IMG/VR virus record: IMGVR_UViG_2541047728_000014
Strand: one strand, 5' to 3'
DNA from: a virus
Taxonomy: Duplodnaviria; Heunggongvirae; Uroviricota; Caudoviricetes
DNA length: 53,998 nt
Shown: one piece after another, positions 1 to 53,998 of the stretch
How positions within the stretch are numbered: the stretch's first letter is position 1
How the letters are laid out: the number at the start of each line of letters is the position of its first letter
Position numbers and translations under genes: made by a program
Notes under the pieces: model-generated
The model's input: the letters and a program-made list of their open reading frames with translations, nothing else
Databases searched by the model: none
Told to the model about the DNA's origin: nothing

Positions 1-1215
1 ATGCTTACGGATACCAGGTTAAGGGCCATCGCCAACAAGCCATACGACGGTCCAAGCGAGATAGCTGATCGTGATGGCCTGTCAGCCAGGATAAGCCCAA
101 AAGGGAAAATTACTTTCCAGTACCGTTACAGATTCAACGGTAAGCCAGTGCGAATGAAGATCGGTGAATACGGGAAAATGAGTCTGAAAGACGCCCGCTA
201 TGCGGTGTCTGAATACAGGGAGTTGCTTACGAAAGGGAAGAATCCGGCACTGTGCGTAAAGCAGGCCATAGCCTTTGAGCAGGGCAAGCGATCTATATCC
301 GACGTAGTGGAAGACTATCTATCCCTGCCGAACGTCATTAAGCTGGTGGCATATAAAGAAGTCAAAAGCGCATTGATGCGCCACGTAGTCAACAAGTACG
401 GCGACTACATAGCTGACGACGTAACGACAAAACAGTGGATGGATATATTTGGCGAGATCACTGCGGCGGGTCACGCGGTTACGGCTGGTTTGATATTGAA
501 GCGAATGAAAATCATCGTTAACAGCGCAATCAGGCGTGGGCTAATGACTAACACGGCGATAAACAATATCCGTGTAGCTGACGTTGGCGAGCATTATGCG
601 GTGGGGGAGCGTTACCTTTCATGTGAGGAGATAGGCCACTTCTGGCGCACGGTAGACAGTTCGCAGATCTATCCGCAGAACAAAATAGCCTTAAAGCTAT
701 TATTGCTAACCGGGTGCAGGGTTGGTGAATTGCAGAAAATGAGAAGGGAACACCTAGATCTGGACAACGGTGTATGGACCGTTCCGGCGGCGGTGGCGAA
801 GACAAGAAGTGAAATCAGGCGGGGATTATCTGACTTGTCGATAAAAATGCTCAGGGAGGTTTTAACCTCCCATGAGTATGATTATGTATTCCCGCCAGTG
901 ATTAACGGCGGCAACAGGCCAGTAAACGTATCAGTGATAAAAGTAGCTGCAATATTCGTGCGTAAAAGGATGGGCGGTAAATCATGGTCCTGTCACGACC
1001 TCCGCAGGACGTGCCGGACACACCTTTCAGCTATAGGTGTTCCGGTACATATTGCAGAAAAGATCTTAGGCCATTCATTAAGGGGAATACTGGCGGTGTA
1101 CGACAAATATGATTATCTTGATGAACAAAAGGAGGCACTAAATAAGTTTGCTGATTATGTGTTATCTTTGGCTGACGTTAAACCAATCCGATCAAAGAAC
1201 TGCATTACGTCCTGA
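1..1215 (+). CDS. int: Tyrosine-type site-specific integrase (P4-like phage integrase)
   Basis: 404-aa ORF starting at window position 1; C-terminal catalytic region with HDLRRT...HIAEKILGH...VYDKYDY typical of tyrosine recombinases; N-terminal arm-type DNA-binding-like region. Window starts at the ATG, so the att site is outside the window. Confidence 0.88.
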   Translation: MLTDTRLRAIANKPYDGPSEIADRDGLSARISPKGKITFQYRYRFNGKPVRMKIGEYGKMSLKDARYAVSEYRELLTKGKNPALCVKQAIAFEQGKRSISDVVEDYLSLPNVIKLVAYKEVKSALMRHVVNKYGDYIADDVTTKQWMDIFGEITAAGHAVTAGLILKRMKIIVNSAIRRGLMTNTAINNIRVADVGEHYAVGERYLSCEEIGHFWRTVDSSQIYPQNKIALKLLLLTGCRVGELQKMRREHLDLDNGVWTVPAAVAKTRSEIRRGLSDLSIKMLREVLTSHEYDYVFPPVINGGNRPVNVSVIKVAAIFVRKRMGGKSWSCHDLRRTCRTHLSAIGVPVHIAEKILGHSLRGILAVYDKYDYLDEQKEALNKFADYVLSLADVKPIRSKNCITS

Positions 1216-1385
1216 TAGCGGTACATAACGCCACGCCCGGTCCCAAGTACGTCAACCGGGTCGGGGAACGGAGTTCCGTTCCGTTCCCATTTTTTACGCC
1301 ATAAGTAAAACGTTCCCCTGCTAATTCCCCCAAGCATCCGGCAGATGGCAGGGCGACTAAGAAGGATTGTCCCGGTTTTATCCAT
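1155..1385 (-). CDS. AlpA-like excisionase / phage transcriptional regulator
   Basis: 76-aa ORF; LLSRPAICRMLGGISRGTFYLWRKK...FPDPVDVLGTGRGVMYRYQDVMQFF matches the AlpA/Xis winged-helix pattern; 3' end overlaps int by about 60 nt (convergent). Confidence 0.7.
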   Translation of the reverse strand: MDKTGTILLSRPAICRMLGGISRGTFYLWRKKWERNGTPFPDPVDVLGTGRGVMYRYQDVMQFFDRIGLTSAKDNT

Positions 1386-2044
1386 TATTTATCCCCCGTG
1401 TATTCAACGTGTCCGATACATCCGTCAATAATAGCTTGCGCCATGTTGCGATAATCGCACGAAAATTCGTTGTCGCGGTTAAAGTTAATCTCTTTCGCCG
1501 CATCTTCACCGATAACCTTAGTAGCCAGTGCGAAAGCAATTTCAGCAAGTGCCTTTTCTTTCTGGTCAATGTGAATGCGATAAGAGTATTGTTTCCATGT
1601 AATTATCGTTTCCACATCTGATATTAATTTACTGTGAGCGATAGCCCAATTATCACCGAGATATAAAAACTTGACGACATCAAGAACCGTTCCGCTGGTC
1701 ATACCTACACAATCAAGCCACACATTAACAGGAGGTTTATCACCTACGGCCCATTCCGTTTTTTCTGGTTGCGTTTCGCAATCATGCCGCTCATCTTCGA
1801 TTAATTCATCAATGATCTCACTTTCTTTATTCATGCCGTCATCATCCTTATTAGATAAATTAGCGTATTTATCAAATTTCCAGCTTGCAGCCATAACCGA
1901 ATAAGTGCCGCCATCCGCGCGAACACCCAATAAATAGTATGATCCAAAATTATATTCTGTGCGGCATGTTGTTACCTCAAACGATGGGTAACACTCAGGG
2001 TTAGTGCGATGGCTAATCACGCCAATTGCTTTAAGTTTATTCAT
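1385..2044 (-). CDS. Hypothetical protein (219 aa), accessory gene next to int/xis
   Basis: Long ORF with GAGGA RBS before the ATG; no recognisable motif. Confidence 0.6.
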   Translation of the reverse strand: MNKLKAIGVISHRTNPECYPSFEVTTCRTEYNFGSYYLLGVRADGGTYSVMAASWKFDKYANLSNKDDDGMNKESEIIDELIEDERHDCETQPEKTEWAVGDKPPVNVWLDCVGMTSGTVLDVVKFLYLGDNWAIAHSKLISDVETIITWKQYSYRIHIDQKEKALAEIAFALATKVIGEDAAKEINFNRDNEFSCDYRNMAQAIIDGCIGHVEYTGDK

Positions 2045-2058
2045 TTGCTTATCCTCAA

Positions 2059-2235
2059 TTACGCCACAGTTACATTGTCAACTTTGATAAAATATTCAGG
2101 GTGATTTTCTATTTCGTGCTTAAAGTGCGCGTGACACAATCGCCAATCACGCACCTGGTTGTGAAAGTAATAAACGTATTCGCCATCAATCTTATACAAA
2201 ATGCCTGTAGGTTTAGCCATGTAATAACGAGCCAT
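2059..2235 (-). CDS. Small hypothetical protein (58 aa), translationally coupled to ninB
   Basis: Hand-called ORF MARYYMAKPTGILYKIDGEYVYYFHNQVRDWRLCHAHFKHEIENHPEYFIKVDNVTVA; ATG overlaps the ninB stop (TAATG); below the 60-aa cutoff of the ORF track. Confidence 0.4.
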   Translation of the reverse strand: MARYYMAKPTGILYKIDGEYVYYFHNQVRDWRLCHAHFKHEIENHPEYFIKVDNVTVA

Positions 2236-2666
2236 TATTGCCCCCAGCGTTTTATGAATTCCTCGTTTAATTTCGTATCACCCGACCATTGAACATCATG
2301 TTCAGCACCGAACGAGTAAATTAATTCGATTAGTTCACTGAATTCTGATTTACTCATTCGACTTGTAGATGTTCCCAATACAACGAAGCCGGATTTATCC
2401 AGATTAGGCACGACGCCATATTTTTTTAGCCCGGCGGTGAATACCGCTTTCCAGTCTTCCGACGACAGCTTCTTACCGTACCAATTAACCTGATCACTAA
2501 TGTCGGTTAGCAACGCCCATAGAAGGCTATTTTGGCTTAGCGAGCGGGTTTTCTCCTGGATGGTAATTATCAGCGGGCTTTTGCTATCAGGCTGGATCTC
2601 TCTTATCTGCCTGATAGCGTTTTCTTTTACGGCGTCGTTTACTATTTCAAATCTAATTTGCCTCAT
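2235..2666 (-). CDS. ninB: NinB-like recombination protein
   Basis: 143-aa ORF; IITIQEKTRSLSQNSLLWALLTDISDQVNWYGKKLSSEDWKAVFTAG...VVPNLDKSGFVVLGTSTSRMSKSEFSELIELIYSFGAEH closely resembles lambda NinB as recalled. Confidence 0.8.
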   Translation of the reverse strand: MRQIRFEIVNDAVKENAIRQIREIQPDSKSPLIITIQEKTRSLSQNSLLWALLTDISDQVNWYGKKLSSEDWKAVFTAGLKKYGVVPNLDKSGFVVLGTSTSRMSKSEFSELIELIYSFGAEHDVQWSGDTKLNEEFIKRWGQ

Positions 2667-2860
2667 AATACACCGTTACTGTTTTTCCACTGCGCCCGCG
2701 CATACATGATCGCCTGCAAAGAAATTAGACGTGAGCTTGTCATGAAAGCGCTTTTTAAGTATCTCATATCAACCACAACAGGTTTATCAGGATCGTCACC
2801 GTGCATGTATTCCGCAATAGTGCTAAAGTCTTCAATGGTTAAATCTAACTCCTTATTCAT
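2663..2860 (-). CDS. Hypothetical small protein (65 aa)
   Basis: ORF with start overlapping the upstream gene stop; no recognisable domain. Confidence 0.45.
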   Translation of the reverse strand: MNKELDLTIEDFSTIAEYMHGDDPDKPVVVDMRYLKSAFMTSSRLISLQAIMYARAQWKNSNGVL

Positions 2861-2869
2861 GATCGCCCC

Positions 2870-3076
2870 TCACACAATACGCATTGTGTTTCGTAATTCA
2901 CCGCGCAGCACCCGCAGTGCATCACGCATTGGTACAAAAACCCGGTTAAATTTTACGTGTTTATATTTCCGCATCAGTGGCGGTGTATACACCTTTGCGT
3001 CGTATACTTCCCACGGATAATAAACGCGCGTATCGTCAACAAACGTTTCAACTGAATAAAAGATTACCCGTATCAT
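2870..3076 (-). CDS. Hypothetical small protein (68 aa)
   Basis: ORF packed in the leftward early operon; no recognisable domain. Confidence 0.45.
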   Translation of the reverse strand: MIRVIFYSVETFVDDTRVYYPWEVYDAKVYTPPLMRKYKHVKFNRVFVPMRDALRVLRGELRNTMRIV

Positions 3077-3630
3077 AATTCCAACCCCGTTTCACCGTTA
3101 AGTTTTTCGACCTCAAATACTGGTTTATCCGGCAGCAGGCCGTTATTTTTCCGGTATTCATTCAGGCGGCTGTCAAAATCAAACGCGAGATCATTAGCGT
3201 GACCGAAGCGCCCAGGTTTAAACAGTGAGTAAAAATTAAGGCCGTGCTTATTGGTGTCTATGCAAAGCGTTTCATCCAGTACCATTAAACGCAGCGTGCG
3301 CGACAGGTAATTCCACGGAATACCAGTTTCCGCGCTAATGTCACGCATACGCTTTTTAACGCTGTAGTCACTAAATAACGATGCCACACGATCGCGACGT
3401 TGTGCATACAAATATTTAATTCGATAGCCAAGCAACCTGCGGCGAGGTCCGAAATATGTATATACACGCTCGACAATGCCAGTGTCGATTAAGTGTTTAA
3501 TTGTCTCAGGCAAACATCCAGCTTCGTCATATTCCGCTGATAATCCTGTTTTCTGGCGTAACTGGTGCATTGTGTCGATGCCATCAAGTTCAAGGATATT
3601 GATAATTTTTGCTTCAAGTTCAATGCTCAT
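3073..3630 (-). CDS. Hypothetical protein (about 185 aa)
   Basis: ORF 3073..3666; start placed at MSIELEAK (GAGG RBS upstream); no recognisable motif. Confidence 0.5.
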   Translation of the reverse strand: MSIELEAKIINILELDGIDTMHQLRQKTGLSAEYDEAGCLPETIKHLIDTGIVERVYTYFGPRRRLLGYRIKYLYAQRRDRVASLFSDYSVKKRMRDISAETGIPWNYLSRTLRLMVLDETLCIDTNKHGLNFYSLFKPGRFGHANDLAFDFDSRLNEYRKNNGLLPDKPVFEVEKLNGETGLEL

Positions 3631-3709
3631 TGTTTTTCGCCTCGTTTTAAGCGCGAAAACAGCCACCAGAAAGCGGTCAACTTTCCGGTAAGCCGTTTGC
3701 TCAAGTTAA

Positions 3710-5131
3710 TTAAAAAGATGCGTTGCTCTGGCTGTTTCGTGGGGAGAATCGACTTGCCGCCGGACGTTGTTGCATTGACTGAATGCAAGCGGACGCCGCG
3801 CGGGCCTGGTCGCATGGGATGATGTTGCCGTTATCGTCAAACCGCTGGTAAACAGTCCCCGTTTTCCCGTGACGGTTTTTTGAAACGATGATCTCCATAT
3901 ATTCGCGGGCAACCGATTGTTCGTTGTAGTAGCCGTCGCGGTAGACCATGATGATCCGGTCTGCGTCCTGTTCAAGATTACCGGAATCACGCAGATCAGA
4001 ATTGTTCGGGCGCTTGTTCGGTCGTTCCTCAACGCGGCGGGATAATTGCGCCAGTGCCGCCACTGGCACGCGCAACTCTTTCGCCATCATTTTCAATGAC
4101 CGCGACAATTGCCCTACGGCGAGATCATGACGTTCGGCCTTAGCCAGTTTCATTAACCCGATATAGTCAATCATCACCATCCCCAGGTTATGATGGTCCT
4201 GTTTCATCCGTTCGACGGTGGCGCGTATTTCCTCGACCGTTAACTGCGATGCGTCAACAATCCACACATCGAGATCGGCAAGGGCACTCATTCCCTGGGC
4301 GACGTGCGCCCAACCTTCGTCATCCAGTTTTACCGGATTACGTAGGCAATCCGTTGATAAGTTCCCAGCGCCAGCGATAGCACGTTCAGTCATCTGATCG
4401 AGCGACATTTCAAGCGTGAACAGCAAAACGCCGACCCGCTGACCTTCGCCTCCAGGGTATGGGCGTTCAGCCGCCGCGCGGGCAATTGCCAACGCCAACG
4501 CCGATTTACCAGACCCTGGGCGTCCGGCGATAAGCACCAGATCAGTAGCGTTAATGCCGCCTAACATTTCGTCGAGTGGGTCAATCCCTGTTTTGATGTT
4601 GTCAGAGTTCACGCCACACTCCATGCGTTTACTTAGCACTTCCGTGTATTCCTGGACAGCATCGCGCAACAGCACCGGGATAATCTGATCTTTTGTTACC
4701 TTTAATTTTGAATACCGGGAATCAAAATCTTTCATCGTCTCTTTGACGACCTCAAGTGTCCCAGTTTCCAGTTTGTAGCGCATATCGTCGATGAGTTCCA
4801 ACATCTGCCGCCGCTGGTGCTCTTCACGTAGTAGCTGTGCATATCCCTTCAGGTTGGCAGCAGAAGGGCACGATCGCGCCGTTTGCATTAGCGGTACAAA
4901 GTTTTCATTACCAATCTCATCACCAACCAATAACGCGTCGATAAGATTCCTGTTTCTGGCTTGCGCCCGGATAATTTCAAACGCCCGCTTATACAGCGGA
5001 ATAGTGAACACTTCAGGATCTAGCGTAGCGAGAACATCTTGCGCGTTAGGAGTGAGGCCGCCTAATAGCAGCCCGCCGATAACTGACGCTTCACGTTCCT
5101 GCAGTAGTGAGTTTATCTGCTCAGTTACCAT
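3710..5131 (-). CDS. DnaB-like replicative DNA helicase
   Basis: 473-aa ORF; Walker A GRPGSGKSALALAIA, DnaB-type C-terminal RecA-like domain (MIDYIGLM, LAQLSRRVEERPNKRP..DLRDSGNLEQDAD); GGAGG RBS. Confidence 0.85.
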   Translation of the reverse strand: MVTEQINSLLQEREASVIGGLLLGGLTPNAQDVLATLDPEVFTIPLYKRAFEIIRAQARNRNLIDALLVGDEIGNENFVPLMQTARSCPSAANLKGYAQLLREEHQRRQMLELIDDMRYKLETGTLEVVKETMKDFDSRYSKLKVTKDQIIPVLLRDAVQEYTEVLSKRMECGVNSDNIKTGIDPLDEMLGGINATDLVLIAGRPGSGKSALALAIARAAAERPYPGGEGQRVGVLLFTLEMSLDQMTERAIAGAGNLSTDCLRNPVKLDDEGWAHVAQGMSALADLDVWIVDASQLTVEEIRATVERMKQDHHNLGMVMIDYIGLMKLAKAERHDLAVGQLSRSLKMMAKELRVPVAALAQLSRRVEERPNKRPNNSDLRDSGNLEQDADRIIMVYRDGYYNEQSVAREYMEIIVSKNRHGKTGTVYQRFDDNGNIIPCDQARAASACIQSMQQRPAASRFSPRNSQSNASF

Positions 5132-5149
5132 TATGTCATTACCTCCGGT

Positions 5150-6268
5150 TTACAAAATGGAATATTCAGGGTAATAAACAAAGCGCCCGATCTCACCATA
5201 ATCCTGGCTGTAAATAATCACCGCTGCCATACGACGTGACCGCCAGCCGCCATTAGTTGAGTAAGCGTCTTTACCCGCTAACGTGCCGTGATACTCAACA
5301 ACGCCTAACGATGATTCAATTAGCCGTTGATGATGCCAGTGCCCGCAATGAGCGTAAACCGCCGCAGACTTGCCAAAGTCTTCTCGCCAGTCAGAGACGC
5401 AGGCAGACAACAAATTTTCAGGTTTTTTGATAGTATGACCGTGATGATATGCAAGGAATGTTTTGCCGTACTGTGTGTGGTGGACGATGGCAGGTGACAC
5501 ATCAACAGTAACGCGCGGTACATCTTCGTAAAAAGCCGCCAGCGCCGCACGTAGCCAGATCATTCCTGACTGGTCGTGATTACCTGATAACACCTGAATT
5601 TCTACATCCTTATGATTCAACAACATCTTACCTACAGCACGCCGGACCGACCGGATCGCCACGTAAACAAGTTTTGCGTAGCGTGAATCACAATCCAAAA
5701 CGTGATTACTTGATGGCGTCACTGGTAACAGTCCGTCAGTGTGGAGCACATCCCCTCCTAACAGCAAAAAAGCTTTTTCAGACATCGGTGCAGCGCCTAC
5801 CGCGTAGTCGAAGAAATCATTTAGCACGCGCTCAGCGATCCCGGTGTCGTAGCTCTCGCCGCATTCAGCTTTATGAGCAAGCGCCCCGATATGCAGATCA
5901 AATACCGGATAAAGGGCCAGGCTTTTTTGGAAATCAATTTCCGGCACTGGCACGGCCTCCGCGCGGGGTATTTCTTCCGTGAAGGCGTCACAAGCAGATT
6001 GCATTAGCCTTTCCATTTCATCGCGATCACGGGCTGTTTTAATCCAGCGCATAATCACATTGCCATCCTTATCGACGAGCAATGACTCACCATTGACGCC
6101 AAAACCCGGCGCGCGACGCGTGGATATTAAACCGCGTTTCGCCAACCGTGCGCCCAGGCGTTCGACGTTGCGTTTTGCCATTCCGTATTTTTCGGCGATC
6201 TGTTTATACGTTAGACCGTTGTTATGTTCAGTGATTAGCTGTTCATCACTAATCTTTCTTTGACACAT
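5150..6268 (-). CDS. Replication-associated protein: N-terminal HTH plus metallophosphoesterase-like domain
   Basis: ORF 5150..6319; start placed at MCQRKISDEQ (GGAGGATATAACATTATG); HTH-like LTYKQIAEKYGMAKRNVERL; phosphoesterase-like motifs GGDVLHTD, SGNHD, HCGHWHH. Confidence 0.6.
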   Translation of the reverse strand: MCQRKISDEQLITEHNNGLTYKQIAEKYGMAKRNVERLGARLAKRGLISTRRAPGFGVNGESLLVDKDGNVIMRWIKTARDRDEMERLMQSACDAFTEEIPRAEAVPVPEIDFQKSLALYPVFDLHIGALAHKAECGESYDTGIAERVLNDFFDYAVGAAPMSEKAFLLLGGDVLHTDGLLPVTPSSNHVLDCDSRYAKLVYVAIRSVRRAVGKMLLNHKDVEIQVLSGNHDQSGMIWLRAALAAFYEDVPRVTVDVSPAIVHHTQYGKTFLAYHHGHTIKKPENLLSACVSDWREDFGKSAAVYAHCGHWHHQRLIESSLGVVEYHGTLAGKDAYSTNGGWRSRRMAAVIIYSQDYGEIGRFVYYPEYSIL

Positions 6269-6302
6269 AATGTTATATCCTCCGGTTTTACATTTTGTAT
6301 AT

Positions 6303-7226
6303 TCATTGGCAGCAAACAATCTCTTTAAATGCTTCTTCTACCATGTCGAATACTTCCGGCCTGTAATAAAAAAACTCATTGCTACCATCAAATTTTACAG
6401 GAAAGTTAATTTTATAATTGCTAAAAGCCTTATGCATCGTGTTTTCTAGTTCATGTATATTTTCGGTTGGCCCTTCTAACGTTTTCACGATATGCAAATT
6501 AGGAATTCTAACGCCTGCTTTATGTGCGCTTTTTAATATCTCGTTTCTTCGTTTATTTTCCTGAACACTTACCCCAATTTTCATTTGTGTAGGCACTTCC
6601 AGATCATCAACCATGATGTAAAGTTTGCCATACTCATGACGAAGGAAACCGTATTTCGCGCATTTTGGACAGCCGTACCCGCTTTTAAGGTTGCAAGGCC
6701 TGGCAGACCACTCATGACTACAGATCTTGCAGCGGCACGGGACTTTATCTCTATGGTTCTTAATTTTTCCCAATACTTCAACATAAGTGTTAACTTTGGC
6801 TATATCTGTGATGTGTTCTTCGTGTGTTAATGTCCTTCCTTGTGCGCCTTTTAATATTCCGCATTTCGGGCAACCGCGCCCGCGTTTTAGGTTGCAAGGT
6901 GTAGCCGACCACTCATGACTACAGATATTGCAGCGGCATAATACTTTTGTTTTGTCATTAATAATTTCACCCAACACTTCAATATCAGGATTAACTTTCG
7001 CGATAGCGGCAATATGTTCTTCGTGCGATAACTTCATCTTCCCAGCGCATTTCGGGCAACCGCGCCCGTGTTTTAGGTTGCAAGGTGTAGCCGACCACTC
7101 ATGATCACAAACCTTGCAACGGCATAACACTTTTTTATGATTTCCGGTAATTTCTCCCAGCACTTCAACATCAGGATTAATTTTCGCAATAGCCGCAATT
7201 TGTTCTTCGTGTGTTAACTTGCGCAT
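6303..7226 (-). CDS. Protein with three tandem Cys4 zinc-ribbon repeats and a C-terminal T5orf172/GIY-YIG-like domain
   Basis: 307 aa; three ~50-aa repeats LTHEEHIAAIAKVNPD.EVLGEI....KV.CRC.ICSHEWSATPCNLK.G.GCPKC; C-terminal GKLYIMVDDLEVPTQMKIGVS ... GSNEFFYYRPEVF resembles the T5orf172 family (from memory). Confidence 0.6.
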   Translation of the reverse strand: MRKLTHEEQIAAIAKINPDVEVLGEITGNHKKVLCRCKVCDHEWSATPCNLKHGRGCPKCAGKMKLSHEEHIAAIAKVNPDIEVLGEIINDKTKVLCRCNICSHEWSATPCNLKRGRGCPKCGILKGAQGRTLTHEEHITDIAKVNTYVEVLGKIKNHRDKVPCRCKICSHEWSARPCNLKSGYGCPKCAKYGFLRHEYGKLYIMVDDLEVPTQMKIGVSVQENKRRNEILKSAHKAGVRIPNLHIVKTLEGPTENIHELENTMHKAFSNYKINFPVKFDGSNEFFYYRPEVFDMVEEAFKEIVCCQ

Positions 7227-7366
7227 CGTTCCAACTCCTTAAAACGCCTCAGACGCGCTACAATGCAAAAACCCACCGCGTAACCCATTTGCACAGGTTG
7301 CAGTGTCTTATTGCGTCAGAGGCGCTATCATGTGGCTAATTTTTGATTTACAGACTGGTAGGTATG

Positions 7367-7468
7367 TTATGGATTGACGCGAAGGAACAAACCGCCGAAC
7401 AAAACGACGTTTACAGCGATTGCCGCAGCGATGGCAAAAGCCACGGCGAAAACGTGTTTACTATCCAT
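7367..7468 (-). CDS. Candidate small hydrophobic peptide (33 aa)
   Basis: Hand-called ORF MDSKHVFAVAFAIAAAIAVNVVLFGGLFLRVNP with GAGAGGA RBS about 8 nt upstream; in the gap between the zinc-ribbon gene and the replisome organiser. Confidence 0.3.
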   Translation of the reverse strand: MDSKHVFAVAFAIAAAIAVNVVLFGGLFLRVNP

Positions 7469-7600
7469 TTTAAAATCCTCTCTGTAACGCTCTCTAACGA
7501 GCTAATCGCAAAAAGGCAAGCAAGTTAGCACCACATGCGATTTAGCTCGCTGGTGAGGTTGTTTTGTGGGTAATTTTGGATTTTTGCGGATCGTGGTTGG

Positions 7601-8647
7601 TCAAAGAGCGCCAGCGCGCGTATCACGTAGCGTTTTTGGTTTAAGCAGGAAATCAAGTGTCGCAGTGAAGCCATTGCCGAAGTAAAAATCTGAAGCCGTG
7701 TTTTTGAACGTTTCGAAGTAGGCGACAAAGCCGTTAATGCTTTTGTCTTTCAGGTAGTCAGCGAACGCATAGATCTTGCGTTCAAGATCCCGATCCAGTT
7801 CGGCAGGTGGTAACAGGCCGTCAAACGTGCTGTTAAATGCTTCCACCACGTCGGCAGCGTTTACAGTAGCTGATAGCTTGCGCCATTGCTCAGCGTCAGC
7901 CAGATACCCATCGAATTTAGTTACCCGGCAAATGTTGATAGGCTTAGGTGTTCCACCACGGCTGCGCCATTGCGTCAAAGCCCATTCGATTACTAATGTG
8001 ATCTCATCCTCCGTGTATGCCTTACGTGTTTTTGTTTCTGTCAGTAGTTCGATAAATGGCTTAGCATCACGACACTTGCATCCAGCTTTGTCGTTGTAGA
8101 AGGCCAAGCAACGCAATGCCGCTTCGTTTACGCCATCCTGATTGACCGTTTTTTGTCCATTTTCGCTAATACACGAAGTGTATATATCTTTTTCTCTTTC
8201 TTCTTCTACTTCTAATTCATGACCCTTTCCTGACCCGGTCATGACCCTATCATGACCTTTTGGTGTTGGATTGATTAACTTCTCTAATTTTAATTGCTCC
8301 TTCGCTGTGTTTATAGCAGCCCTATAAGCGCTCTTAGAAGTCATTGATTGGTCCAGCCTTTTTAATAACTTTAGGCAAGTTATGTGGCCTTGAGAACATT
8401 CGAACAAACCAATTTCGATGAAGTATTTCATCATTTCTTCTATACGTTTTTCAGTAGATCCGACGTTTCGCGCAATGATTCTCGCGTCATGTCGTAGGTC
8501 AAAATTCAGATTGTGCTGATCTACGTCATAAGTTATTAGTTCGAGGCAATACCAATAAAGCCCGTACCCTTCCAGGCCATAATCTAACAAAACGTTTTGA
8601 AGTTTTTCATCGCGGTTCGCATCGCTGTCATGCTTAAACCACTTCAT
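7601..8647 (-). CDS. Phage replisome organiser / replication initiation protein (Lin1244/DUF4373-like N-terminus)
   Basis: 348 aa; N-terminal MKWFKHDSDANRDEKLQNVLLDYGLEGYGLYWYCLELI matches the conserved N-terminal domain of phage replication initiators; CCGGAGG RBS. Confidence 0.7.
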   Translation of the reverse strand: MKWFKHDSDANRDEKLQNVLLDYGLEGYGLYWYCLELITYDVDQHNLNFDLRHDARIIARNVGSTEKRIEEMMKYFIEIGLFECSQGHITCLKLLKRLDQSMTSKSAYRAAINTAKEQLKLEKLINPTPKGHDRVMTGSGKGHELEVEEEREKDIYTSCISENGQKTVNQDGVNEAALRCLAFYNDKAGCKCRDAKPFIELLTETKTRKAYTEDEITLVIEWALTQWRSRGGTPKPINICRVTKFDGYLADAEQWRKLSATVNAADVVEAFNSTFDGLLPPAELDRDLERKIYAFADYLKDKSINGFVAYFETFKNTASDFYFGNGFTATLDFLLKPKTLRDTRAGAL

Positions 8648-8650
8648 AGA

Positions 8651-8902
8651 TCATCCCTCCGGCAACATCACTACATAGACATCACTGAATGCATCAAGAC
8701 GACAAACAAATCCTTTATCCATTAACGCGGCGAAGGCATCATGTACCGTATGAACAGGAAGTTCACACATTGCGGCTACTTCTTTGCGTGATGCATCATG
8801 TACCCGTCCTTTGTTATCTGCCTTTTCAGCCAGAGCCATTAAGACAAGTTTTTGAATCGGGCTATTAAGTTTTACGTTCCATGCTTTACTAATCATACTC
8901 AT
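8651..8902 (-). CDS. Winged-helix/HTH DNA-binding protein, first gene of the leftward early operon (Cro/CII-position regulator)
   Basis: ORF 8651..8980 opens with TTG; ATG start at MSMISKAWNV preferred (AGGAGA RBS about 8 nt upstream); HTH-like LVLMALAEKADNKGRVHDASRKEVAAMCELPVHTVHDAFAALMDKGFV; transcribed divergently from cI. Confidence 0.55.
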   Translation of the reverse strand: MSMISKAWNVKLNSPIQKLVLMALAEKADNKGRVHDASRKEVAAMCELPVHTVHDAFAALMDKGFVCRLDAFSDVYVVMLPEG

Positions 8903-9093
8903 CGCATTTTCTCCTATGGTTAGAGTGAACGCGCGGGCGGGCATCCCATTAGCATTAGATAGCAGTGACTGACCGCTCAACAGATCCCGCCGTTGCGTGA
9001 TATTTGTTTTTCGCTTCGCAGCGACACCGGATTTTTAAAGAGCATAAGGTAAGTGCCTTTTTGTGCCTTCAGTTATCTTTTTCCTTGCGTCTT

Positions 9094-9177
9094 TGCAAGT
9101 ATGGCCTTACCTTGTCTGCAAGTTTACAAAATGGAATTTTAAGATCAAGGCTTAAAATACACGTTTTGTGACTTGCA
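9094..9177. promoter_or_regulatory. cI / early-operon divergent control region with ~27-bp inverted repeat and TGCAAGT repeats
   Basis: TGCAAGT at about 9094, 9117 and inverted at 9171; arms TGCAAGTTTACAAAATGGAATTTTAAG (9117-9143) and the reverse complement of 9150-9177 are near-identical; candidate leftward promoter TTGATG-16-TATTTT on the minus strand. Confidence 0.5.
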
Positions 9178-9207
9178 TCAAACTTTTTGAGGTTATAGGG
9201 TAGCGAC

Positions 9208-9855
9208 ATGAAAACAAAATGGTATGACTTAGCAAAGCAGCTCATGCGGGCGCAGGGCATGAGCCAGGATTCACTCGCGGATCGTATGGGGATAACTAAA
9301 GGCGGCCTGTCACACTGGCTGAACGGTCGCCGAGAGCCAAATCTTGAAGATATTGCGCGGATTATGCGCGAGCTTGGTCGTCGGCAGTTTACTGTTACAC
9401 ATGATGGCATGGTCATTGATGATTCTGTTTCTAATACACTTCAGGCCGTGCCGCCGCGTGATTTAGGTAGTTACCCGGTTATTGACTGGAAGGACACAGT
9501 AAACAATATGGATGACGCAAGGCGTTCAGCATTACGACACGTTACGACTAGCGTTATTTGTTCAGATGACAGTTACTGGCTGGTTGCCAAAGGTGAATCA
9601 ATGAACGCGCCGCAGGGGTTGAGCATCCCGGCGGGGACGATGATACTTGTGGACCCGCACGCGCCAGCTATTGACGGCAAACTGGTTATAGCCCAGCTTG
9701 AGGAAGGGCAGATACCGACGTTTAAACAGTTGATTATTGATGGAGGTCAAAGGCTTTTACGTTCGCTCAATCCGCTGTATCCGCCAATCCCTATGAATCC
9801 AGAATCAAAAATTATAGGCGTGGTGGTTGATGCGAAGATCGTAAACCTGCCATAA
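9208..9855 (+). CDS. cI: CI-like prophage repressor (HTH plus S24 LexA-like peptidase domain)
   Basis: 215 aa; N-terminal HTH (MSQDSLADRMGITKGGLSHWLNGRREP); C-terminal S24 domain with GESMNAP (Ser) and TFKQL (Lys) dyad. Confidence 0.9.
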   Translation: MKTKWYDLAKQLMRAQGMSQDSLADRMGITKGGLSHWLNGRREPNLEDIARIMRELGRRQFTVTHDGMVIDDSVSNTLQAVPPRDLGSYPVIDWKDTVNNMDDARRSALRHVTTSVICSDDSYWLVAKGESMNAPQGLSIPAGTMILVDPHAPAIDGKLVIAQLEEGQIPTFKQLIIDGGQRLLRSLNPLYPPIPMNPESKIIGVVVDAKIVNLP

Positions 9856-9860
9856 ACATT

Positions 9861-9886
9861 AGCCGCCGAATGGCGGCTTTTCTTTG
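9861..9886 (+). terminator. Rho-independent terminator after cI
   Basis: Hairpin GCCGCC-GAAT-GGCGGC followed by TTTTCTTT directly after the cI stop. Confidence 0.65.
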
Positions 9887-9978
9887 CCTGGAAAACACCA
9901 AAACGTAAACAGAAAACGTTATTTATTATTTAAATATCAATGGCATATAAAATATTTTAAAAAAGTATACAAAATGGA

Positions 9979-10007
9979 TTGACTCGATGTTTTACGGGGC
10001 GTATATT
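9979..10007 (+). promoter_or_regulatory. Candidate pL-like early promoter
   Basis: TTGACT-N17-TATATT (-35 at 9979-9984, -10 at 10002-10007), preceded by an AT-rich tract and a GTATACAAAATGG motif copy; about 350 nt upstream of the N-like gene. Confidence 0.45.
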
Positions 10008-10261
10008 GCGAGTCAAAGGAAGGGCGCAGGTAACAAAAGCAACTTCCTGGCACTTTAAAAATCAGGCTTAACACCTTGTCAACCGTGGAGTAACTCCCCG
10101 ATGGGGGACCGAAAGCGGCACTGATAACAAGGCGCATGGGGTGTTTAAAGCGTTACATCCCCCACGAAACCGCACGCAAGGCGACGAGTCAGCTTGCTTG
10201 GAGTGAGCAAGGTCACGCCGGGAACGGCGATGATTGCGGGATTAGTTGAAAGATGTTAAGC

Positions 10262-10299
10262 CGCTCATTAACAATCTGGTCAGCCGCTGGAAGTGCGGC
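10262..10299 (+). promoter_or_regulatory. nutL-like site (boxA plus boxB hairpin)
   Basis: CGCTCATTAA resembles boxA consensus CGCTCTTA; 11 nt later hairpin GCCGC-TGGAAGT-GCGGC (5-bp stem) as a boxB candidate; lies in the leader of the N-like gene. Confidence 0.45.
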
Positions 10300-10355
10300 A
10301 ATTAACGAAGATGATTTTTTATTAAGTATCATCAAGGATATACGGAGATCAGATT

Positions 10356-10646
10356 ATGAGCGTTACAATTATATATGGTAAATGTGATAGCAAAATGAAT
10401 GCCAGGGAACGCAGAAGGATAAAAAGAGAAAACGAAAGAAAATCATCACCTGCAATCAATAAAACAGACAATGTGGATAAAGCTATTCGATTTGCAAACG
10501 AGGAAAGATGCAAACCAAATAGCATTAAAGAACGTCGCAAAGGATCAGTAAAATGGTATACGGAAAATGAAAGCGGCAGCTACTACCACGCAACGCAACC
10601 ACGCCATTTAGGGGAAAAACCCCTGGATAAAGTCCGCTACCATTAA
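10356..10646 (+). CDS. N-like transcription antiterminator (arginine-rich motif protein)
   Basis: 96-aa basic protein; MNARERRRIKRENERK resembles the arginine-rich motif of lambdoid N proteins; first gene after the candidate pL and nut site. Confidence 0.55.
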   Translation: MSVTIIYGKCDSKMNARERRRIKRENERKSSPAINKTDNVDKAIRFANEERCKPNSIKERRKGSVKWYTENESGSYYHATQPRHLGEKPLDKVRYH

Positions 10647-10676
10647 TACAAAATGTAAACATCCGGAGGTGACATT

Positions 10677-10799
10677 ATGGTTATTCAGGCGCTTCAATTC
10701 AAACTGGCAGTAGCGGAAATGCTTCACGATGCCGAAATGTGGAGCGCCGCGAATAAAGCCTTATACATAGTGTTAACAGCACGGGAGATTAAATGGTGA
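10677..10799 (+). CDS. Small hypothetical protein (40 aa)
   Basis: Hand-called ORF MVIQALQFKLAVAEMLHDAEMWSAANKALYIVLTARENKW; CCGGAGG RBS 7 nt upstream; stop overlaps the erf start (ATGGTGA). Confidence 0.4.
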   Translation: MVIQALQFKLAVAEMLHDAEMWSAANKALYIVLTAREIKW

Positions 10800-11437
10800 A
10801 AACAGAGTTACATAAAAAGCTATGGACGATTCAGCAAACGCTGAACGCGCCGAAAAATCAGCGTAATAATTTTGGTGGATATAATTACAGGTCGGCGGAG
10901 GATATTTTAGAGGCGGTTAAACCACTGCTTCAAAGTATTACGCTGACTGTAAGCGATGAAATTGTCCTGATCGGCAATCGCTATTATGTGAAAGCTACGG
11001 CGACGCTAAGCGACGGTGAAGACGAAATAGCGGTAACGGCTTACGCCAGGGAAGAAGAAAGCAAGAAGGGAATGGACGCAAGCCAGCTAACAGGTGCGAC
11101 ATCAAGTTACGCGCGAAAATATGCTTTGAACGGTTTATTCTGCATTGATGATGCGCGAGATCCTGATACTGACGCATACGCTAAGCAGACAGGCCAGCAG
11201 CCTCGCCAGCAGAAAAACCCACCAAAACAACAACCACAGCAGCAGAAAGCGCCGCCAAATCCTGATGAAGTATTAGCACGTTTCTGTGATGCAGCAGCGA
11301 AAGCGCAGGACGCTAACAAGCTGCGTGAAATATTTGGCAAATGCTGGAAATTACTACCGGAAGGATCGGAACATCGAATCAAGGCAAAAGATGTTTATGA
11401 CATCCGGGTAGCAGAGCTTAACGGGGAGATGGGTTAA
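10793..11437 (+). CDS. erf: Erf-family single-strand annealing protein
   Basis: 214 aa; LNAPKNQRNNFGGYNYRSAEDILEAVKPLL...IVLIGNRYYVKATATLSDGEDEI...KKGMDASQLTGATSSYARKYALNGLF closely resembles P22 Erf as recalled. Confidence 0.8.
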   Translation: MVKTELHKKLWTIQQTLNAPKNQRNNFGGYNYRSAEDILEAVKPLLQSITLTVSDEIVLIGNRYYVKATATLSDGEDEIAVTAYAREEESKKGMDASQLTGATSSYARKYALNGLFCIDDARDPDTDAYAKQTGQQPRQQKNPPKQQPQQQKAPPNPDEVLARFCDAAAKAQDANKLREIFGKCWKLLPEGSEHRIKAKDVYDIRVAELNGEMG

Positions 11438-11856
11438 TGAGTTTAAATTCAATCACGCTGGGCGGGAATATCGGTAATGATATGGAGGTTCGCTACACAC
11501 AAAACGGGAAAGCGATTGGTAGTTTTCCGTTAGCTGTAACGAATGGCTACGGCGATAATAAGCGGACAATGTGGGTCACTTGCCTGGTATTTGGCGAGCG
11601 TGCGGAAAAATTGGCGCCACATATCCGTAAGGGTGGAAAAATAGTGGTAAGCGGTCGCCTGGATGTTCGGCAATATGACCGGAACGACGGCACGAAGGGG
11701 ACTGCGGTAGAAGTGGCGGTTAATGAATTTGAATTCATGAATGTTAACCAACAAGGCCAGCAGCAAGGACAGCAGCAGAAAGCGCCGCCGCAGCAGCAGA
11801 ATAATAACGGGAATAATCCGCCTCCGATGGACTTCGACGACGATATTCCTTTTTAG
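11437..11856 (+). CDS. ssb: Single-stranded DNA-binding protein
   Basis: 139 aa; OB-fold-like N-terminus, Gln/Gly-rich linker and the acidic C-terminal tail DFDDDIPF characteristic of SSB. Confidence 0.88.
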   Translation: MSLNSITLGGNIGNDMEVRYTQNGKAIGSFPLAVTNGYGDNKRTMWVTCLVFGERAEKLAPHIRKGGKIVVSGRLDVRQYDRNDGTKGTAVEVAVNEFEFMNVNQQGQQQGQQQKAPPQQQNNNGNNPPPMDFDDDIPF

Positions 11857-11872
11857 AATCAATGTGTTAGCT

Positions 11873-12151
11873 ATGAGTGATTATCTAAAACCGCCACCGC
11901 AACCACGAACAAAAGAGCAAGTATTAAAAGAAGCCCGCGATCAAATCGATCGCGGGCTTTTTTTATGCGGCACGGCAGCGGATCGAATGGCGAAAAGATT
12001 TAGTGACCTGTACGCGAAGCAAATCTGGTTTGACAACTGGCGAGCGAGTTCTTACCCGCTACAGAAAACTGATGATATGCAGTGGCCTGAATATGTTGAT
12101 CCACGAATGCGCAAATATCGCGGGCGTATGGGCAAGGTTATTAACGATTAA
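11873..12151 (+). CDS. Hypothetical protein (about 92 aa)
   Basis: ORF 11741..12151; start placed at MSDYLKPPP, the first ATG after the ssb stop. Confidence 0.45.
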   Translation: MSDYLKPPPQPRTKEQVLKEARDQIDRGLFLCGTAADRMAKRFSDLYAKQIWFDNWRASSYPLQKTDDMQWPEYVDPRMRKYRGRMGKVIND

Positions 12152-12163
12152 TGAGGTATTACC

Positions 12164-12415
12164 ATGACAGCTACAACATTAAGCGAAAATAACGGGCGCG
12201 GTTTTCAGGGGACTGCGGAAACCTCAGACGATGGTGATGTATTTGTCGAATTCGGTGGCGGTAACTATGAATTCGAAACGTCGGCGGGCTGGCACGATAA
12301 ATGGCCTTTCCCGACGCGCAAGGAATTAAGCGATCGAAAAACATTTGGCGAAGATGCCGAACGCCTGGCGAATAATAAATGGATGGATAAATTTATTGCG
12401 GAGGCTGAAAAATGA
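12164..12415 (+). CDS. Hypothetical protein (83 aa)
   Basis: ORF; no recognisable domain. Confidence 0.5.
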   Translation: MTATTLSENNGRGFQGTAETSDDGDVFVEFGGGNYEFETSAGWHDKWPFPTRKELSDRKTFGEDAERLANNKWMDKFIAEAEK

Positions 12416-12525
12416 GTTTTGCAAAAATTGCAGCATTGGCTGCGGCGGTGGCGATCGCGGCGCTATATCTTAGCTTATCGCTTTATATTACGGTGGCGAT
12501 CATCAAGCTGATTACAACTATGTGA
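12412..12525 (+). CDS. Small hydrophobic membrane peptide (37 aa)
   Basis: Hand-called ORF MSFAKIAALAAAVAIAALYLSLSLYITVAIIKLITTM; ATG overlaps the upstream stop (ATGA). Confidence 0.4.
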   Translation: MSFAKIAALAAAVAIAALYLSLSLYITVAIIKLITTM

Positions 12526-12532
12526 GGCAATC

Positions 12533-12655
12533 ATGAGAGTCAGTAAGGATATTGTGACGGTCGCGTTTTGCGTTATTTGTTTCCTGTTTGCGGTTGTGTT
12601 TTGTGGCGCACTTGCGGCAGTGATTAGCTTTATTGGTAAGGGGGTGATGTTATGA
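12533..12655 (+). CDS. Small hydrophobic membrane peptide (40 aa)
   Basis: Hand-called ORF MRVSKDIVTVAFCVICFLFAVVFCGALAAVISFIGKGVML; stop overlaps the next start (ATGA). Confidence 0.4.
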   Translation: MRVSKDIVTVAFCVICFLFAVVFCGALAAVISFIGKGVML

Positions 12656-12924
12656 CTCTGTGGGATGCAAAAGAAGGTGATCTCGTTGTCTTGCCAGCAT
12701 ATCGTAGTGATCTCGGGCTGGTCGTACTGAATAAAACATGTAGCGACATTCAACGCCCGATCCTGGTTAGATACTTAGACGGCACGATGATCGAACCGCG
12801 TTTCTTCGACAAAGTTGAACTGAAGGCCCGCAATGTTCGCGTTAAGCCTTTCCGGGCTTATGTTGAAAATCACTGGCGTAAATTGTTCGCCGGACTGAAT
12901 GGGATGTTCGGCGTATGGCTATAA
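12652..12924 (+). CDS. Hypothetical protein (90 aa)
   Basis: ORF in operon packing; no recognisable domain. Confidence 0.5.
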   Translation: MTLWDAKEGDLVVLPAYRSDLGLVVLNKTCSDIQRPILVRYLDGTMIEPRFFDKVELKARNVRVKPFRAYVENHWRKLFAGLNGMFGVWL

Positions 12925-13106
12925 AATTAGTGAAGGTTAAACACCTGAAAGGCGGTGAAAGATTAATGTCATGGTGGGGACATGAATTTATTGCTACTGC
13001 CTTTCATTTCGGCCTAGGTGGTCAAGTAACAATATTTGATGAAGATTACGACGAGGTGGGGCAATGGCATCTTGAGCAATATGTCGAGGTGTTAAATGAA
13101 AATTAA
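12915..13106 (+). CDS. Hypothetical protein (63 aa)
   Basis: ORF in operon packing. Confidence 0.45.
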   Translation: MAIKLVKVKHLKGGERLMSWWGHEFIATAFHFGLGGQVTIFDEDYDEVGQWHLEQYVEVLNEN

Positions 13107-13428
13107 ATTCCACAAAGCGTATGACGCTAACACAAACAAGCTATCACTATTTATCGAATTCGAACGCCGGATCGTGGTAGCGCCTTGGTCGCGGCGCTTT
13201 AATGACGCCGCCGGACGTAGACAATTCGCGGTCGATATGCTGTTACGCGGCTGCGGCCTTATGCGTCCGCTATCTGATTTAAAACGAATGATGCCGGGAT
13301 CGTTCGGTCAGATTGATGAAATAGAAATAAGCCCGGAAGAACTGAAACGTGAGCGTGATTTATTCCTTTCAAGCGAAGGAAACCCGTTTAATTCAGAAAC
13401 TGAAATGAAATGGCATCATCCACTATAA
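13096..13428 (+). CDS. Hypothetical protein (110 aa)
   Basis: ORF in operon packing. Confidence 0.5.
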   Translation: MKIKFHKAYDANTNKLSLFIEFERRIVVAPWSRRFNDAAGRRQFAVDMLLRGCGLMRPLSDLKRMMPGSFGQIDEIEISPEELKRERDLFLSSEGNPFNSETEMKWHHPL

Positions 13429-13439
13429 GGGTAAATATT

Positions 13440-14060
13440 ATGAACAATATCAAAACGGCTTATTCACTCGGCAGCGAAGGCATGTTAATTACTCGCTACA
13501 CAGAGGACGCGAGCTTTCACGAAGTGGTAACTAAGGATTATCACGAAGTTTTAAAAGATATGGAAGCAGGAGTGTATGACAGTGACTTAAATCTGGCGCT
13601 ACAGATTGTTGATATTATGATGGATGCATCAATCCGCGATTACGTGTCTTTAAGCATGGAAGAAAAAACATCGGTAGCGCGTTATGTGTTCTGCCTCACT
13701 TTCGTAAGACGCATGGAGGAGGAATTCGGACGCGCACCAGTGCCGGAAGATGTTGATCCGCTCGCGTTCGGAAGTGCTGTTATTTTCCCGTTGAACAAGG
13801 ATCTGCTTGGCAGTGTTTCACTGCATTCTATGCGCGGCCTGATGAAAAAGGTCTTTGAGGTTAAGATGTTGCAGAAATTTATTGAGGAAGGACACGAAGA
13901 AGTGAACGTTAAGGCGTTTATTCCGGTGCTTTACGGAAAATTTGTTGGCGATGATATGCGCGCTAATGAATTCGGCGTACAGGCGGCTATAGCTACGCTT
14001 AACGAAGCAATGAAAAGTGCACAGCCTATTCATGAACAGGAAAAACGTGTACTGCATTAA
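13440..14060 (+). CDS. Hypothetical protein (about 206 aa)
   Basis: ORF 13410..14060; start placed at MNNIKTAY (AAGGG RBS). Confidence 0.5.
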   Translation: MNNIKTAYSLGSEGMLITRYTEDASFHEVVTKDYHEVLKDMEAGVYDSDLNLALQIVDIMMDASIRDYVSLSMEEKTSVARYVFCLTFVRRMEEEFGRAPVPEDVDPLAFGSAVIFPLNKDLLGSVSLHSMRGLMKKVFEVKMLQKFIEEGHEEVNVKAFIPVLYGKFVGDDMRANEFGVQAAIATLNEAMKSAQPIHEQEKRVLH

Positions 14061-14064
14061 CAGC

Positions 14065-14123
14065 GTGATTGCGATCACATAAATATACATTTTGTATTGC
14101 GATCGCATATCCGTTTTGTAAAC
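14065..14123. promoter_or_regulatory. Intergenic regulatory region: CRP-like palindrome plus two TACA/TGTA motif copies
   Basis: GTGATTGCGATCACA (14065-14079); TGCGATCGCA perfect palindrome (14098-14107); TACATTTTGTAT (14086-14097) and CCGTTTTGTAAAC (14111-14123); upstream of the gene starting at 14159. Confidence 0.45.
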
Positions 14124-14158
14124 TGAAATTAAGAGGTTTACGGCACGGAGGAAACAAG

Positions 14159-14377
14159 ATGGAACGCGAATTGATGCTTTATTGCGTAGAAGGTGGCGTA
14201 GGTCACGATGCCTACGTCGCCGGGAAAGGCTACCCAGCCGATGAAGTGCTTTCTAATATGCACTTCAGAGAAAATGAAAGCCAGGTGTCTGTGTGGAAAC
14301 GGTGCATTGATGGTATTGAGGTTGTAAGTATCGAACGGTATTTAGGCACGTTCGATTACGGTGTTATTGAGGCTTAA
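14159..14377 (+). CDS. Hypothetical protein (72 aa)
   Basis: ORF 14069..14377; start placed at MERELMLY (GGAGG RBS). Confidence 0.5.
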   Translation: MERELMLYCVEGGVGHDAYVAGKGYPADEVLSNMHFRENESQVSVWKRCIDGIEVVSIERYLGTFDYGVIEA

Positions 14378-14379
14378 TT

Positions 14380-14472
14380 ATGGACGACACATTGTTTTAT
14401 ATGTGCTGTTGCTGGGGTTTTATTGCCTTATGTCTGTTTATCAGGTGGTTTATTGAATACCATATGAGGTGA
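14380..14472 (+). CDS. Candidate small hydrophobic peptide (30 aa)
   Basis: Hand-called ORF MDDTLFYMCCCWGFIALCLFIRWFIEYHMR between two annotated ORFs. Confidence 0.3.
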   Translation: MDDTLFYMCCCWGFIALCLFIRWFIEYHMR

Positions 14473-14475
14473 GGC

Positions 14476-14670
14476 ATGGAACAGAAAACTGATTATAGAA
14501 TACCTGACAACCTGAAGTTGGTTGGTATTGGTTTTGGCTGTCATTTTGTATCTGACACAAACGGTGCAATTTATTTAGTGCGCATCATTGATGGCGTTCA
14601 GCATATAAGAAGGCTAGGACTTTACATCAAAGCATTCAGAAGGGGTTATTTAAAAACTCATGAAATTTAA
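14476..14670 (+). CDS. Hypothetical protein (64 aa)
   Basis: ORF; no recognisable domain. Confidence 0.45.
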   Translation: MEQKTDYRIPDNLKLVGIGFGCHFVSDTNGAIYLVRIIDGVQHIRRLGLYIKAFRRGYLKTHEI

Positions 14671-14863
14671 ACATTACATGGAATGGAAAATTCCAGAAGC
14701 AGCAACAAAGGCAGCGCCAGGAAATTATTCTGGCGTTTATTTTTATATGGATGGCAAATGGTATTTCGGCAGCAGGCCGGATCACTATTATCAGGAAATA
14801 TGCAAGCCTCACGTATGGGATATTAAAGAGCGTGTGAAAGGCGGGGTAATTGAGGACGTTTAA
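14660..14863 (+). CDS. Hypothetical protein (67 aa)
   Basis: ORF; no recognisable domain. Confidence 0.45.
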   Translation: MKFKHYMEWKIPEAATKAAPGNYSGVYFYMDGKWYFGSRPDHYYQEICKPHVWDIKERVKGGVIEDV

Positions 14864-14864
14864 A

Positions 14865-15101
14865 ATGCTTAAGAGCTTTTTTAACTGGTTGGGGGCGTGG
14901 CTTTTGGCTACGCTTTTTGTTTTCCTGGCGGCCATGACTGTTATCGGTGTTATTATGCTGGGGGCTATTTTTATTACGTGGTCGCTTCCTGAATTTAACG
15001 ACATTGGGAATATTCTTTTTGCAGCCCGCGCTTTATTGGCTGTTAGCGCATTCATTGGTTTTTGCTGGACTGCCGCGCCGGATTGGACTGACACATGGTG
15101 A
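14865..15101 (+). CDS. Small membrane protein (two predicted TM helices)
   Basis: ORF 14850..15101; start placed at MLKSFFNWLG (GAGGA RBS); hydrophobic stretches LGAWLLATLFVFLAAMTVIGVIMLGAIFI and ALLAVSAFIGFCW. Confidence 0.5.
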   Translation: MLKSFFNWLGAWLLATLFVFLAAMTVIGVIMLGAIFITWSLPEFNDIGNILFAARALLAVSAFIGFCWTAAPDWTDTW

Positions 15102-15105
15102 TCCT

Positions 15106-15339
15106 ATGGCCTTATTCAATATGTCAGAGCCGCAATTTAACGCCGTAAAGACTGCCGCCCGCGCCGCGCTTTCGGCCTGCAAAGCGGAGGTAGAGAAGAA
15201 CGGCTACAGCGATAAAGCCACGCGGCTGATATTAGATAAGCATTATCGCAAGGTCGCCCCGCTAATCAGTATTGAGCGTTTTGTGTGGTTGGTGGGGTAT
15301 CTGAATAACCGCTGGGGAACAGATCAGGATTATTTCTAA
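15106..15339 (+). CDS. Hypothetical protein (about 77 aa)
   Basis: In-frame part of ORF 14947..15339 starting at MALFNMSEPQ after the upstream stop. Confidence 0.45.
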   Translation: MALFNMSEPQFNAVKTAARAALSACKAEVEKNGYSDKATRLILDKHYRKVAPLISIERFVWLVGYLNNRWGTDQDYF

Positions 15340-15348
15340 GGGGGCGTA

Positions 15349-15888
15349 ATGAAAAATGATTACGGCGGCAGCCATACGCCGAAAGAAATAAAAGACTTAT
15401 GGCAAACGCCAAAACCCGTTTTTAGAGGAATGGATCGGGAATTCGAGTTCGTCGCGGATGTGGCGGCAAACAAGGAAAACGCATTAATCCCGCGATATAT
15501 AACCGAAGAAATGGACACGCTCCATTATCCGTGGGGAGCGGTGGCGATGCCTGGTGAGTATGTCTGGATGAATCCGCCATATTCTAATCCGGGACCATTC
15601 GTTGATAAGGCGGCGCTTGAACATCAACGAAATCACATTGGCTGTGTAATGCTATTGCCCGCTGACATTTCTGTTAGCTGGTTTATGAACGGCGTGGAGA
15701 CGGCAAACGAATGCCGATTAATCACGCGCGGGCGGCTGGCGTTTATCAATGCTGCAACAGGGAAACCAGTAAGCGGGAACAATAAGGGGAGCTTGTTCTT
15801 GATCTGGCATCCACGATGCAGACATGAATGTATTTTCACGCAGATAACACGTAAAGAGCTATACGCGAGAGGCGCAAATAATGACTAA
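15349..15888 (+). CDS. Phage-type DNA N6-adenine methyltransferase (Dam family)
   Basis: 179 aa; WQTP motif near the N-terminus and catalytic NPPYS; size and layout typical of the small phage Dam methylases. Confidence 0.75.
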   Translation: MKNDYGGSHTPKEIKDLWQTPKPVFRGMDREFEFVADVAANKENALIPRYITEEMDTLHYPWGAVAMPGEYVWMNPPYSNPGPFVDKAALEHQRNHIGCVMLLPADISVSWFMNGVETANECRLITRGRLAFINAATGKPVSGNNKGSLFLIWHPRCRHECIFTQITRKELYARGANND

Positions 15889-16288
15889 GGCAGCAGATTT
15901 ATTAAGACTTGCAGCAGAAACCATAGAGCAAAGAGGTAAGCAAAACGGCTACGACAAAAAAGAGGAAAAATCAGCGCCAAAAATAGCCACTATTTACAAC
16001 GCTAAGAAGGGGGCAGATTTAACCACGCTTGATGTATGGGATCTGCTAATTTGTCTCAAGGAGGCGCGTTTAGAGGCTATTTTGAGCAATAACAGCGATC
16101 CGACAGACACACTAATTGATTTAATTAGCTATAACGCGCTAAAAGCTGAGCAAATATTAACGGAGCGGGAGGAAGAGCAAAAGAAAAAACAGGGCGTTTT
16201 TGATCTCCCTATCGGTGGATTGAAGAAAACTTTTGCTGACCTTGCCGGACCAGAACCATCTATTGTACCGGGGCAATCCCACCTGTGA
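15881..16288 (+). CDS. Conserved phage protein of unknown function (135 aa)
   Basis: ORF; AADLLRLAAETIEQRGKQNGYD ... LDVWDLLICLKEARL pattern looks like a recurring phage family; function unknown. Confidence 0.5.
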   Translation: MTKAADLLRLAAETIEQRGKQNGYDKKEEKSAPKIATIYNAKKGADLTTLDVWDLLICLKEARLEAILSNNSDPTDTLIDLISYNALKAEQILTEREEEQKKKQGVFDLPIGGLKKTFADLAGPEPSIVPGQSHL

Positions 16289-16372
16289 TGTTTAACGGTG
16301 GTGAGATTACTAATCGGCTTGATGTGAAGTTTGACAACGAATCGCTATTACGCGCGGCGGGGTATCATAAAA

Positions 16373-16876
16373 ATGGAAAGGGTGACAATTGACAGGTTAT
16401 TAGCCTGCGTTTATGTCGCCGTTTTTGTGATCATCAATCTTATTGTTAATCATTGCGGCCCGTGGGTAATTCCGATCACCACGGTAGCCGCCGTGTGTGT
16501 CAATATGATGATCCGTGACCTCCTGTTATATGACGGCGGCCTGAAATGGTCGGCTACAACATGCGCCGCCGCTGGCGCAATCACGGTGCTGATAAATTAC
16601 GACGCCGGAATGGTGGCGATCGCGTCATTCGTTGCGGTTGTTTCCGGTGCACTTATTTCTGGCGGCGTTTACCGGGTTTTGCCTGGTGGCTTTGATTCTA
16701 AACGTTGGCCTGCAAATATAGCGTCCGCCATTGGTGATGCGTTAATTTTTCCTACGCTATCGTTTATGGCGTTTATGCCGGAAATATCAGCTATGCAATT
16801 CATCTCAAAAATGGCAGCGGTAACGGTGATCACCATCATTATGCGCCGCTATTTCACGTTTGAGGGTAGAAAATGA
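16373..16876 (+). CDS. Polytopic membrane protein, possibly YhhQ/DUF165-like queuosine-precursor transporter
   Basis: ORF 16331..16876; start placed at MERVTIDR; several hydrophobic helices; weak resemblance to YhhQ motifs (MIRDLLLYDGG, IGDALIFPTLSFMAF); family assignment unverified. Confidence 0.35.
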   Translation: MERVTIDRLLACVYVAVFVIINLIVNHCGPWVIPITTVAAVCVNMMIRDLLLYDGGLKWSATTCAAAGAITVLINYDAGMVAIASFVAVVSGALISGGVYRVLPGGFDSKRWPANIASAIGDALIFPTLSFMAFMPEISAMQFISKMAAVTVITIIMRRYFTFEGRK

Positions 16877-17631
16877 GCAGGGCTAAACATTGGTTAAATA
16901 ATTGGCTTAGAAGTTGGGTGGTGTGGTCGCTGTACGACGGCAGCGGGTACGCCGTTAAAGATTGGGCGGAAGCTGGATATAAGTGCTATTGCTTCAACTA
17001 TGACGGCGCAAATCACGGAGATTATGAAGGCGTTAAAATCATTCATCCAAATATTGAATACGTTAACGTCTGGATTGATAGCCATTTCCTGGTAATGTTC
17101 TCCCCTGAATTGTCTGTTTATCCAGAGCCTGACATTATCCTGGGCTTTCCTCCATGCGACGATCTCGCTGTGTCAGGCGCTCGCTGGTTCGTTGATAAAT
17201 ACAGGAAAGATCCTTGTTTTCAGAATAGGGCGGCAAGAAACGCAATGTTGGTTGAATCTCTGGCTAACATGTATAACGTGCCGTGGATGGTGGAGAATCC
17301 TGTTGGTGTGCTGTCAACGCTATGGCGTAAACCGGATTTTATCTTCAATCCTTGCGCTTACGGTGGCTACCTGCCGGAAGATGACAAGCATCCTGCTTTC
17401 CCTGATGTTTACCCACCGCGCGACGCGTACACGAAGAAAACTTGCATATGGTGCGGCAACGGATTCAGGCAGCCGCTTTTTAGACCTGTAGATCTTAACT
17501 CTGGTGATAACCCTGGGTGGGCGAAAACCGGAGGCAGGACGAAACGAACAAAGATGATCCGCTCACTAACACCGCGTGGCTTTGCCCGTGCTGTATTCCT
17601 GGCTAACCATGACCGCGTTTTATCGGACTGA
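16873..17631 (+). CDS. Truncated C5-cytosine-methyltransferase-like protein (PCD instead of PCQ, no obvious target-recognition domain)
   Basis: 252 aa; motif I-like LYDGSGY, motif IV-like ILGFPPCDDLAVSGARWF, motif VI-like MVENPVG with canonical spacing; CIWCGNG Cys pair near the C-terminus; too short for a canonical C5 MTase. Confidence 0.5.
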   Translation: MSRAKHWLNNWLRSWVVWSLYDGSGYAVKDWAEAGYKCYCFNYDGANHGDYEGVKIIHPNIEYVNVWIDSHFLVMFSPELSVYPEPDIILGFPPCDDLAVSGARWFVDKYRKDPCFQNRAARNAMLVESLANMYNVPWMVENPVGVLSTLWRKPDFIFNPCAYGGYLPEDDKHPAFPDVYPPRDAYTKKTCIWCGNGFRQPLFRPVDLNSGDNPGWAKTGGRTKRTKMIRSLTPRGFARAVFLANHDRVLSD

Positions 17632-17633
17632 AG

Positions 17634-17713
17634 TTTACAAAATGGCGTCATTGCGTGATATGGATCACATAATGGCGCTTTTCGCCTTGTTCTGGTGTAT
17701 CCATTTTGTATAC
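17634..17713. promoter_or_regulatory. Intergenic regulatory region: inverted pair of TTTACAAAATGG motifs flanking a CRP-like palindrome
   Basis: TTTACAAAATGG (17634-17645), GTGATATGGATCACA (17655-17669), CCATTTTGTATAC (17701-17713); between the MTase-like gene and the ninF-like gene. Confidence 0.45.
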
Positions 17714-17790
17714 TTCAAGCAAACAAAATGCTCTTTAAAAATCCGGCAGCGCTGAAATGCGTAGAAATCACCTGAAAAGGAGAGAGCATT

Positions 17791-17967
17791 ATGTCTTTTG
17801 ATGATTACCAATGGCATGACGACTATGAACGAGAAAGCGTTATGCGTGCAATGTGCAATGTATGCAGCACGAAGAAAGGAGGCTGTAACGAGTGCAACGA
17901 ATGCTTAGAACATTGGCTAAGGGCCGGACACGCCGAAAGGCTGAACGAAACAGAGAATCAAAAATAA
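17791..17967 (+). CDS. NinF-like small zinc-finger protein (58 aa)
   Basis: Hand-called ORF MSFDDYQWHDDYERESVMRAMCNVCSTKKGGCNECNECLEHWLRAGHAERLNETENQK; strong AGGAGA RBS; ESV.RA..C..C pattern and length resemble lambda NinF; directly upstream of ninG. Confidence 0.5.
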   Translation: MSFDDYQWHDDYERESVMRAMCNVCSTKKGGCNECNECLEHWLRAGHAERLNETENQK

Positions 17968-17981
17968 TCGGGGTGGTTTTT

Positions 17982-18587
17982 ATGCAAAACCCTAAAAAAC
18001 CCATAAGACGCCGTTGCAAATGCTGCGGCGTTTTTTTTGAGCCTAAATATCACAATCAAACGTGGTGCAGCGATGAATGTCTGGAAGAACTGAAGTTTGA
18101 CCAGCTATGCCGCGACCGTGAGAAGGCTATGAAGGCTATGGAGCGGAAGAAACGCCGTGATAGCCAGAGGGAAGAACGCAACCGGAAGCGTAAACAGTTA
18201 AATCCGCGTAGTTATTGGATCAAACAAGTTCAAAATGTATTTAACGCCTATATTCGCGAACGTGACGCGCGCTTGCCGTGTATATCTTGCGGGACTTACT
18301 ACGGTGAGCAATGCGGGTGGGATGCAGGTCATTACAGGACGGTAGCCGCCGCCGGACACCTTCGCTTCAACGAGGATAATTGCCATAAGCAATGTAGGCA
18401 CTGCAACCAGACACTAGACGGCAACATCGGAGGGTATCGCCCGGCGCTGATTCGAAAAATTGGCCTCGCCAGGGTGGTAGCTCTGGAGAACAACAACGAT
18501 ACGCATAAATGGACGATTGCAGAATGTAAGGAGCTAATAAACATCTATCAGGCGAAATTGGACGCCTTAAGGAGAAAGGCAGCATGA
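17982..18587 (+). CDS. ninG: NinG/Rap-like recombination protein
   Basis: ORF 17892..18587; start placed at MQNPKKPIRRRCKCCG; PRSYWIKQVQNVFNAYIRERDARLPCISCGT...WDAGHYRT.AAAGHLRFNE.N.HKQC..CNQ closely resembles lambda NinG as recalled. Confidence 0.8.
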   Translation: MQNPKKPIRRRCKCCGVFFEPKYHNQTWCSDECLEELKFDQLCRDREKAMKAMERKKRRDSQREERNRKRKQLNPRSYWIKQVQNVFNAYIRERDARLPCISCGTYYGEQCGWDAGHYRTVAAAGHLRFNEDNCHKQCRHCNQTLDGNIGGYRPALIRKIGLARVVALENNNDTHKWTIAECKELINIYQAKLDALRRKAA

Positions 18588-18991
18588 ATGAATATTCTTT
18601 TAGCCTGCCTTACCCGCCATCGAATAATCGCTATTACCGACATTCGCGCGGTTTTCACTATATCAGCAAAGTGGGGAAGGAATACAGGGAACAAGTAAGA
18701 GACATCATCGAGCTATTAAATTTAAATATTAACCTACCTTGCCGACTGGCAATTGCCATTTACGCCGCGCCGCCGGATAACCGGATCAGAGATCTGGATA
18801 ATATCCCTAAATGCCTTTTTGACAGCCTTACTTATGCCGGATTCTGGAGGGATGACGGGCAAATTGACTCAATAAAAATTGTCCGCTGCCGGAAGGTAAA
18901 AGGCGGACGCTTGTTTATTAAGATCCGCGAACGCGGCGACCTACTACCGGATATTGACGAATACGCGACTAATATGTGGGGTGAGCAATGA
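18584..18991 (+). CDS. rusA: RusA-family Holliday junction resolvase
   Basis: 135 aa; SFSLPYPPSNNRYYRH ... RDLDNIPKCLFDSLTYAGFWRDDGQI matches the RusA signature. Confidence 0.8.
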   Translation: MNEYSFSLPYPPSNNRYYRHSRGFHYISKVGKEYREQVRDIIELLNLNINLPCRLAIAIYAAPPDNRIRDLDNIPKCLFDSLTYAGFWRDDGQIDSIKIVRCRKVKGGRLFIKIRERGDLLPDIDEYATNMWGEQ

Positions 18992-19170
18992 AAAACGAAG
19001 TTAAAGATCTGCAAATAGATATTCAGCGCGACGAGCGTGATTTAGAGACGGTCCGACAAATCCAGGCTTTCCACATGCGCGAATTACTTGCGCTGAAAGA
19101 GTTCGAAAGAAAGCTGGTGCAATCCATTTCTGATCGTAAACGGCTGGCGGCGCGTTATGAGGGCAAATAA
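18988..19170 (+). CDS. Hypothetical small protein (60 aa)
   Basis: ORF overlapping the rusA stop and the Q start. Confidence 0.45.
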   Translation: MKNEVKDLQIDIQRDERDLETVRQIQAFHMRELLALKEFERKLVQSISDRKRLAARYEGK

Positions 19171-19898
19171 TGAATTTAGAATCCATTCTAAAATTCCACT
19201 TTCCTAAATCACCGCGATTATCTGACGAAAGCCGGGGCACGTCCCCGGACGCTCTTAATACGACGGATGCGCTAACCGCTGCGGGTATGGCGCAATCGCG
19301 CGTAGAGCTTGGATATGGCGCTTTTTTAGGGAAGATGGAACTATCACAAGCCGAAAAACATAGGGCCGTAGTTTTGCTTACAGAGCGTTTAAGGGCTATG
19401 GCGAAAGATTACGAATACGTGATGGAGTTAAACGAGGATCAGCGCAATGGACTTATTATTCTTGTTGCCGTTTTCGCGTTTCGGGATTATTGCCAGAGTG
19501 CGGCGACCGAAAAAGTTTGCCCTAAGTGCGGCGGCCACGGGCATTTACCAAATCCATATTGCAAATACACATCGACAATTTGTTCGCGGTGCAACGGCAA
19601 AGGCTACGTTAAAAACCATTGCCAACGTTGCAAGGGGCGCGGAGAAGTACCGGATAAAGCAGCCAGTGAAGCGGCGGAAATGCCAGTATTCAAAACGTGC
19701 CAGCATTGCGGCGGGCGCGGGTACTCGCGTTTCCCGGTAGATCTCGTCCGGCAGGCCGTTAACCAGCTTGTTTTCCCGGTAAGCAGATCAACATGGTGGA
19801 AGAAATACCGGGTTTTCTATGAAGACGCCATAGCGGAGCTATTCAAAGAAGAGGCCCGCGCGGAAAGCGAAATTAAACGAGTGACACGGGGTGAATAA
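19170..19898 (+). CDS. Q: Late-gene antiterminator Q (lambda Q family)
   Basis: 242 aa; N-terminus MNLESILKFHFPKSPRLSDESRGTSPDALNTTDALTAAGMAQS...FLGKMELSQAEK parallels lambda Q (MRLESVAKFHSPKSPMMSD...) as recalled; Cys-rich zinc-binding region with four CxxCxGxG units. Confidence 0.82.
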   Translation: MNLESILKFHFPKSPRLSDESRGTSPDALNTTDALTAAGMAQSRVELGYGAFLGKMELSQAEKHRAVVLLTERLRAMAKDYEYVMELNEDQRNGLIILVAVFAFRDYCQSAATEKVCPKCGGHGHLPNPYCKYTSTICSRCNGKGYVKNHCQRCKGRGEVPDKAASEAAEMPVFKTCQHCGGRGYSRFPVDLVRQAVNQLVFPVSRSTWWKKYRVFYEDAIAELFKEEARAESEIKRVTRGE

Positions 19899-20101
19899 TG
19901 GACAAGTTAGAAATAAACGATCAGTTTGCCGTTATCTTGTTCGAAGATAAAACGGGCGGCGCGTGGTGTAAGAAAGTAACTGGTGCAGAAGCGCGATTGA
20001 TATTGGGTATGGCAAGCGCATTAAACGAAGGCGAATTGCCAGCCGTACCTATTGAGCCTGTTCACATTTACGGGAGGAATAGAGAAGATGAAAATAATTA
20101 A
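19898..20101 (+). CDS. Hypothetical small protein (67 aa)
   Basis: ORF; ATG overlaps the Q stop (TAATG). Confidence 0.45.
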   Translation: MDKLEINDQFAVILFEDKTGGAWCKKVTGAEARLILGMASALNEGELPAVPIEPVHIYGRNREDENN

Positions 20102-20435
20102 TATCGGGTGGTTATATTGCGAAAACTGCGACGACGACGGCATGGTTGTTAAGACTGAAAAAGGTTGCGGCTTCTTTTTGTATCAAGGCGATAAGTTTGT
20201 TTGTCCGCGATGCGGTGGTCATGGTGAGATAGAAATTATTGAAGATAGTGCTACAGCACCAGAGCCGGAGCGCATTGTTCTTGACGAAAAAATAAAAATT
20301 CATCCTGATTTATTGCAGCAAATTATCGATCACATATCGGCAGCAGCAATCTATGCAGATAATAATTATCATCGTAAAATGAACGTAAAACGTGTTCTTG
20401 AGCAGTATTTCGAGGGTGGTGATAATGAAGCCTAA
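20088..20435 (+). CDS. Hypothetical Cys4 zinc-ribbon protein (115 aa)
   Basis: ORF 20052..20435; start placed at MKIINIGW (GGGAGG RBS); CENC...CPRCGGHG. Confidence 0.45.
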   Translation: MKIINIGWLYCENCDDDGMVVKTEKGCGFFLYQGDKFVCPRCGGHGEIEIIEDSATAPEPERIVLDEKIKIHPDLLQQIIDHISAAAIYADNNYHRKMNVKRVLEQYFEGGDNEA

Positions 20436-20694
20436 ATTAAAAGAACATGAATTCAGGGATCTTGTAAACGGAATAACTGATAAGTCCAGGACTTATTCAA
20501 ATACACAACAATTAAGGGCTGTGATAGTTACTGAATTAAGGAAATATATAGACCTAAGAGATCCGGTCGATGTTATGACGATGGACGAGGCCATCAAGCG
20601 CCGTTCGGCTGAATGGTCAGTGAGTAATACCGGATTAACCGGATATATTGAAGGCTATAACGACTGTTTACAGGATCATAGCGATGGCAAGTAA
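20425..20694 (+). CDS. Hypothetical protein (89 aa)
   Basis: ORF 20392..20694; start placed at MKPKLKEHE. Confidence 0.45.
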   Translation: MKPKLKEHEFRDLVNGITDKSRTYSNTQQLRAVIVTELRKYIDLRDPVDVMTMDEAIKRRSAEWSVSNTGLTGYIEGYNDCLQDHSDGK

Positions 20695-20992
20695 AGACCT
20701 GCATTTGAATCTGAAAGGGGAATACTTCCACGCCATCCGGGCGGGAAAGAAGGTGGAAGAATACAGGCTTTACAATGACTATTGGCGTAAACGCCTGGAG
20801 GGGCGGGAATATGAACGCCTGATCATTAAGCTGGGGTATCCAGCCAGCCACGAAGCGCACCGGATCATAAACCTGCCTTATTTCGGGTACGAAGTAAAAA
20901 CTATCACGCATCCATTATTCGGCCCTGATCCTGTTAAGGTATTCGCAATTAAATGTGATGTGAATTGGATGTTAAGGTGGGGTGAGCAATGA
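20684..20992 (+). CDS. Hypothetical protein (102 aa), possibly ASCH/PUA-like
   Basis: ORF 20648..20992; start placed at MASKDLHL; EYFHAIRAGKKVEEYR pattern is weakly reminiscent of ASCH-like folds; unverified. Confidence 0.4.
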   Translation: MASKDLHLNLKGEYFHAIRAGKKVEEYRLYNDYWRKRLEGREYERLIIKLGYPASHEAHRIINLPYFGYEVKTITHPLFGPDPVKVFAIKCDVNWMLRWGEQ

Positions 20993-21204
20993 AAAAAGCT
21001 GGCCTGTCAATCAGTCGTGTGTTGTGCGGCGACGAAAGCGAGATCCGCATAGAAATTAAATTTAGCACGGGTAAAGAGATAATTCTCTATACGACACCTG
21101 AAAACCTGACGCTGGCGCTTACTGGTAAATCTGAAACGCCGTGCGACGTCCGGTTGCGCAATATTGAGATTAAGGAAATAGGAAGGGTGAGAAATGAAAA
21201 GTAA
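20989..21204 (+). CDS. Hypothetical small protein (71 aa)
   Basis: ORF in operon packing. Confidence 0.45.
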   Translation: MKKAGLSISRVLCGDESEIRIEIKFSTGKEIILYTTPENLTLALTGKSETPCDVRLRNIEIKEIGRVRNEK

Positions 21205-21406
21205 CCGTAAACGCCTGGTAAGGTCATATGACAAAGCGTTAAAGGTTTTTGATGATCTGCGACACAATAAACGCCAGCGCCGCAAATGGGCGCGAATGCT
21301 TGTTGGTGAATGGCATAACGAAGATTTCTTTCTGGAAGCGCGGCACATGACGCAAGAAGACGCGGACCAATTAGCTTACGATAACGTTTATTATATGATG
21401 TGGTGA
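21194..21406 (+). CDS. Hypothetical small basic protein (70 aa)
   Basis: ORF in operon packing. Confidence 0.45.
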   Translation: MKSNRKRLVRSYDKALKVFDDLRHNKRQRRKWARMLVGEWHNEDFFLEARHMTQEDADQLAYDNVYYMMW

Positions 21407-21410
21407 CAAT

Positions 21411-21776
21411 ATGCAAATAATCCTTGATTACCTTTGCCACGCTGCAAATACAATTTTTGGCATGTATCAGCAACAATTCCTCAAAGAATGGGACGACATG
21501 CTGAATGATATCCTCGATAAAGGATTAATAATGGAGGTTGACGAGCTTACAATCAAATTTAATTATGAGGGTGAAATTTATCTAATTTGGGTCGGGAATA
21601 GATGGTATTCATACGGTCATATTTATTCAATTGGCGATAAATACATTAAACGAAGCCAGGAATTCAGACCGCGCTTCCGAACAATGCGCCGCCTGCATGA
21701 TCTGCATATGAAGTTATTCGAAGATCAGGAAGCACGGGAATTATTCAAAATTTACGGGGATAAATCATGGAGCTAA
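21411..21776 (+). CDS. Hypothetical protein (121 aa)
   Basis: ORF in operon packing. Confidence 0.45.
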   Translation: MQIILDYLCHAANTIFGMYQQQFLKEWDDMLNDILDKGLIMEVDELTIKFNYEGEIYLIWVGNRWYSYGHIYSIGDKYIKRSQEFRPRFRTMRRLHDLHMKLFEDQEARELFKIYGDKSWS

Positions 21777-21997
21777 AAATCTGGCAGGCTATCGACGTGG
21801 TTGATAACGAATTATCTATGTTTGCCACTGACGGAAAGCGCGTGGTGATCGCCACATGGACGCGCAACCATGATGATATTACTTTTCGTCGCAAGGCTGC
21901 GGAGTGGCTTTTCTCTGATGAAGGCTACACGATGAATATCTCCCAGCTTGCCAGAATGAAGGATGAAAAGCTGGTAGATAGTTACACGACTGCATAG
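21767..21997 (+). CDS. Hypothetical small protein (76 aa)
   Basis: ORF in operon packing. Confidence 0.45.
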   Translation: MELKIWQAIDVVDNELSMFATDGKRVVIATWTRNHDDITFRRKAAEWLFSDEGYTMNISQLARMKDEKLVDSYTTA

Positions 21998-22007
21998 TGG
22001 GGCAAAT

Positions 22008-22241
22008 ATGCGTATCTATGAACACAAGCGGGATAAAACCCGCTTTTTTGTTCGTGCTGGCGTGGCGTACCAGTATCACGAATGTGGATATATTGAGGTG
22101 CTTGCTTACAACCTGGATTTCGAACAAGAAAAAGAATGGTTTGACTTTAAGATTTACCGGAAGCGTAAACCGACGCGCGACGAGCGACACGCTATCCGGG
22201 ACTTTTTAATCAGCATAGACCGCTGGGAGACAGAGGAATGA
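22008..22241 (+). CDS. Hypothetical small protein (77 aa)
   Basis: ORF in operon packing. Confidence 0.45.
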   Translation: MRIYEHKRDKTRFFVRAGVAYQYHECGYIEVLAYNLDFEQEKEWFDFKIYRKRKPTRDERHAIRDFLISIDRWETEE

Positions 22242-22525
22242 GAGCGAAGAAAACAGCAGATCAGAAAGCGTTAGTTATCACTACAACTGATGTGTCGTTA
22301 TTCACGAAGGGTGAAGAAATAGATCTTAAATTACTTTTCGGCATGTTTGAGCCACACGAAAAGCCGTGGTTCGTGCATGAAGACAAACAGGGAAATATGC
22401 GCGTAGTAGTGCCGGACAAAAACAGCGACATATTTTTTGCTATTCCAGACCCGTTACATGACGGTGAATTGCTGGCGGTATTGTTGATCGCTGATGCTGT
22501 TACTTATAAAGGGAAAGAAATATGA
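22238..22525 (+). CDS. Hypothetical protein (95 aa)
   Basis: ORF in operon packing. Confidence 0.45.
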   Translation: MRAKKTADQKALVITTTDVSLFTKGEEIDLKLLFGMFEPHEKPWFVHEDKQGNMRVVVPDKNSDIFFAIPDPLHDGELLAVLLIADAVTYKGKEI

Positions 22526-22749
22526 AAGTTAAATTCTTGCACGATCACGGCTACCCATCATTAAAACGCGTGGTAGGGGAAACGGTAGACGTTGTTCATT
22601 CTGATGATGTGACCTGCGTCATTTTGGGTAAAGACCTTATCGCTCACGGTGCTGATGATTACTACATTAACCCGGCGTGGTCATATACGTTTAGCCTGGG
22701 CGACTTCGTAGGCGATAAGGGGCGCGGCTTGCAAGTAGTCGAGGGTTAA
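22522..22749 (+). CDS. Hypothetical small protein (75 aa)
   Basis: ORF in operon packing. Confidence 0.45.
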   Translation: MKVKFLHDHGYPSLKRVVGETVDVVHSDDVTCVILGKDLIAHGADDYYINPAWSYTFSLGDFVGDKGRGLQVVEG

Positions 22750-22753
22750 TATC

Positions 22754-22969
22754 ATGGACGTTTACGAAGATTTATACCTTCAAACAAATACCAGCACTTT
22801 TTATTTTTTGAAAAACGGCGTCGTATATCGCAGCGATGACGGGGTAATAATGAAAGAGTGGCTATTTAAACGCAAAGACCTACTTGATGACCTGGTTTTT
22901 GCCGGGATATTCCGTAAACGTCCGGCTAACCTGGAAGAAGAAATGCTGATCGACGAGGTATTAAAATGA
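22754..22969 (+). CDS. Hypothetical small protein (71 aa)
   Basis: ORF in operon packing. Confidence 0.45.
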   Translation: MDVYEDLYLQTNTSTFYFLKNGVVYRSDDGVIMKEWLFKRKDLLDDLVFAGIFRKRPANLEEEMLIDEVLK

Positions 22970-23211
22970 AAGTGAATTATTTCAGGGCAAAAGACAAGGC
23001 AACAGGAAAGCGGGTGGCTATCTTGGTTAATGAAGCAAATTATATGTTTGTTCTCCAGCCGTGGTGCATAGCTGACTATAACGATGATTATCGCCGTCAC
23101 GCTGCGCGGCGGGCGGTCGGGATGAAAGGCTGGCAGCCTCGCGACATGCTTAATTACTGCGACTGGAATCTGATAGCAAAATACACGGTCGATTATAAAG
23201 GGGTTTTCTGA
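22966..23211 (+). CDS. Hypothetical small protein (81 aa)
   Basis: ORF in operon packing. Confidence 0.45.
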   Translation: MKVNYFRAKDKATGKRVAILVNEANYMFVLQPWCIADYNDDYRRHAARRAVGMKGWQPRDMLNYCDWNLIAKYTVDYKGVF

Positions 23212-23423
23212 TGCAAGTTAAATGCTCATACTCAAGCAATGACAGTGTTTTCACGATTGGGAGTATTTATGACGTTCACATCGTTTATGGCAATGAAGCA
23301 CACACAATGAGTAATTGCCTTGCCTTGATTGATAATCATGACGAAATATGGGTATTCAGGCCGAGCTATGAAGGCGGTGAAATATCCGGTGTAGGTTTTG
23401 CTGCCAGCTTTGAACGTTATTAA
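23211..23423 (+). CDS. Hypothetical small protein, member 1 of a four-gene tandem paralogue family
   Basis: 70 aa; shares G.IY.V ... I(T/D)(D/N)HD(E/Q)(L/I)W.F pattern with the next three ORFs. Confidence 0.45.
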   Translation: MQVKCSYSSNDSVFTIGSIYDVHIVYGNEAHTMSNCLALIDNHDEIWVFRPSYEGGEISGVGFAASFERY

Positions 23424-23433
23424 AGGGGCAACA

Positions 23434-23691
23434 ATGAAACATTTATATTTTGAGGTATTGCAGACGCGCGACCGCAATATTTTTGAAGAAGGGAAGATCT
23501 ATTGCGGCGTTCAACTCCACGGCGCACCGGGCGGTGATGGTGCAATGGCGATAACTGGCGATGATGATAAAGTTTATTTCGCTTATGTTAGCCATATCAA
23601 TAACGCCGCTGGTTTGTATATTTATCGCATAGTGCATGATTTCCGTGAGATCGCGGAGTTTTGCGCCCGCGAAGGCAGTAAACCGGAATAA
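23434..23691 (+). CDS. Hypothetical small protein, paralogue family member 2
   Basis: ORF 23398..23691; start placed at MKHLYFEV; EGKIYCGV ... ITGDDDKVYFAY. Confidence 0.45.
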   Translation: MKHLYFEVLQTRDRNIFEEGKIYCGVQLHGAPGGDGAMAITGDDDKVYFAYVSHINNAAGLYIYRIVHDFREIAEFCAREGSKPE

Positions 23692-23701
23692 GTGAGGTGC
23701 T

Positions 23702-23938
23702 ATGAATCGGAAACATAGATACCAGTGCACATACTCACGATGCAGCGCGTTTTTTAAGAATGGCAAGATCTACGAGGTTGACGCGGCATTGGTTGACGCA
23801 AAGGATCAGGAATATATTCATGCCATTACTGACGACCATGGTCAGTTATGGCGATTTTATAAGATGGGGTATGGCACGGCACTTGTTTATGCGCGTGCTG
23901 GTGGTGCTTTTGCTGCGTTTTCGTATGTAGGGGTATGA
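23702..23938 (+). CDS. Hypothetical small protein, paralogue family member 3
   Basis: 78 aa; NGKIYEVDAALVDAKDQEYIHAITDDHGQLWRFYK. Confidence 0.45.
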   Translation: MNRKHRYQCTYSRCSAFFKNGKIYEVDAALVDAKDQEYIHAITDDHGQLWRFYKMGYGTALVYARAGGAFAAFSYVGV

Positions 23939-24159
23939 AAATGATTTTAACGTGTAACGAATCGAAATTAGGCTGTTTTGAAGAAGGCGCACAGTATACG
24001 GCTGAAAAACCGATGGGATTGTCTCCTAAATTGCCGTTTATCGTCGTTACTGACACTTACGGTCACTTATGGTATGCAGAGCCGCGCCGGGGAGCTGGTC
24101 GCTATGTTGTCCGTAGTTCGGATGGGGCGATGAAGGTTACTTTTACTGAAGAAACGTAA
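23935..24159 (+). CDS. Hypothetical small protein, paralogue family member 4
   Basis: 74 aa; EGAQYTAEKPMGLSPKLPFIVVTDTYGHLWYAEPR. Confidence 0.45.
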   Translation: MKMILTCNESKLGCFEEGAQYTAEKPMGLSPKLPFIVVTDTYGHLWYAEPRRGAGRYVVRSSDGAMKVTFTEET

Positions 24160-24160
24160 A

Positions 24161-24220
24161 TGTGATCTGTATCACAATGTTTACGAAATGGCATTGTTTC
24201 GGCAGTGCCATTTTGTTATA
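24161..24220. promoter_or_regulatory. Intergenic regulatory region: near-consensus CRP-like palindrome followed by an inverted motif pair
   Basis: AAATGTGATCTGTATCACAAT (palindrome 24161-24176) close to CRP consensus TGTGA-N6-TCACA; then GTTTACGAAATGGCA and TGCCATTTTGTTATATA (8-bp inverted repeat AAATGGCA/TGCCATTT); upstream of the gene starting at 24252. Confidence 0.5.
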
Positions 24221-24251
24221 TATAAGCCACTGAAAGACGGATGGCAAAATC

Positions 24252-24551
24252 ATGAAAAGCGATAAATTCATTGCGTGCTGTTTTGTTGAAGTGCCTAAAG
24301 GTGATGTTTTCTGTAATTATGAATTTAAAGACAGCTTAGGCAGATCTCACATTGTTGTTGGCAAACGTGGTGACTGGTTATATATCACTGATGGAGACAG
24401 GATCTTCACTAAAAACCAGTTGTTAATAATAAAGTCAAGAAATGATGAAATACAGGTCGGTATTATGGGGATCATAAGTTATCACGCCAGTTTATTGTTA
24501 AAACACGATGTGGTAAATAAAGCGCGTAGCTTACCTGGTGCTGAATTTTAA
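24252..24551 (+). CDS. Hypothetical protein (99 aa)
   Basis: ORF after the intergenic regulatory region; GKRGDWLYITDGDRIF is weakly similar to the upstream paralogue family. Confidence 0.5.
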   Translation: MKSDKFIACCFVEVPKGDVFCNYEFKDSLGRSHIVVGKRGDWLYITDGDRIFTKNQLLIIKSRNDEIQVGIMGIISYHASLLLKHDVVNKARSLPGAEF

Positions 24552-24574
24552 TTCCTTACGAAGGAGAATAATCA

Positions 24575-24898
24575 ATGTCTAAATTTATCAGTGTTAAAGT
24601 TTTCCGTGGATCTTTTCCAGAAGATAAAGAAATTGGACAATTCGCAGGTAAACGCGGCGCATGTTTCCGTGTGGCTACTGAAGACGACGCGCACGTTAAA
24701 TGCTTCCACGTATCTGAACCGCCTTTTGACGCAGACCATCTTGAAGACCTGGATAGAATTAAAAGCCTAGTTTTTGCCTATCTGATGTTCCAGGGTATCG
24801 CTGATATGGAAGTGGAATTGCTTGGCGCGGAACTGGTTGCAGAATACAAAATAACAGAATCGGAAGACGGGGGATCGAAAATTGAGCGCATCAAATAA
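24575..24898 (+). CDS. Hypothetical protein (107 aa)
   Basis: ORF with a GGAG-type RBS. Confidence 0.5.
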   Translation: MSKFISVKVFRGSFPEDKEIGQFAGKRGACFRVATEDDAHVKCFHVSEPPFDADHLEDLDRIKSLVFAYLMFQGIADMEVELLGAELVAEYKITESEDGGSKIERIK

Positions 24899-25133
24899 AC
24901 CTTACAAAATCCGGTGTAAGGGAGAGTATCCGGGATTTACGATTGGGTGTGAATACCTGGGCTGTATGGGGTATGGCCCTTTTGGTGAATTAGGGATGAA
25001 TACGATTGACGACGACAGCGACAACAGGACGCTTGATCTTGATTCTGATGATTTCGAATACATCCCGCCAGTAACTTACCGCGTAGTTGATTATTTCCTA
25101 GCTGAACAAGAAGGCGAGGGCGATGATGATTGA
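24882..25133 (+). CDS. Hypothetical acidic protein (83 aa; start uncertain)
   Basis: ORF opens with TTG; Asp/Glu-rich C-terminus (EQEGEGDDD). Confidence 0.35.
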   Translation: MSASNKPYKIRCKGEYPGFTIGCEYLGCMGYGPFGELGMNTIDDDSDNRTLDLDSDDFEYIPPVTYRVVDYFLAEQEGEGDDD

Positions 25134-33238: not shown

Positions 33239-34511
33239 AACCGTGAAAAAAGAATTAATTCAGGTTAATACCAAATTAACCGCTAATACCATACGTCGGG
33301 AAACGTATAACGGGCGCGAGCATATTGTTGTTCCGTCCTATACGTTGCCATTCAATATCGTTATGAATCGTGAGTATTACCCAGAAGCTGAAATTATCGC
33401 TAATTACCAGTCACTGGAGGGGACGCTTGCACCGTTAGGCCATCCTACCGTTGACGGTAAATTTGTTTCCGCATTTAGCCCGGAAGGATTGAACACCGGG
33501 TTTTGTGGAGCGTGGAACAGAAACGTTGAATTACGCGGCAATCGTGTTTATGTGGAAAAATGGGTGGATATTGAAACAGCCAGCCATTCAGAACAGGGGC
33601 GCGAATTATTAACCCGACTGGAAGCACTGGAGAAAGGAGAAAGCAAAGATCCTATCTGGTCGTCCGTCGCTGTATATCGTCAGCGTATGCCAGCTACTGA
33701 AGAGATGAAAGCCCAGGGCGCTGACCATGTAGTAAAAATTATGTCGATCGACCATGACGCTATTTTGCTGCATGAGCCGCCAGCCGCATCACCTGAACAG
33801 GGTGTAGGGTTGATGGTTAATACTGACCAGGCGAAACCGTTAATGGCGGTGGCAATGAAAGAAAACAGTTACCGTACGCTTGAGAAACAATTAACCGACG
33901 CGGCGCGTGAATTATTTCCTGATGCCGATTACGTGTATGTTGTGGACTTCACTGATAAAGAAGTGACGATTGCCACTAATACCGAAAGTGCTCAAGTTTG
34001 CGCATATGAAAAACAGGCTGATAAAATTATTCTCAATAATGGCGAGCTTGCAACCAATGAGGAAAGTAAATCATGGTTCGCTCAGTTCGCTGAACACCTG
34101 TCTAATCTTTTCTCCCTGAATGAAAAAATTAAGGCCAATAAATCGGAGGACGATCCCATGCCTTTGACCAAAGAAGAACGCGCCGAACTGGTAAAAGAAA
34201 TTAACGAAGGCTTATCCGCCAATATCGCTAATGCAGTAGCAGAGGCATTAAAACCAGTACAGGCAAGCGTTGAAGAATTACAGACCAATCAGAAAGCGAT
34301 TAAAGAAGAGATCGCAGCAAACGCAAATAAAGAAGAAGCAGAAAAACGCGCCGCAGTAGCAAAAGTACACGGCGAAATTGTTGCTAACGCATTAAGCGGT
34401 GAAGCGTTAGAAGCAATGTTTAAATCCCTGGGCAAAGCCGCGCCGATGGCAACCAACGCAGCAAGCGAAGGTAAAAAAGGCGAAGTACCAGACTTTAACA
34501 CCTATTTCTAA
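33219..34511 (+). CDS. Putative capsid scaffolding protein
   Basis: ORF 33204..34511; start placed at MAKIGSKT; Ala/Glu/Lys-rich helical C-terminal half typical of scaffolds; lies between morphogenesis and capsid genes. Confidence 0.55.
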   Translation: MAKIGSKTVKKELIQVNTKLTANTIRRETYNGREHIVVPSYTLPFNIVMNREYYPEAEIIANYQSLEGTLAPLGHPTVDGKFVSAFSPEGLNTGFCGAWNRNVELRGNRVYVEKWVDIETASHSEQGRELLTRLEALEKGESKDPIWSSVAVYRQRMPATEEMKAQGADHVVKIMSIDHDAILLHEPPAASPEQGVGLMVNTDQAKPLMAVAMKENSYRTLEKQLTDAARELFPDADYVYVVDFTDKEVTIATNTESAQVCAYEKQADKIILNNGELATNEESKSWFAQFAEHLSNLFSLNEKIKANKSEDDPMPLTKEERAELVKEINEGLSANIANAVAEALKPVQASVEELQTNQKAIKEEIAANANKEEAEKRAAVAKVHGEIVANALSGEALEAMFKSLGKAAPMATNAASEGKKGEVPDFNTYF

Positions 34512-34527
34512 TTAAAAGGGGATCACA

Positions 34528-34956
34528 ATGTTTCGTTTTCGTCGTGTAAATATTGATGGTAAGTCAATTACCGAAACCTATGCAGCCAATGAGGCGGTGA
34601 AGCCTGGTGAACTGGTTAAACTGGCTGAAGGTAAATTCGCTAAAGCAGCCCTTGCAGATGTTGGCAAGGCCCAACTTTTCATTGTTAACCCGGCATTCCA
34701 TGAAGGCAAAACCATTGCTGATGAAATTGCTAAAGGCGCAACCGTTGTTGCTGATTATGTGGAACAGGGCCGAGAGTTTGCTCTCCTTGTTCCTGCAGCC
34801 GCTTATGTTAAGGGTGCAGCTATTGCTCTCGCAGCCGACGGGGTGAAACTGTTTGTTGCGCCAAGTGAACAGGCAGCGCCAGATCCGATCATCGCATACT
34901 GCCAGGAAGACGTAACCCTGGAGGCGGAAGATTTTATCCGCGTTCGCGTTGCTTAA
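34528..34956 (+). CDS. Putative head decoration / structural protein (142 aa)
   Basis: ORF with AAGGGGA RBS; Ala/Val-rich; immediately upstream of the major capsid gene. Confidence 0.45.
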   Translation: MFRFRRVNIDGKSITETYAANEAVKPGELVKLAEGKFAKAALADVGKAQLFIVNPAFHEGKTIADEIAKGATVVADYVEQGREFALLVPAAAYVKGAAIALAADGVKLFVAPSEQAAPDPIIAYCQEDVTLEAEDFIRVRVA

Positions 34957-34973
34957 TTTAAAAGGGGAAAAAC

Positions 34974-36038
34974 ATGTACTTTACAAAAGAAAACCTTGCC
35001 ACCAACGCCCGTATGCAGGGCCATTGGAAAGAACTGTGGGCGCAACGCAATATCTTCAACGAGCAGCACAACGCCATGATTGCAGCAAATCAGGCAAATA
35101 TGACCGCTGAAATGTTGACCTGTAACGCCGTCGGCGGCTTCGCAAAAGAATTCTGGAAAGAAATCGATAACCAGATTATCGAACTGAACACCGAAGAAAT
35201 CGGTATTGAGATCGTAAACGACCTGATGGGTGTGCAAACCGTACTGCCAGTCGGTAAAACGCTGAAAATGTACAACGTATCCGGTGACATCAATGATGAA
35301 GTTGTGATGTCTATGGATGGTCAAGCGCCACACGGCTTTGATCACACCGAATACGATAGCGATGGCGACCCGATCCCGATGTTCGCGGCTGGTTACGGTG
35401 TTAACTGGCGTCTCGCTCAGGGCTTGAATACTGTAGGCATCGACCTTGCCCTGGATAGTCAGCGCCTGAAACTGAAAAAATTCAACAAAGCACGCGTCCA
35501 GTTCTACCTGAATGGTAACGATCGCATCGTGGTTGATGGTCATAAAGCTATGGGTATTAAAAACCACAAAAGCACCCAGCAGCTTAAACTAAAAACCGTC
35601 GCAAAAGTCGACCTGACTACTGCGGTTTTCGACAAGATCATTGACTTCTTCACCGTTGGTGAGTTCGGCAAGCTGGCTCGCGCCAACTTCGTAGCTAAAT
35701 ACGACGTCATGTGGGTATCGCCTGAGATCATGGCTAACCTGGCCCGTCCGCACATCGTCAATGGTGCTGTAGTCGGTAGCGTGCTGAGCGTCATTATGCC
35801 GTTCGCTCCGGTTGGTGAGATTCGCCAGAGCTATGCATTGTCCGGCAACGAGTTCATTGCTTATCAGCGCAGCCGTAGCGTAATTACCCCGCTGGTTGGT
35901 ATGACTACTGGTGTTGTACCGTTACCGCGCATGATGCCGACTGATAACTACAACTTCCGCATCATGTCCGCTGAGGGTCTGCAAATCACCCGTGACATGG
36001 AAGGTCGTTCAGGAGTGGTCTACGGCAGCAATACCTGA
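34974..36038 (+). CDS. Major capsid protein
   Basis: 354 aa; AAGGGGAAAAACATG start context; position before a strong terminator and the head-tail genes. Confidence 0.65.
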   Translation: MYFTKENLATNARMQGHWKELWAQRNIFNEQHNAMIAANQANMTAEMLTCNAVGGFAKEFWKEIDNQIIELNTEEIGIEIVNDLMGVQTVLPVGKTLKMYNVSGDINDEVVMSMDGQAPHGFDHTEYDSDGDPIPMFAAGYGVNWRLAQGLNTVGIDLALDSQRLKLKKFNKARVQFYLNGNDRIVVDGHKAMGIKNHKSTQQLKLKTVAKVDLTTAVFDKIIDFFTVGEFGKLARANFVAKYDVMWVSPEIMANLARPHIVNGAVVGSVLSVIMPFAPVGEIRQSYALSGNEFIAYQRSRSVITPLVGMTTGVVPLPRMMPTDNYNFRIMSAEGLQITRDMEGRSGVVYGSNT

Positions 36039-36056
36039 TTGATATGTTTCTGTAGC

Positions 36057-36086
36057 TCCCCGGCGCAATGCCGGGGATTTTTTTTG
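36057..36086 (+). terminator. Rho-independent terminator after the major capsid gene
   Basis: Hairpin CCCCGGC-GCAAT-GCCGGGG followed by an 8-nt T run. Confidence 0.7.
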
Positions 36087-36103
36087 TATGTGGAGAAAAC
36101 AAA

Positions 36104-36490
36104 ATGGTTACCACACAACAGGCGCGGGAATATCTCGAAAGCCAGGGGATTGACCTGCCAGACATTATCTTATCTTTGCTGGTGGAGCAGGCTAATAGCG
36201 TAAACGAATGCCTTGATGCTAATTATCCGTCCTCCACTGCAACATTGATTCAGCTTTATCTGATTGGCCTGTTAGGACTTACCCAGGCTGATAAATACAT
36301 TTCCTCGCAGACTGGGCCGAACGGTGCGATCCAGTCCTACCGCTATGTCGATTTTAATAAAAGATGGAAGGCAGCTTGCTCGTTGCTTCGTTCAATTGAC
36401 AAACATAATTGCACAGCCGAACTAATCCCGGCAGATCCCGAAGCCACCGCGCACGCCGGACTATGGATCGGTAAGAGTAGGAGGATGTAA
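36104..36490 (+). CDS. Putative head-tail connector / adaptor protein
   Basis: ORF 36068..36490; start placed at MVTTQQAREYL (GGAGAAAACAAAATG); assigned by position. Confidence 0.45.
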   Translation: MVTTQQAREYLESQGIDLPDIILSLLVEQANSVNECLDANYPSSTATLIQLYLIGLLGLTQADKYISSQTGPNGAIQSYRYVDFNKRWKAACSLLRSIDKHNCTAELIPADPEATAHAGLWIGKSRRM

Positions 36491-36492
36491 CA

Positions 36493-36678
36493 ATGTGGAA
36501 CGACCTAACACTACCGAAGCCACTAATGCCGAAGCCGTTTACCCGCGTATGGGTGAAGACTGACACCGGGCGACAGGTGGCGGCATATCTCAATGATGCT
36601 GGTGAATGGGTGATTCTTTGCCCGCGCGTGGCGAAAACTCATCCAAAGGTCATTAGCTGGAGTTACGGCTATGAGTAA
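36493..36678 (+). CDS. Hypothetical small protein (61 aa)
   Basis: ORF in the head-tail joining region. Confidence 0.45.
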   Translation: MWNDLTLPKPLMPKPFTRVWVKTDTGRQVAAYLNDAGEWVILCPRVAKTHPKVISWSYGYE

Positions 36679-37039
36679 GATTGCGCGATTCAGTTACAAG
36701 GCATTAGCCACCATCTACCCCGTAACGCATGACGACTGGACAAACGCCGACGTATACGGCGCACCATACCTGATTAACTGCGCATGGGAGCGCACCGACG
36801 GCACTGCAACAGACACAAACGGTAATGAGGTTAGCAATACAATAACCGTATTTACCGAACTGCTTCATAATATGCAGCCAGTGCAGCGCCCGAAAAACGG
36901 CTGGATGATTGCCACTGGCGACACCACTAATATTTCCGACCCGCTGATGGCTGGGGCCAACGTTATTACCGGGATCGTTGAATGGGATATGAGCATGTTT
37001 AACGACACGCCGGATTATAAGATCGTGACAGGGGGTTAA
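36671..37039 (+). CDS. Putative head-tail joining protein (122 aa)
   Basis: ORF; assigned by position. Confidence 0.45.
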   Translation: MSKIARFSYKALATIYPVTHDDWTNADVYGAPYLINCAWERTDGTATDTNGNEVSNTITVFTELLHNMQPVQRPKNGWMIATGDTTNISDPLMAGANVITGIVEWDMSMFNDTPDYKIVTGG

Positions 37040-37041
37040 TC

Positions 37042-37506
37042 ATGCCTATCAAGGGGGTTAAACGCGTCCGTGAGAGATTAAAGCAGGAACTAAAGGAAAT
37101 CACCGATAAAAAGACGCACGAAGTTTTATGGCGCGTCGGTATGCTGGCTGGTGGCTTCGCGGCTAATATGACGCCAGTCGATACGGGCTTCTTAATTAAC
37201 AGTCAGTTCCAGTACATAGGGAACACGGCGGACGGTATGCAATTACGCCTGGGATATACGGCCCGCTACGCTGAATGGGTGCACAATATGCCGGGTACAT
37301 TAAAAGGCCAGCCGCGCGAAGATTTCGGCAAAACGAATAACCTTTCAGATTTCGGGCCGAAACAGGTAATTGAGTTCGGCGGCGGTACTGGCAAAGGTAA
37401 ATATTGGGACCCAAACGCGGAGCCGGAATTCTTGCGCAAGGCATTCGAAGATCCAAACAACGCCGACGATATTTATAAAGAGATTGTAGAAGGTTACAAA
37501 ACATGA
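37042..37506 (+). CDS. Putative neck / head-closure protein (154 aa)
   Basis: ORF; assigned by position. Confidence 0.45.
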   Translation: MPIKGVKRVRERLKQELKEITDKKTHEVLWRVGMLAGGFAANMTPVDTGFLINSQFQYIGNTADGMQLRLGYTARYAEWVHNMPGTLKGQPREDFGKTNNLSDFGPKQVIEFGGGTGKGKYWDPNAEPEFLRKAFEDPNNADDIYKEIVEGYKT

Positions 37507-37889
37507 AGCGCAGCGAAGTATACGACGAAATAAGGGATTGGATTCAATCCCACGGATACGATGAGGGCTATATTTTGCAGGCCCGTTTCTGGAATGAGCG
37601 GAGCAATTCGAATAATGACAGATACATCGTAATCCAGCAAAACGGCGGCGCGACTGGTGAAGAAGCAATAACCCGTGATTATTTCCGCATTCTGGTTATT
37701 TCAGCGCGTAATGATACAAATATCAGTGAAGTGGAAGACCTTGCCGATGCCATCCGTCAAAGTATGTTAACAGAATATAAAACTGATAAAATTACACACA
37801 TGAAGCCAGTTGGCGCTATCCCTGCAATGCAGACAAGAGAAGGGCGCTTTATTTTTACCGTAGCTTTTCAATCCATCATATCCAGATAA
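37503..37889 (+). CDS. Putative tail completion / terminator protein (128 aa)
   Basis: ORF; assigned by position. Confidence 0.45.
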   Translation: MKRSEVYDEIRDWIQSHGYDEGYILQARFWNERSNSNNDRYIVIQQNGGATGEEAITRDYFRILVISARNDTNISEVEDLADAIRQSMLTEYKTDKITHMKPVGAIPAMQTREGRFIFTVAFQSIISR

Positions 37890-37902
37890 GAGGTAAACCA
37901 AT

Positions 37903-38379
37903 ATGTCCGAAACCTGTAAATCCGGTGCGTTTACCGGGCGTGATGTTGCCGTGTTCTATGCCATTGCTTGTCCCAGCGCGAAACCGGAAGAGGGTGGCTA
38001 CAAGCCGTTAGGTATGATGCGCGGCAAAACGCTTTCCGTAGAATGGGAATCCGCAGACGCTACCGCTGATAAATCCGCCGACTATACCAAAGAGTCGCTG
38101 GTTACTTATAAATCAGTGAGCTTCTCTGGTGATGGTGTTTCACGTAGCGATGATACATACAACCAGAAAGCACTAAAACGGCATGTAATGTCGCCGGGCA
38201 CTGCTACCGGAAATCAACCATATGTGTGGCTGAAAATTGTCAGTGCCACCGATGTAACCGAGGGGCCATTCCTTTGCACCTCCTTCAAAGAAGAGGCTCC
38301 GTATGATGATGTGACGACCTGGTCTATCGAGTGCGAAAGCGCTGGCCAGGTAACTGTAACCGATCCGGTTGCTGCGTAA
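37903..38379 (+). CDS. Putative major tail (tube) protein
   Basis: 158 aa; AGAGG RBS; followed by a strong terminator and then chaperone and tape-measure genes. Confidence 0.55.
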   Translation: MSETCKSGAFTGRDVAVFYAIACPSAKPEEGGYKPLGMMRGKTLSVEWESADATADKSADYTKESLVTYKSVSFSGDGVSRSDDTYNQKALKRHVMSPGTATGNQPYVWLKIVSATDVTEGPFLCTSFKEEAPYDDVTTWSIECESAGQVTVTDPVAA

Positions 38380-38384
38380 ACAAT

Positions 38385-38414
38385 AAGGGGGCTATTTAGC
38401 CCCCTTCCTTTTAG
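38385..38414 (+). terminator. Rho-independent terminator after the major tail gene
   Basis: Hairpin AAGGGGGC-TATTTA-GCCCCCTT followed by CCTTTT. Confidence 0.6.
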
Positions 38415-38424
38415 GGTGAAGACT

Positions 38425-39102
38425 ATGATTCATGTTCGTACCGGACAATTTGTGGCTATGGTGAACGGTAAGCGCTATGAATTTAACCCGTGTTTCGCTG
38501 CGATGGCTAAAATCGGTAATGACAGGGAGCTTGTGGAATATTTCGCAACCATCCACGGTAGCAAATACCCTTCACGATTACCTACAGATCCAGACCTCCG
38601 CAATCGCATTATGGCGCGGTGTTATGGTGGGATAGTGCAAACGTCAATGCACATCCTGAAATGTTGCTCAGACGACGAAACAGGCCCGTTATTGGGCGAA
38701 TGCTGGTTTACTCCTTCGGGCAAATTAAGGTTAAAGCCCGGAATAATGCCAGTTGATGATGTTATTACGCTGGCGCAACACTGCATGTACCACGGTTTAA
38801 TCGGTGACGGGCCGGAAGAAAATACAAGCGAGATCCAGGAAGGTGAATACAAGCCGACATTTGATGTACTTGATTTCGTTTATTCTGCCGTTGCTCATCT
38901 GGGATTATCTGAATCAGAAGCGTGGAACATGACAATGACCGGATACAGGGCCGCAGTGCGCGCTAAAACGCCGCCAGACGAAAGAAATGAAAGAAGTAGA
39001 CCAAATGTTCACATAAATAAACGTGCTTATGACGAGCAAATGGAGGCCGCTAAAAAGGCGCTAAAAAGAATGGAAAATCGCAAGCAAGAAAAAGCCCGGT
39101 AG
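38425..39102 (+). CDS. Putative tail assembly chaperone (by position)
   Basis: ORF 38416..39102; ATG at 38425 after AGGGTGA RBS; lies between major tail and tape-measure genes; no frameshift partner seen. Confidence 0.4.
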   Translation: MIHVRTGQFVAMVNGKRYEFNPCFAAMAKIGNDRELVEYFATIHGSKYPSRLPTDPDLRNRIMARCYGGIVQTSMHILKCCSDDETGPLLGECWFTPSGKLRLKPGIMPVDDVITLAQHCMYHGLIGDGPEENTSEIQEGEYKPTFDVLDFVYSAVAHLGLSESEAWNMTMTGYRAAVRAKTPPDERNERSRPNVHINKRAYDEQMEAAKKALKRMENRKQEKAR

Positions 39103-39124
39103 ATCCGGGCGTTTGTCTTATTTG
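39088..39124. terminator. Bidirectional terminator between the convergent chaperone and secreted-protein genes
   Basis: Hairpin GCCCGG-TAGAT-CCGGGC flanked by AAAAA upstream and GTTTGTCTTATTT downstream. Confidence 0.6.
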
Positions 39125-39531
39125 ATTCTAACAATATCAATAAAACCGTTACCTAAATCGACAATTGCGTGATTTTTTGCACCAGCGCCGCCTTTATTAA
39201 AAATTCTTTCAGCGAAAGCAACTTTATTTGCTTTGCACTCGTTAGCTATCCTGTTTTTTATTTCGCTGTTGTTTTCAAAGACTACGCCTACAGCAGCCTC
39301 GTTTACAAGGCCATAATTAAACCAACGAGCATAAGCTGGTTTACCTTCAAAATTTTTATCAATTGCCTTAAAAAGAATTGTGGGTGCGGCTGGTTCTTTT
39401 TTGATCATGTCGTGATATGCGGCTACATGGTTTGCCACTTCTTCACAGTTAATGTTTATGGCCTCGTTAGCGTTAGCGTTAAATGCTAGTGCAGCAATCA
39501 CAGCAAGCACCATTTTTGCTAACCGTTTCAT
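39118..39531 (-). CDS. Secreted (signal-peptide) protein of unknown function; moron inside the tail module
   Basis: ORF 39118..39537; ATG at MKRLAKMVLAVIAALAFNANA (Sec-type signal peptide); reverse orientation to the surrounding tail genes. Confidence 0.55.
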   Translation of the reverse strand: MKRLAKMVLAVIAALAFNANANEAININCEEVANHVAAYHDMIKKEPAAPTILFKAIDKNFEGKPAYARWFNYGLVNEAAVGVVFENNSEIKNRIANECKANKVAFAERIFNKGGAGAKNHAIVDLGNGFIDIVRIK

Positions 39532-39834
39532 AATCAACCCCCTGTAATTATTCTGATTTGCTAAATGCTTCCTTTAACTTAGTTATACACGCATATTGTT
39601 TATTTTTTAAGTGCTTTTAACATTTCTTCGATAAGGTCCGCATAGCGTTCATATTCGTTGGGACGGTAGTTTACGTTTCTCATTTTCTTATCCTCTTTCA
39701 CTTCCTCCGGGACATCCGGCCTTCCTGCATCTCTTCTATCTTTCTCTACATCATCTATACAAAACGGTATCGTTAAAATAAAGACATTTTGTATAAAATA
39801 GATACATAGATCACATTTTGCATGAGGTTAAATC

Positions 39835-42177
39835 ATGGCTACCAGTGTAGGCACAATTTATTACGAAGTTGACGCAAAAACAGGACAACTTCTTGTAGCA
39901 CAACGACAGGCAGACCAGGCCTTTGACCGTATAGAGCACGGTGCTAAACAGGCCGATCGCCAGGTAAACACACTGAAAACATCAATCAAAGCACTGACCA
40001 GGGTTATCCATCTGCTAATTGCTGCCGAGGCCGTTAGACAGTTTATGGAAATGGCAGAGCAGGCCAAAATGCTACGCGTCAAAATCAAAATGCTTACAGG
40101 CGACGCGGAATCTGCCGGGCGGGTTTTTGATGGTCTGAAAGAAATATCCAGGGAGACGGGGCAGAGCCTGAAAGATACTGGCGAATTATGGCAAGGCCTG
40201 GCTATCTCACTAAAAAACACCTCCGCTACGGAAGGGCAATTGCTTAACCTGGTTGGCACTATTCAGAAAATGGGTGCATTAGGCGGCGCGTCAGCGGAAC
40301 AGATGTCTAACTCAATGCGTCAATTCCGTCAGTCTATCGACGGCGGTGTTCTTCGTGCCGAAGAATTTAACAGCCTGCTTGAAAATACGCCGACCATCGT
40401 ACAAACAATGGCCCGCCATATGGGATTATCAATGGGCCAGTTCCGCGCCGAAATGCTGGACGGCAAGATAACGGCTGAAAGGATGGTTAACGCAATACAG
40501 GCGGCTACGCAGGAAACAAACGATAAGTTTGCTCAGTTGCCGCGCACATCCGGCATGGCTATCAATGAGCTTAAAGTAGAAATTATGGGCCTTGTTGAGC
40601 AGTTGGATGATCTTTTTGGCGTGTCAGATGGCGTTGTTTCAGCTATCGACTTGATCACGAAAGGCGTTAAAGGGCTTGGCGATGGCGCTAAATTCGCTAA
40701 AACCTGCTTCGACACACTCAAAACGGCTGGTAGCGAATTTATCGACATGTTTGATGATGTGGCTGTTAAGGCTGGAGAGGTGGCAGAGAAGATCATCGCA
40801 ATGGTGACGCCAATCAAGGCGCTAATGGATGGCTATAAATGGATGAAGGAGGTAGTAGGAGAGCAAACCGACGAATATAACAGCAACTACGAGAAGAAAT
40901 ACGGGAAGACCGTTGGCAAGGTCATGCAACTACAGGATGATCTGACCGCAGCAATCCAGGCTACAGAAGAAGCAAGGAAAAATGAACAGAATGCTGCCAA
41001 TGACGGAGCGATTACCGGATTCGACAAGCCAGTAGACAAGCCGAAAAAACAGAAAAAAGAGAAGAAATCGGAAGCTGATCGGCTTGGTGACAAAGGTATA
41101 AGCGTTTCTGATCAGTACAACAAAGACGCCGCCGCCATGCGCAAAGCGTTGGAGAACGGCAAGGCCATTGATGCTGCATTTGCCCAGGGTAAAATCACGC
41201 TCCTTGAGTACCGCGCCGCGCAAAAAGGGATCGGCAAGGAACTGAAAGAAGAATTAGCACAAATTCCGGTAGATGAATTGCGTGATAAATGGTCACAAAT
41301 AGTAAGCCCGATGGATCAGCTAAAAGGCGAAGTTGACCCCATCCAGCAGGCGCAAAATGAATGGGCCATCCGTAAGCAAATGCTTATAGACCTGGGCGCT
41401 ACTGAAGCGCAACAGAAACAGGAATTGTTAGCCTATGAGCAACAGATCCGCGATCTGAAATGGGAACAATGGCAGGCGCAAAGCGACACAAACGGCCTTA
41501 TCGGTGATTGTGTTAATGGCCTTAAAGGCGGAATGAGTAATGCGCTTGTTGGCCTGTTAAACGGCACTCAATCATTGAGTGATGTTTTTGCTAACTTAGG
41601 AAGCAATATACTCGGCAATATCGGTAACAGACTCTCAGACATAGCTGCAAACTGGATAGCAGATCAGATCATGATGGAGACACAAAGCAAGGCCACGCAA
41701 ACAAGTACAACAGCAAGCGCGGTAGCAGCTCAGGGAAGCATTGCTGCGGCGGCGGCCCCAGCAGCGGCGGCAACTGCGGCGTCAACTGGCGGTAGCTGGG
41801 CGGCGGCTGGTTCGGCGGCGCTCACTGCGATCATGTCGCTGGCTACGTCAATTTTCGGCGGCGGTCGCTTTAATGGTGGTAGCGTCATTGGTGGTAATAT
41901 GTACCGCGTAGGGGAACACAACAGGCCGGAGCTATTCCAGACATCTAACGGCAATCAATATATGATCCCTGGCGAGAACGGCAGAGTTATTCCGGGCCGT
42001 GATATTGGCGGCGGTGGCGGTATTAGTATGCCTGTCAGTATCAGCATTCAGACCACGAACGGATTCAGCGACGAAGACAGCCGCAGACTTGAATTAACAA
42101 TGGAACGTGTAGCCATGAAAATGATAACAAGGGAATCTCAAAGACCAGGCGGAATGTTGCAACCTCGCCGCAAATAA
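39835..42177 (+). CDS. Tail tape measure protein
   Basis: 780 aa; long helical protein with Gly/Ala-rich tract (AAAAPAAAATAASTGGSWAAAGSAALTA); position between chaperone and minor tail genes. Confidence 0.85.
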   Translation: MATSVGTIYYEVDAKTGQLLVAQRQADQAFDRIEHGAKQADRQVNTLKTSIKALTRVIHLLIAAEAVRQFMEMAEQAKMLRVKIKMLTGDAESAGRVFDGLKEISRETGQSLKDTGELWQGLAISLKNTSATEGQLLNLVGTIQKMGALGGASAEQMSNSMRQFRQSIDGGVLRAEEFNSLLENTPTIVQTMARHMGLSMGQFRAEMLDGKITAERMVNAIQAATQETNDKFAQLPRTSGMAINELKVEIMGLVEQLDDLFGVSDGVVSAIDLITKGVKGLGDGAKFAKTCFDTLKTAGSEFIDMFDDVAVKAGEVAEKIIAMVTPIKALMDGYKWMKEVVGEQTDEYNSNYEKKYGKTVGKVMQLQDDLTAAIQATEEARKNEQNAANDGAITGFDKPVDKPKKQKKEKKSEADRLGDKGISVSDQYNKDAAAMRKALENGKAIDAAFAQGKITLLEYRAAQKGIGKELKEELAQIPVDELRDKWSQIVSPMDQLKGEVDPIQQAQNEWAIRKQMLIDLGATEAQQKQELLAYEQQIRDLKWEQWQAQSDTNGLIGDCVNGLKGGMSNALVGLLNGTQSLSDVFANLGSNILGNIGNRLSDIAANWIADQIMMETQSKATQTSTTASAVAAQGSIAAAAAPAAAATAASTGGSWAAAGSAALTAIMSLATSIFGGGRFNGGSVIGGNMYRVGEHNRPELFQTSNGNQYMIPGENGRVIPGRDIGGGGGISMPVSISIQTTNGFSDEDSRRLELTMERVAMKMITRESQRPGGMLQPRRK

Positions 42178-42182
42178 ACTAA

Positions 42183-42211
42183 ACCCCGGTGCAATGCCGG
42201 GGTTATTTTTC
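42183..42211 (+). terminator. Rho-independent terminator after the tape-measure gene
   Basis: Hairpin CCCCGG-TGCAAT-GCCGGGG followed by TTATTTTT; near-identical to the hairpin at 36057. Confidence 0.7.
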
Positions 42212-42263
42212 GTATTTATAAACGACCATTCCGCGCGATATATCCCCTTTCGAATATCTCGAC

Positions 42264-42518
42264 TCACTTATGAGTGCCTTTCACGCCACATAACTTGTTA
42301 TAGGCATGGTGCTCAACAATTAACCAAACCTTCAAATCTTCGCTAAACAGCCTCCAATCAAGATTGATATCCATTTTGTATCCGTAACCGTCGCGTAACT
42401 TTTTGGGGTAAACTTCTTTTCTCAGAAAGGCTTTAAGTAATTCCTTACCTTTCTTGATGATCCGGTCCTGTGCGTTTTTCTGTGCTTTCAGATTTCTGTC
42501 AATCGCTACCAGTTTCAT
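42264..42518 (-). CDS. Hypothetical small protein (84 aa), possibly RelE/ParE-superfamily toxin-like; second gene of a minus-strand two-gene cassette
   Basis: GGGGTGAG RBS; size and C-terminal LKVWLIVEHHAYNKL are loosely reminiscent of RelE/ParE/YoeB toxins; unverified. Confidence 0.4.
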   Translation of the reverse strand: MKLVAIDRNLKAQKNAQDRIIKKGKELLKAFLRKEVYPKKLRDGYGYKMDINLDWRLFSEDLKVWLIVEHHAYNKLCGVKGTHK

Positions 42519-42535
42519 AACTCACCCCATCATCC

Positions 42536-42691
42536 TTAGTTAAGTGCCTTCAGGAAGAAGTCCCGGTATTCATCTTCTTTCGCATTCATCATGAATTGAC
42601 CGTATTTGAATGCGTCGTCGAAACCCTTAACGATTGCTATTTCCACTTGTTCGAATGCGTTATTTAGCATTACTACTACATAGCGTTTCAT
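42536..42691 (-). CDS. Hypothetical small protein (51 aa), first gene of the minus-strand two-gene cassette
   Basis: Hand-called ORF MKRYVVVMLNNAFEQVEIAIVKGFDDAFKYGQFMMNAKEDEYRDFFLKALN with GAAGGAGG RBS; 17 nt upstream of the 84-aa ORF. Confidence 0.4.
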   Translation of the reverse strand: MKRYVVVMLNNAFEQVEIAIVKGFDDAFKYGQFMMNAKEDEYRDFFLKALN

Positions 42692-42760
42692 TTTGGGCCT
42701 CCTTCGTTGGTACTACTTTCTTCTTGCTTTCTATATACATCTTGTTGCGTGCTATGTGAA

Positions 42761-42845
42761 GCCATTTTGTAAACTAGCTATAATCATTGTGACAATGATC
42801 TTATTTTTCGCGTGGAAGCGCGTAAAGATATATACAAAATGTAAC
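42761..42845. promoter_or_regulatory. Divergent control region between the minus-strand cassette and gpM
   Basis: GCCATTTTGTAAAC (42761-42774), TATAAT (42779-42784), 17-bp palindrome ATCATTGTGACAATGAT (about 42783-42799), TATACAAAATGTAAC (42831-42845) 14 nt upstream of the gpM ATG. Confidence 0.5.
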
Positions 42846-42858
42846 TTGTGGGGGTTTT

Positions 42859-43212
42859 ATGCCGGAAGTGTTCAGATGGACGCCGCAAAGAAGCTACAGC
42901 GTGACCAGGAAGCCAGACGTATCTGTTGTTAAGCTGGGCGATGGTTATGAGCAAAGACAGGTAAAAGGTATCAATCCATTGCTTGATAGCTACACCCTGG
43001 TGTTTAAAGGCAGTAGCGCCGGATGTGGTGATGGTGGAAACGTAGCAATCCAGGCGGAAGCATTCTTGAGGGCGCGCGGCGCGGTCGAGGCTTTTTACTG
43101 GTCGCCGTCAATGGATAACGTGCAAAGGCTTTTTGTCTGTCGGCAATGGAGCATGACTAAAGACGGGCCTTTGTACACGCTAAACGCAACGTTTGAGCAA
43201 GTTATTAATTAG
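42859..43212 (+). CDS. Minor tail protein M (lambda gpM-like)
   Basis: 117 aa; FRWTPQ...VVKLGDGYEQRQ...FEQVIN closely resembles lambda gpM as recalled. Confidence 0.75.
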   Translation: MPEVFRWTPQRSYSVTRKPDVSVVKLGDGYEQRQVKGINPLLDSYTLVFKGSSAGCGDGGNVAIQAEAFLRARGAVEAFYWSPSMDNVQRLFVCRQWSMTKDGPLYTLNATFEQVIN

Positions 43213-43222
43213 AGGTGGTTAT

Positions 43223-43405
43223 ATGCCTTATTTTTGTGTAGTGGAGCGCACTGGAGCTTTTACATTATTTGCCGATTATGAAATTAATGATCTCACTGTA
43301 AAGGCTGATGACGGTGAGACCTGGTATCTTCATGATATGGGTGATGGGTATGTCGGCTGTACGACATATGATGGCAAAGAGGTGGCATTTCTATCCTACG
43401 ATTAA
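43223..43405 (+). CDS. Hypothetical small protein (60 aa)
   Basis: ORF 43193..43405; ATG at MPYFCVVERTG after AGAGGTGG RBS. Confidence 0.45.
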   Translation: MPYFCVVERTGAFTLFADYEINDLTVKADDGETWYLHDMGDGYVGCTTYDGKEVAFLSYD

Positions 43406-43441
43406 AAAAAACACCCCGCCGGAGCGGGGTTTATAATATTG
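43404..43441. terminator. Terminator hairpin between convergent genes
   Basis: A run, then CCCCGC-CGGA-GCGGGG, then TTTATAATATT. Confidence 0.55.
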
Positions 43442-43506
43442 GTGATAATACCAGCATTACAGCTACCGCAATAATAATCACTTCGAGAATGTAATGTTCA
43501 CACACC

Positions 43507-43755
43507 TCATAACACTCCCTTCAAATATGTCAATCCCTTATCGGTGACGAATGAATGATTTACCTGGTTTTCATCCGTCATGATGATAAATAACTTTTCC
43601 TGTAGGTATTTCGCTTTCGGGTACAGCGTTAAACATACCTGGTACAGAATCCCGCGCTCAATCAGCAAATCAATAAATTCGTGCTCATGATAACCGACGA
43701 GGCGGGCAGCCTGTTTCAACGTGTACACATAATCACCGTGATTGCGCCGCCCCAT
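43507..43755 (-). CDS. Hypothetical HTH-like small protein (82 aa), last gene of a minus-strand island in the tail module
   Basis: ORF 43507..43821; start placed at MGRRNHGDYV (AGGAG RBS); YTLKQAARLVGYHEHEFIDLLIERGIL looks like a helix-turn-helix. Confidence 0.45.
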   Translation of the reverse strand: MGRRNHGDYVYTLKQAARLVGYHEHEFIDLLIERGILYQVCLTLYPKAKYLQEKLFIIMTDENQVNHSFVTDKGLTYLKGVL

Positions 43756-43765
43756 GATTTTACTC

Positions 43766-43999
43766 CTACGCATCAAAAAATAGCATATCAGGCATAAAAT
43801 CATCGCCGTAAACAGTTCCATACCCTTTCACCATGCCTCCAGAAACATCAAGCACTGTCAGCGGAACAAAGTTTAAACAGTTGCCAACAGTGAAATAAGT
43901 ACCAGAAGATGTTTTGAATAATGGGTATTTATCTTTTATATTAAAATCCTTCTTTTTGTTAGATGTAACAACGAGTTTGATAATACCTATCATCTTCAT
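43766..43999 (-). CDS. Hypothetical small protein (about 77 aa)
   Basis: ORF 43766..44011 opens with GTG; ATG at MKMIGIIKLVV preferred. Confidence 0.4.
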   Translation of the reverse strand: MKMIGIIKLVVTSNKKKDFNIKDKYPLFKTSSGTYFTVGNCLNFVPLTVLDVSGGMVKGYGTVYGDDFMPDMLFFDA

Positions 44000-44014
44000 A
44001 TATTGGCTCACTCT

Positions 44015-44365
44015 TTATTTGCCATTAAAACAGCTTAGGTTATCGATGCAGAAGTCTTTCGCAGCTTTTTCGTATTCGCATTTTGCTTCTGGATCGTCAG
44101 CCGGGAAACCTTTTGCGTGTATTTCACCAGGGCAAGACTGATCCATAGAGTCTGCAAAATTAACATTGAAGTTAACATTAATATCTTTCGGGTTCATATC
44201 TTCCACCTCATCAACTATCTGTACCGGATTAGCAGCATATTTCACTGGATGGCCTAAACTACATTCAAGAATCCTGCCTTCTTCCAGGGCTACTTCTTCG
44301 CTATCAAATAATCCGAAACACTCCTTGCTACCACTTAACCACACATCAAGACTGTATTTTTTCAT
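44015..44365 (-). CDS. Hypothetical protein (116 aa), paralogue of the upstream 62-aa gene with a Cys-containing C-terminal extension
   Basis: Part of ORF 44015..44467 starting at MKKYSLDVWLSGSKECFGLFDSEEVALEEG; N-terminal 55 aa align with MTEKPWKLTVFMTDGREKVIALYDDEGEALVDA of the neighbouring gene. Confidence 0.45.
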   Translation of the reverse strand: MKKYSLDVWLSGSKECFGLFDSEEVALEEGRILECSLGHPVKYAANPVQIVDEVEDMNPKDINVNFNVNFADSMDQSCPGEIHAKGFPADDPEAKCEYEKAAKDFCIDNLSCFNGK

Positions 44366-44534
44366 TTTTGTTAGCCTCATATTTGACAGGTTCGATCTGG
44401 TATCCCAAAAGGCGGTCATCCTCAGCAAGTAAAAGCGCGTCAACCAATGCTTCCCCCTCGTCGTCATACAGGGCGATAACCTTTTCCCTACCGTCTGTCA
44501 TGAATACCGTCAACTTCCATGGCTTTTCAGTCAT
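44346..44534 (-). CDS. Hypothetical small protein (62 aa), first gene of the minus-strand island
   Basis: Part of ORF 44346..44654 starting at MTEKPWKLTVF (GGAGG RBS, preceded by an AACAAAATGG motif copy). Confidence 0.45.
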   Translation of the reverse strand: MTEKPWKLTVFMTDGREKVIALYDDEGEALVDALLLAEDDRLLGYQIEPVKYEANKNEKIQS

Positions 44535-44663
44535 AACGCACCTCCGCGCCATTTTGTTAACTTCCCCTTCGTTTGAGTAAAATATACATATTGTAAAAAC
44601 CATGATCAATCCATTTTGGTGTGATTTAGCGTGACGCATATCACAAAATGACAAGGTGAGAAA

Positions 44664-45368
44664 ATGCGCAATATTCCGAGAGAGATGATTATTGATTCCG
44701 TCGATGCCGGAGTTGGCGCGGTCATTGACTTATTTGAACTGGACCTTACTCCCCTGGGAGGCGAGGTTATCCGCTTCCATTCCGGCGCGAACGGCTATTA
44801 CGGCCAGGTTATCTGGAAGGGAGTAGCTTACAACAGCTACCCGATCGAGGCGACGGGCTTCGAAATGAAAAATGAGGGTGTTTATTCGCGGCCTCAAATG
44901 GTTGTAGCCAATATCGGCGGACTCATTACGGGGATGAACAACGATTTTAACGACCTTAGAGGAATGAAGGTTACGCGCCGCCAGGTGGAGGTGAAATATC
45001 TTGACGCCGTTAACTTCCCTAACGGTAATCCAGACGCAGATCCATCTATTGAGGCTGTATCTTTTTACGTCGTTGAAGCAATGAGCGAAGAAACAGCGGA
45101 TCAGGTGCAGTATGAACTGTCAACGCCAATTGATGCAGATAAAGCTGTCATCCCTGGGCGCACCATCCTTGCTGACGTTTGCCAGTGGCAATACAGAGGC
45201 GACGGGTGTATGTACGCTGGAGGACCAGTAGCAAACGATAAAGACGAGCCGACAAGCGATCCTAAAGCCGACAGATGTAGCCACCGTCTGAGCGGTTGTC
45301 GTTTACGTTTCCCGCGTCCAAATCCGTTACCAATTTCCTGTTTCCCCGGTTCAAGTAAGGTGGGCTAA
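44664..45368 (+). CDS. Minor tail protein L (lambda gpL-like)
   Basis: 234 aa; IDLTPLGGE...GFEMKNEGVYSRPQMVVANIGGLITGM...VNFPNGNPDADP...CQWQYRGDGCMYAG...CSHRLSGCRLRF closely parallels lambda gpL as recalled. Confidence 0.8.
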   Translation: MRNIPREMIIDSVDAGVGAVIDLFELDLTPLGGEVIRFHSGANGYYGQVIWKGVAYNSYPIEATGFEMKNEGVYSRPQMVVANIGGLITGMNNDFNDLRGMKVTRRQVEVKYLDAVNFPNGNPDADPSIEAVSFYVVEAMSEETADQVQYELSTPIDADKAVIPGRTILADVCQWQYRGDGCMYAGGPVANDKDEPTSDPKADRCSHRLSGCRLRFPRPNPLPISCFPGSSKVG

Positions 45369-45370
45369 TT

Positions 45371-46102
45371 ATGGCACTTGAAGACAAAATGGTTCGCTAC
45401 GCCGCAGCTCACCCGCGTGAGGAAGTTTGCGGCCTGGTGATAAATAACGAATATTTTTACCCGTGCGCTAACGTATCTGAAACGCCATACAACAGCTTCA
45501 AAATTTCGCCGGACGATTACATCAAAGCTGACGAATTAGGCGTTATAACCGCCGTTTTTCACTCTCACGTTGATGATATTCCGGTATTGTCTGCGCTGGA
45601 TCGACAACAACAGGTTATTTCCGGCCTCCCGTGGCTTTTATGTTCCGGTGGCAGGGTTAGAAAATTCCGCCCGGTAGCGCACCTGTTAGGCCGAAAATTT
45701 GAGCACGGGAAAACAGACTGCTACGCGCTTTTCCGCGACGCATATCACCTTTGTGGCGTGGATCTGCCGGACTTCGAGCGCCTTGATGGCTGGTGGCTTC
45801 GCGGTGAAAACCTGTATTTAAAAAACTTGCCGCGAAACGGGTTTTATCAGGTTGATGCGCAAAGCATCCAGCCAGGTGACGTAATAATCAGGCAGCCGTT
45901 CAAAGGCGCTGACCCATGCCACGCGATGATTTACCTGGGCGATAACACTGTTTTGCATCATGACAATGCCGGACTGTTAAGCCGCCGCGAGCAAATGCGG
46001 CCCGCTTATGTTCGACAAACGCATTCAATATGGAGATCTGATAAATGCTCAAATTTAGATTTACGGGCAATCTTCGAAGATATTACAGCAAAGTGTGTTT
46101 AA
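45371..46102 (+). CDS. Tail assembly protein K (lambda gpK-like; JAB/MPN plus NlpC/P60-like)
   Basis: 243 aa; HSHVDD (JAMM-like) and Cys/His peptidase-like C-terminal part; position between L and I. Confidence 0.75.
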   Translation: MALEDKMVRYAAAHPREEVCGLVINNEYFYPCANVSETPYNSFKISPDDYIKADELGVITAVFHSHVDDIPVLSALDRQQQVISGLPWLLCSGGRVRKFRPVAHLLGRKFEHGKTDCYALFRDAYHLCGVDLPDFERLDGWWLRGENLYLKNLPRNGFYQVDAQSIQPGDVIIRQPFKGADPCHAMIYLGDNTVLHHDNAGLLSRREQMRPAYVRQTHSIWRSDKCSNLDLRAIFEDITAKCV

Positions 46103-46575
46103 ACGTTGAAACGCCAGCGCAAGGGCTTCGCTTATTGACCGCGCAGAATCAGGAATTCAAGAAGGCGTTTTTAAACACTCCTTTGCGCTTACGAATTGCC
46201 GGGAAAGATTACGACGAAAAGACCGCGCCAGCTGCGGTTAATAGCAAATATCCAGATGGAACTACTGTGATTATTGCGCCAATAGTGGAAGGTGGTATTG
46301 CAGGTATTGGTGTGATCGGCTGGATTATGATTGGGATATCAGTTGTCAGTGTCGCTTTTTCTATTTTTATGTCTCGCAACATGAAGGTAAAAACATCATC
46401 AGAAAGCGCACAGGACAACACCATAACTAATAACACTTACACCAGCATAGAAAACAGGGTAGGCCAAGGTAGACCAGTGCCAATTTTATTAGGTGAAATG
46501 AAAGTTGGTTCAAACGTCGGATCGTTAGGCATAGACACAACAAACAATAAAGACGCCTTAGATGTTGTAAGTTAA
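46045..46575 (+). CDS. Tail assembly protein I (lambda gpI-like)
   Basis: 176 aa; overlaps the K 3' end as in lambda; hydrophobic segment GIAGIGVIGWIMIGISVVSVAFSIF. Confidence 0.7.
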   Translation: MLKFRFTGNLRRYYSKVCLNVETPAQGLRLLTAQNQEFKKAFLNTPLRLRIAGKDYDEKTAPAAVNSKYPDGTTVIIAPIVEGGIAGIGVIGWIMIGISVVSVAFSIFMSRNMKVKTSSESAQDNTITNNTYTSIENRVGQGRPVPILLGEMKVGSNVGSLGIDTTNNKDALDVVS

Positions 46576-46589
46576 CAGGAGAATTAACC

Positions 46590-49500
46590 ATGAGTAGCGG
46601 CGGCGGTAAAGCAAAAACACCGACTTTAATTAACGATAATCTATACCATAAACAATTTTATCGTGTACTTGATATTATTTCGGAAGGTCCGATTTATGGA
46701 CCTGTAAATACAAAAGCGCCATTAAATAGCGTGATGCTTAATGATACGCCTGTTACAGACGCGAACGGCAATACAAGTGTCCCTGGTGTTAGCGTGGCGT
46801 GGCGTAACGGCACGTTAGATCAATCACCTATTAACGGTTTTAACGCCATTGAATCAACCGTTATTGTTAACGCTCAGGTGAAACACGATACCCCAATAAT
46901 CAGGACTGTATCAGATCCTAACGTTGCGCGCGTTCGCCTGAATATCGGCGTCGATTCACTTGTACAATCTGACGAGCAAAGCAATCAACATAACACATCG
47001 GTTATGATGATGATTGATGTCAAGCCTTCATCTTCTTCTGCGTGGACGCTTGTTAAAGATGTCACTATAGGTCCGGGTAAGATCAGCGGAGAATATCTTG
47101 AAGCGCATATTATCAATGCACCAGATGAAAAGCCGTTTGATATTCGCGTTCGCCGTGTCACCGCTGATAGCACGAGCGATCTATTGCGGAATGGTACGCG
47201 ATGGAGTAGCTACAGCGAAATAATCGACGATAATTTGTCATATCCCCACACCGCTGTAGCTGGCGCGGTTATTGATCATGATCAGTACACTGATACACCT
47301 ACCCGCACTTATCACCTGCGCGGGCTGATTGTTGACGTTCCTGATAACTATAACCCGGAAACGCGCACTTATTCCGGTTTGTGGCTTGGCGGCTTCAAGA
47401 AGGCGTACACCAATAACCCAGCATGGATCTTCCGTTACCTGGTTAAAAACGAGCGTTTCGGCCTTGCCCGCCATGCTGGATACATTGACGTTGACGACGG
47501 CGCATTATATACGCTTTCTCAATACTGCGACCAGTTGGTAGATGATGGTTACGGTGGCCTTGAGCCTCGCGTGACGCTTAATGCTTACATTACAGAGCAA
47601 ATGAGCGCCCGCGATTTACTGGACAATATCGCCGGGATGTTCCGAGGCATCGCGTTATGGGACGGGCAACGCCTTACCGTGATGATTGATGCGCCACAAG
47701 ACCCGATCGCCACCATCACAAACGCAAACGTCGTTGATGGTGCGTTCACTCGTTCAAGTATCGCCCGCGCAGAATGCTACAACGCCGTGATTGTATCATG
47801 GACCGACCCGGAAAACGGCTGGGAGCAATCAAAAGAGTATGTGGCAGATGATGAGCTAATCGCCCGTGATGGTTATAACGAAACAACGTTGGAGGCGTTC
47901 GGGTGCACTTCACGCGGGCAAGCGTACCGCGCTGGCAAATGGCTGATAGAAACAGCAAAACGCGAGCCGTCAAAATTCACGTTTAAAATGGCCCGTGACG
48001 CAATTCACTTCACCCCTGGGGATATTATCGAGATACTCGACAATAACCGCGCAGGCGCTCGTTTGGGCGGTCGCATCGTGGTAAACAGTGGCAGGGTTAT
48101 CACGGTCGATAAAGTTGATTCTGAATATATCGCCCCTGGTGACACCATTAGCTTGCTTGATAGCGATGGCAAGTTTAAAAAACACCAGATCACTGGAGTT
48201 AGCGGAAACAAAATTACCCTTGCATCCGCCCCGGCATGGATTCGTAACGGTACTGTTTTTGCTGTATCAACCAACGCAGCAAAACCCGTTTTATGTCGAA
48301 TCACCAGCGTAGCAGAAACAGAAAATAACAGCGTATACACCATCGAGGCCGCACAGCATGATCCACATAAGCAGGCCGTAGTCGATAATGGCGCAATCTT
48401 CGAGATCAATAACGACACGCTTAATCACTTCCGCGTGCCGAACATTGAAAATCTGAAGGTGTTAAACGTTGGATCTGAAACGGTTCAATGTCGCGCAACA
48501 TGGGAAACACAGACGACAACGCGTCGCCTGACCTTTGAGATTCGCGTGTATAACGCCGACGGCGCTGTGGTTAAAAGCTACGAAACTACGAATTACAGTT
48601 ATGATTTTTATGGCATTGATTCAGGAACCTACTCATTAGGCATTCGCGGTCGTAATGATACGGGCATGAAGGGCGCTGAGAGTGTAGTTGATCTGGTTAT
48701 TGGTGCACCAGCAGCCCCGATTGGCGTTAATTGGGTTCCTGGTGTATTCCAGGCAACAGTGTATCCGATCAGCAGAACAACGCTTACCACTGATACCAGT
48801 TACGAGTTTTATTACTCAGGTGAAACACAGATCACCGACCCGGCATCAGTAACCACTAAAGCACAATATACGGGGCGTGGTCATCAGTGGACGTTTGGCG
48901 GCATGAATACAGGTCACATATATTACGTTTATGTGCGCACGCGTAACGCTTTTGGTGTGTCTGACTTTGTGGAAGCGTCAGGTAAGCCAACAGAAAACTT
49001 TGACGAAATTACCGATTACGTCACCAAAGACGTAATGAATTCCAAACAATTTAAAGAAATGGTTGGTGACATTAAAGATCTAGGCGACCGCACTGATCTT
49101 ATCGAAAGCGCTACGAATGACCTTAAAACTGCTACTGACAACCTCAAAACTGCAACTGATAATCTGACCAATATAACTGACGATTTAAGGACTGAAACTG
49201 ACAACCTAACCATAGAAACAGGATTAATAAAAGCTGACACGGACACACTTAAAAAAGAAACGGAAGATCTTTATAAAAAGGTTAAGGAAAACGCCGATGA
49301 TATTGGACAGCATGAGTCGAGAATCGACTCGCTAGAGGTGTCTAGCGAAAAAGTTGGCAGCGAACTAGCGCAAGCAAAAGCAAGTCTGCAAAACGCCTCA
49401 CTTGCTCTTATTAATAACTCGCTTGCACAGACTAACACTCGCGTAACTCTTACCGCTCAGTACAAGAAAGGCAGGACAGAGACGAAAGCGGAAATTGACC

Positions 49501-51452
49501 GCATTGACAACGTTATCGCTGAAGAGAAAAAAGCGACAGCGGAATCACTGGAAACCATCACGGCAGAAATGAATGTGATGGACACAAACCTTAAAGGTCA
49601 GATCTCTAATGTGCAACGCGCAGTAGCTGACGAGGCCAGCGCTCGCGCTGAAGCTATTAACGGTGTAAATGCCTCAATAAGCAATCTTGACAAGAAAACT
49701 GACGCCAGCGTAAACCGTCTTGATCGGGCAATTGCAGACGAAACAAGTGCGCGTACTCAGGCTATCAGCGACGTGAACGCAAGTATCTCAACGCTTGACA
49801 AGAAAACTGACGCCAGTGTTAAGCGCCTCGATAAGGCAATATCAGATGAAACGCAGGCAAGAAGCGACGCAATAACAGTGGTTAAAGCTGATTTAACAAC
49901 GCTTGAAAATAACACAAATGCCAGTGTTAGCCGTCTTGATCAAGCTATCGCTGACGAATCAAGCACACGCGCTCAGGCGATATCAGGTATCAGCGCGTCG
50001 CTTGGCAGCGTTAAAAGTGAGGTTGATAAAAACAGCGACGAGATAGTTCAGGCGAAAGCAGGTCTGCAAAACGCATCTCTGGCGCTTATTAATAACTCAA
50101 TGGCGCAAAGCAAGATGAGCACTGTTATTGAGGCGAAATACAGGAAAGGACAAACAAAAACAAAAGCGGAAATAGCAAGGGTAGACACAGCAATCGCAGA
50201 TGAGGCGAGCGCACGCGCAGAAGCTATTAGCGGGATTAATGCGTCAATTTCCACGCTCGATAGCAAGGTGACAAGCAACGTAACCAGGATGGATAAAGCG
50301 ATCGCAGATGAGAAGAATGCACGCACTGACGCAATCAGCAGCCTTAACTCATCGCTTACCAGTACGATTAATTCGAAAGTATCCGAAGTGTCAACTGCAC
50401 TTTCTACGCATGAAACATCAAGCGCGGAAAAATTTGGCCAGATCTCGGCATCTTTCGACGATGTAAACTCAAGCATCACGGAATGGTCACAGGCTATGGC
50501 AACGGCAGACGAGGCATTGTCAACCAGAATCGACCAGTTGAAAGTAACTATTAACGGAAACACAACGGCGATAGAAACGACATCAAAAGCACTGACTGAC
50601 TTCAAAGGTAACGTTGATGCGTCATATTCAATTAAGATTGCCACTGATAAAAACGGTATGAAATACGCTACAGGAATGTCGCTCGGCCTTACTGGTAGCG
50701 GGACTAACGTTCAATCGCAGTGTATTTTCCTCGTTGACCGTTTCGTGCTTATGACTGCGGCAGGTGGCTCCTATCAGACCCCGTTCTATGTTACTAACGG
50801 TGCTTGCTACATCCGTGATGCGTGGATCAGAGACGCATCAATCACTACCGCGAAGATTGCGCAGCAAATTCAGTCAACCAACTATAAAGCTGGTTCGGCT
50901 GGCTGGATGCTAAATAAAAACGGCAATGCGGAGTTCAACAACGTCACTGTACGCGGTACGGTGTACGCAACATCTGGTAAATTCACTGGTGAGATTCAGG
51001 CCACAAGCGGGAAGTTTAAAGGTACAGTAGAGGCAAAGTCATTTGTCGGTGACGTTGCTAACATGGGGGTTGGTCCAGATCGAGTGCTTGGGCATAACGG
51101 AAGTTATAGCGCAACCATCACATATAAAGACAGCACGGATAATGCATTGACGAAATCAGTTATGCTTATGGCGACTATTTCATTAATGTCTGGTGAATAT
51201 AGATCCACTTATAACGTAACGTTTAGTTGCGGAGATAAAAACAAAACAATTTCATATTACGTGCCTTATGGTGGATGCACATTAACAGTGCAATGCGCTT
51301 TTTCTGGTTTAAAAGCATCAGATATTATCGGGAAAATATATTGTCCTCAAACATCATCATCTGAAGGATACGCATATTGTACCGCGTTGTATTCTCCAAC
51401 AATGATAGTAGCAAGAGGCACCGGATCATTTAGAACATCAACGACAGCATAA
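46590..51452 (+). CDS. Host specificity / central tail fibre protein J with extended repeat-rich C-terminal region
   Basis: 1620 aa; N-terminal two-thirds parallels lambda gpJ (KTPTLINDNLYHKQFYRVLDIISEGPIYGP ...); C-terminal part has tandem ~30-aa repeats (ADEASARAEAINGVNASISNLDKKTDASVNRLD...). Confidence 0.88.
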   Translation: MSSGGGKAKTPTLINDNLYHKQFYRVLDIISEGPIYGPVNTKAPLNSVMLNDTPVTDANGNTSVPGVSVAWRNGTLDQSPINGFNAIESTVIVNAQVKHDTPIIRTVSDPNVARVRLNIGVDSLVQSDEQSNQHNTSVMMMIDVKPSSSSAWTLVKDVTIGPGKISGEYLEAHIINAPDEKPFDIRVRRVTADSTSDLLRNGTRWSSYSEIIDDNLSYPHTAVAGAVIDHDQYTDTPTRTYHLRGLIVDVPDNYNPETRTYSGLWLGGFKKAYTNNPAWIFRYLVKNERFGLARHAGYIDVDDGALYTLSQYCDQLVDDGYGGLEPRVTLNAYITEQMSARDLLDNIAGMFRGIALWDGQRLTVMIDAPQDPIATITNANVVDGAFTRSSIARAECYNAVIVSWTDPENGWEQSKEYVADDELIARDGYNETTLEAFGCTSRGQAYRAGKWLIETAKREPSKFTFKMARDAIHFTPGDIIEILDNNRAGARLGGRIVVNSGRVITVDKVDSEYIAPGDTISLLDSDGKFKKHQITGVSGNKITLASAPAWIRNGTVFAVSTNAAKPVLCRITSVAETENNSVYTIEAAQHDPHKQAVVDNGAIFEINNDTLNHFRVPNIENLKVLNVGSETVQCRATWETQTTTRRLTFEIRVYNADGAVVKSYETTNYSYDFYGIDSGTYSLGIRGRNDTGMKGAESVVDLVIGAPAAPIGVNWVPGVFQATVYPISRTTLTTDTSYEFYYSGETQITDPASVTTKAQYTGRGHQWTFGGMNTGHIYYVYVRTRNAFGVSDFVEASGKPTENFDEITDYVTKDVMNSKQFKEMVGDIKDLGDRTDLIESATNDLKTATDNLKTATDNLTNITDDLRTETDNLTIETGLIKADTDTLKKETEDLYKKVKENADDIGQHESRIDSLEVSSEKVGSELAQAKASLQNASLALINNSLAQTNTRVTLTAQYKKGRTETKAEIDRIDNVIAEEKKATAESLETITAEMNVMDTNLKGQISNVQRAVADEASARAEAINGVNASISNLDKKTDASVNRLDRAIADETSARTQAISDVNASISTLDKKTDASVKRLDKAISDETQARSDAITVVKADLTTLENNTNASVSRLDQAIADESSTRAQAISGISASLGSVKSEVDKNSDEIVQAKAGLQNASLALINNSMAQSKMSTVIEAKYRKGQTKTKAEIARVDTAIADEASARAEAISGINASISTLDSKVTSNVTRMDKAIADEKNARTDAISSLNSSLTSTINSKVSEVSTALSTHETSSAEKFGQISASFDDVNSSITEWSQAMATADEALSTRIDQLKVTINGNTTAIETTSKALTDFKGNVDASYSIKIATDKNGMKYATGMSLGLTGSGTNVQSQCIFLVDRFVLMTAAGGSYQTPFYVTNGACYIRDAWIRDASITTAKIAQQIQSTNYKAGSAGWMLNKNGNAEFNNVTVRGTVYATSGKFTGEIQATSGKFKGTVEAKSFVGDVANMGVGPDRVLGHNGSYSATITYKDSTDNALTKSVMLMATISLMSGEYRSTYNVTFSCGDKNKTISYYVPYGGCTLTVQCAFSGLKASDIIGKIYCPQTSSSEGYAYCTALYSPTMIVARGTGSFRTSTTA

Positions 51453-51480
51453 AAAACGGGGCATAAGCCCCGTTTTTTTA
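51451..51480. terminator. Bidirectional terminator after J
   Basis: AAAAACGGGGC-ATAA-GCCCCGTTTTTTT. Confidence 0.7.
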
Positions 51481-51490
51481 TGCATTGTTT

Positions 51491-51736
51491 TTATTTTTTA
51501 CACCCATCATTTACACCAGAAAAATGGATAGGTAAATTACATTCACTGTCAATAATTTTACCTTGTAGTTGTTTTTCTTTCCATGAGTCAGTATTGAAAT
51601 AACTCGAACGTTGGTTATCAAGGCCAGTATCACCATATTGAGCAGTGCCAGCATCACTCTTATCTGTCGAATTTACAGAAGCAAAAGCACCAAAAGACAG
51701 AGCTGATAAGATGCAAGCAACAATTAGTTTTTTCAT
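51491..51736 (-). CDS. Small secreted protein (81 aa precursor); moron between J and the side tail fibre gene
   Basis: ORF 51491..51793; ATG at MKKLIVACILSALSFGAFA (signal peptide) with AAGGTGA RBS; two Cys in the mature part; reverse orientation to the tail genes. Confidence 0.5.
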   Translation of the reverse strand: MKKLIVACILSALSFGAFASVNSTDKSDAGTAQYGDTGLDNQRSSYFNTDSWKEKQLQGKIIDSECNLPIHFSGVNDGCKK

Positions 51737-51850
51737 TGTATTCACCTTACTGTTTGTTTTACTGTCATTTGTTGTTCGTGATGATCCACCCATCCGATGA
51801 GCAAATCACCGCAGAAGCTATCATTTCGTATGTTGATATAGATCAAAAAA

Positions 51851-51894
51851 TACATTATGTATAAGATCAAAGTGTAACGCGGATTACAAAATGG
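51851..51894. promoter_or_regulatory. Divergent control region with TACATTATGTATA and ATTACAAAATGG motif copies
   Basis: TACATTATGTATA (51851-51863) toward the minus-strand secreted-protein gene; ATTACAAAATGG (51883-51894) followed by TAGAAT, 37 nt upstream of the tail-fibre ATG. Confidence 0.4.
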
Positions 51895-51933
51895 TAGAAT
51901 TATTCCGTTAATTAACATAATGGAGTCATTGCA

Positions 51934-53998: not shown

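Follow-up and report, generated by a model that had tools for sequence, protein, structure and literature searches.

A four-gene block encoding Dam, a compact Dcm-like protein and a short YhhQ-family membrane protein in an mEp021-type coliphage

Gene content and layout of the block

The window analyzed here is a 53,998-nucleotide stretch of viral DNA (IMG/VR record IMGVR_UViG_2541047728_000014). The phage behind it is an mEp021-group (mEpimmI) temperate coliphage or prophage of E. coli. The phages mEp044, mEp021 and MagusPhagus are 88-90% identical to the window at the nucleotide level, and a prophage of E. coli M1/5 is 100% identical over the four-gene block described below. The block was found in 35 of 5,426 complete E. 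coli genomes. NinG, RusA and Q are encoded downstream of it, as determined by Pfam scan. No tRNA genes were found in the window. A simple scan detected no terminator 3' of the methylase gene; the mEp021 record annotates one there.

All four open reading frames listed in the first-pass annotation exist on the plus strand. A summary of the features is shown in Table 1. The transporter gene most likely starts at the ATG at 16373 and not at the TTG at 16331, since the resulting length of 167 aa is that of the homologues. The start of the DUF6378 gene overlaps the stop of the Dam gene by 8 nt, and the ATG of the methylase gene overlaps the stop codon of the transporter gene (ATGA). Even relatives with no more than 50-54% transporter identity have all four genes in this order. 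The ATGA overlap and the retained order fit coupled expression, and are counted against the explanation preferred below. With thousands of homologues and dN/dS values of 0.044 for the transporter (very strong purifying selection) and 0.077 for the methylase, the genes are real and not chance reading frames.

Table 1. Features of the block, in positions of the window
Feature	Position	Strand	Basis
Phage Dam, N6-adenine DNA methyltransferase, 179 aa	15349..15888	+	PF05869, TIGR01712, phrog_111
DUF6378 protein, 135 aa	15881..16288	+	PF19905, phrog_9871/474
Short VUT/YhhQ-family membrane protein, 167 aa, putative 7-deazapurine (preQ0/preQ1) importer	16373..16876	+	phrog_4899, profile search
Compact Dcm-like cytosine-C5 DNA methyltransferase (predicted), 252 aa	16873..17631	+	phrog_757, motifs, fold
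Motif I, AdoMet-binding loop, LYDGSGY, residues 20-26 of the 252-aa protein	16930..16950	+	
Motif IV with catalytic Cys95, GFPPCDDLAVSG, residues 91-102 of the 252-aa protein	17143..17178	+	
Motif VI, ENPVG, residues 141-145 of the 252-aa protein	17293..17307	+	

The first gene of the block encodes a phage Dam methylase, as the first-pass annotation had stated. In mEp021 the Dam, transporter and methylase genes are gp30, gp32 and gp33. It matches PF05869 over the full profile (E 2.2e-52, 177.6 bits against a cutoff of 28.1), TIGR01712 (phage_N6A_met, 143.4 bits against a cutoff of 97.05) and phrog_111 (E 8e-65). Compared with the Dam proteins of other temperate enterobacterial phages it is an ordinary member with nothing notable, and its gene lies in the same position upstream of ninG, rusA and Q. 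The DUF6378 protein matches PF19905 (E 3.4e-7, 30.9 bits against a cutoff of 27.1) and phrog_9871/474, and its gene occupies the same position in two diverged relatives (L004, L006). No PDB sequence relative of this protein and no functional literature on it were found. A regular partnership of DUF6378 with the transporter-DpdA cassette discussed below was considered and rejected, the gene being nearby in only 1 of 32 non-mEp loci (L087). The evidence supports regarding the block as a DNA-modification island with one adenine-N6 and one cytosine-C5 methylase.

The compact Dcm-like protein

Residues 3-249 of the 252-aa protein match phrog_757 (E 1.1e-86), a very large family with more than 7,500 homologues and 1,520 phage records. 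Eighty aligned relatives are 53-94% identical to it. Among the best 150 representative-cluster matches the homologues are mostly 210-260 aa long, and the protein is therefore full-length for its family. The first-pass annotation had described it as truncated and too short to hold a target-recognition domain. The truncation does not stand, but the large domain between motifs VIII and IX is indeed absent from the 252-aa protein. Its place is taken by no more than some 30 residues, largely in loops (196-225, pLDDT 68-84), located between a strand (190-195) and the C-terminal helices, and the small size of this region is family-wide (members nearly all 210-260 aa).

Motifs I, IV and VI occur in the canonical order reported earlier. 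Across the 80 relatives G23 and S24 of motif I, P94 and C95 of motif IV and E141, N142 and P143 of motif VI are invariant, as is K188, and G25 is conserved in at least 90%. Motif VI thus reads ENP rather than ENV. The family consensus at motif IV is FPPCTD, with Thr after the Cys; Asp is fixed at this position in the mEp group only (37 of 37 alleles). The Asp had been taken as an anomalous replacement of a conserved Gln. However, the residue varies, being Thr in the family and Asn in DNMT3B (PCNDLS), and PCQ is therefore not required.

Placement of the 252-aa protein in the C5-methyltransferase fold is supported by profile and structure comparisons. A profile search against the PDB gave DNMT3B as the sole match, with motifs I and IV in register, and the best fold matches are the C5 DNA methyltransferases DNMT3A/B, M.HhaI and M.HaeIII. 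A single-sequence search of the PDB gave no match, and the protein matched neither an NCBIfam nor a Pfam model in direct scans at E up to 0.1, nor PF00145 even at E up to 1. PF00145 was matched weakly by 12 of 31 relatives (E up to 1, best E 1.3e-6). With the catalytic domains of mammalian DNMT3A and DNMT3B the protein has in common the PC-x-DL form of motif IV, with no Gln after the Cys, and a very small target-recognition region; it differs in that identity is 13-18%, the TM-score is only 0.4-0.5 and regulatory domains are lacking. The fold and the motif order are also those of E. coli Dcm and the type II C5 methyltransferases (PF00145; M.HhaI, M.HaeIII). Unlike these, the 252-aa protein is about 100-220 residues shorter, lacks both a significant PF00145 match and the large target-recognition domain, and has PPC-D and ENP where they have PCQ and ENV. 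On these sequence and fold criteria it is a complete, minimal Dcm-like cytosine-C5 methyltransferase of predicted activity.

Evidence of activity comes from Drexlerviridae. The 711-bp dcm gene of phage K42 raises 5mC in msDNA, as determined by LC-MS, and triggers retron Ec86; the C82A/E128A/K175A/K176A mutant is inactive (10.1101/2023.08.16.553469). The CCWGG target of this phage enzyme was assumed from host Dcm, though host Dcm does not trigger the retron (10.1101/2023.08.16.553469). A 236-aa Drexlerviridae homologue (BASEL Bas04 FritzSarasin gp49), 60% identical to the 252-aa protein, has exactly C82, E128, K175 and K176, which correspond to C95, E141, K188 and K189 of the 252-aa protein. 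Because the four mutated residues coincide with those of this family member, K42 Dcm can probably be placed in phrog_757; we infer its membership from gene length, phage family and the four residue numbers, and the KarlJaspers/K42 dcm gene itself was not among the matches listed (60 of 105 records matching the FritzSarasin gene). The enzyme activity, previously given as unknown, would accordingly be 5mC formation in at least one probable family member, K42 Dcm, measured by LC-MS alongside a dead mutant. The Drexlerviridae proteins belong to the same length class as the 252-aa protein and carry the same invariant motifs. The latter differs in a 13-residue N-terminal extension and in the Asp, in place of Thr, after the catalytic Cys. 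The genomic setting differs as well: the Drexlerviridae gene belongs to the early gene set of a virulent siphovirus, the gene described here is found in a temperate mEp021-type phage beside those for Dam, DUF6378 and VUT.

Neither CCWGG nor GATC is avoided in the window; both exceed expectation, CCWGG with 110 sites observed against 59 and GATC with 259 against 182. These counts are uninformative on methylase specificity.

By analogy with Dnmt2, the physiological substrate might not be phage dsDNA at all, but single-stranded or hairpin DNA, or RNA. The family's only demonstrated substrate, with K42 Dcm as a probable member, is retron msDNA, a hairpin; host Dcm leaves the retron untriggered though both enzymes are said to target CCWGG; and the target-recognition region is very small. 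We nevertheless consider such a substrate unlikely: the best fold matches are DNA enzymes, the gene adjoins Dam in a DNA-modification island, and the family is common in virulent phages, for which the obvious benefit is anti-restriction.

The short YhhQ-family membrane protein

The 167-aa membrane protein matches phrog_4899 (E 7e-47). A profile built from it and six close relatives reached 13 short PF02592 proteins at E 9e-21 to 3.5e-6. The direct match to the Pfam Vut_1 profile is sub-threshold (E 0.18, 12.6 bits against a cutoff of 27.2), spanning residues 13-157 and positions 6-149 of 152 in the profile, and direct scans gave no Pfam or NCBIfam match at E up to 0.1. Of the aligned relatives, 21 of 24 match Vut_1. 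The protein keeps every one of the 13 invariant columns in a short-VUT alignment (N22, G29, R48-D49, A82/A84/S85, N115, D122, P127, F131, F143 and K146). The AF2 model consists of six long helices at low confidence (mean pLDDT 67), and its top BFVD match is a 'putative vitamin uptake transporter' with a probability of 0.97 but an E of 0.22. The resemblance to YhhQ suspected by the first-pass annotation is upheld by the reach of the profile and by the retained residues. By profile search the protein is in the family of E. coli YhhQ (COG1738, PF02592), the preQ0/preQ1 importer; compared with YhhQ, which is about 220 aa long, it is shorter and falls in a distinct subclade, and its transport function is putative. 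The strong selection on the transporter without any known partner, and the fact that E. coli already encodes its own YhhQ, are counted against the preferred explanation, as is the unremarkable use of Q-decoded codons given below.

The protein could instead be a phage 'moron' acting in superinfection exclusion or lysis timing, merely descended from the VUT fold and without transport. Its shortness relative to YhhQ, the sub-threshold Pfam score and the low model confidence would fit such a role. That all 13 invariant residues are kept under a dN/dS of 0.044 makes it improbable, and equally short relatives are paired with DpdA, which fits a putative transport role.

For an imported 7-deazaguanine precursor to be used in modifying DNA, the enzyme needed would be DpdA. 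A DpdA-like gene is directly adjacent in 30 of the 32 non-mEp short-VUT loci in IMG/VR, the two exceptions lying at contig ends, and the pairing with a short transporter is also present in PEAT2, Opt-719, LHE71 and the metagenomic phage L009. The 249-aa gene after VUT in L009 was considered as a Dcm-like relative and rejected (BLASTP E 0.81); it is DpdA-like (phrog_887, E 5e-69). The yhhQ gene of phage CAjan likewise lies within a dpdA cluster (PMC7544227). The transporter of the window has PHROG 4899 in common with these DpdA-linked homologues (CAjan and PEAT2, for example), but its phage differs from the dpdA-cluster phages in having a cytosine methylase as the neighbor. DpdA was not found in the window (best E 0.34, for a profile built on four phage DpdA proteins and searched against all six-frame ORFs with filters off), and phrog_887 was not matched by any of seven window ORFs scanned against PHROGs. 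Genes for preQ0 synthesis were absent from the 29 window ORFs scanned with Pfam, a set of larger ORFs outside the structural module. No known route leads from precursor import to DNA modification in this phage, which lacks DpdA. A transporter gene beside a Dcm-like gene instead of DpdA is a modestly unusual arrangement.

One account of this arrangement is that the block is the relic of a 7-deazaguanine cassette in which the Dcm-like gene replaced an ancestral DpdA, the transporter now serving host Q-tRNA or scavenging preQ0 from competing phages. The near-constant DpdA neighborhood of short VUT genes elsewhere, the CAjan cluster included, points this way, and swapping does occur at the exact site, where an HNH ORF stands in for the Dcm-like gene in two loci (L028, L039). 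A role in Q-tRNA also agrees with the proposal that phages with preQ0 genes but without DpdA boost Q in tRNA (Hutinet 2019, PMC6884629). Against replacement, DpdA occupies the site in 0 of 48 mEp-type loci, and codon usage does not point to Q dependence (the NAU fraction for Asn, Asp, His and Tyr, the Q-decoded codons, is an unremarkable 0.46-0.56). The nearest transporter clades (L004/L006, L005/L060) are also without DpdA, so any replacement would be old. Such an origin is possible, though we hold it in some doubt.

Independence of the genes and proposed functions

The Dcm-like gene is carried by 1,520 phage records, the transporter gene by 21. Of the 48 mEp-type IMG/VR loci, one has the Dcm-like gene deleted (L052), the two named above have the HNH ORF in its place, three carry an internal deletion of it (L048, L049, L053), one a frameshift (L050) and one a disruption (L025); the transporter is intact in all of these. 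Conversely, one locus (L059) has a truncated transporter and an intact Dcm-like gene. Because natural variants have lost either gene without the other, coupling of transporter and methylase is unlikely.

The first-pass annotation suggested that the cluster could specify a non-canonical modification. This finds no support, given the independent loss, the absence of DpdA, the lack of preQ0 genes among the 29 ORFs and the plain 5mC made within the family (K42 Dcm, a probable member). In one form of this idea the transporter would import a precursor or cofactor that the PCD-variant C5 enzyme adds to cytosine, or uses in place of AdoMet, to give a hypermodified base. In its favor are the ATGA overlap, the gene order kept at 50-54% transporter identity, the Asp after Cys in every mEp-group allele where Thr is found elsewhere, and the transporter clade itself, which departs from the DpdA-linked clade at conserved sites (where the 'GLD' motif has Asp, for example, it has Asn). 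Yet natural variants retain either gene after losing the other, the methylase occurs without the transporter in more than 1,500 phages, and a probable member of the wider family makes ordinary 5mC. YhhQ-type transporters are known to carry 7-deazapurines, compounds that no cytosine-C5 enzyme is known to use. This form of coupling is highly improbable. Scarcely more probable, and still very unlikely, is the broader proposal that the mEp021-type transporter has a DpdA-independent role tied to the PCD-variant enzyme (a cofactor or adduct leading to a non-5mC cytosine), or represents a new manipulation of the host queuosine/7-deazapurine pool by a temperate phage.

The preferred explanation, to which we assign a probability of about 70%, is that an independent Dam, DUF6378 protein, importer and minimal, 5mC-making Dcm-like enzyme are encoded together in an mEp021-type phage. 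Folds, families, conserved motifs, gene order, purifying selection and independent loss are observed; substrates, sequence specificity and physiological role of the proteins are proposed as follows. The block would be an accessory part of the early, rightward-transcribed region, just upstream of ninG, rusA and Q, its four genes clustered yet independent in action. The phage Dam would methylate adenine in both phage and host DNA. In the Dcm-like enzyme AdoMet would bind via motif I (DGSG). With the target cytosine flipped out, Cys95 (PPC motif) would attack its C6 and Glu141 (ENP motif) would protonate its N3, after which the methyl group would be passed to C5. Lys188/Lys189 and a short basic loop (approximately residues 196-230) would contact the DNA, the loop serving in place of a large target-recognition domain in a manner similar to DNMT3. 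Ordinary 5-methylcytosine would be the product. Together with Dam methylation it would shield replicating phage DNA from methylation-sensitive restriction; it could also be sensed by defenses such as retron Ec86. The 167-aa YhhQ/VUT-type protein would bring a queuosine precursor (preQ0/preQ1) across the inner membrane, which would more probably supplement the queuosine-tRNA of the host or have another DpdA-independent role.

For annotation, the 252-aa protein is to be read as a complete minimal Dcm-like methylase, neither truncated nor enigmatic, and the 'hypothetical membrane protein' of mEp021-group phages as a YhhQ/VUT homologue, probably starting at 16373. Members of the Dcm-like family have next to no target-recognition domain and are present in about 3% of sequenced phages. 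Short phage VUT genes almost always lie beside DpdA, and one temperate coliphage clade keeps VUT under strong selection without it. This clade offers a clean, testable case for DpdA-independent import of queuosine precursors by a phage. Since the mEp phages can be propagated on E. coli K-12 and are amenable to genetics, both the specificity of the methylase and the role of the transporter should be easy to address.

Genomic setting of the block

The four consecutive ORFs of the block are listed in the table; homologues of NinG, RusA and antiterminator Q come next. It shares 88-90% DNA identity with the mEp021-group (mEpimmI) coliphages and MagusPhagus. In E. coli M1/5 a chromosomal prophage matches it at 100% identity, and among 5,426 complete genomes of E. 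coli it was found in 35. The mEp021 record annotates gp30-gp33 as N6-adenine methyltransferase, hypothetical protein, membrane protein and putative cytosine methyltransferase, with a terminator just 3' of the block. In the mEpimmI paper the putative cytosine-methyltransferase gene is numbered gp32, and a second nut site (nutR2) is placed 3' of it (PMC11893012).

Coordinates of the four-ORF block in the window
Feature	Coordinates	Strand	Position
ORF, 179 aa	15349-15888	+	first of four consecutive ORFs
ORF, 135 aa	15881-16288	+	second of four consecutive ORFs
ORF, 181 or 167 aa	16331/16373-16876	+	third of four consecutive ORFs
ORF, 252 aa	16873-17631	+	fourth of four consecutive ORFs

The first ORF codes for a Dam of the usual phage type (PF05869, E 2e-52; TIGR01712 over cutoff), as the first-pass annotation had stated. 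The product of the second is barely above the DUF6378 threshold; neither a solved relative nor functional literature was found for it. Its length differs among relatives (135 aa in the window, 98-99 aa in L004 4708-5004 and L006 4709-5008, 165 aa in mEp021 gp31), the differences being confined to a poorly conserved C-terminal tail behind a core of the first ~95 residues.

Opposite to the Dam-to-Q block, the minus strand of window 1385-8647 carries NinB (2235-2666), a DnaB-like helicase (3710-5131) and an exonuclease, a layout unlike that of lambda; the phage group is described as non-lambdoid. A 307-aa protein of the same strand (6303-7226), with three DUF4379 treble-clef zinc fingers, CapR homology domains and a T5orf172/MUG113 (GIY-YIG-like) domain, is flanked by a phrog_704 'DNA repair exonuclease' (5150-6319) and a Lin1244_N protein (7601-8647). 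Over the whole window, CCWGG (110 observed vs 59 expected) and GATC (259 vs 182) are in clear excess relative to dinucleotide-preserving shuffles.

The Dcm-like protein family

The 252-aa protein contains C5-methyltransferase motifs I, IV and VI, all three as first described. It is undetected by curated Pfam and NCBIfam models, and PHROG 757 'DNA methyltransferase' covers it at full length (E 1e-86). In the 90% database over 7,555 clusters are homologous to it, and 1,196 representative clusters match at E <= 1e-3. Among 50,697 phage records 1,520 carry a member of the family, with Drexlerviridae, rV5-like phages, Dhillonvirus and Klebsiella siphoviruses represented. Because members are nearly all 210-260 aa long (best 150 of the 1,196 representative clusters), the earlier label 'truncated' was wrong. 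G23, S24, P94, C95, E141, N142, P143 and K188 are invariant across 80 relatives. At least 90% of these have Thr directly behind the Cys; Asp at this position is peculiar to the mEp group, in which 37 of 37 alleles read FPPCD[D/N/H]LA.

According to a preprint, mutants of the Drexlerviridae phage K42 that escape retron Ec86 all have a disruption in one 711-bp gene, a 'Dcm-like C5 cytosine methyltransferase', expression of which raised msDNA 5mC by LC-MS; the C82A/E128A/K175A/K176A mutant was inactive (10.1101/2023.08.16.553469). In the related BASEL phage FritzSarasin a 711-bp gene encodes a 236-aa protein with 60% identity to the 252-aa protein, and its C82, E128, K175 and K176 correspond to C95, E141, K188 and K189. 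From gene length, taxon and the four coinciding positions, rather than from the K42 sequence itself, we infer that K42 Dcm and the 252-aa protein belong to one family. CCWGG, taken over from host Dcm by analogy (10.1101/2023.08.16.553469), is a putative target sequence of the family.

The YhhQ-like transporter and its neighbours

Close relatives of the membrane protein are few (12 clusters). Its direct Pfam match is below threshold, yet extends across the whole model. A profile of seven relatives matched short PF02592 (Vut_1/YhhQ) proteins (E 9e-21 to 3.5e-6), and the protein conforms at each of the 13 columns that are invariant in an alignment of 24 members; the tentative YhhQ-type assignment is thus supported. 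The longest ORF opens at TTG 16331 and homologues (162-173 aa) open at an ATG equivalent to 16373; judged from sequence, the mechanical call probably makes the gene 14 codons too long, with the start at ATG 16373.

The PHROG 4899 transporter directly adjoins a gene (phrog_887) resembling DpdA, the 7-deazaguanine transglycosylase, in PEAT2, Opt-719, LHE71 and the metagenomic contigs L009 and L010. An IMG/VR census gave 470 transporter relatives, of which the best 80 loci were examined with local profiles; among these, DpdA is adjacent in 30 of 32 non-mEp loci, the remaining two lying at contig ends. Short (~160 aa) phrog_4899 VUT/YhhQ and DpdA-like genes occur in either order, often overlapping (L062-L093; L009, L011, L012, L013). 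The presence of yhhQ inside phage dpdA clusters was already known (CAjan, PMC7544227; Hutinet 2019, PMC6884629), and Hutinet 2019 (PMC6884629) reported that phage YhhQ did not correlate with any one phage group.

At mEp-type loci the gene directly after the transporter is the Dcm-like one rather than DpdA, and the four-gene order is kept even where the relatives' transporter is only 50-54% identical. DpdA is absent from the window in every frame, and none of the 29 window ORFs scanned with Pfam is a preQ0-synthesis gene. A third transporter lineage, 47% identical (L005 5001-6375; L060 3965-6225), has two paralogous phrog_2510 genes after the transporter and neither DpdA nor a Dcm-like gene; in L060 a phrog_67 DNA methyltransferase follows the pair.

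Coupling and proposed roles

Purifying selection acts on the transporter gene (median dN/dS 0.044) and on the methylase gene (0.077) alike. The transporter is intact where the methylase gene is cleanly deleted (L052), replaced by an HNH-type ORF (L028, L039), internally deleted (L048, L049, L053), frameshifted (L050) or disrupted (L025); in L059 the transporter is truncated and the methylase intact. Phage records with a member of the methylase family number 1,520, those with the transporter 21. The proposal that the cluster could specify a non-canonical modification was not supported, and these independent losses and record counts lead us to regard the four genes as accessory genes that share an island but act independently, not as a pathway.

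The replacement ORF (L028 4501-5028; L039) encodes 175 aa, corresponds to window 16877-17571 and leaves only the last ~25 codons of the methylase gene; from its HNH-like motif alone, VDHINHIKTDN, it is read as a putative homing endonuclease. P0127 (171 aa, on a 55.8-kb Logan/ENA contig) is a natural variant in which both genes are destroyed: an in-frame deletion has left the first two-thirds of the transporter fused to the last third of the methylase.

Dam and the Dcm-like enzyme would methylate replicating phage DNA, the latter by standard Cys95/Glu141 chemistry with a short, DNMT3-like basic loop in place of a target-recognition domain. The benefit would be a shield against methylation-sensitive restriction and the cost would be sensing by, for example, retron Ec86; speculatively, such defence-sensing costs might lie behind the frequent natural loss of the Dcm-like gene. 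The transporter would probably import a queuosine precursor for a DpdA-independent use. Host Q-tRNA support is the leading idea for that use, to which codon usage lends no support.

Since all components fall into families already described, and that of the Dcm-like enzyme probably includes one that has been characterised, the block is counted among known kinds. All that sets it apart is that a strongly conserved YhhQ-like gene occurs here with no DpdA and in translational overlap with a cytosine methylase gene.

Follow-up and report, generated by a model that had tools for sequence, protein, structure and literature searches.

Genes and signals of the island between M and L

The window analysed here, a DNA stretch of 53,998 nucleotides, comes from a temperate E. 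coli phage, a relative of mEp021 that belongs to the mEpimmI group. In this phage the gap between the tail genes M and L is filled by minus-strand genes that run opposite to the tail genes (Table 1). The sequence-only reading had placed four minus-strand genes between gpM and gpL, at 43507-44534. These four ORFs stand (g1 to g4), but the gene count does not, as a fifth gene (g5) had been overlooked. In lambda, whose M and L proteins are 30% and 44% identical to those of the window, both genes share a boundary at 13429, while the M-L distance reaches 1451 nt in the window. As M and L abut in lambda, the island is extra DNA. Its G+C content ranges from 37 to 43%, below the 47-57% of the tail genes (tape-measure gene, L/K), and the sign of its GC skew is reversed compared to them. 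An Rfam scan of positions 41900-45000 matched no known RNA.

Table 1. Features of the island and of the flanking tail genes, in window positions
Feature	Position	Strand	Description
gpL	44664-45368		Pfam Phage_tail_L, E 1.8e-71
CRP-type palindrome TGTGATATGCGTCACG	44630..44645	-	Centre about -63.5 from the predicted start site
Partial phage-motif copy ACCAAAATGGA	44610..44620	-	Adjoins the -35 box
Predicted sigma-70 promoter	44581..44609	-	Consensus scan; -35 TTGATC, 17-nt spacer, -10 TATATT
Full motif copy GTTAACAAAATGGC	44548-44561	-	Between predicted start site and g1 ribosome-binding site
g1	44346..44534	-	62 aa, acidic, pI 4.4; phrog_29559; predicted beta-beta-alpha-beta fold
g2	44015..44365	-	116 aa, acidic, two modules; phrog_38567
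Internal site within g2	44195..44211	-	Shine-Dalgarno-like GAGGTG and Met57 ATG
g3	43766..43999	-	77 aa; probable start ATG 43999, alternative GTG 44011
g4	43507..43755	-	82 aa, ATG 43755; free-standing KilAC (ANT, PF03374)
g5	43431..43505	-	24 aa, hydrophobic, MCEHYILEVIIIAVAVMLVLSPIL; GTG start, AAGGAG 8 nt upstream
Intrinsic terminator	43404..43430	-	Stem 43412-43430, then T8
gpM	42859-43212		Pfam Phage_min_tail, E 1.4e-27

The island genes are conserved as coding sequence

The island was found between L and M, on the opposite strand, at all the loci checked (44/44 viral, 18/18 metagenome and 13/13 phage or prophage loci). In each of the 62 viral and metagenome loci, g2, g4 and a small hydrophobic ORF are present, and the only parts that vary among relatives are g3, the type of g1 and the type of g5. 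Analysis of substitution patterns gave dN/dS values of 0.05-0.34 for g1, g2 and g4 (0.24-0.34 for g1 against diverged relatives, 0.16-0.33 for g2) and pN/pS values of 0.19-0.25 for g5. Synonymous changes thus exceed replacement changes, which indicates that these four genes are real.

We considered whether the ORFs could be chance frames antisense to an untranslated spacer in which the DNA signals alone matter. The products are all very small, and three of the five belong to no family of known function. This explanation is nevertheless extremely improbable, since dN/dS lies well below 1 with synonymous change saturated, ribosome-binding sites are conserved and lengths are fixed, at 82 aa for 35 distinct g4 sequences and at 24 aa for 10 distinct g5 sequences. 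It is contradicted for g1, g2, g4 and g5 and possible only for g3. The outcome that the earlier reading had named as fatal to it, ORFs that are non-conserved as coding sequence or absent, does not apply, because purifying selection acts on the genes at about 70 related loci.

The optional gene g3 is present in 4 of the 44 viral loci, 1 of the 18 metagenome loci and a few prophages, which corresponds to about one relative in ten. Its dN/dS is 0.39-0.70, it has no match in Pfam, PHROG, NCBIfam or PADLOC, and in one relative its slot is occupied by a split HNH-like ORF. We regard g3 as somewhat more probably a functional gene than not.

The last gene, g5, ends at the terminator. Its 24-aa form was found in 19 loci, always with 24 codons (pN/pS 0.25), and an alternative form of 38/45 aa in 30 loci (pN/pS 0.19). 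A terminator at about 43415 had been announced from the sequence and is borne out by the minus-strand hairpin and its T tract. The stem has 7 G+C base pairs (-15.8 kcal/mol); its plus-strand counterpart has a weaker T tract, and the mEp021 annotation places a terminator on both strands.

The island has a conserved predicted promoter accompanied by a palindrome and two motif copies

The predicted promoter is invariant or nearly so across 11 aligned relatives, and the pattern TTGAT[CA]/16-17 nt/TATATT is matched by 34 of 39 further loci. Upstream of it, TGTGATATGCGTCACG agrees with TGTGA-N6-TCACA at 9 of 10 core positions. This palindrome pattern occurs at 5 places in the window compared to 0.84 expected. 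In 34 relatives the half-sites TGTGA/TCAC are invariant and the spacer exists in nine variants. Assuming that transcription starts 7 nt past the -10 box, the palindrome is centred at about -63.5, or at -62.5 in relatives that are one base shorter. At class I CRP-dependent promoters, the canonical site is centred at -61.5 or further upstream by one or several helical turns. The CRP-type site may bind a phage protein instead of CRP.

A copy of a phage motif had also been reported upstream of the first gene, and GTTAACAAAATGGC indeed lies there, 13 nt 5' of the g1 start codon. The window contains 10 matches to GTTTACAAAATGGC, this copy among them (0.96 expected), and the copy is invariant in 34 of 34 relatives. 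In two prophages, this motif is the breakpoint at which an unrelated ORF substitutes for g1. Three of the motif copies show a rough positional agreement with published nut sites. Among relatives, promoter, palindrome and motif vary less than much of the coding sequence does. Inspection by eye of the promoter region revealed neither a LexA-box-like sequence nor a sigma-54 reading.

The arrangement of partial motif and promoter recurs at two other places, namely at the promoter (9965) that directly follows the CI-like repressor gene and ahead of the adjacent H-M island (42761). The early promoter at 9965, by the repressor gene, resembles the island promoter over about 55 nt. Given this likeness, the operon may be repressed in the lysogen and would then differ from a classical prophage-expressed moron.

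g1 and the N-domain of g2 are probably homologous

The products of 62 and 116 aa had been described as alignable, which our comparison confirms (BLASTP 35% identity over 52 aa, E 5e-5; z = 7.0 against 2000 shuffles). This strong similarity is limited to the window's own allele pair, and most other allele pairs are near noise. An hhalign comparison of 27 g1 sequences with 28 g2 N-domains gave a probability of 78% (E 1.8e-5, 49 columns), compared to only 11% in an earlier run with full-length g2. The predicted models of g1 and of the g2 N-domain both show the order E-E-H-E, in register, and the top-50 lists of their structural neighbours have four entries in common. The predicted folds also match phage proteins of 50-70 aa in BFVD, several of them DUF7336, DUF2188 or DUF7441, with TM-scores up to 0.77-0.80 when normalised to the target. 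The earlier claim that both genes are paralogues is thus probably right, given the common predicted topology, the hhalign score and the four common neighbours. Support for homology of g1 and the g2 N-domain is moderate and not decisive. A 51-aa ORF of the H-M island was considered as a third copy of the g1 fold and rejected, as it shows no similarity. In a few relatives, an unrelated 52-aa ORF stands in place of g1.

g2 joins a variable N-domain to a near-invariant C-module

Judged from its sequence, the 116-aa g2 is a fusion protein in which a hypervariable, g1-like N-domain (residues 1-56) is followed by an acidic and near-invariant C-module (residues 57-116). The predicted model has a pLDDT of about 90 in the N-domain and of about 50, that is, low confidence, in the C-module. 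All 37 loci examined have the ATG of Met57, and 36 of them also have GGTGG. Free-standing homologues of the C-module, 56 and 60 aa long, begin exactly at the equivalent of Met57.

In-frame nested genes are known in phages, e.g. lambda S107/S105 and C/Nu3. As in these, the conserved ribosome-binding site and ATG within the g2 frame could yield a shorter second product; the difference is that the internal site of g2 may be no more than a remnant of a gene fusion. Use of Met57 as an internal start appears quite possible, a little short of an even chance.

An exhaustive profile search with g2 among 1.84 billion representatives returned 17 proteins. Apart from members of the same narrow family and fragments, these were only two short homologues of the C-module that stand alone and a few long proteins matching weakly over a short stretch. 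A metagenome scan for further contexts of the C-module yielded the same island and nothing else, a Pfam scan of all 44 g2 homologues gave noise only, and PDB sequence searches with g2 and g4 found nothing. Outside the group, only two independent contexts are available: in two unrelated phages the C-module has a gene of its own, near that of a small membrane peptide. In the first (L063), a homologue of the 45-aa peptide begins 10 nt past the free-standing C-module, and in the second (L012), a 42-aa membrane peptide lies two genes downstream of it. One occurrence of the pair of C-module and peptide is on a 121-kb contig, of which a single gene finds a match in the phage collection, at about 66% identity to E. 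coli phages of about 135 kb. Metal binding of the C-module by Cys78, His83 and Cys106 was considered as well. This reading loses weight, as one or both cysteines are missing from the free-standing homologues P0085 and P0095.

g4 is a free-standing KilAC protein

In a Pfam scan of the island proteins, g4 gave the sole match, to PF03374, with 27.0 bits for a curated cutoff of 25.3 (a margin of 1.7 bits; E 5.8e-6) over model positions 23-101 of 108. Precomputed PF03374 matches exist for 6 of 7 close homologues. Its start is almost certainly the ATG at 43755, as in the annotation of all relatives. A longer frame of 104 aa from 43821 is unsupported, its extra part being a non-conserved hydrophobic stretch with no domain match. 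The length of 82 aa is kept in 52 of 52 loci (35 distinct sequences; pN/pS 0.13). Residues 71-74 read TDKG, which is invariant among the relatives listed and fits the TxKG motif described for CreP and P1 KilA (bioRxiv 10.1101/2024.01.05.574328). Ant/Rha-type proteins from Vibrio, Cronobacter, Hafnia and Stx phages share 30-41% identity with g4 in their C-termini. g4 itself carries no N-terminal DNA-binding or regulatory domain (AntA/B, Bro-N, KilA-N or Rha) and consists of KilAC alone.

Isolated KilAC domains inhibit SOS in the case of AriS from Listeria phage phi10403S (PMC9043618) and cell division in the cases of CreP (bioRxiv 10.1101/2024.01.05.574328) and phi11 Gp07 (PMC5944126). AriS, phi11 Gp07 (PMC5944126) and P1 KilA have PF03374 in common with g4 but carry AntA/B, Bro-N, Rha or KilA-N in front of it. 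CreP of Acinetobacter baylyi ADP1 resembles g4 in domain, size and motif, being a lone KilAC protein (103 aa, compared to 82 for g4) with TxKG. However, CreP belongs to a CRISPR locus and is under repression by Cas, whereas g4 occupies the fourth position in a phage operon (bioRxiv 10.1101/2024.01.05.574328). A manual pangenome analysis lists a KilAC-like protein among the core genes of mEpimmI phages (PMC11893012).

Since the domain is named for antirepressors and conserved regulatory sites lie at the promoter, g4 might bind and inactivate a CI-like repressor, with induction governed by CRP or by a factor that binds the motif. UV does not induce mEpimmI lysogens, whose repressor lacks the Ala-Gly cleavage site (PMC11893012), so that another route of induction is needed, which is a point for such a switch. 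On the other hand, phage regulation by AriS, the one dissected case, was mapped to its N-terminal domain and not to KilAC (PMC9043618), and g4 is devoid of any such domain. The promoter also shows no LexA-box-like sequence by eye. We consider the antirepressor switch very unlikely.

The island could alternatively be a toxin-antitoxin-like cassette, with the KilAC protein or the membrane peptide as toxin and the acidic g1 and g2 as neutralisers. CreP, a free KilAC protein, is a bacteriostatic toxin (bioRxiv 10.1101/2024.01.05.574328), and strongly acidic proteins (net charge -6.5 for g1 and -12.4 for g2) are encoded upstream of the near-neutral g4. A parallel is offered by the adjacent H-M island, which has a ParE-like toxin (PF24732, E 9e-12), part of a ParE-like pair, behind the same arrangement of motif and promoter. 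However, g1 and g2 match no known antitoxin family or DNA-binding domain, and no toxin-antitoxin family was matched by g1, g2, g3 or g5 in Pfam, NCBIfam and PADLOC. The C-module occurs without g4 in other phages, and g3 or an HNH-like ORF can stand between g2 and g4 with the rest retained. Taken together, a cassette of this type is quite unlikely.

The island as a probable accessory operon

The sequence-only reading had called the island an independently regulated accessory module. Extra DNA, base composition, the conserved predicted promoter, the terminator and purifying selection all support this description, and the island is very probably an autonomous operon of real genes. Going one step further, we propose that it probably represents a self-contained accessory operon or "moron" (in the sense of Hendrix), placed head-on in the tail-gene cluster. 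Our best guess is that it is directed at the host, with KilAC as effector. As in other morons, it is extra DNA between otherwise adjacent genes, its base composition is deviant, and it has its own predicted promoter and terminator. Its distribution is not sporadic, the island being fixed in the whole mEpimmI group checked.

The closest comparison is HK97 gene 15, a moron in a tail operon (Juhala et al. 2000; Cumby et al. 2012; reviewed in PMC3594210). Both represent extra DNA between tail genes that adjoin each other in a related phage, with a lower G+C content, an own promoter and terminator, predicted ones in the island, and a small membrane protein. In contrast to the single HK97 gene, the island has five genes, opposes the late operon, is fixed and not sporadic across the checked group, and has a promoter that resembles an early promoter of the phage itself.

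HK97 gp15 acts by superinfection exclusion, and the island, too, could be an exclusion or defence moron expressed from the prophage, in which g5 and g2 in the inner membrane block DNA entry or abort infection. The site in the tail cluster, the own promoter and terminator and the low G+C content, all as in HK97 gene 15 (PMC3594210), are in line with this, as is the universal presence of the small hydrophobic ORF, and the hypervariability of the g2 N-domain could reflect an arms race. However, PADLOC and NCBIfam gave no match for any island protein, and with no PADLOC match the exclusion role has no specific support. The occurrence of the C-module/peptide pair on the 121-kb contig and the likeness of the island promoter to an early lytic promoter also argue against it, and we regard exclusion as unlikely.

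For the putative host-directed accessory operon, we propose the following working. Transcription would start at the conserved sigma-70 promoter (44609-44581), with the CRP-type palindrome upstream and one copy of the phage motif GTTTACAAAATGG on either side. It would run leftward across five small genes and end at the hairpin 43430-43412. As the antiterminated late tail transcript opposes the operon, expression would be expected only when late transcription is off, i.e. in the prophage or in early infection. g1 and the g2 N-domain would be two diverged copies of a tiny beta-beta-alpha-beta domain, g3 optional cargo and g5 a membrane peptide of 24 aa. We infer that the target of the operon is the host cell and not the virion. 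As effector, g4 would block cell division or damp SOS, like free KilAC elsewhere; by this analogy, an action on host division or SOS is possible rather than probable. The g2 C-module and g5 may form a soluble/membrane pair at the inner membrane, and it is fairly conceivable, if just short of probable, that the two work together.

A more far-reaching version is that the C-module and g5 constitute an unrecognised two-part device, mobile between temperate coliphages and others unrelated to them, to which mEpimmI adds KilAC under control of CRP and the phage motif, and that damping of RecA/SOS by KilAC in lysogens, and not the uncleavable repressor alone, contributes to UV non-inducibility. We consider this combination improbable.

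Significance

Current concepts are unchanged by this island because morons in tail operons are well known. Apart from a few unusual details, it is a phage add-on of an ordinary kind. mEpimmI phages are reported to be as common as lambdoid phages in human gut E. coli (PMC11893012). As the operon is present in every member checked, its action would touch many gut strains. It offers a compact test case for the role of a free-standing KilAC domain in its native phage and for the purpose that the numerous tiny phage proteins, acidic ones and membrane ones, serve. An entry to the regulatory circuit of mEpimmI may be provided by the conserved promoter together with the CRP-type site and the motif found throughout the phage.

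Gene content and context of the M–L island

On sequence evidence, the island between gpM and gpL reads as a real, conserved five-gene accessory operon with predicted signals of its own. The sequence-only reading listed four minus-strand genes, which correspond to ORFs of 62, 116, 81 and 104 aa. Their coordinates were confirmed, but the island has five genes (g1 to g5 in transcription order) and the fourth is shorter. The four ORFs correspond to mEp021_74, 73, 72 and 71, annotated in mEp021 as three hypothetical proteins and one “putative antirepressor”. In every relative, g4 is an 82-aa protein starting at the ATG equivalent to window 43755; the rejected 104-aa version has 22 additional hydrophobic residues without conservation. 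In agreement with the annotation of strain FAH, g3 probably starts at ATG 43999 (77 aa). The overlooked gene, g5, begins with GTG, preceded at 8 nt by AAGGAG, and ends with a stop codon that abuts the terminator stem. The proposed terminator (about 43415) is present, as is the motif copy ahead of g1. Gene count and gene 4 length excepted, the essentials of that description stand.

The region around the island is 99% identical to a prophage in E. coli strain FAH, 89% to phage MagusPhagus and 81–83% to the mEp021-type temperate coliphages (mEp021, mEp554, mEp013, mEp010, mEp044, and mEp515); these phages form the mEpimmI group (PMC11893012). The homologous M and L genes of lambda share a boundary with nothing between them and, because they adjoin, the island and the neighboring H-M island, a second minus-strand group, are additions. 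G+C falls to 37–43% in the island. A plus-strand ORF (phrog_3249), kept in all relatives checked, follows gpM in the tail-operon direction and has its 3′ end at the terminator shared with the island; unlike the window, lambda has no gene in the M–L interval.

The H-M island encodes a mildly acidic 51-aa ORF (phrog_29810), then a basic 84-aa ParE-like toxin (PF24732, E 9e-12), probably a toxin–antitoxin pair. It lies behind a motif copy and a predicted promoter (TTCACA-17-TATATA) and ends at a two-way terminator. Relatives carry further genes there, among them one for a zinc-ribbon protein and another for an HNH endonuclease.

Features of the M–L island and related elements in the window
Feature	Position	Strand	Description
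Motif GTTTACAAAATGG(A/C)	5148, 9122, 9965, 14110, 17633, 17700, 24179, 42761, 44548, 51882		ten copies
CRP-consensus-like palindromes (TGTGAT-N4-RTCACR)	9167-9182, 14064-14079, 17654-17669, 24161-24176, 44630-44645		copy at 24161 a perfect TGTGATCTGTATCACA
CI-like repressor gene	9208-9855		motif copies on both sides
Two-way terminator	42182-42204		end of H-M island
H-M island	42264-42691	minus	between tape-measure gene and gpM; motif at 42761-42774
gpM	42859-43212		one flank of island
phrog_3249 ORF	43223-43405	plus	60 aa, very acidic (pI 4.05)
Terminator	43412-43430		7-bp G+C stem, then eight T (minus strand)
g5	43505-43431	minus	24-aa hydrophobic peptide MCEHYILEVIIIAVAVMLVLSPIL
Motif copy upstream of g1	44548-44561		GTTAACAAAATGGC
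Predicted island promoter	44609-44581		TTGATC-17-TATATT
Partial motif copy	44610-44620		touches -35 box
gpL	44664-45368		other flank of island

Conservation and selection

We compared the window with 13 loci from phages or prophages and with contigs of viral (44) and metagenomic (18) origin. The island was found on the opposite strand between L and M in all of them, and in 62/62 viral and metagenome loci checked g2 and g4 were both present together with a small hydrophobic ORF. Values of dN/dS were 0.24–0.34 for g1 (against diverged relatives), 0.16–0.33 for g2 and 0.05–0.19 for g4, which also had a pN/pS of 0.13 and a length of 82 aa in 35/35 distinct sequences. For g5, pN/pS was 0.25 in the 24-aa form (exactly 24 codons in 10/10 distinct sequences) and 0.19 in an alternative 38/45-aa form (MKIEVLALIIMGLIVFG...). 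Because the island and its genes are constrained and present in the compared loci, these ORFs are neither unconserved as coding sequence nor uniformly absent there.

For g3, an optional insert found in about one in ten relatives, dN/dS was 0.39–0.70. In one relative, L036, a split ORF of about 460 nt (2857–3342) with an HNH-like motif read by eye (DHINHIRSDNR) occupies exactly this slot between g2 and g4, and another, L065, has an insert of equal size there, which marks the g2–g4 junction as a hot spot for insertions. A few relatives have g1 swapped for an unrelated 52-aa ORF, and some gain a 67-aa gene or a 23–26-aa hydrophobic ORF after g4. Across all loci, the last ~8 codons of g4 (window 43507–43533) read GLTYLKGVL, GVNYLRDNL or GLTYLRETL and covary with which kind of peptide gene lies downstream; this places the recombination breakpoint of the g5 cassette inside g4.

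Predicted regulatory signals

Upstream of g1, a single good sigma-70 match was found, and its boxes and spacing are kept in 34/39 further loci; the entire 130-nt g1–L spacer is conserved in 11 aligned relatives. The motif occurs twice at this promoter: a partial copy touches the -35 box, and a full, invariant one is located past the predicted start site, ahead of the ribosome-binding site of g1. Matches to GTTTACAAAATGGC number 10 in the window against 0.96 expected. Five sites (four full copies and the partial one) share the arrangement motif, ~24 nt, G-TATAT and form a putative promoter family. They are the promoter directly downstream of the CI-like repressor gene, the H-M island promoter, the island promoter, similar over ~55 nt to the one beside the repressor gene, and the sites at 24179 and 14110. 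Three motif copies lie roughly at the published positions of nutL, nutR1 and nutR2. Operators for this phage group are not defined in PMC11893012.

Upstream of the promoter, a palindrome (TGTGAT-N4-RTCACG) keeps its half-sites while its spacer occurs in nine variants, the pattern expected of a protein-binding site. It fits the CRP consensus at 9/10 core positions, and its center near -63.5 from the predicted start site is slightly off the class I position. Five such palindromes are present in the window, where 0.84 matches would be expected, and all five have a motif copy nearby. This suggests that CRP, or a phage protein of the same specificity, takes part in the regulation of the phage.

g1 and the N-domain of g2 are probably homologous

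The proposed N-terminal similarity of g1 and g2 was recovered (52 aligned aa, 35% of them identical, E 5e-5), 7 sd over shuffles. Other allele combinations gave z of -1 to 2.9 in the same test, hence the allele pair of the window is unusually similar. An initial profile comparison with full-length g2 reached only 11% probability; hhalign of 27 g1 against 28 g2 N-domain sequences gave 78% (E 1.8e-5) over 49 columns end to end. AlphaFold models have an identical strand-strand-helix-strand order, in register (g2: E2-10, E13-20, H23-37, E42-49, pLDDT ~90; g1: E6-12, E17-23, H26-37, E42-49, pLDDT ~75). They share four neighbors in the top-50 matches of a viral structure library, all tiny phage proteins without known function. 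Thus g1 and the g2 N-domain are probably homologous, on moderate evidence and for a simple fold. Soluble, acidic g1 homologues of 51–62 aa (for example L003 2091–2246; P0059–P0061, P0065, and P0069) are named “transporter” in NCBI, which looks like a spurious name spread by propagation.

g2 is a fusion whose C-module accompanies a membrane peptide

Among 44 homologues, the first ~56 residues of g2 fall into very different allele classes, whereas residues 70–116 (ADSMDQSCPGEIHAKGFPADDPEAKREYEKAAKDFCIDNL) are nearly invariant. Met57 is conserved and preceded by (A/G)AGGTGGAA at ribosome-binding-site distance (internal ATG in 37/37 loci, GGTGG in 36/37). Free-standing C-module homologues begin at exactly this residue. 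We read g2 as two modules fused into one protein; the acidic C-module was modelled at low confidence. The family is very small, with 56 clusters among 5.8 billion sequences and 17 members among 1.84 billion representatives.

A 60-aa C-module gene was found in L063, a 121-kb viral contig that matches the phage collection in just one gene (~66% identity to ~135-kb E. coli phages), and a 56-aa one in L012, a contig of 58 kb that has a Mu-type portal. In both (L063 2471–2801; L012 5001–5478), a small single-helix membrane peptide follows close by: in L063 a homologue of the 45-aa hydrophobic peptide, starting 10 nt past the gene, and in L012 a 42-aa peptide two genes downstream. Three unrelated phage backgrounds thus have the C-module and a small membrane peptide near each other. 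This hints at a functional pair, although outside the mEpimmI group there are only two independent cases.

g4 and the possible role of the island

g4 scores slightly over the curated cutoff of Pfam ANT/KilAC, is 30–41% identical to C-terminal parts of multidomain Ant/Rha proteins and has the TxKG motif described for CreP and P1 KilA, without an N-terminal partner domain. According to published work, isolated KilAC of AriS suppresses the SOS response (PMC9043618), the isolated KilAC protein CreP arrests cell division (bioRxiv 10.1101/2024.01.05.574328), and phi11 Gp07 KilAC does the same (PMC5944126). PADLOC, NCBIfam, PDB sequences and Rfam gave no functional lead for the island.

We favor a host-directed accessory operon, with the KilAC protein as its putative effector and a membrane role proposed for the pair of C-module and peptide. 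Of the alternatives, superinfection exclusion ranks first, a toxin–antitoxin-like cassette second and a true antirepressor switch third. According to PMC11893012, antitermination in the mEpimmI group is N-like and Q-like. Late transcripts would pass the terminator and run into transcription of the island, so its activity may be confined to the prophage or to early infection. Lysogens of this group lack UV induction (PMC11893012), and we speculate that an SOS-damping KilAC protein could contribute to this. The island belongs to a known kind, morons in tail operons, in a phage group that has been described before, with some unusual details.
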